Source of the DNA: a virus
Reading direction: 5' to 3' (one strand)
IMG/VR virus record: IMGVR_UViG_3300009514_001427
Length of the DNA: 28,737 bases
Part shown: one piece after another, positions 1 through 28,737 of the stretch
How positions within the stretch are numbered: position 1 is the stretch's first letter
Layout of the letters: the number at the start of each line of letters is the position of its first letter
Made by a program: the position numbers and the translations under genes
Notes under the pieces: generated by a model
What the model saw: only the letters and a program-made list of their open reading frames with translations
Told to the model about the DNA's origin: nothing
Database searches by the model: none

Positions 1-105
1 CTGGCCTACTTCTTTCTCTTCAGCTTCAAGTTTTGGATTGGCCTCGGTGTCGGTCTGATGTTTGGCTTCTGGGAAGGGCTTCCAGTAGGACGCAGCAAAG
101 ACTAG
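1..105 (+). CDS. 3' end of a gene entering from the left; hydrophobic C-terminus (…FWIGLGVGLMFGFWEGLPVGRSKD*)
   Basis: Frame 1 is open from base 1 to TAG at 103-105 and the translated residues are membrane-like. Not in the ORF track because it is partial. Confidence 0.3.
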   Translation: MAYFFLFSFKFWIGLGVGLMFGFWEGLPVGRSKD

Positions 106-155
106 CACTGGCACTGCTCCCTGGTCCTCCCAGTTTCACATCTTCTGCTTTCTCC

Positions 156-183
156 TTGACATTTATTGTGTATGTGGTATACT
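156..183 (+). promoter_or_regulatory. sigma70 promoter P1 (TTGACA-16-TGgTATACT)
   Basis: TTGACA at 156-161 and TATACT at 178-183 with TGG immediately upstream. Member of a 33-copy family. Confidence 0.7.
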
Positions 184-217
184 TCAGGTGGAGTGTCTTT
201 CTGTAAGGAGAATTGAC

Positions 218-430
218 ATGAACCTGACTCACAATGATTTGTTGACGGCTCTTCAGCGGATGAGCGCTGAGGAGCTTGCTCAGAATGTGACGATTTATGT
301 TCCGTCCATGGATGAGTTTTTCCCAGTACGGATTATGCTTCGAGCAGGCGAGGTTCATGAGGCTGGAGATACTGATCCAGCACATGGCGTTTTGGACGAC
401 AATCACCCGTATTTGGAGATCAGGGAATGA
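218..430 (+). CDS. hypothetical protein, 70 aa
   Basis: ATG at 218 is preceded by AAGGAG at 205-210. It lies in frame inside track ORF 188..430, and the GTG at 188 falls before the likely TSS. Confidence 0.6.
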   Translation: MNLTHNDLLTALQRMSAEELAQNVTIYVPSMDEFFPVRIMLRAGEVHEAGDTDPAHGVLDDNHPYLEIRE

Positions 431-717
431 GGTATTACGTGAGGGCGGAGGACGGAGACATCTGGGGACCGATGTCTAAGGACGAAGCAGAGGGGATGCG
501 AGATCAACTGGATGATGCGCTGATCTTCCCTGAGACCATTTTTGAGCAGAGGGTGGTCACGGGTTCAGTCGAAGGCGGAGTGTTAGATTTCGACTCAGTT
601 CCTGCTGGAGTTGAGGTACAGATCAATGACTACGATACCGATGGAGTTGATGAGGACCGCCTCTCAGAAGATGAAGACGGTCGTCTCTGTGTTCAGAGCG
701 TTTACGGCAGGGAATAA
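427..717 (+). CDS. hypothetical acidic protein, 96 aa
   Basis: ATGA overlap with the upstream stop; GGAG at 414-417. Confidence 0.5.
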   Translation: MRYYVRAEDGDIWGPMSKDEAEGMRDQLDDALIFPETIFEQRVVTGSVEGGVLDFDSVPAGVEVQINDYDTDGVDEDRLSEDEDGRLCVQSVYGRE

Positions 718-1690
718 GAAGCTGAAACTTTCTTCGCTCATCGGATTAACCCGGGAGAAGAGGAAAGCTCGACTTCTGATTCGGGCTTGTCTTCACTCGG
801 GGGAGATGTTTCCACATACGCTGTTGTACGGTGTGGGTGGGACAGGTAAGACTGAGTTTGCTCGTCGCATTGGCAATGAACTCAGCTGTCATTTCGTGGA
901 GACACACGCGGCTGCCTTTAAGAAGCGGGAGGTCTTATTTTCCGCGCTGATTGATCATTCCAACGAAGCTCGTAGGCAGGGCAAGCCTCTGCTGCTCTTC
1001 ATTGATGAGATTCATCGTTTGAGTTTAGTCCTTCAGGAGGGCTTGTATCAGGCTATGAAGGAGTGGTGGATTCCGACTCCGGGTGGAAAGCTCCGCCTGG
1101 CTCCTTTCACTTTGATTGGTGCAACGACTCGGTTCGATATGTTGGACTCGAATTCTTTCGTCACGCGATTTGAGAATGTTTGGGAGATTCAGAGGTACAA
1201 GGTTGACGAGATCGCGATCATTGTTGCTGATGAACTCAGCAGACATAAGATGCGCTTCAGCGCTGAGGTGGCGACAGACATAGCCAAGCGGTGCCTGGGT
1301 ATTCCTCGTACTGCCATTAATCTGGCCAACAAAGTTCGGCGAGCGGCTCAAGCTGCTGGTCAATCTGAAATAACGTTACAGCATTGCTGTACGACATTTG
1401 CTTTGGAGCAGATCGATGCTCTTGGGCTTCAGCATGTCCATCACAGGTACTTGGAGATCCTCTACGCGACTCGTGTAGATGGGCATTTTAGTCCTTTGGG
1501 CGTAGGGGCTATAGCTGCTAAGATGCGTCAACCTGAAGATGTGATTAAGGGCAGCGTGGAACCGATCCTGCTGGAGCTTGATTTCGTAGCGCCTACACCC
1601 AGAGGTAGAATGATGACTCGCAAGGGTGCCGAATATTTTTCTTCCTTGGGGCTTGACATTTCGAACGGATGTGGTAGACTACGTGCATGA
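626..1690 (+). CDS. ruvB: RuvB-like AAA+ ATPase (Holliday-junction branch-migration ATPase family)
   Basis: Walker A GVGGTGKT, Walker B LLLFIDEIHRL, PFTLIGATTR and a C-terminal EPILLELDFVAPTPRGRMMT winged-helix region all match RuvB motifs recalled from memory. First ATG is at 626 (the track begins at TTG 611); the start is uncertain and 671 is also possible. It overlaps the preceding gene. Confidence 0.85.
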   Translation: MTTIPMELMRTASQKMKTVVSVFRAFTAGNKKLKLSSLIGLTREKRKARLLIRACLHSGEMFPHTLLYGVGGTGKTEFARRIGNELSCHFVETHAAAFKKREVLFSALIDHSNEARRQGKPLLLFIDEIHRLSLVLQEGLYQAMKEWWIPTPGGKLRLAPFTLIGATTRFDMLDSNSFVTRFENVWEIQRYKVDEIAIIVADELSRHKMRFSAEVATDIAKRCLGIPRTAINLANKVRRAAQAAGQSEITLQHCCTTFALEQIDALGLQHVHHRYLEILYATRVDGHFSPLGVGAIAAKMRQPEDVIKGSVEPILLELDFVAPTPRGRMMTRKGAEYFSSLGLDISNGCGRLRA

Positions 1691-1748
1691 TGAGCTTGGG
1701 TTTGGTCCTGAGCTAGATGAAACTCTCAGTTGGATGGAGATACGAGCA

Positions 1749-3185
1749 ATGGCAAAAGCGAAGTCAGCCAAGAAGGCGAAACGCAAGGCATCGGTCAAGA
1801 AGAACAAGACCCCTGCCTTGTCCTGTCCCAACATTGTCGATTTGCGGACCCCGCATTCGACGGAATCGAGTGGGCGTCTTGCCTCCGCATTCACCACGTT
1901 TGCCGAGAAGGTAGCGGCGTGGAAAGCGGAAGTCCGCAAGCATTTTGCGGGTGGGGGCAAGGCGTCTGATCTGCCTCAGTTTGAGGCGAAGCATTTCCTC
2001 GATGCCAACAAGGGCATCATGTCTCAGAAAGCATTTGACAAGCTGGTCGATGCTTGGAATGACAGTGACGGCGTTGTTTTCCCGCCTCGCTACAACCCTG
2101 TCCTTGTGGATTTGATCCACGAGATGAACGCGACCTCGATTCGTCGTGGTTTGCTCTCGAAGCATCCTCGCCAGCCGTCCAATTGGGACGAGAAGCAGTG
2201 GGGTCCGTGGAATCTGCTGGATGAGGACGGGGAGCATACCATCCCGTCTGGCTGGTTCTTTGACAAGGCGATGCCTCGTCGTTGTCACGCCGAGACTGCC
2301 GAGAAGCTGGTCGAGGATCACGCCAAGAACATTCTCACGTTTGGCAACAACCGTTACGTTGTGGGCGACGGTACGACCGTCCGTTGCTCCCCGATGCTTG
2401 TTTGGGCGACGGCTCGTGGCAACTACCGCGCGGGTGATTCGGCTCGCAAGCGTATGTCCATCGCTGGCAACAAGGATGTCACCGACGTTGTTTTCCGCGT
2501 CGAGGATCGTCCCAACAACGGTGGTGGCGTCACGGTCAAGGGCAATTGGGGTGACATTGCCGAGTTGGTATTCCTCCCCGGACAGGCGTTGACGGCAGGT
2601 TTCCTGTTTGACGCCAAGGGCAAGCGTCTGACTGCCAAGGCGATTCGGGCGTTGGATGGCGATACCAAGGGGTTGAAGTTCAAGACGGTACGTCAGGTCT
2701 TGGACGGTCCCATCGTCGGCAAGGCGATTACCCGCGACAAGTTGTGGGCAGAGATTCAGACCATCGAGGGCAACAAGGGCATCAAGCGTCTCCGCGAGCG
2801 TGAGGGGCGTAGCGAGTCTGAGGAAGTTGATTCGACGCCTCAGAACAAGACGATGACCAACCTCAAGGTCACGACGCGCGTCTCTCCGAATGAGGCTTTC
2901 CCGTTTGGTTTGCGGGCTGCCCAATGTGATATGGTCCCGTACATCATCAACGATGAAGAGGGCGATTTCTTGATGGGCATCGTGATTGGGGATCGCTCGA
3001 ATCTGGACCACAACGTCGGCGTGAACGAAGCCAAGGCGGAAGTCGAGGAAGTCGAGGAAGTCGAAGAGACTCCCGCTCCGAAGAAGTCCCGCAAGAAGAA
3101 GCCTTCGGATGCGGCTCCCCCTGTCGAGTCTGATACGTCGGACGACGAAGCGGAAGTCGAGGAAGAGGAAACGGTCGAGGCGTAA
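1749..3185 (+). CDS. hypothetical protein with a lysine/alanine-rich N-terminal tail (MAKAKSAKKAKRK…) and an acidic EVEE-repeat C-terminus
   Basis: The long ORF 1626..3185 starts at GTG. ATG 1749 has GGAG at 1735-1738. The 415-aa antisense ORF is judged spurious. Confidence 0.7.
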   Translation: MAKAKSAKKAKRKASVKKNKTPALSCPNIVDLRTPHSTESSGRLASAFTTFAEKVAAWKAEVRKHFAGGGKASDLPQFEAKHFLDANKGIMSQKAFDKLVDAWNDSDGVVFPPRYNPVLVDLIHEMNATSIRRGLLSKHPRQPSNWDEKQWGPWNLLDEDGEHTIPSGWFFDKAMPRRCHAETAEKLVEDHAKNILTFGNNRYVVGDGTTVRCSPMLVWATARGNYRAGDSARKRMSIAGNKDVTDVVFRVEDRPNNGGGVTVKGNWGDIAELVFLPGQALTAGFLFDAKGKRLTAKAIRALDGDTKGLKFKTVRQVLDGPIVGKAITRDKLWAEIQTIEGNKGIKRLREREGRSESEEVDSTPQNKTMTNLKVTTRVSPNEAFPFGLRAAQCDMVPYIINDEEGDFLMGIVIGDRSNLDHNVGVNEAKAEVEEVEEVEETPAPKKSRKKKPSDAAPPVESDTSDDEAEVEEEETVEA

Positions 3186-3221
3186 GCGAGTTTGGTAATA
3201 CGACCATACGGGGTCGTTTCA

Positions 3222-3256
3222 GCCCGTCACCTTTAGGGGTGGCGGGCTTTTTTTAT
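3222..3256 (+). terminator. rho-independent terminator
   Basis: 10-bp stem gcccgtcacc/ggtggcgggc with one G-U pair and loop tttagg, followed by T8. Confidence 0.75.
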
Positions 3257-3274
3257 ATGAACCAACATTTTCCC

Positions 3275-3302
3275 TTGACATTTATTGCTCATGTGGTATA
3301 CT
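3275..3302 (+). promoter_or_regulatory. sigma70 promoter P2
   Basis: TTGACA 3275-3280, TATACT 3297-3302, family consensus. Confidence 0.7.
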
Positions 3303-3344
3303 CTAGGTGACGAGTTAGTTACTGGTTCACAAGGGAGAAAAACG

Positions 3345-5210
3345 ATGTCCAAAACCACCTTGACTTTTGAGGCTCACGAAGCCCTCATTATCAGCAACAT
3401 CGAGCGTCAAGCTGGCTCGGTTGGCAAGGCAATTCTTGAAGGGACGATGAATGGCATCGAAGCCTGTAACAAGGCGGATGTCTCACCCCAAGTCTGGATT
3501 CACTTCGATTCCAATGGAGCGGCTGTAGGCGAATCTGGAGCGGTCCTGCGGATCAAAGACCTTGGCTGTGGAATTCAGACGAAGCAAGAGATTCTGGATT
3601 GGTGGAAAACCTTTGGTACGCCTCACGCCGAATCCGAGAAAAAGATTTGGGCTAACTTCCGTATGGGGCGTGGGCAGTTATTCACCTACGGTCGCAACAT
3701 CTGGCGTACGGGGACGTTCCGTTTGGAGTATGACCACAATACTCCGCCTGTCGAGAGAAACTACGAATCTGACCAGCGTATCCAATTCGGATTGGAAGAG
3801 AATCTCGATGCGTTTGAAGGTTGTGAAATCGAGATTCACTTTTACAAGAATCCTGTTGGGCCTGGTGGTTCTTATGCTTCCGTTGAGGCATTGAAAGCTG
3901 ACGTAAAGCAGCAGATCGAATTCATGGAGGGAGCGATCTACTTCAATGACGAGCAGATCAATACTCCTGCGAGTTGTTGTAAGTGGGATGACGAGACGGA
4001 CGATGCCTACTTCCTGTGGGGCATTGGTACGGAGCTAACGGTCTACAACATCGGGGCGTACGTTTGTGGTTACTCGATCAGCCGCATGGGCGTTAGTGGC
4101 ATCGTGGTATCGAAGAAACAGATGCGTTTGAATTACCCGCGCAATGCGGTCATGCAAGATGCCTGTCCGATTTGGCGAGACATTCGTGACATCGTGGATT
4201 CCAAAAAGGTCACGAAGATTCGAGCGACATCGCGTCGATTGGAGTATGACGAGAAGGTTGCGAATCTCATTGATTTGCGTGATGGGAAATGCACTCTTAA
4301 AGACATTAACGGCGTTGGTTTGTTGGAAACATCTAGTGGCAAGGCTATGTCACTTCCTGCCTGCAAGTCTATTCGTTCTCATTGGACGTTTGCTCCCAAG
4401 GGCGACATGGTTGCGGATCAGCTTATGCAAGCTGGCAATGCCGTTTGCTTGTCAGACAAAGTTTTGCGGGAAATGAATTATACTGGCGATCCTGCTGGAT
4501 TCTTCGAGTATCTATTGCAGGAGGAAATCCGCAAGGCTCAGCCACGTTGGAGCGATGATACTGATAAGAATCGGGTACTCAAGGCGTGGAAGCATCTACG
4601 CAAGCTGTATCGTCCGTTTGATTCTGGTTGTGACGATGACCTATGCAATCAGTACAACCGCCAGCATACGATCATTCCAACGGAGAAGCTGTCGAAGTTT
4701 GAGCGTCGAGTCATTCGGGTCTTGTCGGCTTATGATTGTTGGCAAGGTCGTACCATCGTGATTGGTCTTAGCGATTGCTACAACGGTTGGACCGATGGAG
4801 ATTCTTACATTGCGATCAACCGCAAATACTTGAAGCGTAACTCCCCGAATTACTATCATGGAGCGTCGGCTATCGTCACGCTAATGTTTCATGAGTTGGC
4901 TCACGACGAAGATAATACCGAGACAGACGTTCATGGTCTTGAGTTTTACAAGGCGTATCATGACCTTACTCGTCATGGGAATACATGGATGATCGCAGAC
5001 ATCTACGAGAAGTTGAAAGCTGCTAAGGTCGAAGATTACGATGAAGAGCAGAAGGCGAAAGCTGCCAAGGCGAAAGAGAAGCGTGACAAGAAACTGCGGG
5101 TAGCTGCTGCCTTGAAGCCGAAAAAGGTGGCGGCGTCGATCACTCACAAGCCGACGAAGAAAGCGGCTCCCAAGACGGCTAAGAAAAAGCGTCGAGTTCG
5201 CAGATTTTAG
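3345..5210 (+). CDS. GHKL-type ATPase domain protein with a C-terminal HExxH motif and a lysine-rich H1-like tail
   Basis: N-box EALIISNIE/EGTMNGIEA, G1 box IKDLGCGI and G2 FRMGRGQLFTYG are consistent with a Bergerat fold. FHELAHDE gives an HExxH motif. The C-terminus is KAKAAKAKEKRDKK…KPKKVAA…KKKRRVRRF. AAGGGAG at 3331-3337 precedes ATG 3345. Confidence 0.75.
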   Translation: MSKTTLTFEAHEALIISNIERQAGSVGKAILEGTMNGIEACNKADVSPQVWIHFDSNGAAVGESGAVLRIKDLGCGIQTKQEILDWWKTFGTPHAESEKKIWANFRMGRGQLFTYGRNIWRTGTFRLEYDHNTPPVERNYESDQRIQFGLEENLDAFEGCEIEIHFYKNPVGPGGSYASVEALKADVKQQIEFMEGAIYFNDEQINTPASCCKWDDETDDAYFLWGIGTELTVYNIGAYVCGYSISRMGVSGIVVSKKQMRLNYPRNAVMQDACPIWRDIRDIVDSKKVTKIRATSRRLEYDEKVANLIDLRDGKCTLKDINGVGLLETSSGKAMSLPACKSIRSHWTFAPKGDMVADQLMQAGNAVCLSDKVLREMNYTGDPAGFFEYLLQEEIRKAQPRWSDDTDKNRVLKAWKHLRKLYRPFDSGCDDDLCNQYNRQHTIIPTEKLSKFERRVIRVLSAYDCWQGRTIVIGLSDCYNGWTDGDSYIAINRKYLKRNSPNYYHGASAIVTLMFHELAHDEDNTETDVHGLEFYKAYHDLTRHGNTWMIADIYEKLKAAKVEDYDEEQKAKAAKAKEKRDKKLRVAAALKPKKVAASITHKPTKKAAPKTAKKKRRVRRF

Positions 5211-5213
5211 TCC

Positions 5214-5241
5214 TTGACATTTATTCAGGATGGAGTATACT
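5214..5241 (+). promoter_or_regulatory. sigma70 promoter P3 (TTGACA-16-TATACT), leaderless
   Basis: TTGACA 5214-5219 and TATACT 5236-5241; the ATG lies 7 nt downstream. Confidence 0.65.
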
Positions 5242-5247
5242 TTAGGC

Positions 5248-5793
5248 ATGACAGATAACACACCCAAACCGAGAGTCGTCATCATCAAGGCTCGCGTACC
5301 TGATTTTTACGAGGGCGCGGATGTCGCGGCAATCGAAGTCACCGAGGATTTGATCCTCATGCTGGACAAGCGTATTGCTCAGACGAAGCGGATGTTTGAG
5401 CAGGATTTCTACGGTACTCGTTGGTGGAGCTACGCCCCGTATTTCGTCCGCTCTGCTGGTCCTGAGACATTTGGCATTCAGATGAGCGAGGAGGACTTCG
5501 AGGCGGCTCTGGATGCAAATGGGTGGGTCGAGGTTCCGGAGGATAGTGATTACGACCCTGCGGAGGATGATTATGCTCCGATAGATACTCTGCTGTTGCA
5601 GATTGGGGCTGTCCTCACGGCGAATGATACCACGTTTGCTGGATGGCAGTGGACTGGTTATGACAAGTACATCGGGGATAGCGCTCGCGTCACGACCTAT
5701 GAGATGGCAGAAGCCACCGTTGACGAGTGGGCTGAGTTGATTGGCTGCACTGAGAAGCTGCGACAGGTACGCAGGCTAAGGGGAGTGAGATGA
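5248..5793 (+). CDS. hypothetical protein, 181 aa, leaderless start
   Basis: ATG 5248 sits 7 nt after the -10 with no SD. It is in frame within ORF 5230..5793. Confidence 0.6.
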   Translation: MTDNTPKPRVVIIKARVPDFYEGADVAAIEVTEDLILMLDKRIAQTKRMFEQDFYGTRWWSYAPYFVRSAGPETFGIQMSEEDFEAALDANGWVEVPEDSDYDPAEDDYAPIDTLLLQIGAVLTANDTTFAGWQWTGYDKYIGDSARVTTYEMAEATVDEWAELIGCTEKLRQVRRLRGVR

Positions 5794-5990
5794 AGGTCAC
5801 AGTAGAGATAGCCGAGATCCATAAATCTATCCGCGAAATTGAAGTTCCGGATGGAGCGACGGATGCAGAGATACGCGCCCTGGCTGAGAAGGACGCAGGT
5901 CAGGCGAATGAGCTTAACTTGGAGTACAGTGACACTCTGCCTGCCGAGCAATGGACGATCCGCAAAGAAAACGGGGATCATATCGCTTGA
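5790..5990 (+). CDS. hypothetical protein, 66 aa
   Basis: ATGA overlap; GGGGAGTGAG RBS. The stop TGA lies inside the next -35 (gcTTGAca). Confidence 0.55.
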   Translation: MKVTVEIAEIHKSIREIEVPDGATDAEIRALAEKDAGQANELNLEYSDTLPAEQWTIRKENGDHIA

Positions 5991-6014
5991 CATTTATTCG
6001 CCATGTGGTATACT
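5987..6014 (+). promoter_or_regulatory. sigma70 promoter P4
   Basis: TTGACA 5987-5992, TATACT 6009-6014. Confidence 0.7.
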
Positions 6015-6034
6015 TACACTGAAAGGAGGCACTG

Positions 6035-6253
6035 ATGCCGGGACCAGAATTTCATCAAACAGGATACGGGCGAGCATTCTTTGAGGGGCAGTTGCCCGCA
6101 CTGATTAGGAATCTCGCACTGCTTACCAACAAGCAAACAGCATGTAACCTTCTTGCCGCAGGAGTTCTCGCGGGCAATGAAAACATGACGGCGGATGGGG
6201 CTGCTCGACGCGCCATCGAGACCTACGAGACCATCGAGAGGAAGTTGAGCTAA
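6035..6253 (+). CDS. hypothetical protein, 72 aa
   Basis: AAGGAGG at 6022-6028 with 6-nt spacing to ATG 6035. Confidence 0.6.
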   Translation: MPGPEFHQTGYGRAFFEGQLPALIRNLALLTNKQTACNLLAAGVLAGNENMTADGAARRAIETYETIERKLS

Positions 6254-6756
6254 TGTACGTCGTAGTTGTCAACGAAGATAACATTCTGCGTGAAGTGGTT
6301 TGCGTCACCAAAGATGCGAAGGTGGCTGAGGATCATTTCCTTGATGCCTGCAAGACCAATAGCAGTAATTGGGATGAGTATGAAATCGAGGATGTGGCTG
6401 CCTTTCTAGAAGATGCGTATTACCAGTTTGGCAATCAGGCTGTCGTACTGATGGATGTCTCGAACGTCAAGAGTGACGCCGAGATACTGGCTGAGCTTGC
6501 CAAGACGCCACCACCGGGCGTCCACAAAATCACCAACTGGATTCGCTCAGGAGAGATTGGCGAAGTCGATACCATCGAGGAAGTGATCGGTCGAGCAGGA
6601 ACCCTACTGGACAAAGCCTGTTCGCATGAAATCTTCGGCGATGTGGTATTTGGGGCTGAGGATGGCAAGGTCTACGTCTTGACCTGCGAGGGACAAGTGG
6701 GTCTTATCGCCAAGGATTACCTTGAACAGATCAGAGATGAGGATAACGATGGCTAA
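6253..6756 (+). CDS. hypothetical protein, 167 aa
   Basis: taATG overlap with the upstream stop; GAGG RBS. Confidence 0.6.
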   Translation: MYVVVVNEDNILREVVCVTKDAKVAEDHFLDACKTNSSNWDEYEIEDVAAFLEDAYYQFGNQAVVLMDVSNVKSDAEILAELAKTPPPGVHKITNWIRSGEIGEVDTIEEVIGRAGTLLDKACSHEIFGDVVFGAEDGKVYVLTCEGQVGLIAKDYLEQIRDEDNDG

Positions 6757-7246
6757 CCGAGTTCCATTAGAATTCACATGCCCGAAATGTGGTGAGCATC
6801 GCATCGAAGAAGTCATGGCAGATGTTGTTGTGGCCTCACGAGTTTGGCTGGCTCAGAACGCAGATGGCAGCGATCCCAGTTACGATCACGGAGAGCAAAC
6901 CAATGAGGGAGGGCACGTTGATCGCTACCAATGTGGAAACTGTGGTTGGACGATCATCAACGATGGGGGCGCTTACGAGAGATATACTCAGGACGGCTTG
7001 GATGGAGACGCCTTGATCGCTCGCATTAAGGCGATGAATGCCCAGAGAGACCTAGAAAATCCGGTCAGCCATGAGGAATTGGTTCTACGCATTGCCGACT
7101 CGTTTTCAGAGATGGACGGCGAGTCTTTGGCAGAGGTTTGGAACATGAACCTCTGTCCCAACAACCCGGTGAAGTATGTAGGAGACAGTATGTATGAGTG
7201 GGTCCAAGAAGATGCGTCCCCTGGAAGTGGCGGTAGCGAAGGGTGA
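6749..7246 (+). CDS. zinc-ribbon protein (CPKCG…CGNCG), 165 aa
   Basis: ATG 6749 with GAGGA at 6738-6742, in frame within ORF 6722..7246. Two CxxC pairs. Confidence 0.6.
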   Translation: MANRVPLEFTCPKCGEHRIEEVMADVVVASRVWLAQNADGSDPSYDHGEQTNEGGHVDRYQCGNCGWTIINDGGAYERYTQDGLDGDALIARIKAMNAQRDLENPVSHEELVLRIADSFSEMDGESLAEVWNMNLCPNNPVKYVGDSMYEWVQEDASPGSGGSEG

Positions 7247-7412
7247 TTACACATGGTACGCAGGCGTCTTTATAGAGATACCTGATGAGACCCCGGAGGA
7301 CAAAATCGAGGCTGCTGCGCTAGAAATAGTCCTGGCGCATCCCTGTTGTCAGGGTGAAGAGATAGCTCACGTTTGGGTGTATAATAGCATGGAGGATTCG
7401 CGGCCAGAATAA
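7194..7412 (+). CDS. hypothetical protein, 72 aa
   Basis: AGGAGA at 7181-7186 precedes ATG 7194. It overlaps the previous gene by ~50 nt. Confidence 0.45.
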   Translation: MSGSKKMRPLEVAVAKGDYTWYAGVFIEIPDETPEDKIEAAALEIVLAHPCCQGEEIAHVWVYNSMEDSRPE

Positions 7413-7426
7413 TTTCAACAAACCGC

Positions 7427-7454
7427 TTGACATTTCGGTAGCATGTGGTATACT
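7427..7454 (+). promoter_or_regulatory. sigma70 promoter P5
   Basis: TTGACA 7427-7432, TATACT 7449-7454. Confidence 0.7.
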
Positions 7455-7498
7455 TCATGCAGAGTTGGACAAGCGAACTACTGAAACGGAGCCAAAGC

Positions 7499-7831
7499 AT
7501 GAAAGTATTCCAGAACATCCAAACCAAACGCAAGGGTCTACGTTGTCCGATCCGAGTGATGAATCATTCGGGCGATGACATTCTCACCACCTACGATACG
7601 GCGGTCGAAGATTCGGTCGCTGTCGCCACGAAAGACCTACAGGACTTTTGGGGTCAATGCGTCGATGAGTTTGCGGGTCGTGGTACGTCGCTCAAACCGA
7701 CCGTCGCGGGCAAGCGTATCGGCTCGACCGATTTCGACCTACTCACAGGGTCCGAGATTGAGTCGCCCGAATTCGACGTGGGCTTGTTTGAGGAAATTCT
7801 GATTCAACCTGTCCCGCTCAGTGGCGGGTAA
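7499..7831 (+). CDS. hypothetical protein, 110 aa
   Basis: GGAG at 7488-7491 with 7-nt spacing to ATG 7499. The track ORF's earlier start lies before the TSS. Confidence 0.55.
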   Translation: MKVFQNIQTKRKGLRCPIRVMNHSGDDILTTYDTAVEDSVAVATKDLQDFWGQCVDEFAGRGTSLKPTVAGKRIGSTDFDLLTGSEIESPEFDVGLFEEILIQPVPLSGG

Positions 7832-7917
7832 CGAGACAGAGCGAGTGATGGACTGCCGCAACCGGGATTAGGTCTACGAAACCGGGGACGTTATGGATAG
7901 CTCGCTCACAAACGGCT

Positions 7918-7985
7918 GGGGCGACAACGGCGTAACGGAGTAGCTTCCGGGTGACGGGTAAGCCCGAAGCGAACCGGGTCGCCCC
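7918..7985 (+). other. 68-nt structured element closed by a perfect 8-bp stem (ggggcgac…gtcgcccc) with an internal cggg-taag-cccg hairpin
   Basis: The inverted repeat is seen directly. It does not fold into a tRNA cloverleaf, having no GTTC T-loop and no D-arm. It is followed by ATTTTT and might be a 3'UTR structure or a small RNA. Confidence 0.3.
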
Positions 7986-8009
7986 GCCTACATTTTTGAG
8001 AGAATCGCC

Positions 8010-8276
8010 ATGCCTACCAAATGTACGCGCCCTGTCTATCGAGAAACTCACGGTGGAATTTTAGAACGTGGCAAGACGCGCCCTGTTATTGTCTCAGTTG
8101 AACCACCGAATGTCATTGGTTTTCGTCTGAAGGGGATGAGGACCACCTACTATCTCACGGCTGAAGGCTGTTTCATGCAAGCAGTGAAAGCCAAGATCGC
8201 TCAGGACAAGAAGGACAAGGCTAAAGCCAAGGGCAAGAAGTCACGCAAACGGAGTGTGACTCGTGGAATAGTTTAG
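8010..8276 (+). CDS. hypothetical small basic protein, 88 aa (C-terminal KKDKAKAKGKKSRKR)
   Basis: ORF with a weak GAGAG RBS. Confidence 0.5.
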   Translation: MPTKCTRPVYRETHGGILERGKTRPVIVSVEPPNVIGFRLKGMRTTYYLTAEGCFMQAVKAKIAQDKKDKAKAKGKKSRKRSVTRGIV

Positions 8277-8290
8277 TTCTGATTTTCTAC

Positions 8291-8318
8291 TTGACATTTC
8301 CTGTGGCCATGGTATACT
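8291..8318 (+). promoter_or_regulatory. sigma70 promoter P6 (class II, TTGACATTTCCTGTGGCCATGGTATACT), leaderless
   Basis: TTGACA 8291-8296, TATACT 8313-8318; ATG at +7. Confidence 0.7.
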
Positions 8319-8324
8319 ATAGGC

Positions 8325-9338
8325 ATGAAAGTTACCTATGAGCTAACCATGAATGAAGATGCCGTAACGGTTATCTCGGCTAAATGCCAGTTGCCGTTGT
8401 ACGGTCGATGGACCGAATTGGTCGTCACGTCTTACGCTCTGCATGAGCGTGACTTCACAACGATGACCGCAGTGAATTTCGGTTTCCGAGCTATCCCGAA
8501 TTCGGAAGTTCGTGGTGACACGTTTGATGCCTCTCAGAATGGTATGCTCAATCTGTCGCGTGGCAAAGGGGCGATGCGACAGCAATTCCAGCAAGCCCTT
8601 CACGTACCGAACATCGTCGGTAATTTGCTCGACTACTCAGACCTGAATGACGGTGGAGTACCCGCTGGCAGGACCGTGACTGGTTCAATTTTGCGGCGAA
8701 TTGAATCCATCGTCGAAACGGCGCGTCAACGTATTCGGGACAATATGTCCACTGATCCCGAAGTACGCGCGATGACGTTGAATCTGATTGATGAGCGTTA
8801 CGGCGATGCAACCGCTAAGGCTATCACAGGTTTTCTTGGCCAGATAGACTGGAAATTGATGCTCGCTAAGTCGGGCTGCGATGATGACCAGTTGAATGTG
8901 GTCGAATTCGCTATGGGGCATAATCCCCCGCGTTTCCACAAGATTCACGATGAGCCAAGCGTTGACATTCCGCTGATCGCATCGGCTCCGCTGAATCGGT
9001 TTGATAGGGCGACGATAGCGAATATCAAAGCTACGGCATTACTCCGCAACGTCTGTGGTGAGAAGCTATTCAATGAGTTTGAATCGACGGGTCAGATAAC
9101 GGTCAATGAGCAAGGCTACGAATTCGTTATCAAACCGGGTGAATTCGTCGGGACTACTGATCCTAACGGCAAGACGGCTCGCCTCTGCATCCATACGATT
9201 GGGTTTCAATGCAACCCGATTGATGAGGTTGTGATAGCGTTTCTGCATATTCGCCACAAGCTCGCGGCGTATCTGCATGAAGCGATTGTCCATAGTCCGC
9301 AACAGGGATTTACGACAAAACTTGCAAAAGCCGCTTGA
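8325..9338 (+). CDS. hypothetical protein, 337 aa
   Basis: Leaderless ATG 6-7 nt after the -10. The stop TGA lies inside the next -35. Confidence 0.7.
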   Translation: MKVTYELTMNEDAVTVISAKCQLPLYGRWTELVVTSYALHERDFTTMTAVNFGFRAIPNSEVRGDTFDASQNGMLNLSRGKGAMRQQFQQALHVPNIVGNLLDYSDLNDGGVPAGRTVTGSILRRIESIVETARQRIRDNMSTDPEVRAMTLNLIDERYGDATAKAITGFLGQIDWKLMLAKSGCDDDQLNVVEFAMGHNPPRFHKIHDEPSVDIPLIASAPLNRFDRATIANIKATALLRNVCGEKLFNEFESTGQITVNEQGYEFVIKPGEFVGTTDPNGKTARLCIHTIGFQCNPIDEVVIAFLHIRHKLAAYLHEAIVHSPQQGFTTKLAKAA

Positions 9339-9362
9339 CATTTATTGTCGATGTGGTATACT
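9335..9362 (+). promoter_or_regulatory. sigma70 promoter P7
   Basis: TTGACA 9335-9340, TATACT 9357-9362. Confidence 0.7.
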
Positions 9363-9397
9363 TAGTGCATTGGAGGGGTGATGAATTGGAGATTGGT

Positions 9398-9601
9398 ATG
9401 GCTAACAGCGTTGATGACAATAGCCCTATGGTGAAGCTCGCCGAAGCGATCTTAGATGATCCGCACGGCATAAGCGAAGAAGCGCTGGAAGCTCTCAAGG
9501 CGGCTTTTGGTTCACGTCCCTGTCCACGATTCGAGAAGATGCTAGGAGCTATCGAGGGCACTGACGGTCGCGTCTACTTACCGGAGGATTGGGATGCCTG
9601 A
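9398..9601 (+). CDS. hypothetical protein, 67 aa
   Basis: GGAG at 9387-9390 precedes ATG 9398. The track ORF 9335.. begins inside the promoter. Confidence 0.5.
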   Translation: MANSVDDNSPMVKLAEAILDDPHGISEEALEALKAAFGSRPCPRFEKMLGAIEGTDGRVYLPEDWDA

Positions 9602-10166
9602 CAGATATAACGCTTCAATCCGAATCGGTGGTACGATTGACAGAACCACCGACAGTCAATGCGATCCCGAGATGAGCGCTTTGAATGTGATGCTCGCCAT
9701 GATAAACGGTGCCGATGTTTCTCACGAGTGGGGAGATGCGGTGGCTGTGATCTGCGAGGGCGAGGACGATGAGTTGTTGCAGTACACCAATGATAACGGC
9801 TTGCTCGAATTCAAAGGAGAATCCGTAATCAATGGTGAGTTCGACGAGCTAGAAACATTTCTCCGCGAGCATGACATTCCGTACAACAGAAGCACCTGCG
9901 CGTATGGAGGGTATCTGGGCGAGGATGTCTACTGGATGCCTGGGATGGAGCAACCCCTGGTTATCCTGGGCGACGATCATGGGACGGATTACGTATCTAG
10001 AGAGGACATAAGCATCCTGTTGCATACGCTCAAGGAGGGGCGAGATGCGGATACGTTTGTGGACATGGCGCGTGAGTTGGTGCATACCGCTATCGAGAAG
10101 CTCGAAGAAGTTTGTCCTGATCCTCCCGACATTCCACCGTTCAAGATTGTCGGGGAAAAGCCTTGA
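9594..10166 (+). CDS. hypothetical protein, 190 aa
   Basis: GGAGG at 9581-9585; ATGccTGA overlap; stop inside the next -35. Confidence 0.65.
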   Translation: MPDRYNASIRIGGTIDRTTDSQCDPEMSALNVMLAMINGADVSHEWGDAVAVICEGEDDELLQYTNDNGLLEFKGESVINGEFDELETFLREHDIPYNRSTCAYGGYLGEDVYWMPGMEQPLVILGDDHGTDYVSREDISILLHTLKEGRDADTFVDMARELVHTAIEKLEEVCPDPPDIPPFKIVGEKP

Positions 10167-10190
10167 CATTTATTCCTCATGTGGTATACT
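10163..10190 (+). promoter_or_regulatory. sigma70 promoter P8, leaderless
   Basis: TTGACA 10163-10168, TATACT 10185-10190, ATG at 10197. Confidence 0.7.
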
Positions 10191-10196
10191 TAGGAC

Positions 10197-10478
10197 ATGG
10201 CAAAGGAAAAGATAGTTTGCAAGGAATGTGGCAGCGAGGAAGTACGCCGAGATGCTTTCGCTTCATGGGATGTGGACAAACAAGAGTGGGTTCTTCACGC
10301 CATATACGATCACTTCGTCTGCGACAGTGACGAGTGTAACGGAGAGCCTTGTGACATAAAGACAATCGAGGGCAAGGCGGGAGATTCGTCGAGCAACGAT
10401 CCGTTTGTGGCGAGCGGTAGCTCCGAGTCTCCCGCCTTGGAGCAGTTAGCTCCATTGGTCGGAGTGGGAAAGAATTAA
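10197..10478 (+). CDS. zinc-ribbon protein (CKECG…CDSDEC), 93 aa
   Basis: Leaderless ATG. Confidence 0.6.
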   Translation: MAKEKIVCKECGSEEVRRDAFASWDVDKQEWVLHAIYDHFVCDSDECNGEPCDIKTIEGKAGDSSSNDPFVASGSSESPALEQLAPLVGVGKN

Positions 10479-10493
10479 ACGCGACAAATTGGC

Positions 10494-10522
10494 TTGACTT
10501 TTACTCGCGTGTAAAGTATATT
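10494..10522 (+). promoter_or_regulatory. sigma70 promoter P9 (TTGACT-17-TATATT), drives a non-coding transcript
   Basis: TTGACT 10494-10499, TATATT 10517-10522. Confidence 0.5.
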
Positions 10523-10639
10523 CTCAGTGTGGGACGCTTCTCTTTCTTCACTGTGACATGATCGCACGCATGTCACAGCCCGTAAGGCGCGAGAGCGGGT
10601 CAACGGAACTGTTTGGGAGGTTCTTCATCCTGCACTGAT

Positions 10640-10651
10640 CTGAAATAAGCC
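10640..10651 (+). repeat. CTGAAATAAGCC motif, copy 1 of 8
   Basis: Exact 12-mer. Confidence 0.6.
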
Positions 10652-10720
10652 CAGACTACCTGCGAAAGTGGGCTCCAGTCTCTCCGATCCAAGAGATGCC
10701 ATAATCCGCGTCGGATCAAA

Positions 10721-10758
10721 ATGCCGTCCGTACGGGCAAATACGGGCGGCATTTTTTC
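10721..10758 (+). terminator. rho-independent terminator
   Basis: atgccg-t-ccgta / tacgg-g-cggcat gives a 12-bp stem with one U-G pair and loop cgggcaaa, followed by T6. Confidence 0.75.
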
Positions 10759-10770
10759 TTGGCCTTTTAC

Positions 10771-10798
10771 TTGACATTTCGTTGGGCCGTGGTATACT
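10771..10798 (+). promoter_or_regulatory. sigma70 promoter P10 (class II)
   Basis: TTGACA 10771-10776, TATACT 10793-10798. Confidence 0.7.
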
Positions 10799-10836
10799 CT
10801 AGACAGTTGGAGGAAACTCGAACCAACAGGAGACAA

Positions 10837-11853
10837 ATGATGGTAGCAGCAGTCAGTACACGACATAATGCCTTGGACAGCTTTGGGTCAACTGTCCGCA
10901 ACAAGAAAGACCCGTATGAAGCCATGAGGAAGGCTAAGGGGCTGTTTGGACTCAAGAAGATGTCCCTTGCTGAATTCTCTGGTACGCCTGCCAACCCCGA
11001 CTTACACGTCGTGGTCCGTACCGATACGGGTGAGGCTATCGGTCAAGTCGGCAACAACTACGAGGTTTTCCCGAACGAGTCATTCTTCGGACCAACAGCA
11101 GAAGCGCTGGTTGAAGCGGGAGCCGAGATCACTAAGTTCCAAATGCTGGATCGTGGGACGCGGTCTTTCATGCGTCTTGCCTGGCCAGACGATGCCAACC
11201 TGCGCATCGGCAAGCCCAAAGTCGGCGACATTGTGGGTCGTCGCGCAACACTCTCCACATCACATGACGGCAAGTACGCAGGCAAGTTCACGCTCATGAT
11301 GCTTCGCCTTGCCTGTGAGAATGGGATGACCGTCCCAGTCGGCAGCTTCGACATGAATATGTTTCATACCGTGGGCGGCAAGCAGCAGCTTGTTGAGTTG
11401 AGCAACATGATCCCCACCGTTGAGACATACGTCCGTCAGTTTCAGGTTGCCGCAGACATGATGGCGGAAGTCCCTGTGAAGGCTGGCAGTGACTTGGCGA
11501 TGAAAATCATCGGCAAGGTTGCTGACCCCAAGGGTGGAGCCAAGGATACTTCGGGTGGAACCCCGAATCTCGCCAAGTCTCGCGTCATGCGCATTGCTGA
11601 GCTTTTCGAGGGAGAGCAACCGCAGGCAGACAATGTGGCGATCAAGGATACTGGCTGGGGTCTTTATAATGCTTGCGTGGACTTTTTCACGCATGACAAG
11701 GGGACTCGTGGACAGAACGAATCGGAGCGGTTGGAGCAGCGTTTTAAGAGCTTGCTTCCGGGTGGACCTGCCCAGCGAGAGATCGTACGGGCATGGGGCG
11801 TCGTGACAGATGGATTGGGGGTCAGTAACGCAATTGCCGCAGCAGTAAACTAA
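10837..11853 (+). CDS. hypothetical protein ~338 aa; resembles the DUF932/TIGR03299 phage/plasmid-related family (from memory; motif STSHDGKYAG)
   Basis: AGGAG at 10828-10832 with tandem ATGs at 10837 and 10840. The track ORF begins upstream inside the promoter. Confidence 0.7.
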   Translation: MMVAAVSTRHNALDSFGSTVRNKKDPYEAMRKAKGLFGLKKMSLAEFSGTPANPDLHVVVRTDTGEAIGQVGNNYEVFPNESFFGPTAEALVEAGAEITKFQMLDRGTRSFMRLAWPDDANLRIGKPKVGDIVGRRATLSTSHDGKYAGKFTLMMLRLACENGMTVPVGSFDMNMFHTVGGKQQLVELSNMIPTVETYVRQFQVAADMMAEVPVKAGSDLAMKIIGKVADPKGGAKDTSGGTPNLAKSRVMRIAELFEGEQPQADNVAIKDTGWGLYNACVDFFTHDKGTRGQNESERLEQRFKSLLPGGPAQREIVRAWGVVTDGLGVSNAIAAAVN

Positions 11854-11878
11854 AGCGGCGACAGCGTTACGACCAAGG

Positions 11879-11912
11879 GGACCGGCTCCGGAGGGGGAGT
11901 CGGTCCTTTCTT
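11879..11912 (+). terminator. rho-independent terminator
   Basis: 11-bp stem ggaccggctcc/ggagtcggtcc with one G-U pair and loop ggaggg, followed by TTTCTT. Confidence 0.6.
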
Positions 11913-11921
11913 GGTTCAGGA

Positions 11922-11933
11922 CTGAAATAACTC
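11922..11933 (+). repeat. CTGAAATAAcTC motif variant, copy 2
   Basis: 9/12 core CTGAAATAA. Sits directly after the terminator at 11879-11912. Confidence 0.4.
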
Positions 11934-11965
11934 GCGGATAATTGAATGCTGGCCAAAGATTCTGC

Positions 11966-11993
11966 TTGACATTTATTGCTCATGTGGTATACT
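11966..11993 (+). promoter_or_regulatory. sigma70 promoter P11, leaderless
   Basis: TTGACA 11966-11971, TATACT 11988-11993, ATG at 12000 (+7). Confidence 0.7.
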
Positions 11994-11999
11994 ATAGAC

Positions 12000-12155
12000 A
12001 TGAGAGAGCAAACCACCCCAATCTTATGGGAACGACTCAAGACCTTGCGAGAGAAACTTGCTCGCTTGGTCAGAGCAGGTAAACGTGGCAAGCTCAGAGA
12101 CTGGCGTGAATACAATCTCGTAGCCCGCGTCATTATGCGACGGAGAAAAGCCTAA
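12000..12155 (+). CDS. small basic protein, 51 aa (MREQTTPILWERLKTLREKLARLVRAGKRGKLRDWREYNLVARVIMRRRKA)
   Basis: Leaderless ATG at +7 from the -10. The stop TAA overlaps the next ATG (taATG). It falls below the track's length cutoff. Confidence 0.45.
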   Translation: MREQTTPILWERLKTLREKLARLVRAGKRGKLRDWREYNLVARVIMRRRKA

Positions 12156-12460
12156 TGCCTAAACCAGAATTCAAAACCGAGTGGGAAAGCGATACATACG
12201 ACAAGGCACACGAAGCCATGTCTGCACTGCTCAACCTTGCCAACGGCATGGGCAGTAGCAAGGCAGTGGTAGCAGGTATGCTCGATGGATTCCTCAGCGA
12301 GCACCGTACACTGCAACAGGCAGGAGTACGCAACTTCGTGGGTATGCTTAAGGAGTGGACGAAGTTTAGCGAGCCTGCTATGACAGACCTGCGTAACCAG
12401 GATGCGTGGAAATTCGCAAAGCAGGTTGTCGAGCTTGACCCAATGTTTGCGAATGTTTAG
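12155..12460 (+). CDS. hypothetical protein, 101 aa
   Basis: GGAG at 12142-12145; taATG coupling. Confidence 0.6.
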   Translation: MPKPEFKTEWESDTYDKAHEAMSALLNLANGMGSSKAVVAGMLDGFLSEHRTLQQAGVRNFVGMLKEWTKFSEPAMTDLRNQDAWKFAKQVVELDPMFANV

Positions 12461-12471
12461 TCCATTTCTTC

Positions 12472-12499
12472 TTGACATTTCTTGTGGCCGTGGTATACT
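12472..12499 (+). promoter_or_regulatory. sigma70 promoter P12 (class II, with upstream TTTCTTC), leaderless
   Basis: TTGACA 12472-12477, TATACT 12494-12499, ATG 12506. Confidence 0.7.
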
Positions 12500-12505
12500 A
12501 TAGAC

Positions 12506-12823
12506 ATGAACGACAACAAGACAATCGACGAAGCGGCTCAGGCAATCGACGATCACCAGTCGATGGTCGAATCCCGCACCGATAGGGAAATCTTCGCGGA
12601 GATGAATGAGATGGACCAGCCCAAAGTAACGGACTTCACCACAACCGTACCAGCAGAAAAGAGCGGCTTCGATGTCCGCGTGAAACTGGATAGCCGATGG
12701 GTCACAGTCGGCAATCATCCTACCCGCGAAGATGCAGAGCGAGCGGAATTGGCTCTTAGCCAAGTGATGATCGAATACAGGACCAAGCGCAACGCATGGG
12801 AGAACAGCCATGCCAACAGTTAG
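12506..12823 (+). CDS. hypothetical protein, 105 aa
   Basis: Leaderless ATG; in frame with track ORF 12482..12823. Confidence 0.6.
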   Translation: MNDNKTIDEAAQAIDDHQSMVESRTDREIFAEMNEMDQPKVTDFTTTVPAEKSGFDVRVKLDSRWVTVGNHPTREDAERAELALSQVMIEYRTKRNAWENSHANS

Positions 12824-12829
12824 AGCGAC

Positions 12830-12857
12830 TTGACATTTCCGCTCTATGAGGTATACT
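12830..12857 (+). promoter_or_regulatory. sigma70 promoter P13, leaderless
   Basis: TTGACA 12830-12835, TATACT 12852-12857, ATG 12864 (+7). Confidence 0.7.
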
Positions 12858-12863
12858 AAAACT

Positions 12864-13088
12864 ATGGGACTAACAGTTGACAAGAAAGACTCGCCTCAAG
12901 CTGAGCGAATCATTAACGCGGGCAAAGAAATAACCAAACTGGTCCGCGAAACGGTCTATGCTGACCGACATTCAAGAAACTGTGCTACCGGGGCGCATCC
13001 CAATCGCTGGACGGATGCAGCGAGGAAACGGGATGACGCCGTGAAGTTTTTGAAGGAGCGACTGCAACAAATAGCAGAAGAAATCTGA
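12864..13088 (+). CDS. hypothetical protein, 74 aa
   Basis: Leaderless ATG in frame in ORF 12846..13088. Confidence 0.55.
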   Translation: MGLTVDKKDSPQAERIINAGKEITKLVRETVYADRHSRNCATGAHPNRWTDAARKRDDAVKFLKERLQQIAEEI

Positions 13089-13097
13089 ACAAACTGC

Positions 13098-13125
13098 TTG
13101 ACATTTATCCCTGATGTGGTATACT
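13098..13125 (+). promoter_or_regulatory. sigma70 promoter P14
   Basis: TTGACA 13098-13103, TATACT 13120-13125. Followed by the conserved leader ggtaacgacggcaagttacttgAAGGGAGCTAAAAATG. Confidence 0.7.
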
Positions 13126-13163
13126 TTGGGTAACGACGGCAAGTTACTTGAAGGGAGCTAAAA

Positions 13164-13625
13164 ATGCCACAAATCAGACGAGATGAAATGGTCGTGGGAA
13201 TGCAGGCGGTTAAAACCGTCCAGTCCGCAACTTGGAGACGCCGTGGCGATAAGGTCGTCAACCGTTGCGTCAACTGTGAGTCTGAGACAGCCACCCATGA
13301 GGGCGAGCGATTCTGCAACCACTGCAACTGCTTTGTCCCAACGTACAAGAGTACGGAAGCTGCCGAGGGCGATCTTGTCACGATGCAGTTTATTCCCCGT
13401 ATCAATCCCAACGGGACCAAAAACTGGACCCCCGCTGGCGGTGAATGCTTCGGCGTAGCAACCAGAGCAGAGGCAGACGCGATCAAGCGTAAGCATGGTC
13501 TGGTTGGCGTCCTCAAGATGTCCGAGACTGCCACTGGCGACATGCGGGCTTTGCCACGAGTTATCCCGGTGGATGATGTGGTGACATGGAAAGCCGAGGG
13601 AGTAGAATACGAAGTAGTCGATTGA
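13164..13625 (+). CDS. zinc-ribbon protein (CVNCESETATHEGERFCNHCNC), 153 aa; paralog of the gene at 22006..22506
   Basis: AAGGGAG at 13151-13157. The two paralogs share MQAVKTVQS.TWRRR.DK.V.RCV.CE.ETATH.G.RFCN.C, MQFIPKINP.GTKNWTPAGG and a …EGVEY.VVD C-terminus. Confidence 0.7.
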   Translation: MPQIRRDEMVVGMQAVKTVQSATWRRRGDKVVNRCVNCESETATHEGERFCNHCNCFVPTYKSTEAAEGDLVTMQFIPRINPNGTKNWTPAGGECFGVATRAEADAIKRKHGLVGVLKMSETATGDMRALPRVIPVDDVVTWKAEGVEYEVVD

Positions 13626-13716
13626 AACTATGGGAGCGTAGGAGAAGCAGGGTAGGCGTACGCAACGCCCTGTGGCGACCGATATGTGATATACGGCACT
13701 GTTGGCAGGACGCTGC

Positions 13717-13728
13717 CAGAAATAAGCA
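13717..13728 (+). repeat. CAGAAATAAGCA motif variant, copy 3
   Basis: 10/12 match. Confidence 0.45.
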
Positions 13729-13931
13729 GTGCAATGTGGGGTTGGCACCCACCGCTCCCAGCCAGAACGCGTCAGAGTTGGCACGGTTCTAGAACGTGTA
13801 ACCGAAGGCATTCGGTGATGGGCATTGCGTAGGATAGGTGGGAGGCGCTGATACCTGCATTCCGGTGTAGATGAGCCATCCTTGAAATACCACCCTTTGC
13901 CCGGCAACTCTTATTTTTGTTCATTTTCTTC

Positions 13932-13959
13932 TTGACATTTCTCCTGGCCGTGGTATACT
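13932..13959 (+). promoter_or_regulatory. sigma70 promoter P15 (class II: gttcattttcttcTTGACATTTCTCCTGGCCGTGGTATACT)
   Basis: TTGACA 13932-13937, TATACT 13954-13959. Confidence 0.7.
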
Positions 13960-13977
13960 ATAGGCAGAAGGGAGACA

Positions 13978-14280
13978 ATGATGAGCCACAAAGTTACATG
14001 CGAAGATTGCGGACAAGAGGTTAGCCACGCCAGTTGTCGCACTGTTGGAGCGACGAAGAAATGGCTCTGTGGCGTCTGTGATGAATCATGCGAGCCTTGT
14101 CGTGGCTGCGACTCACACGATGTGGTATACTCCGATCATGGCGTCGATCTTTGCCAGTCCTGCAAGGATAACGCAACGCCAGAGCAAAAAGCGGACTTGT
14201 ACGAGCGTGACTATATGGACGCGCTGGAAAGTGGGCATCCAATGGCAGACCGCATGCCCATGCCTTCTAACTGGAGATAA
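13978..14280 (+). CDS. Cys-rich, probably zinc-binding, protein, 100 aa (many CxxC)
   Basis: AGGGAG at 13968-13973 with tandem ATGs at 13978 and 13981. Confidence 0.6.
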   Translation: MMSHKVTCEDCGQEVSHASCRTVGATKKWLCGVCDESCEPCRGCDSHDVVYSDHGVDLCQSCKDNATPEQKADLYERDYMDALESGHPMADRMPMPSNWR

Positions 14281-14284
14281 CAAA

Positions 14285-14464
14285 ATGCTAGAACGAGTTG
14301 CCAACCTGTTAAGCGGAGTTACACTAGAAGAAGACCCTGAAGGTCTGCTATTGCTCAACCTTGTTGTTCAGATGCAAGAGCATCCAGAAATCGACTGGAC
14401 CATCGACAAAATCAACACCGTCGTTACTGAGTTTCAAGGGTCGCTTGACGAGATGGAGGAGTAA
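14285..14464 (+). CDS. hypothetical protein, 59 aa
   Basis: GGAG at 14273-14276 precedes ATG 14285, in frame in ORF 14045..14464. Confidence 0.45.
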   Translation: MLERVANLLSGVTLEEDPEGLLLLNLVVQMQEHPEIDWTIDKINTVVTEFQGSLDEMEE

Positions 14465-14670
14465 TGTTTCCTGTCAACGGCAAGTGGTTTCTTGAGTCTA
14501 CCCATGAACCCAACAGGGAGATATTCCTAGTCAACCAAGGCGCTACCTGGCGTACTTTCACCCAGTATGGAGATGCTGAAGCGTTCGCTAAAAGGATGGA
14601 TCAGACGCTCAATGACGTCACTATCTTGACAGTGAAACCCGTCCTGCATTTACCGCAAAAAAGCACTTGA
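14464..14670 (+). CDS. hypothetical protein, 68 aa
   Basis: taATG coupling with GGAGG upstream. Confidence 0.5.
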   Translation: MFPVNGKWFLESTHEPNREIFLVNQGATWRTFTQYGDAEAFAKRMDQTLNDVTILTVKPVLHLPQKST

Positions 14671-14694
14671 CATTTCTCCTGGCCGTGGTATACT
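14667..14694 (+). promoter_or_regulatory. sigma70 promoter P16 (class II)
   Basis: TTGACA 14667-14672, TATACT 14689-14694. Confidence 0.7.
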
Positions 14695-14715
14695 GTAGGT
14701 AGAAAGGACGAAACG

Positions 14716-14880
14716 ATGATCAAAGACGTATCCACTCACAATGTCCTCATTCTCTATGTTTGCCCTGACTGTGGCAACGACGCGGACCAGTGGCTCTGCG
14801 ACATTGTCCACAATGGGACGCTGACTTGCGAATGTGGCGTGGACATGGAACTTAAACCTGATTGCCAAGTAAGGGAGTAG
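14716..14880 (+). CDS. small zinc-ribbon protein, 54 aa (CPDCG…CECG)
   Basis: AAAGGA at 14703-14708 precedes ATG 14716, with stop TAG at 14878-14880. It falls below the track's length cutoff. Confidence 0.45.
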   Translation: MIKDVSTHNVLILYVCPDCGNDADQWLCDIVHNGTLTCECGVDMELKPDCQVRE

Positions 14881-14882
14881 TT

Positions 14883-15149
14883 ATGCCTTGCATGTGCGGA
14901 GATACTTACTGTTACTCATGTGGTCCAGCCCAAGGAAACCACCGCTGCGAAATCTGCGGGAAATGGGATGAGGACGGCGGCTGCACGACACCTGACGAAT
15001 GTACTGCCAAGGCTAACGAAATGTATGCCGAGATGCAGGCAGAGCAACAGCGCTTCGATGAGGAAGCAGATGAACATGGGGAATTAGTCGGCAAAGCCCA
15101 CCCGGCTCAAACTCAAGAGATGTGGGAAGAAATAGGCAGAGGTTCATAA
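14883..15149 (+). CDS. Cys-rich protein, 88 aa (CMCGDTYCYSCG…CEICG)
   Basis: AAGGGAG precedes ATG 14883, in frame in ORF 14862..15149. Confidence 0.55.
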   Translation: MPCMCGDTYCYSCGPAQGNHRCEICGKWDEDGGCTTPDECTAKANEMYAEMQAEQQRFDEEADEHGELVGKAHPAQTQEMWEEIGRGS

Positions 15150-15156
15150 AAAGGAC

Positions 15157-15185
15157 TTGACATTTCCCCCGACGTATGGTATAAT
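15157..15185 (+). promoter_or_regulatory. sigma70 promoter P17, perfect consensus TTGACA-17-TGgTATAAT, leaderless
   Basis: TTGACA 15157-15162, TATAAT 15180-15185, ATG 15192 (+7). Confidence 0.7.
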
Positions 15186-15191
15186 AGAACC

Positions 15192-15347
15192 ATGAAGCAG
15201 GATAAGAGACAACTCATCGGTCGCGACCCAACCAAGGGATTGCTGGCCTTCAAAACAGGTTCGCAGCTAAACCGCAAGGATCGACTGCGCAACCGCAACT
15301 CCAAGGTCGCTCGCGCCACCCTTCGACGCCAGCTTAATGGCGACTGA
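15192..15347 (+). CDS. small basic protein, 51 aa (MKQDKRQLIGRDPTKGLLAFKTGSQLNRKDRLRNRNSKVARATLRRQLNGD)
   Basis: Leaderless ATG. It falls below the track's length cutoff. Confidence 0.4.
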   Translation: MKQDKRQLIGRDPTKGLLAFKTGSQLNRKDRLRNRNSKVARATLRRQLNGD

Positions 15348-15367
15348 TTTTTTCGGACCTCCCAGAT

Positions 15368-15379
15368 CTGAAATAAGCC
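15368..15379 (+). repeat. CTGAAATAAGCC motif, copy 4
   Basis: Exact 12-mer, 20 nt after a gene stop. Confidence 0.6.
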
Positions 15380-15515
15380 TCCACTTTTAGCTAAGGTCAT
15401 TCTTGCGCCTGTCCGACAGACGGGCATGAGAATATACAACGATCCATTCGAGCAATTGCTGGCCGACGTAGTTAAGGAATGCGCGGAAGAATTGAACAAA
15501 ATCCAGCCGCAAGAC

Positions 15516-15543
15516 TTGACATTTATTCCCAATGTGGTATACT
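15516..15543 (+). promoter_or_regulatory. sigma70 promoter P18
   Basis: TTGACA 15516-15521, TATACT 15538-15543. Leader is …gacggataaggatactcacAAGGGAGCAAACAATG. Confidence 0.7.
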
Positions 15544-15582
15544 TAAATCAGACGGATAAGGATACTCACAAGGGAGCAAACA

Positions 15583-16194
15583 ATGCTGGCAAAAACAATC
15601 ACTTTCGCAGACGGACGCAAACTGGAGATTCATAGGGACGAACATCCAGAATCCCCGCGTGAATGGGACAACAACGGTATCATGGTCTGTTTCGCACGTC
15701 GCTACAATCTCGGCGACAAGCATGACCACAAGACGCCAGACGACTTCCGTGAATGGCTGAAAGAGCAAGACGTTATCGCTCAACTGCCGTTGTACTTGTA
15801 CGATCATTCCGGTATCACCATGAGCACCGGACCTTTCTCTTGTCCGTGGGATTCAGGTCAAGTCGGTTGGATCGTCGCTACCCGCGAATCGCTCGAATCT
15901 GGTGGACACGACGTAGACAAGCTGGACGTAGCCAAGGTCGAAACGTGGCTCCGTGGCGAAGTAGAGACTTACGATCAATTCCTTCGCGGGGACATTTACG
16001 GATTCATCCTTCGCAAGCCAATTGATCCACCTTGCGAGACTTGTGGACGGGAAGACGATGAAGGCGAAGAAGAATCATCGTGTTGGGGATTCTACGGCGA
16101 CAATCCGCTTGAGAATGGAATGGCGGATAGCTTCACCGACGAACAGCGTGCAGAATTGAAAGCTGGTACTTGCAAAGAAGTTTGCGCATATTAG
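15583..16194 (+). CDS. hypothetical protein, 203 aa
   Basis: AAGGGAG at 15570-15576. The stop TAG abuts the next -35. Confidence 0.7.
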   Translation: MLAKTITFADGRKLEIHRDEHPESPREWDNNGIMVCFARRYNLGDKHDHKTPDDFREWLKEQDVIAQLPLYLYDHSGITMSTGPFSCPWDSGQVGWIVATRESLESGGHDVDKLDVAKVETWLRGEVETYDQFLRGDIYGFILRKPIDPPCETCGREDDEGEEESSCWGFYGDNPLENGMADSFTDEQRAELKAGTCKEVCAY

Positions 16195-16197
16195 CCC

Positions 16198-16225
16198 TTG
16201 ACATTTTGGGCGTATGTGGTATACT
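16198..16225 (+). promoter_or_regulatory. sigma70 promoter P19, drives a non-coding transcript
   Basis: TTGACA 16198-16203, TATACT 16220-16225. Confidence 0.65.
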
Positions 16226-16412
16226 TCAAGAGAATGAGAGACGGCAATAGGGACAACAAGGTACAGGAGATGAAACCATGAAGTCGTAAACGAACCCCGT
16301 CAAGCAACTGATAATGAGATGAATGAGACAAAACCCAAAGGGCAACCCAGACGCGACCCAATAGTAACGTGATAAAGATCGCACGACTGGATAGCCCTTT
16401 CGGGGCACCGCA

Positions 16413-16442
16413 GCGGGGGCTGAAATAAGCCCCCGCTTTTCT
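16413..16442 (+). terminator. rho-independent terminator (gcgggggc-TGAAATAA-gcccccgc-TTTTCTT)
   Basis: Perfect 8-bp GC stem, 8-nt loop and a T-run. Confidence 0.8.
16420..16431 (+). repeat. CTGAAATAAGCC motif, copy 5 (forms the loop of a terminator)
   Basis: Exact 12-mer. Confidence 0.6.
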
Positions 16443-16464
16443 TGTTCATACACTGATTTTGAAC

Positions 16465-16492
16465 TTGACAATTCCGAAGTATGTGGTATACT
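16465..16492 (+). promoter_or_regulatory. sigma70 promoter P20, leaderless
   Basis: TTGACA 16465-16470, TATACT 16487-16492, ATG 16499. Confidence 0.7.
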
Positions 16493-16498
16493 AAAGGT

Positions 16499-16975
16499 AT
16501 GACAACGACAACAATCAAACCAGATGGACTCGCGTTGGCTGGACTCGGACTCGACAAAGGCTTGCTACTCCGCGTAGCCCGCTGTTTGCTCGCAGACATT
16601 TACTGGGATGATGACCAGGAAACCCAGTATCGAGCAGACTGCAAGGTCCGTAGCGAGCCGTGGATTAGGGAGCTTATGAAGCGCCCAGAAACTCCACAAG
16701 TCCCAGACGAGACAGACGCTCTCATCCGTATGGCTCATATCTGCGGACGAATTGAACAGGCATGGGGCGAGTCATTCTACAGCGTGGCGCGACGTATCTG
16801 TAAGCATGATGAAGTCAAAGAGGAAGTACAAGAGGACTTGGTTTACTACGCTCTCATGGCGGCAATGGGACATGGCGTAGGTCCACAAGATGTAGACGGC
16901 TTCCCAGAGGAGCTTGACGCCAGCCCGATCAATATCGAAAACCCAATGCTCTACCAACTGGCGTTGCTGGAATAG
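16499..16975 (+). CDS. hypothetical protein, 158 aa
   Basis: Leaderless ATG in frame in ORF 16481..16975. Confidence 0.65.
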   Translation: MTTTTIKPDGLALAGLGLDKGLLLRVARCLLADIYWDDDQETQYRADCKVRSEPWIRELMKRPETPQVPDETDALIRMAHICGRIEQAWGESFYSVARRICKHDEVKEEVQEDLVYYALMAAMGHGVGPQDVDGFPEELDASPINIENPMLYQLALLE

Positions 16976-16989
16976 TTCAGATTTTTCCC

Positions 16990-17017
16990 TTGACATTTAT
17001 TGCTCATGTGGTATACT
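16990..17017 (+). promoter_or_regulatory. sigma70 promoter P21
   Basis: TTGACA 16990-16995, TATACT 17012-17017. Confidence 0.7.
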
Positions 17018-17038
17018 TAGAGCAGAAAGGGAGAGACC

Positions 17039-17296
17039 ATGACGCTACTCGGACAAACAGAACGGACGGAACGGACAACGAGCTTTACGCCAGAGCAAAA
17101 GGCAATCGTCGATGAGTTTATTCCCCAGTTGGCGGATAAAATCAGCCAGATAATCAATGAGGTTGCTCCCGGTCTCAGAGCGATGGACGACCGCCCACGA
17201 CAGACATACAGCCCAGAGCAGCCCGATGTATATTTCCCGTACGTTGCTCAGGCGTTGCTCGAAGATTTGATCGCTGAATTACAGGAGCGAGTCTAA
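17039..17296 (+). CDS. hypothetical protein, 85 aa
   Basis: AAGGGAGAG RBS. Confidence 0.6.
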   Translation: MTLLGQTERTERTTSFTPEQKAIVDEFIPQLADKISQIINEVAPGLRAMDDRPRQTYSPEQPDVYFPYVAQALLEDLIAELQERV

Positions 17297-17529
17297 TGCA
17301 ATCAGTCGAGACATTCAGGACCATCAGCAACGACACACTGGATACGATGGTTGCCAACTTCACCGAGACAATCGGCAACCTACAAGCGATGGAAACCAGC
17401 GACATGGACGAGCTTATTCGAGCTTGCGAAGTGATCGGACGCCGAGTACGCGCAGGACTCATCCCAGAGGGACGCGGACTGCTACTGTTTGCGAAGATCA
17501 TCGTTGACGACGCCAATCGGAGTGACTAA
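17296..17529 (+). CDS. hypothetical protein, 77 aa
   Basis: taATG coupling; AGGAG RBS. Confidence 0.55.
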   Translation: MQSVETFRTISNDTLDTMVANFTETIGNLQAMETSDMDELIRACEVIGRRVRAGLIPEGRGLLLFAKIIVDDANRSD

Positions 17530-17733
17530 CGTGACACTGATACCATTTCTGACATTTTTTGCACTGCCGAAACTTGAGCTAAGTGGGGCACTGCCTACTT
17601 CCCGATTGAGGCGACGGGAATGCCCAAATGCTCGCCGATGGAGTGTAGACCTGAATACCCAATGGCGGACAGCAGTAAGGGGTGCATTGGGTTAGCGAAA
17701 GAAATAACAGGCAGCCCACTATATATTGAGGCA

Positions 17734-17775
17734 GCCGCTCCGATTCACCCTAAAGTGAGTGTGGATCGGAGCGGC
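17734..17775 (+). other. long hairpin (11-bp stem gccgctccgat/atcggagcggc, 20-nt loop with inner tcac/gtga) in a 365-nt untranslated spacer
   Basis: The inverted repeat is seen directly. A weak T-tract (ttgcgtgttt) follows, so it may be a leaky terminator or an RNA element. Confidence 0.4.
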
Positions 17776-17819
17776 TTGCGTGTTTGCCCAGCTTAACACA
17801 AAAAATGTCAGAATTGTCC

Positions 17820-17847
17820 TTGACAAACGCACCTCATGTGGTATACT
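17820..17847 (+). promoter_or_regulatory. sigma70 promoter P22
   Basis: TTGACA 17820-17825, TATACT 17842-17847. Leader is tagacggtagcgaacaaccttacgccaCAAGGAGCAAACAATG. Confidence 0.7.
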
Positions 17848-17894
17848 TCTTATGTAGACGGTAGCGAACAACCTTACGCCACAAGGAGCAAACA

Positions 17895-18182
17895 ATGGCA
17901 ACCACGCGAAACGGAAAGAAACGCCACAACTGGGTCACGAACTCGACAATCGTTGACGACGAAACAAACAAGACCGCCGCTCGCTTCATCGACTCATGCG
18001 TCCACTTGACGCCAGCCCGTGAAGCAGAGCTTGACAACTTGATCGGCGTCGGGACCGACAAGACCGATCATGAACCAGACCCCGAAATTGTCGGGGCGAT
18101 GGAGGATGAGGACTGGGGCGATAGCTGGATGGATCAGGAGCCAACCGCAGCGGACCTGCGAGCTATTGAGACGGGCAAATAG
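17895..18182 (+). CDS. hypothetical protein, 95 aa
   Basis: CAAGGAGC RBS. Confidence 0.6.
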   Translation: MATTRNGKKRHNWVTNSTIVDDETNKTAARFIDSCVHLTPAREAELDNLIGVGTDKTDHEPDPEIVGAMEDEDWGDSWMDQEPTAADLRAIETGK

Positions 18183-18230
18183 ACCCGCTCAAAACCAAAC
18201 TAGGAGCGGCAGCCGCAAGCGGATTAACTC

Positions 18231-18258
18231 GCCCCCGAGAAATCGGGGGCTTTCTTTT
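18231..18258 (+). terminator. rho-independent terminator with a GNRA tetraloop (gcccccga-GAAA-tcgggggc-TTTCTTTT)
   Basis: Perfect 8-bp stem plus T-run. Confidence 0.8.
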
Positions 18259-18302
18259 GGCCTGTGAGAAAAGAAATAACCTCACGAACTCAAGTTAAAC
18301 CC

Positions 18303-18330
18303 TTGACATTTGCTGGGAAAGAGGTATACT
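18303..18330 (+). promoter_or_regulatory. sigma70 promoter P23, leaderless
   Basis: TTGACA 18303-18308, TATACT 18325-18330, ATG 18338. Confidence 0.7.
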
Positions 18331-18337
18331 ATAAACG

Positions 18338-18769
18338 ATGAAACTGAATGACCGACAACAGGAAAAGGCAATCGGACTGCGCCAGCTTATCAAGTCACCA
18401 AGACCATGTGACGAAAAGGGCTGGTCCGCTCACATCGACTTCACCAGGGCTTTGGCGAAGATGCTCGATGGCATCGACGTAATACAAAGCCCCGTGGCGA
18501 TGAAAGAGACGTTCGACAGGGCTTGGAGAGCTTATGCCCATTACTGGGCAAACGAAAACGACAGGGTTCTGTTTGAAGCACTGGGCAGCGATGAGATACT
18601 GGTCGCAAAGGTCAAGGAGCATGAAAACGGACGGCGAATTGTCAACCGTATTCTTGCCCGAGTGAAAGAACAGTATGGGGGAATTAACCCCGAAGTAAAC
18701 GCCAGCTCCGTCGAAATCACAGACATTCTCACCGAAGAGATGGACGGCGAATGGTCCGAAGAGGTATAA
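18338..18769 (+). CDS. hypothetical protein, 143 aa
   Basis: Leaderless ATG. Confidence 0.65.
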   Translation: MKLNDRQQEKAIGLRQLIKSPRPCDEKGWSAHIDFTRALAKMLDGIDVIQSPVAMKETFDRAWRAYAHYWANENDRVLFEALGSDEILVAKVKEHENGRRIVNRILARVKEQYGGINPEVNASSVEITDILTEEMDGEWSEEV

Positions 18770-18815
18770 TGAGAGGCTTACCTTGATCCCTTGTGGGGTT
18801 GAGTAACTACCGTCA

Positions 18816-18853
18816 GACATAAGGCGCTGTCCGAAAGGGCAACGCCTTATGTC
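18816..18853 (+). terminator. terminator-like hairpin (11-bp stem gacataaggcg/cgccttatgtc, 16-nt loop) with a weak T tract
   Basis: Perfect inverted repeat, then gTTcc. Confidence 0.4.
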
Positions 18854-18877
18854 GTTCCAAATTAGTTCATTTTTCAT

Positions 18878-18906
18878 TTGACATTTATTGCTGGCCGTGG
18901 TATACT
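18878..18906 (+). promoter_or_regulatory. sigma70 promoter P24 (17-nt spacer)
   Basis: TTGACA 18878-18883, TATACT 18901-18906. Leader is tagaacaacggtaagttactctaagccaCAAAGGAGCAAACAATG. Confidence 0.7.
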
Positions 18907-18948
18907 TAGAACAACGGTAAGTTACTCTAAGCCACAAAGGAGCAAACA

Positions 18949-19407
18949 ATGTCAAAGATCAGCTATGTTGGAACTCGCGTCACTCGTAACGCCAAATACA
19001 CTCCAGCCGCCAAGAATGGAATGCTCGACGCCGCTGAACGTGAATTGCGACGATTCACAAAGCCACAGCGTATCAATGAGAATTGGTGGAGCCGACAACT
19101 CGGGTTCCGTGAGGACTACGGGAAACTAACCAACGGGGAAACTCCGTGGGCAACGCTCCGAGTTATGATGACTCGCAACGCCGACGATGGACGCGGCAAA
19201 GGTACGAGATTCGTCCGATTCGAGGCGGGATTCGTCGCAAGATCGAAATTCGATCAAGACCCGGCATGGTATCGACGCGAATACGGCAAGCCCGTCACCA
19301 GCAAGAGAAAACCAGCGCTCAAGAAACAAGGCGTACTCACAGTCTGTACCACAACCTGTCAATGTTGCGGCAGAAAAAATGACCACGTTTGGTACGAAGC
19401 CGCTTGA
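18949..19407 (+). CDS. hypothetical protein, 152 aa (C-terminal CTTTCQCCGRKNDH)
   Basis: AAAGGAGC RBS. The stop TGA lies inside the next -35. Confidence 0.65.
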   Translation: MSKISYVGTRVTRNAKYTPAAKNGMLDAAERELRRFTKPQRINENWWSRQLGFREDYGKLTNGETPWATLRVMMTRNADDGRGKGTRFVRFEAGFVARSKFDQDPAWYRREYGKPVTSKRKPALKKQGVLTVCTTTCQCCGRKNDHVWYEAA

Positions 19408-19431
19408 CTTTTCTCGTGGCCGTGGTATACT
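19404..19431 (+). promoter_or_regulatory. sigma70 promoter P25 (TTGACT, class II)
   Basis: TTGACT 19404-19409, TATACT 19426-19431. Confidence 0.65.
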
Positions 19432-19472
19432 CTAGACAGTGAAGGACAACGAACTCAAACGGAGCTAAGACA

Positions 19473-19661
19473 ATGGCAAAGATGACCAAAAAGAAAATCG
19501 ACGCGGCAGTGGAAGCAGCGTACCAACGCCACTTTGACCGCGTACCCGTCAATATGATGGACCTGCCCAAAATCATGAACATCGGCAGAAACGCCCTTGC
19601 CAACGGTGAGGACTTGGACGCTGCAATGGCAGCAGCAGTCCCCCAGTTTCGGAAGGACTAA
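19473..19661 (+). CDS. hypothetical protein, 62 aa
   Basis: GGAG at 19461-19464. Confidence 0.5.
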   Translation: MAKMTKKKIDAAVEAAYQRHFDRVPVNMMDLPKIMNIGRNALANGEDLDAAMAAAVPQFRKD

Positions 19662-19662
19662 C

Positions 19663-19887
19663 ATGCCAACGCAACAGCGCAAAGACGAATTGTGGGGCAA
19701 GGCGTATGGTGGACCTTGCCCCGAAGATGGACCCGGTAGCATCGAGGACTTGGAAGCCGCAGAAATAATCTACGACCGCGTCACCGCTGGCAACTGCCAA
19801 AACTGCGGAAAGAACGAAGACTGTACTTGCGTCTTTGTCGATCCAAACAACCCGGGCAAAACTGTTGTCGGTTTCCAAAACGGCTAA
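19663..19887 (+). CDS. small Cys-containing protein, 74 aa (CQNCGKNEDCTC)
   Basis: GAAGGA precedes ATG 19663, in frame in ORF 19597..19887. Confidence 0.55.
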   Translation: MPTQQRKDELWGKAYGGPCPEDGPGSIEDLEAAEIIYDRVTAGNCQNCGKNEDCTCVFVDPNNPGKTVVGFQNG

Positions 19888-19906
19888 AGAAAAGTTCATT
19901 TTCTAC

Positions 19907-19934
19907 TTGACAATTCTTGTGGCCGTGGTATACT
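19907..19934 (+). promoter_or_regulatory. sigma70 promoter P26 (class II, upstream AAAGAAAAGTTCATTTTCTAC)
   Basis: TTGACA 19907-19912, TATACT 19929-19934. Confidence 0.7.
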
Positions 19935-19976
19935 ATAGACAGTTGAACAACGCCACGAACACAGGGAGATAAACCG

Positions 19977-20258
19977 ATGAGGACTTACGATAACGGTAGC
20001 GGCTTTACGGTGTCATTCAGCGAGTCTGACGCTGACGAATTTAATGCGTCCTGGCCTTGCAGTACCGTAAACGGACCCGGTTGGTTTGCTTACGATAATA
20101 ACGGCGACCTGACCGATTGTGGAGGCGAAGCCGATCACGGTGACGGGGCGGACTGGCTTGCATTTTCGCAGGACTGCCAAAAGTACGGCGAGCAACGTAT
20201 CGGAGCGCTGAGAAAACGTCACGAGCGAGCCGAAAAGAAAAGTTCATTTTCTTCTTGA
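19977..20258 (+). CDS. hypothetical protein, 93 aa
   Basis: CAGGGAGA RBS. The C-terminus is translated from the promoter UP-region, and the stop TGA is the -35 (cTTGAca). Confidence 0.55.
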   Translation: MRTYDNGSGFTVSFSESDADEFNASWPCSTVNGPGWFAYDNNGDLTDCGGEADHGDGADWLAFSQDCQKYGEQRIGALRKRHERAEKKSSFSS

Positions 20259-20283
20259 CAACCTCTGGAGTATGGGGTATACT
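20255..20283 (+). promoter_or_regulatory. sigma70 promoter P27 (class II)
   Basis: TTGACA 20255-20260, TATACT 20278-20283. Confidence 0.65.
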
Positions 20284-20326
20284 ATAGACAGTTGAGAGTG
20301 AAACACACTTTTCAGGAGCTACTACG

Positions 20327-20551
20327 ATGCCATGTGAAGATGCCCCTTGCTGCGGTTGCTGCACCGTCCCGACCATGCAGGACCAGTACGACGCCGAGGA
20401 AGCCTATTGGGAAGCCGAGGAAGCGGGATTGCTCCCCGGCGAGGATATGGACGGAGACTTTGACTCCGCTATGGCGTCAGCCGGTCACGGCATGGACGAG
20501 GACTACGGCTTTGCAGAGGATATGCACTGCGAAGGATACGACGAATACTAA
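20327..20551 (+). CDS. small acidic Cys-rich protein, 74 aa (CEDAPCCGCC)
   Basis: AGGAG at 20313-20317. Confidence 0.55.
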   Translation: MPCEDAPCCGCCTVPTMQDQYDAEEAYWEAEEAGLLPGEDMDGDFDSAMASAGHGMDEDYGFAEDMHCEGYDEY

Positions 20552-20559
20552 GGAGAGAA

Positions 20560-20577
20560 GGGCGGCGAAAGCCGTCC
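20560..20577 (+). other. small hairpin with a GNRA loop (gggcggc-GAAA-gccgtcc)
   Basis: 7-bp stem with one G-U pair and no T-run. Possibly an RNA stability or processing element. Confidence 0.3.
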
Positions 20578-20593
20578 GCTCCCCGCACTGGAA

Positions 20594-20605
20594 CTGAAAT
20601 AAGCC
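20594..20605 (+). repeat. CTGAAATAAGCC motif, copy 6
   Basis: Exact 12-mer, flanked by a direct repeat of cccgcact. Confidence 0.6.
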
Positions 20606-20628
20606 CGCACTAATTGTTCATTTTCTTC

Positions 20629-20657
20629 TTGACAACTCCCGTGGCATGTGGTATACT
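20629..20657 (+). promoter_or_regulatory. sigma70 promoter P28 (class II), leaderless
   Basis: TTGACA 20629-20634, TATACT 20652-20657, ATG 20664. Confidence 0.7.
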
Positions 20658-20663
20658 TTAGAC

Positions 20664-20909
20664 ATGTTTGAATGGCTCAACAATCTAAAGCCCGGCGATC
20701 AAGTGACTGTCCGTGACCGAGACCACAACAGGCTCGGACAATTCCCAGAAAGACAATGGGCAGAAGTGGTCAGCGAAATCACAGCAGACCATATCAAAAC
20801 TCTGCCCGTTGGATATGTACCGGGATCGAAAACTATCGAGCCATTCAGACTGTTTGACCGACGATTCGGCAGCAGCAATACAGAGGAGCTAAGACCATGT
20901 TCGCAATAG
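20664..20909 (+). CDS. hypothetical protein, 81 aa
   Basis: Leaderless ATG in frame in ORF 20646..20909. Confidence 0.55.
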   Translation: MFEWLNNLKPGDQVTVRDRDHNRLGQFPERQWAEVVSEITADHIKTLPVGYVPGSKTIEPFRLFDRRFGSSNTEELRPCSQ

Positions 20910-21184
20910 TCCTATCAGATGTCAGAGCCAACAGAAACGAACTCGTAGGCTGGAAAGCTACAGTCTATCCCGTCGATGGTTACGACCGTTGCGACGGATG
21001 CCAAGACCACAGCAAGCCCGCTCTAGGCTGTCAATACGTCGAGTCACAAATCCACAAAGACCCCAAAGACGCAATCGACGAAGTTGCAAGGATTGCCGCG
21101 CGACGAGCAGAAAGACGCGAAGGCTCCGAAGTATTCCACGTCCCCCATGAAGAAGTTCAGAAATTTGCTGAACAAATCGCTTGA
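20897..21184 (+). CDS. hypothetical protein, 95 aa
   Basis: GAGGAG RBS. The stop lies inside the next -35. Confidence 0.55.
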   Translation: MFAIVLSDVRANRNELVGWKATVYPVDGYDRCDGCQDHSKPALGCQYVESQIHKDPKDAIDEVARIAARRAERREGSEVFHVPHEEVQKFAEQIA

Positions 21185-21208
21185 CATTTATTCCCCATGT
21201 GGTATACT
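21181..21208 (+). promoter_or_regulatory. sigma70 promoter P29
   Basis: TTGACA 21181-21186, TATACT 21203-21208. Leader is gtaagtgacggcaagagaaaaccaCAAAGGAGCTAAGCCGATG. Confidence 0.7.
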
Positions 21209-21248
21209 GTAAGTGACGGCAAGAGAAAACCACAAAGGAGCTAAGCCG

Positions 21249-21686
21249 ATGGCAAAATGTAACAAACTCTGGACCAAAACCGCGTTTGCAAAAGTCCCTC
21301 CAATCGGAGCGACCGAGAAAATCGCGGCAGAAAATAAGGTCGCACTAGTCAAAATCTTCTGCGCCCTGTCCGATCATCGTCACTATGTACTAGAGTACGA
21401 CCCAGAAACAACCGAAGCGTTCGTCTTGACCACAAACGGCGACGTCTGCGAGCTTGGATATATCCTACTGTCCGAGCTTCAAGAGATGAACGACAACTGG
21501 AATCAACGAAACCCAGAAACAGGACGCCGACGCTTCCTATTCCCACCGTGGGAACGAGAGCTTCACGGTACGCCCTCAGCAGGCTACAACATCGGCAAGG
21601 TACAAGAAGCCCACGCGCGACAATGGAATCAACCCGTATGGAACGCCGCAATCGCAGACGGCAGAGCGGAGGTTATCCCAACATGA
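21249..21686 (+). CDS. hypothetical protein, 145 aa
   Basis: GGAG at 21237-21240, in frame in ORF 21213..21686. Confidence 0.65.
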   Translation: MAKCNKLWTKTAFAKVPPIGATEKIAAENKVALVKIFCALSDHRHYVLEYDPETTEAFVLTTNGDVCELGYILLSELQEMNDNWNQRNPETGRRRFLFPPWERELHGTPSAGYNIGKVQEAHARQWNQPVWNAAIADGRAEVIPT

Positions 21687-21907
21687 CAGCCCAAGAAAAA
21701 GCAGACCAAGCAGCAACCGACAGAGATAAGCAGGCGAGAGAGTACGCCACAAGCTACATTCAAGGCAACCGAAAGAGCGTCTGTCTGGAGATACTCAACG
21801 GACCAAACCCGGCAATCATGGCGTCACTCGTCACAAGGAAACTATGCCGTCAGCATTTTGGAACGGCAGACGAATTCATCCGGATCTTGGCGGCTCAAGT
21901 GGACTGA
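21683..21907 (+). CDS. hypothetical protein, 74 aa
   Basis: ATGA overlap with GAGCGGAGG upstream. In frame in ORF 21548..21907. Confidence 0.5.
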   Translation: MTAQEKADQAATDRDKQAREYATSYIQGNRKSVCLEILNGPNPAIMASLVTRKLCRQHFGTADEFIRILAAQVD

Positions 21908-21915
21908 AATAAGCC
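21904..21915 (+). repeat. CTGAAATAAGCC motif, copy 7 (overlaps the stop codon of the gene ending at 21907)
   Basis: Exact 12-mer. Confidence 0.6.
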
Positions 21916-21937
21916 GACAAAATTGTTCCTTTTTCGT

Positions 21938-21965
21938 TTGACTATTCCGTCTCATGTAGTATACT
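21938..21965 (+). promoter_or_regulatory. sigma70 promoter P30 (TTGACT-16-TATACT)
   Basis: TTGACT 21938-21943, TATACT 21960-21965. Leader is ctatgtagacgacggttactcaaacAAAGGGAGCTAGACAATG. Confidence 0.6.
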
Positions 21966-22005
21966 CTATGTAGACGACGGTTACTCAAACAAAGGGAGCT
22001 AGACA

Positions 22006-22506
22006 ATGCCAAACATCAGCCGACAAGACTTTATCGCAGGGACACAAGCGGTTAGGACGATTCAGTCGATAACGTGGCGTAGACGATCCGACAAGATTGT
22101 CAAGCGTTGCGTACAATGCGAAGCCGAAACCGCTACGCATCGGGGACAACGATTCTGCAACGCTTGTGACGAATTCGTCGCAACGTATGACGCCAAAGAA
22201 GCCGAAGCGGGCGACGTAGTACGGATGCAATTCATCCCGAAAATCAACCCCGAAGGCACGAAAAATTGGACGCCCGCAGGTGGCTTTATTTTCAACGCTC
22301 CGACCCGCGAAGCCGCCGAAGCTATCAAACGTCGCAAGGGCTTGATTCAATGCCTGAAAATGGGCGAGCAAATGCCCACAAACGACGCGGACGAGATTAG
22401 GGCAATGATCGACGCTGGCGACCTGAAAGCCTTACCGCGTTGTTTCGGAGCGTATGACGTAGAAACATGGACCGCCGAAGGCGAAACGTATACCGTCGTG
22501 GATTAG
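22006..22506 (+). CDS. zinc-ribbon protein, 166 aa; paralog of the gene at 13164..13625
   Basis: AAAGGGAGC RBS. CVQCEAETATHRGQRFCNACDEF. Confidence 0.7.
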   Translation: MPNISRQDFIAGTQAVRTIQSITWRRRSDKIVKRCVQCEAETATHRGQRFCNACDEFVATYDAKEAEAGDVVRMQFIPKINPEGTKNWTPAGGFIFNAPTREAAEAIKRRKGLIQCLKMGEQMPTNDADEIRAMIDAGDLKALPRCFGAYDVETWTAEGETYTVVD

Positions 22507-22524
22507 CTCCCACAAACGAGCGTA

Positions 22525-22560
22525 AGCGGGGGACGGTCCCCCGCTCGCTCCGCTCGCTTT
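22525..22560 (+). terminator. terminator-like hairpin (agcggggg-acggt-cccccgct) with a weak T tract
   Basis: 8-bp GC stem, then …cgcTTTcc. Confidence 0.4.
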
Positions 22561-22596
22561 CCTCAGAACTGACATAACCACATCCGCTCGTCAGCG

Positions 22597-22608
22597 CAGA
22601 AATAAGCC
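22597..22608 (+). repeat. CAGAAATAAGCC motif, copy 8
   Basis: 11/12 match. Confidence 0.55.
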
Positions 22609-22661
22609 CCGATCCAACCTGTTAGTTCCCGAAAATAATCTTACTGGGCCCGATTTTTTTC

Positions 22662-22689
22662 TTGACATTCGCTCCCTATGTAGTATACT
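22662..22689 (+). promoter_or_regulatory. sigma70 promoter P31
   Basis: TTGACA 22662-22667, TATACT 22684-22689. Leader is tatattgacgacggtaggaaactcgaaccAAAAGGGAGCTAACAATG. Confidence 0.7.
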
Positions 22690-22733
22690 TATATTGACGA
22701 CGGTAGGAAACTCGAACCAAAAGGGAGCTAACA

Positions 22734-23672
22734 ATGACAAAGCAACGCAAAACAAAAGGCGACGTTTACCAGTGGATCACCGAACGAATGATCGCGGCAT
22801 TGGAAGCGGGAACGGTCCCGTGGCGGCGTCCGTGGTTGCTGATGAACGCCCCGGCGAATCTCATATCGGGCAAAACGTATCGCGGCGTCAATCTGTTTTC
22901 GCTCGCTATCGCTGGCGAAAAATACACTAGCCGATGGTGGCTGACTGCCAAGCAAGCCCGCGACCGTGGCGGTCACGTCCGCAAGGGCGAACGGTCGTCG
23001 ATGGTGGTTCGTCCGCTAGTCGGTGAGAAAACGAAAAACGGTCAGCCCGTACTCGACGCCAACGGCAAGCCACAAAAATACTTCGGTATGCGATACTCGA
23101 ATGTTTTCAACGTCGAGCAATGCGAGGGAATCGAGTATCCCAAGCCCGAAACCGGCAAGCCCGTCGATACGCTGGAAGTCTGCGAAAACATCATCGGCAA
23201 TTGGACCGATTGCCCGCCAATTGGTTACGGTGGCGACCGGGCGTATTATTCGCAAAGCGACGACCGTATCCAAATGCCAATGCGTGACACTTTCGAGGGA
23301 TCGGAACGATTCTACTCGGTCCTATTCCACGAATGTATTCACGCGACCGGACATAAGTCTCGGCTCAATCGTGACCTAACTGGACACTTCGGAACGTCGG
23401 ACTATGCCCGCGAGGAACTCGTTGCCGAAATGGGCGCAGCTTTCCTATGCGGCGTGGCGGGAATCGAATGCAAGACGGTCGATAACTCGGCAGCGTATAT
23501 CGCTAACTGGTTGCAGCGATTAAAAAACGATCATAAGCTAGTCGTCACTGCCGCCAAGCAAGCGCAAGCGGCGGCGGAGAGTATCCAAGGCATCGAAGCT
23601 CCGAAGTATGACAGCGAACCGCAAGATGGAAACGAGAGTGCCAACGCGATGGCACAAACCGTAGCGGCGTAA
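22734..23672 (+). CDS. ardC: ArdC-like antirestriction protein (N-terminal ssDNA-binding DUF1738-like domain plus C-terminal zincin metalloprotease, HExxH = FHECIHATGH)
   Basis: N-terminal …VPWRRPW…GKTYRGVNLFSL… and C-terminal HECIHATGH…ELVAEMGAAFLC are typical of ArdC/TraC1-N proteins as recalled from memory. Confidence 0.8.
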   Translation: MTKQRKTKGDVYQWITERMIAALEAGTVPWRRPWLLMNAPANLISGKTYRGVNLFSLAIAGEKYTSRWWLTAKQARDRGGHVRKGERSSMVVRPLVGEKTKNGQPVLDANGKPQKYFGMRYSNVFNVEQCEGIEYPKPETGKPVDTLEVCENIIGNWTDCPPIGYGGDRAYYSQSDDRIQMPMRDTFEGSERFYSVLFHECIHATGHKSRLNRDLTGHFGTSDYAREELVAEMGAAFLCGVAGIECKTVDNSAAYIANWLQRLKNDHKLVVTAAKQAQAAAESIQGIEAPKYDSEPQDGNESANAMAQTVAA

Positions 23673-23982
23673 GACTCACCACCGAGGCGGGCGGGTGCCA
23701 GACCAGTGGCACCCCGCTCGCCGCATACCTTAGACAGTGCCACGAGCATGGCACGCAAAGCGCGGAATTGAATAAGAACAAAAACCAAACAAAAAGTGTT
23801 CAAAATTTTTTGCAAATGACATACATTCTCCCACCCCTTTTGAACTTTCGGTTCCATATTTGCTCGCCGGGGGGTGTCCCCATCTGAAGCAAGCTAGCTG
23901 TGTGCATAAGGGGTATGGGTATGTCCTCCGGTGCAAACGCGGGTCCCTTTTTGCGTAGCCGAGGGTGCCCTGGCTGATGGTA

Positions 23983-24023
23983 CCAAAAAATAGGAGCCGC
24001 TCCATTGGTCAGAGACGGCTCCT
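23983..24023 (-). terminator. rho-independent terminator on the minus strand
   Basis: On the + strand the sequence reads ccAAAAAAT-aggagccg-N16-cggctcct. On the - strand the 8-bp stem is followed by ATTTTTTGG. Confidence 0.5.
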
Positions 24024-24156
24024 GGTGATGCTGCCACTCGGGCAGATGGGCTAGTGGTGTAGTAGGCAGTATGACTGGGGCTGGTGGTGATGTCAATAAA
24101 AAAGCGCGGATAAAATATGGCTGTTTTTGTGAAGTTTTCGCGGAAAATTGGCGTCC

Positions 24157-24184
24157 TTGACATTTCTGTGAGATGTGGTAGAAT
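24157..24184 (+). promoter_or_regulatory. sigma70 promoter P32 (TTGACATTTCTGTGAGATGTGGTAGAAT), leaderless
   Basis: TTGACA 24157-24162, TAGAAT 24179-24184, ATG 24191 (+7). Confidence 0.55.
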
Positions 24185-24190
24185 TTTGGC

Positions 24191-24814
24191 ATGATAGATC
24201 ACTCGATAGATGAATTGCGTGGCCACGCGGATTATCATGGCGTGAGGAAAATTGCCGATCTGATGTTGGATGATCCTCGCTTTATCGTATGGAGTGGTTC
24301 ATCTCATGAGGGTCAGCATCATCACGGTACTGGGGGATTGGTCACTCATGTCTCTGAAGTTGTACATATGTGCATGCTCTTGAAAAACGAATGCTATCCA
24401 GATCTGGATGAGAAGGTATTGTTCTTATCAGCTCTGTTGCATGACTGGGGCAAGCTTTGGGATTACGAGCCTTGGGATTACGGTTCCACAGCAAAACCAT
24501 TGAAGGCATGCGTGATAACTGACCCGAAACTAATCGATCAGCATACCAAATGGCGCGGGGCTCCTCACAAGCGGAACATTCATCATATCAGTCGATCTGC
24601 CATTGAGTGGAGCAAGGCGGTTGCTCTCACTGGGGAATGCAAAGACATTGAGGAGCAGGTCACTCATGCGATTCTGGCTCATCATGGTCAGAGGGCATGG
24701 GGATCACCAGTGGCTCCCAACAGTCGTATTGCATGGCTCTTGCATTGTTGCGACATTATAAGTGCTCGCATGGCAGATTGTGAAACGCTGGATTATCTCA
24801 AGTTCCGGAAGTAG
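24191..24814 (+). CDS. HD-domain metal-dependent phosphohydrolase, 207 aa
   Basis: The H…HHHG…H / LLHDWGK / ILAHHGQ motifs are consistent with the HD superfamily. Confidence 0.75.
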   Translation: MIDHSIDELRGHADYHGVRKIADLMLDDPRFIVWSGSSHEGQHHHGTGGLVTHVSEVVHMCMLLKNECYPDLDEKVLFLSALLHDWGKLWDYEPWDYGSTAKPLKACVITDPKLIDQHTKWRGAPHKRNIHHISRSAIEWSKAVALTGECKDIEEQVTHAILAHHGQRAWGSPVAPNSRIAWLLHCCDIISARMADCETLDYLKFRK

Positions 24815-25007
24815 TAACTACATCTCCTGGTTGCGGGTCCAGGAGGGTGACGTCTTCGACAGATGCTTGGGCAAACGTAGCTTCAGGGACAAGCGTTGTT
24901 TGTTTGAGGGTTTCTTCGATATCGGCTCTGACGGCTCCAGCGAGTCCGAGGCATCCTTGATCTTTCTCTAGTTTGACGGTCACTTCGTACTTAACGATTC
25001 TGCTCAT
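24798..25007 (-). CDS. hypothetical protein, 69 aa
   Basis: On the minus strand AAGGAG lies 8 nt upstream of the ATG (rc of 25008-25025). Convergent with the HD gene. Confidence 0.5.
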   Translation of the reverse strand: MSRIVKYEVTVKLEKDQGCLGLAGAVRADIEETLKQTTLVPEATFAQASVEDVTLLDPQPGDVVTTSGT

Positions 25008-25099
25008 ATCTGGGTCTCCTTTGAGGGGAAGTATACGACATGAGAGAGAAATGTCAAAAGGGGTGTTCTAAAAAATTTCGCGGGTAATAGAGGGCTGTT

Positions 25100-25771
25100 T
25101 TAAGCGTTTGAGGGGTGGTTTTGTCCTGTGTCAAAACGCTTTTGGGTGTGGCCGAGGATTCCTTCACGGGCATGGCAGAGGAATGAGAGTTTCTTACCAT
25201 TTTGGAGTCTTTGGATGATATTGAGTTTTTCTCGTTGGAAGTTCTTTTCCCACCAGTGGACGGATCGTCTTGTGGTGAGTAGGGAGAAGTCTTTGTAGGG
25301 GGTATTCTTGAGATACTTATCTTCTTCGGTTCCATCGCAATCGCTGACCAGAATCCAGACATAGCCTACCCCGACTCGCTTCAGTTCAGCGATTGCTTTT
25401 TGGGTATCTGGTTCTGGTATACGATCTAGCAGATGGGTACAGATCACGAGATCGAATTGGTCATCGGGGTATGGTAGTTCTTGAGCATTGGCTAGTTTGA
25501 GATCTACGTCTTTGATATCGACTTTGTTCAGGGCTTCTTGTGAGAAGTCTACGCCATGGCATTGGACTTGTGGTCTTGTATGTTTGACCCATTTGATAAG
25601 TTGTCCTGAGCCGCAACCGACATCGATCATGGAGTTAAAGGCGAGTGGTTGAATGACTTGTACGTACTCGAATGCTCTGAGTGGGCTATTGCCATAACTG
25701 GGGCATTGTGCATGTACATGGTCATAGAGTTGTTTCAGATCTGGTGGTGGTTGGTTTCTTTTGGTTCTCAT
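25100..25771 (-). CDS. class I SAM-dependent methyltransferase, 223 aa
   Basis: Motif I IDVGCGSGQL, HGVDFS and FDLVICTHLL. A TATAAT lies immediately upstream of its ATG on the minus strand. Confidence 0.8.
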   Translation of the reverse strand: MRTKRNQPPPDLKQLYDHVHAQCPSYGNSPLRAFEYVQVIQPLAFNSMIDVGCGSGQLIKWVKHTRPQVQCHGVDFSQEALNKVDIKDVDLKLANAQELPYPDDQFDLVICTHLLDRIPEPDTQKAIAELKRVGVGYVWILVSDCDGTEEDKYLKNTPYKDFSLLTTRRSVHWWEKNFQREKLNIIQRLQNGKKLSFLCHAREGILGHTQKRFDTGQNHPSNA

Positions 25772-25776
25772 ATGAG

Positions 25777-25799
25777 ATTATACACGAAGCGCGTATAAT
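25777..25799. promoter_or_regulatory. divergent promoter region with inverted repeat ATTATACACG-aag-CGCGTATAAT (9/10 match); each arm carries a TATAAT
   Basis: Seen directly. Face-to-face -10 boxes for the MTase (-) and the gene at 25819 (+). Candidate operator. Confidence 0.4.
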
Positions 25800-25818
25800 G
25801 ATGGGAAGGAGATTTGAG

Positions 25819-26508
25819 ATGCCACAAATACTTGAAAAGCAGCTTCATGCGGATGGTACTGAGGTTGAGGATATAGAGACGTTGAATCCAGCGGTGGAAT
25901 CGATGGAGGATTTCATTCGTGACAGTGGGTTGCGCATGGAGGTATTGCCAGTTCACGAGAATCCGTATCGTCATCCAGCGGATCAGGCTACGGCGTATCA
26001 TTATTCATGCAAGCTAATAAACGCGGAAAATAGATGGTTTGTTGTTTATTTTTCCAAGGGTCCTGGGTTGCGTTTGTGGCAGTCTCCTCCGGACGAGTTT
26101 GAGGCATCGGGTAAGCCGTTGCATGTTCCGTTGGTGAATGTTGGGACTCAGTACGATGGTCCGTTGCCTCCATTTGAGGGGGAGAATGCGGAATATGATG
26201 AGAACATTTACACTAAGTGTTCTGTACCTGCTCCACCGAATATTTTTGAGGTTTTGGATTGTGTAGCGAATGATTGTTATACGGTGGAGATCACTGGGGT
26301 ATTTGAGGGTTGGTGCAATTTGATGCGGGCTCACATTGACAGTATTCATGCCAAGAAGACTTTTGAGACATGTTCACAGCATCGTTTGAAGTTGTTGGCG
26401 TTGTTGGGTGAGGAGTTGTATCACCGTTTGATTCATGAGATGGACCGCAAAGTAGTTGTTCCTGAGACTGAAGAAGAAGAAGAAGAGGGGTCTGATGAAG
26501 ATAATTGA
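25819..26508 (+). CDS. hypothetical protein, 229 aa (C-terminal acidic EEEEEEGSDEDN)
   Basis: AGGAG at 25806-25810 precedes ATG 25819, in frame in ORF 25681..26508. Confidence 0.6.
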   Translation: MPQILEKQLHADGTEVEDIETLNPAVESMEDFIRDSGLRMEVLPVHENPYRHPADQATAYHYSCKLINAENRWFVVYFSKGPGLRLWQSPPDEFEASGKPLHVPLVNVGTQYDGPLPPFEGENAEYDENIYTKCSVPAPPNIFEVLDCVANDCYTVEITGVFEGWCNLMRAHIDSIHAKKTFETCSQHRLKLLALLGEELYHRLIHEMDRKVVVPETEEEEEEGSDEDN

Positions 26509-27034
26509 GTATACTCAAGCGGATCTGGATTACATTTGGGATTTAGCGGAGAAGCGCAACAATCCTAAAGAGGCGAACAATGTCAAGAGCAAGAAGCATG
26601 ATGACAAGAAGAGTGAGATTCAGGTCAATTATGACGGTTTGCACGGGGAGTTAGGTTTCAGCAAGCTCTCAGGAATTCCTATTAGAACAGATACAAGTTT
26701 GAGTGGAGAGGCTCCATTGGGCAGATGGGATTTCAAGCTTGTTAATGGGAAGACGGTGGAAGTACGTTATCGATGCAAGCGGTATTACGAGTTTGCATTA
26801 AACAGTGACAAGATTGAGGATTTCGTAACGGATTACGGGGTTTTAGTTCATCCTGGGGTTAAGCCTTGGACATTTCAGATAACGGGGTGGTGTACGCGCG
26901 AACAATTCGTGAAGGATCATCACGTTGACAACTTTGGATTTGGTGATCGTCTGGTTATTGCGAACATCAAGTTGAATAAGACTGGTTGGGAGATTTTTCA
27001 GAACCAGGACATGTTTGCTGGTATTGGCGTTTAG
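26495..27034 (+). CDS. hypothetical protein, 179 aa
   Basis: ATG 26495 overlaps the end of the upstream gene; AGAGGGG upstream. In frame in ORF 26456..27034. Confidence 0.55.
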   Translation: MKIIEYTQADLDYIWDLAEKRNNPKEANNVKSKKHDDKKSEIQVNYDGLHGELGFSKLSGIPIRTDTSLSGEAPLGRWDFKLVNGKTVEVRYRCKRYYEFALNSDKIEDFVTDYGVLVHPGVKPWTFQITGWCTREQFVKDHHVDNFGFGDRLVIANIKLNKTGWEIFQNQDMFAGIGV

Positions 27035-27321
27035 TCTTCTGGCAGATCAAGATCTCCATAGACGTCTTCCATTTCGTCTTTTGGGGTCCACTTCATAGCG
27101 AATTCGGTTTGACCGATTTTGCCATATCCAGCTTGTTCGGTCATGATGAGTGCTTGTTCTAAGCCATGACGATCACGCAAGACTTGCATAAACGTAGCAA
27201 TGATGAACAGGATGATATAGTCATCGAGTGCGCTGGGGTTTGGGAGTATACCTATTCCTGTAGGGAGTGTATGACTAGGATCATCATAGTGAAATGAAAA
27301 CGTCAGTTGTTTTTCCTGCAT
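27031..27321 (-). CDS. hypothetical protein, 96 aa
   Basis: Protein-like ORF convergent with the upstream + gene. Weak RBS. Confidence 0.4.
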   Translation of the reverse strand: MQEKQLTFSFHYDDPSHTLPTGIGILPNPSALDDYIILFIIATFMQVLRDRHGLEQALIMTEQAGYGKIGQTEFAMKWTPKDEMEDVYGDLDLPED

Positions 27322-27478
27322 TAGAGGGGAACCCTTCTCGCATGCCGCAAGAAAAGCAGTCGGCTCTCCATCTTGGAGATCTTCCCTGTGACCGACTGCC
27401 TCTCGTTGTGATCGCCTTACTGATAAGGATGGGCCAGAATTGAAGTTACGTCAAGGACAAATTGGGAAAAATTACATC

Positions 27479-27506
27479 TTGACATTTCTATCAAATGTGA
27501 TAGGGT
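27479..27506 (+). promoter_or_regulatory. degenerate member of the promoter family (TTGACATTTCTATCAAATGTGATAGGGT)
   Basis: Perfect -35 TTGACA 27479-27484 but a degraded -10 (TAGGGT). ATG 27513 lies 7 nt downstream. Confidence 0.35.
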
Positions 27507-27512
27507 TGATTC

Positions 27513-27998
27513 ATGTCACGTGTAGGGCTGCGACTTGGTTCTGGTGTCAAGGCTATGCACTTTCACGAATTGGTTGAACGATGTAAAAATCACAGGAGTA
27601 AACTCATGGGCGGATCGAATCAAGCCACCTGTCCACCAGCCTCAAAATCGCAGCCTTCCACTTCACCGCGTAGTCCTTCAACCGCGCCAACGGTTGCGTC
27701 GAACCCTATACGCTTTCACGAGAATACGCAACAGGGCGAAGTCCACTTCCATGATGATACAGCAGGACTGAAATGCGCGGTAGAAAATACCGTCTTTTTC
27801 GACAGATATCACAGATGGCGAGCCCAAATGATGGATGAGCTGACATTTGCTGGTCATGACGGGAGTGGTGGTCACGCTGCGGTAAGGTTAATCCCGTATG
27901 TTGACGATAATGGAGAGATGCAGGTAGAGATGTCTGTCACGAAGGCGTCTATGGGACAGACTGTTCTTGATCTTGATAAGATGGCATCGTATCCATGA
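27513..27998 (+). CDS. hypothetical protein, 161 aa
   Basis: ORF following the degenerate promoter. Confidence 0.5.
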   Translation: MSRVGLRLGSGVKAMHFHELVERCKNHRSKLMGGSNQATCPPASKSQPSTSPRSPSTAPTVASNPIRFHENTQQGEVHFHDDTAGLKCAVENTVFFDRYHRWRAQMMDELTFAGHDGSGGHAAVRLIPYVDDNGEMQVEMSVTKASMGQTVLDLDKMASYP

Positions 27999-28201
27999 AG
28001 CTCAACTTCGTTATCGTGATAATGATTGTGATTTTCGGTTCTTTTCTCATGGGGGTATTGCGCGAGAAATTGGGCTTTAAGATCACATCTGAGTTGTTTG
28101 GCGAGTTTAGTGGTTTCATTATCACTCTCGGATACATGATTTGGGGATCTTTCTTGGGCGTTACTTTGTGGCGTTCTGGTGGAGATGAGTTCGTTGGCTA
28201 G
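27995..28201 (+). CDS. small membrane protein, 68 aa, two predicted TM helices
   Basis: ATGA overlap. Hydrophobic stretches VIVIMIVIFGSFLMGVL and GFIITLGYMIWGSFLGV. Confidence 0.45.
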   Translation: MKLNFVIVIMIVIFGSFLMGVLREKLGFKITSELFGEFSGFIITLGYMIWGSFLGVTLWRSGGDEFVG

Positions 28202-28589
28202 TGTCTATCAAGAATTCTATTGTGCCGAGTCTGGTGGTGGTTGTGGTGGTTACATCACTGTTCGTCTCAACATGGCGTTAAATGGCGTGGTTGAGGTAAT
28301 TTGTCCGAACTGTGATCACAAGCATCAGCGGATGTTGAAGGATGGGGCATTGAAGGAGCAGGGTCGTCATACGGATAAGCCGACTCAGGAGTTGATGCCG
28401 ACGATAGCTGCCTGGAGTAAGGAGCCGAAGCATCCAGAGAGTAAGCGCTCTCGTGAAGACGGCTGGAATCATGAGCGTGATGCTCAGGTGATACCAGAGA
28501 TGACGCTGGTCGATTCAGATAAATCGCGGGGAAAAGGGATTCGTCCTTTTCTTTCTGATTTGTGGCATGAGCGGTTTGGAGGCAGATGA
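28185..28589 (+). CDS. hypothetical protein with CPNC…H.H zinc-binding-like motif, ~135 aa
   Basis: ORF 28179..28589 begins at GTG with the first ATG at 28185; the start is uncertain. Confidence 0.4.
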   Translation: MSSLASVYQEFYCAESGGGCGGYITVRLNMALNGVVEVICPNCDHKHQRMLKDGALKEQGRHTDKPTQELMPTIAAWSKEPKHPESKRSREDGWNHERDAQVIPEMTLVDSDKSRGKGIRPFLSDLWHERFGGR

Positions 28590-28737
28590 TTTTCGAGTAT
28601 GAAGGGACAGACCAGCATGGTGCTGTGGTACAGGGTACTATTGATGCTTCATGTCCCGAGGATGCTCTAGTCGAGATACGCAAGCTTGGTCACTTTCCCT
28701 TGCGCATTCGTGAGATAGGTGAGTCTGAGCGTATAGG
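28586..28737 (+). CDS. 5' end of a gene running off the window; N-terminus resembles GspF/PilC-type platform proteins (MIFEYEGTDQHGAVVQGTIDASCPEDALVEIRKLGHFPLRI)
   Basis: GGAGG at 28577-28581 and ATGA coupling. The pattern F-Y-x-A/G-x-D-x-G…G-x-I-x-A-S…A…L…G-x-P matches GspF/PilC N-termini as recalled from memory. Confidence 0.35.
   Translation, partial: MIFEYEGTDQHGAVVQGTIDASCPEDALVEIRKLGHFPLRIREIGESERI

Follow-up and report, generated by a model that had tools for sequence, protein, structure and literature searches.

What separates ardC from the HD-domain gene that follows it, at the point where a long one-directional gene array ends? The DNA analysed here (the window) is a 28,737-nt stretch of the virus record IMGVR_UViG_3300009514_001427, and the gap between the two genes covers positions 23673-24190, about 520 nt (518). 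The initial annotation described this gap as non-coding and rich in signals, and offered several explanations for it: a module junction or mosaic breakpoint, a regulatory hub for the HD gene, or an origin or attachment-like region. By comparing the gap with the corresponding loci of related elements, we came to read it as a conserved right-hand boundary, at which a transcriptional terminator or insulator coincides with a recombination hot spot. We assign this reading a probability of about 0.5.

From 0.1 to 23.7 kb of the window, every credible gene lies on the plus strand; there are about 33 co-directional small genes, and ardC is the last. A near-identical sigma70-type promoter, TTGACATTT(A/C)TT..ATGTGGTATACT, precedes almost every gene of this array. 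The promoter family numbers 34 copies in the window (33 of the 34 on the plus strand), and the positions of the copies predict leaderless mRNAs for many array genes. A search of the phage and plasmid collections with the promoter consensus gave no match. The window ArdC is identical to protein P0001, which is recorded on a 153-kb metagenome contig. No close relative of the element was found in IMG/VR, the JGI metagenome set, the GTDB genomes, or the phage and plasmid collections, and the relatives used for comparison were nine contigs taken from the protein database. They are L001 (86% ArdC identity; the contig stops 17 nt past the ardC stop), L002 (68%; 21 kb of context), L003 (67%; collinear with the window from 20.0 to 23.8 kb at about 73% DNA identity), L004 and L005 (67%), L104 and L105 (63%), L267 (57%; 15 kb of context), and L266, which lies on the methyltransferase side. 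The element family is rare and without annotation. The features of the junction are listed in Table 1.

Table 1. Features in and around the gap between ardC and the HD-domain gene (window coordinates).
Feature	Position	Strand	Description
ardC	22734-23672	+	Pfam ArdcN and MPTase-PolyVal; final gene of the array
Palindrome 1, GTGCCA-acgcga-TGGCAC	23638-23655		Inside the ardC coding sequence
Post-ardC hairpin	23685-23722	+	-31.7 kcal/mol, z = -5.5; palindrome 2 at the apex; no U-tract
Palindrome 2, GTGCCA-N6-TGGCAC	23695-23712		Apex of the post-ardC hairpin
Palindrome 3, GTGCCA-cgagca-TGGCAC	23737-23754		Identical to two sites in L003
First CGCGG motif, AAAGCGCGGAATTGAAT	23757-23773	+	Two tandem copies at the equivalent place in L003
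A/T-rich tract	23761-23850		90 bp, GC 0.34; skew minimum (23837) and skew step (23840) near its right-hand end, inside block A
Block A	23811-23898	+	GCAnnnGACATA, TTGAACTT, GG-N10-GC (GG 23850-23851, GC 23862-23863), GGGG-TGT-CCCC hairpin (23871-23881), then CCATCTGAAG..TAGCTGTGTG
Block B	23899-23990	+	Putative last codons of the lost ORF (CAT AAG GGG TA), then GGGTCCCTTTTTGCG, GAGGGTGCCC, ATGGTACC and an A-run
Intrinsic terminator	23985-24022	-	Stem 23993-24022, U-run 23992-23985; -20.2 kcal/mol, z = -3.5
Predicted RNA, about 75 nt	23985-24061	-	Two hairpins and a U-tail; predicted from promoter to terminator
Promoter TTGACA-17-CATACT	24068-24096	-	Upstream element paralogous to that of the family promoter 25057(-)
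33-nt element, AATAAAAAAGCGCGGATAAAATATGGCTGTTTT	24095-24127		Paralogous copies at 25069-25100 and in L266; the first direct repeat lies within it
Second direct repeat, CGCGGAAAATT	24139-24149	+	8 nt upstream of the -35 box
HD-gene promoter, TTGACATTTCTGTGAGATGTGGTAGAAT	24157-24184	+	Member of the 34-copy family
HD-domain gene	24191-24814	+	HD domain resembles that of the YhaM 3'-5' exoribonuclease; first gene of the right-hand module

An 18-bp palindrome recurs around the ardC stop codon. The exact pattern GTGCCA-N6-TGGCAC occurs three times within 117 bp and nowhere else in the 28.7 kb, where by simple arithmetic a pattern of 12 specified bases is expected about 0.002 times. The initial annotation had noticed two hairpins with a shared stem. 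The stem is real, but the two copies lie at 23695-23712 and 23737-23754 rather than at 23697-23716 and 23741-23758, and a third copy had been missed. In six close lineages (the window, L001, L002, L003, L004/L005 and L104/L105; eight contigs), three to five sites of the form GTG(C/A)CA-N5/6-TG(G/T)CAC, matching at 11-12 of the 12 bases, straddle the ardC stop. L001 shows only two sites because its contig ends 17 nt past that stop. Each lineage has one to three of its sites within the ardC coding tail, and in-gene equivalents of palindrome 1 were found in L001-L005 and L104/L105. The window codons for the C-terminal tail S-A-N-A-M-A are the coding version of palindrome 1. In an alignment the ArdC tails proved variable except for S-(D/A)-x-x-(V/M)-A, which the motif encodes.

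The number and spacing of the palindromes turn over among the lineages, and L002 contains an exact 27-bp tandem duplication that carries one site. The stem sequence is kept and multiplied even where an A·G mismatch results in the RNA stem. The lineages share the stem sequence, and the codons of the ardC tail spell it out. Such conservation suggests more than a role in RNA structure: the palindrome may be recognised sequence-specifically, most simply by a dimeric DNA-binding protein of the element or of the host. The Pfam search identified no candidate for such a protein; about 45 small ORFs carry no Pfam domain. Among the more distant ardC loci that were fetched, 160 in all, the cluster was not seen. 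L267 lacks the palindromes although block A is present there, so the two are separable. The palindrome-pair pattern gave 98 matches in IMG/VR, which is about the chance expectation, and a literature search for the motif returned primer sequences only.

The post-ardC hairpin is flanked by weaker hairpins formed by palindromes 1 and 3. The homologous hairpin of L003 reaches -35.2 kcal/mol; as in the window, the first site after the stop caps a long hairpin. In L002 and L105, the stem (17 or 11 bp) arises by pairing of two half-sites and a U-tract comes after it, which is the layout of a canonical terminator, and the L002 hairpin (17-bp stem and T8) was called as a terminator. An unrelated stable hairpin occupies the post-ardC position in L267. 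Hairpins after the stop were found in every relative, with energies of -24 to -35 kcal/mol. A terminator-like hairpin after ardC is, by this comparison, ancestral. The hairpin in the window has no U-tract, and intrinsic termination there is therefore not assured. On the other side of the gap, a minus-strand terminator had been proposed at 23983-24023, and the GC-rich stem and U-run listed in Table 1 uphold this assignment. The corresponding position in L002 is occupied by a different hairpin, which ends a minus-strand gene. Rfam searches of the whole window and of the gap gave nothing at the gathering threshold, and only chance-level matches at the E-value threshold (E 0.3-0.4). The arrangement resembles intrinsic terminator clusters and operon insulators in that a GC-rich hairpin, which in L002 and L105 has a U-tract, lies directly past the stop and a second terminator is opposed to it. 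It differs from them in that conservation and repetition extend to the sequence of the stem, even in the coding region, and in that the window copy has no U-tract.

Blocks A and B, which fill the middle of the gap, are conserved among the window, L002, L105, L266 and L267. Window positions 23811-23990 align to positions 11033-11210 of L002, with identical runs of 30 or more bases. In L267, block A (5447-5547) lies upstream and block B (5948-6030) downstream of an ORF at 5656-5958, which encodes a His/Arg-rich lipoprotein of 100 aa. Since the blocks flank an intact gene in L267, they mark the two sides of a slot for a small gene, and in the window this slot has decayed. A gene remnant can be recognised by comparing CAT AAG GGG TA of the window with CAC AAG GGG TAG of L267. 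In L266, block B is followed by a promoter and a lipoprotein gene homologous to the L267 ORF (E = 2e-5 over the signal peptide and lipobox). L002 retains the start-codon region of the lost lipoprotein gene, and the deletion in L004 is larger; the end points of the deletion differ among the window, L002 and L004. To judge from the alignments, loss of this gene, which encodes a small secreted lipoprotein and is still intact in L267, has fused its 5' and 3' flanks into positions 23811-23990 of the window. Both blocks are well conserved even after the loss of the gene between them.

Folded as a single sequence, blocks A and B of the window plus strand were unremarkable (z = -0.6), and covariation among four sequences only gave one candidate pair, which lies in their GGRGG/CCYCC hairpin. 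A six-frame comparison of the window with L002 revealed no conserved ORF in the gap, in agreement with its original description as non-coding. Two candidate peptides were rejected. One is a minus-strand ORF of 16-17 aa that starts from the CAT of CCATATTTG and is common, by eye, to L002, L105 and L267; it is out of frame in the window. The other is a plus-strand peptide of 17-20 aa in the gap, for which the similarity is at the DNA level only.

At the right end of the gap, the two direct repeats reported earlier are present as CGCGGATAAAAT (24105) and CGCGGAAAATT (24139), but each has one mismatch to CGCGGA(T/A)AAAT and they stand 34 nt apart, not about 37. A further copy, CGCGGAATTGAAT, occurs at 23761. 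The upstream element AAAAAAGCGCGGATAAAATATGGCTGTTTT is common to the minus-strand promoter and the family promoter 25057(-), and it recurs in L266. The sharing of this 33-nt upstream element supports the view that the minus-strand promoter (24096-24068) is real. The ATG of the HD gene (24191) lies 7 nt past the -10 box, and the HD mRNA is therefore predicted to be leaderless. The proposal that the gap is a regulatory hub for the HD gene holds only for its last 100 nt or so, where the CGCGG motifs and the family promoter at 24157-24184 are found; palindromes and hairpins are to be assigned to the ardC side.

The composition of the DNA changes at the gap. The GC content is 0.54 at 22-24 kb and 0.44-0.49 at 24-27.5 kb, and GC3 is 0.48-0.68 in 25 genes on the left versus 0.41-0.50 in eight genes on the right. 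The left-side genes are all on the plus strand; five right-side genes are on the plus strand and three on the minus strand. The compositional boundary that had been placed at about 23.7 kb is thus present as described, in GC, GC3 and strand usage. The boundary was also found in L002 and L003 and, in weaker form, in L267. The genes to the right of it differ in every relative: the right neighbour is an HD nuclease in the window, a Cys-rich secreted protein on the minus strand in L002, and a His/Arg-rich lipoprotein in L267 and L266. In addition, every short metagenome contig that carries a close ArdC homologue (6/6) breaks off 17-240 nt past the ardC stop, which is what strain-level variability at this place would cause in assemblies. 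Given that the right-hand gene content is freely replaced, the junction is probably a recombination hot spot. The initial annotation had suggested alignment to relatives as a check, and the outcome, a shared boundary with a right flank whose genes differ in each relative, bears out its idea of a module junction or mosaic breakpoint.

If the gap is such a boundary, the array would be terminated or insulated by the very stable post-ardC hairpin and the two weaker ones beside it, all built on the same 18-bp palindrome. An A/T-rich spacer would come next, followed by what would be a decayed transcription unit, blocks A and B. Transcription from the leftward promoter would run into the minus-strand terminator and yield an RNA of about 75 nt, and the rightward promoter, an array-family copy that stands back to back with the leftward one, would produce the leaderless HD mRNA. 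The comparisons show the anatomy of the junction, its conservation and its deletions, and we infer that a factor binds there, that transcription terminates in vivo and that the small RNA is made. Two observations are not explained by a boundary or insulator: blocks A and B have stayed conserved despite the loss of the gene between them, and the nucleotide skew is reset inside the gap.

A skew plot, which the initial annotation had also suggested, placed the global minimum of the cumulative keto skew (G+T minus A+C) inside the gap, at 23837; the global maximum is at 11988. The largest 4-kb step in keto skew (+0.239) was found at 23840. To the left of the gap C exceeds G and A exceeds T, and to the right G exceeds C and T exceeds A, which is the polarity of an origin. 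On the plus strand, the per-gene third-position keto skew falls from +0.36 to -0.54 in a near-linear manner over the 23-kb array (Spearman -0.85, p = 5e-8). Right of the gap it jumps to values of +0.15 to +0.54 (left vs. right, p = 2e-4), and the three minus-strand genes there share this plus-strand jump (+0.37, +0.46 and +0.15). The skew reset inside the gap is independent of gene orientation. The skew consists of transitions only (A↔G, C↔T): A/(A+G) and C/(C+T) climb together, the purine fraction stays flat, and the pattern persists at four-fold sites. L002 shows the same switch between left and right (p = 1e-6, minus-strand genes included) but no gradient, the step in L003 has the same sign as that in the window, and L267 has no switch. 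Among 67 other ardC loci, the 95th percentile of the equivalent step is 0.088, compared with 0.235 in the window. Codon positions 1 and 2 and unannotated DNA have the same sign of skew, weakly, and the signal is almost wholly at third positions. Codon-level selection is a possible cause of the skew.

The skew would be accounted for if the junction were the start of strand displacement, either conjugative-transfer-like or rolling-circle, in an uncharacterised element of about 150 kb, with the skew as the mutational trace of a single-strand exposure that is graded along the array. Nicking in the gap would release the minus strand, which would be displaced towards the left; this strand, the template for every array gene, would also carry the deamination-type bias. 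Exposure would be maximal beside the junction, so that ardC would enter or be exposed first, the palindromes and hairpins would serve as relaxosome or single-strand-initiation sites, and the A/T-rich tract would melt. The gap does contain inverted repeats. In favour of this explanation are the minimum and the biggest step at 23837 and 23840, the linear, transition-only gradient with its subsequent jump (minus-strand genes and four-fold sites included), the same switch in L002 and the same sign in L003, and a step that exceeds the 95th percentile of the other ardC loci. ArdC is a classic leading-region protein. The co-orientation of more than 25 left-side genes on the plus strand, ending in ardC, fits the rule that the anti-defence genes of leading regions are transcribed from the T-strand (PMC11541004), and the GC-richer left side fits the higher GC of leading regions (PMC13478746). 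The window is indeed like the leading regions and oriT of conjugative plasmids (F, ColIb, R388) in that small establishment or anti-defence genes run in one direction, end at a hairpin-rich non-coding region and form a block that is GC-richer than the DNA that follows. However, no relaxase or type IV secretion system (T4SS) was recognised in it, nor a known nic sequence, whose consensus would depend on the relaxase family, and its 34 near-identical promoters are ordinary double-strand sigma70 promoters, not Frpo-type single-strand hairpin promoters. To the right of the gap, a search for relaxase, coupling protein, T4SS and Rep over 4.5 kb in the window and 10 kb in L002 and L267 gave none; most of the genes in all these stretches are ORFans. 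For the window's element, the search for relaxase and T4SS covered 28.7 of 153 kb. The confinement of the skew almost entirely to third positions, the missing gradient in L002 and the missing switch in L267 also speak against strand displacement, and the leading-region papers cited (PMC11541004, PMC13478746) make no mention of a linear synonymous gradient of transition skew. We regard this explanation, the chief rival of the boundary reading, as possible but doubtful. The origin polarity of the switch, with its minimum at 23837, would also suit a bidirectional (theta) origin of the lambda-ori kind, in which the palindromes would be initiator iterons, partly within a gene, and the A/T-rich DNA beyond them would be the unwinding element. 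The 90-bp tract of 34% GC does adjoin a set of 18-bp palindromes, three to five in number. All relatives have an A/T-rich tract at the equivalent place. As in the lambda-type origin, whose iterons lie inside gene O, several imperfect palindromes of about 18 bp are partly coding and are followed by A/T-rich DNA. In contrast to that origin, the spacing in the window is irregular (57 and 42 bp), the gene that holds the repeats is ardC and not an initiator, and the middle repeat caps a long hairpin that is a terminator in relatives. Moreover, the opposite turning point (11988) is just 11.8 kb away, the left arm is a gradient instead of a step, the fork would run head-on into more than 25 heavily promoted genes, and L267 lacks the repeats. 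Inspection by eye gave no DnaA box better than 6-7 of 9 matches to TTATCCACA, within the CGCGG motifs (reverse complement), and no convincing IHF site, and a domain search for Rep and initiator proteins found no initiator gene nearby. A theta origin fits less well than a strand-displacement origin, and we consider it improbable.

The remaining explanations concern what the palindromes or blocks might be recognised by. We see very little chance that the palindromes are a partition (centromere-like) site or a repressor operator array that acts outside the window. In favour of this idea, they are clustered and conserved in sequence, their number and spacing turn over, and the exact tandem duplication in L002 bears a site; yet no ParA/ParB or repressor gene was seen, and the sites are found where a gene ends, not at a promoter. 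For an attachment (integration) site one could cite the long identical runs that blocks A and B share between divergent elements. This idea has hardly any credibility left, because there is neither a tRNA or tmRNA nor an integrase domain, the phage and plasmid collections gave no match, and in L267 the blocks flank a gene in the manner of untranslated regions. The attachment-like region of the initial annotation thus has no support. The same annotation had read TGGCAC-N5-TCGC (23707-23721) as a near-consensus sigma54 -24/-12 promoter. The match consists of the right half of palindrome 2 and the hairpin stem. The sigma54 consensus scores reach 8-9 of 12, and shuffled windows give about 9.7 sites scoring at least 9 per 28.7 kb. 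In L003, one fewer C alters the -24/-12 spacing, and L002, L105 and L267 do not have the site. The supposed promoter is therefore a by-product of the palindrome, with a chance-level score and a spacing that is not conserved.

In a wider form, the gap would be a sigma54 hub, with the palindromes as enhancer (UAS) sites for an activator ATPase and the -24/-12 element either at 23707 or at the GG-N10-GC of block A. The geometry is that of a textbook example, with the A/T-rich tract between the three palindromes and cGGttccatatTTGCt (23850-23863), which lies 106-230 bp downstream of them; the GG and GC of block A are retained in the window, L002 and L105. It recalls the sigma54 promoters of GlmY/GlmZ-type small RNAs (three activator sites, a bend and -24/-12), with which the gap shares the palindromes, the A/T tract, GG-N10-GC and a short, terminated transcript. 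Unlike those promoters, the one in the window matches the consensus no better than the background (about 10 sites per 28.7 kb by chance). At the block A site, L267 reads TTGG at -12 and has no palindromes, and the -12 element is deleted in L004. No sigma54 activator gene was found in the window; the RuvB-like ATPase scored 22 bits with Sigma54_activat versus 73 bits with RuvB_N and 195 bits with the NCBIfam RuvB model. Given the chance-level score, a -12 element that reads TTGG in L267 and is deleted in L004, and the missing activator, we rejected sigma54 as a working explanation and hold it to be highly improbable.

The junction is real, has several parts and is conserved in a rare element; its features are of known kinds in an unusual combination, in which the palindrome family and the skew sawtooth stand out. 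If the palindrome cluster is a recognition site at the end of an array that closes with an anti-restriction gene, it would give a handle on the factor that organises the element. If strand displacement does begin at the junction, the polarity of the leading region and the position of oriT would be readable from sequence alone in an element whose transfer genes are unrecognisable, and if the skew sawtooth reports single-strand exposure, it would serve as a sequence-only locator for transfer origins and leading regions in dark-matter mobile elements. On the conservative reading, the junction is a clean case of a binding or structure motif written into the codons of a protein tail, and of a cassette slot whose genes are lost and replaced between fixed flanks.

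An extended -10 promoter recurs along the window as 34 near-identical sites, each serving a single gene; all but one (33) are on the + strand. Their consensus was TTGACATTT(A/C)TT..ATGTGGTATACT, and the spacer was likewise conserved. These promoter cassettes retained 88-96% identity in two relative contigs with a close ArdC (L002 and L003) and in a more distant one (L267), which exceeds the conservation of the coding DNA. For many genes of the family, the ATG lies 6-8 nt past the -10 box, indicating that the mRNAs are leaderless. The 'MWYT..' starts proposed by the ORF-finder are really -10 box sequence. The coordinates of these sites and of the other features are listed in the table.

Coordinates of the features in the window and in other contigs
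Feature	Sequence	Position	Strand
Extended -10 promoters, full range	window	156-25057	
Extended -10 promoters, example sites	window	3275, 10163, 16990, 21181	
RuvB-like AAA+ ATPase gene	window	611-1690	
Maximum of cumulative keto skew	window	11988	
Zn-ribbon-like genes	window	13164-13625, 22006-22506	
Match to bacterial LSU rRNA	window	13816-13906	+
Class I SAM methyltransferase gene	window	25100-25771	-
27-bp tandem duplication	L002	10893-10946	
Palindrome repeats	L047	120-200	
Hc1-domain gene	L267	12830-13045	
SNF2 helicase	L267	14454-15348	

At the left end of the array of small genes is a divergent RuvB-like ATPase (NCBIfam RuvB, 195 bits, under the cutoff of 282). The array also contains two paralogous Zn-ribbon-like genes with similar N-termini and CxxC motifs in both; no Pfam family was found for either. 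A whole-window Rfam scan gave a borderline LSU rRNA match (model positions 2125-2216; 51.4 bits vs. a gathering score of 50), which was not recovered in a scan restricted to 13700-14000. A second compositional turning point was noted where the cumulative keto skew reaches its global maximum, in the gap that follows the gene for DUF932; this point also shows a jump in AT skew.

Close ArdC homologues were present on six short metagenome contigs (L001, L003, L004, L005, L104 and L105), every one of which breaks off 17-240 nt past the ardC stop codon. The end of L105 falls exactly at the CCGGGGGG run in block A, a conserved stretch of the junction gap. In L002, the ardC tail carries an exact tandem duplication (gaaatgagagtgacaccagtatggcac twice), which adds one palindrome and nine codons. 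An unrelated viral contig, L047 (IMGVR_UViG_3300045988_095063), ends in four copies of GTGCCAC-N4-ATGGCAC that are evenly spaced at a 22-bp period. These repeats are not independent evidence because L047 came from the pattern search itself.

The methyltransferase gene is kept adjoining the junction in L002 and in L266, a methyltransferase-side relative. Only five homologues were found at E<1e-30 among 5.8 billion proteins; the sole organism-named match, in a Promethearchaeota MAG, was also the weakest, at 48% identity.

Among genomes, the closest homologues of ArdC come from Verrucomicrobiota and Planctomycetota MAGs. L267 carries a gene for a histone-like Hc1 domain of the chlamydial type, along with a large SNF2 helicase, a hint that the host belongs to the Planctomycetes-Verrucomicrobia-Chlamydiae group.
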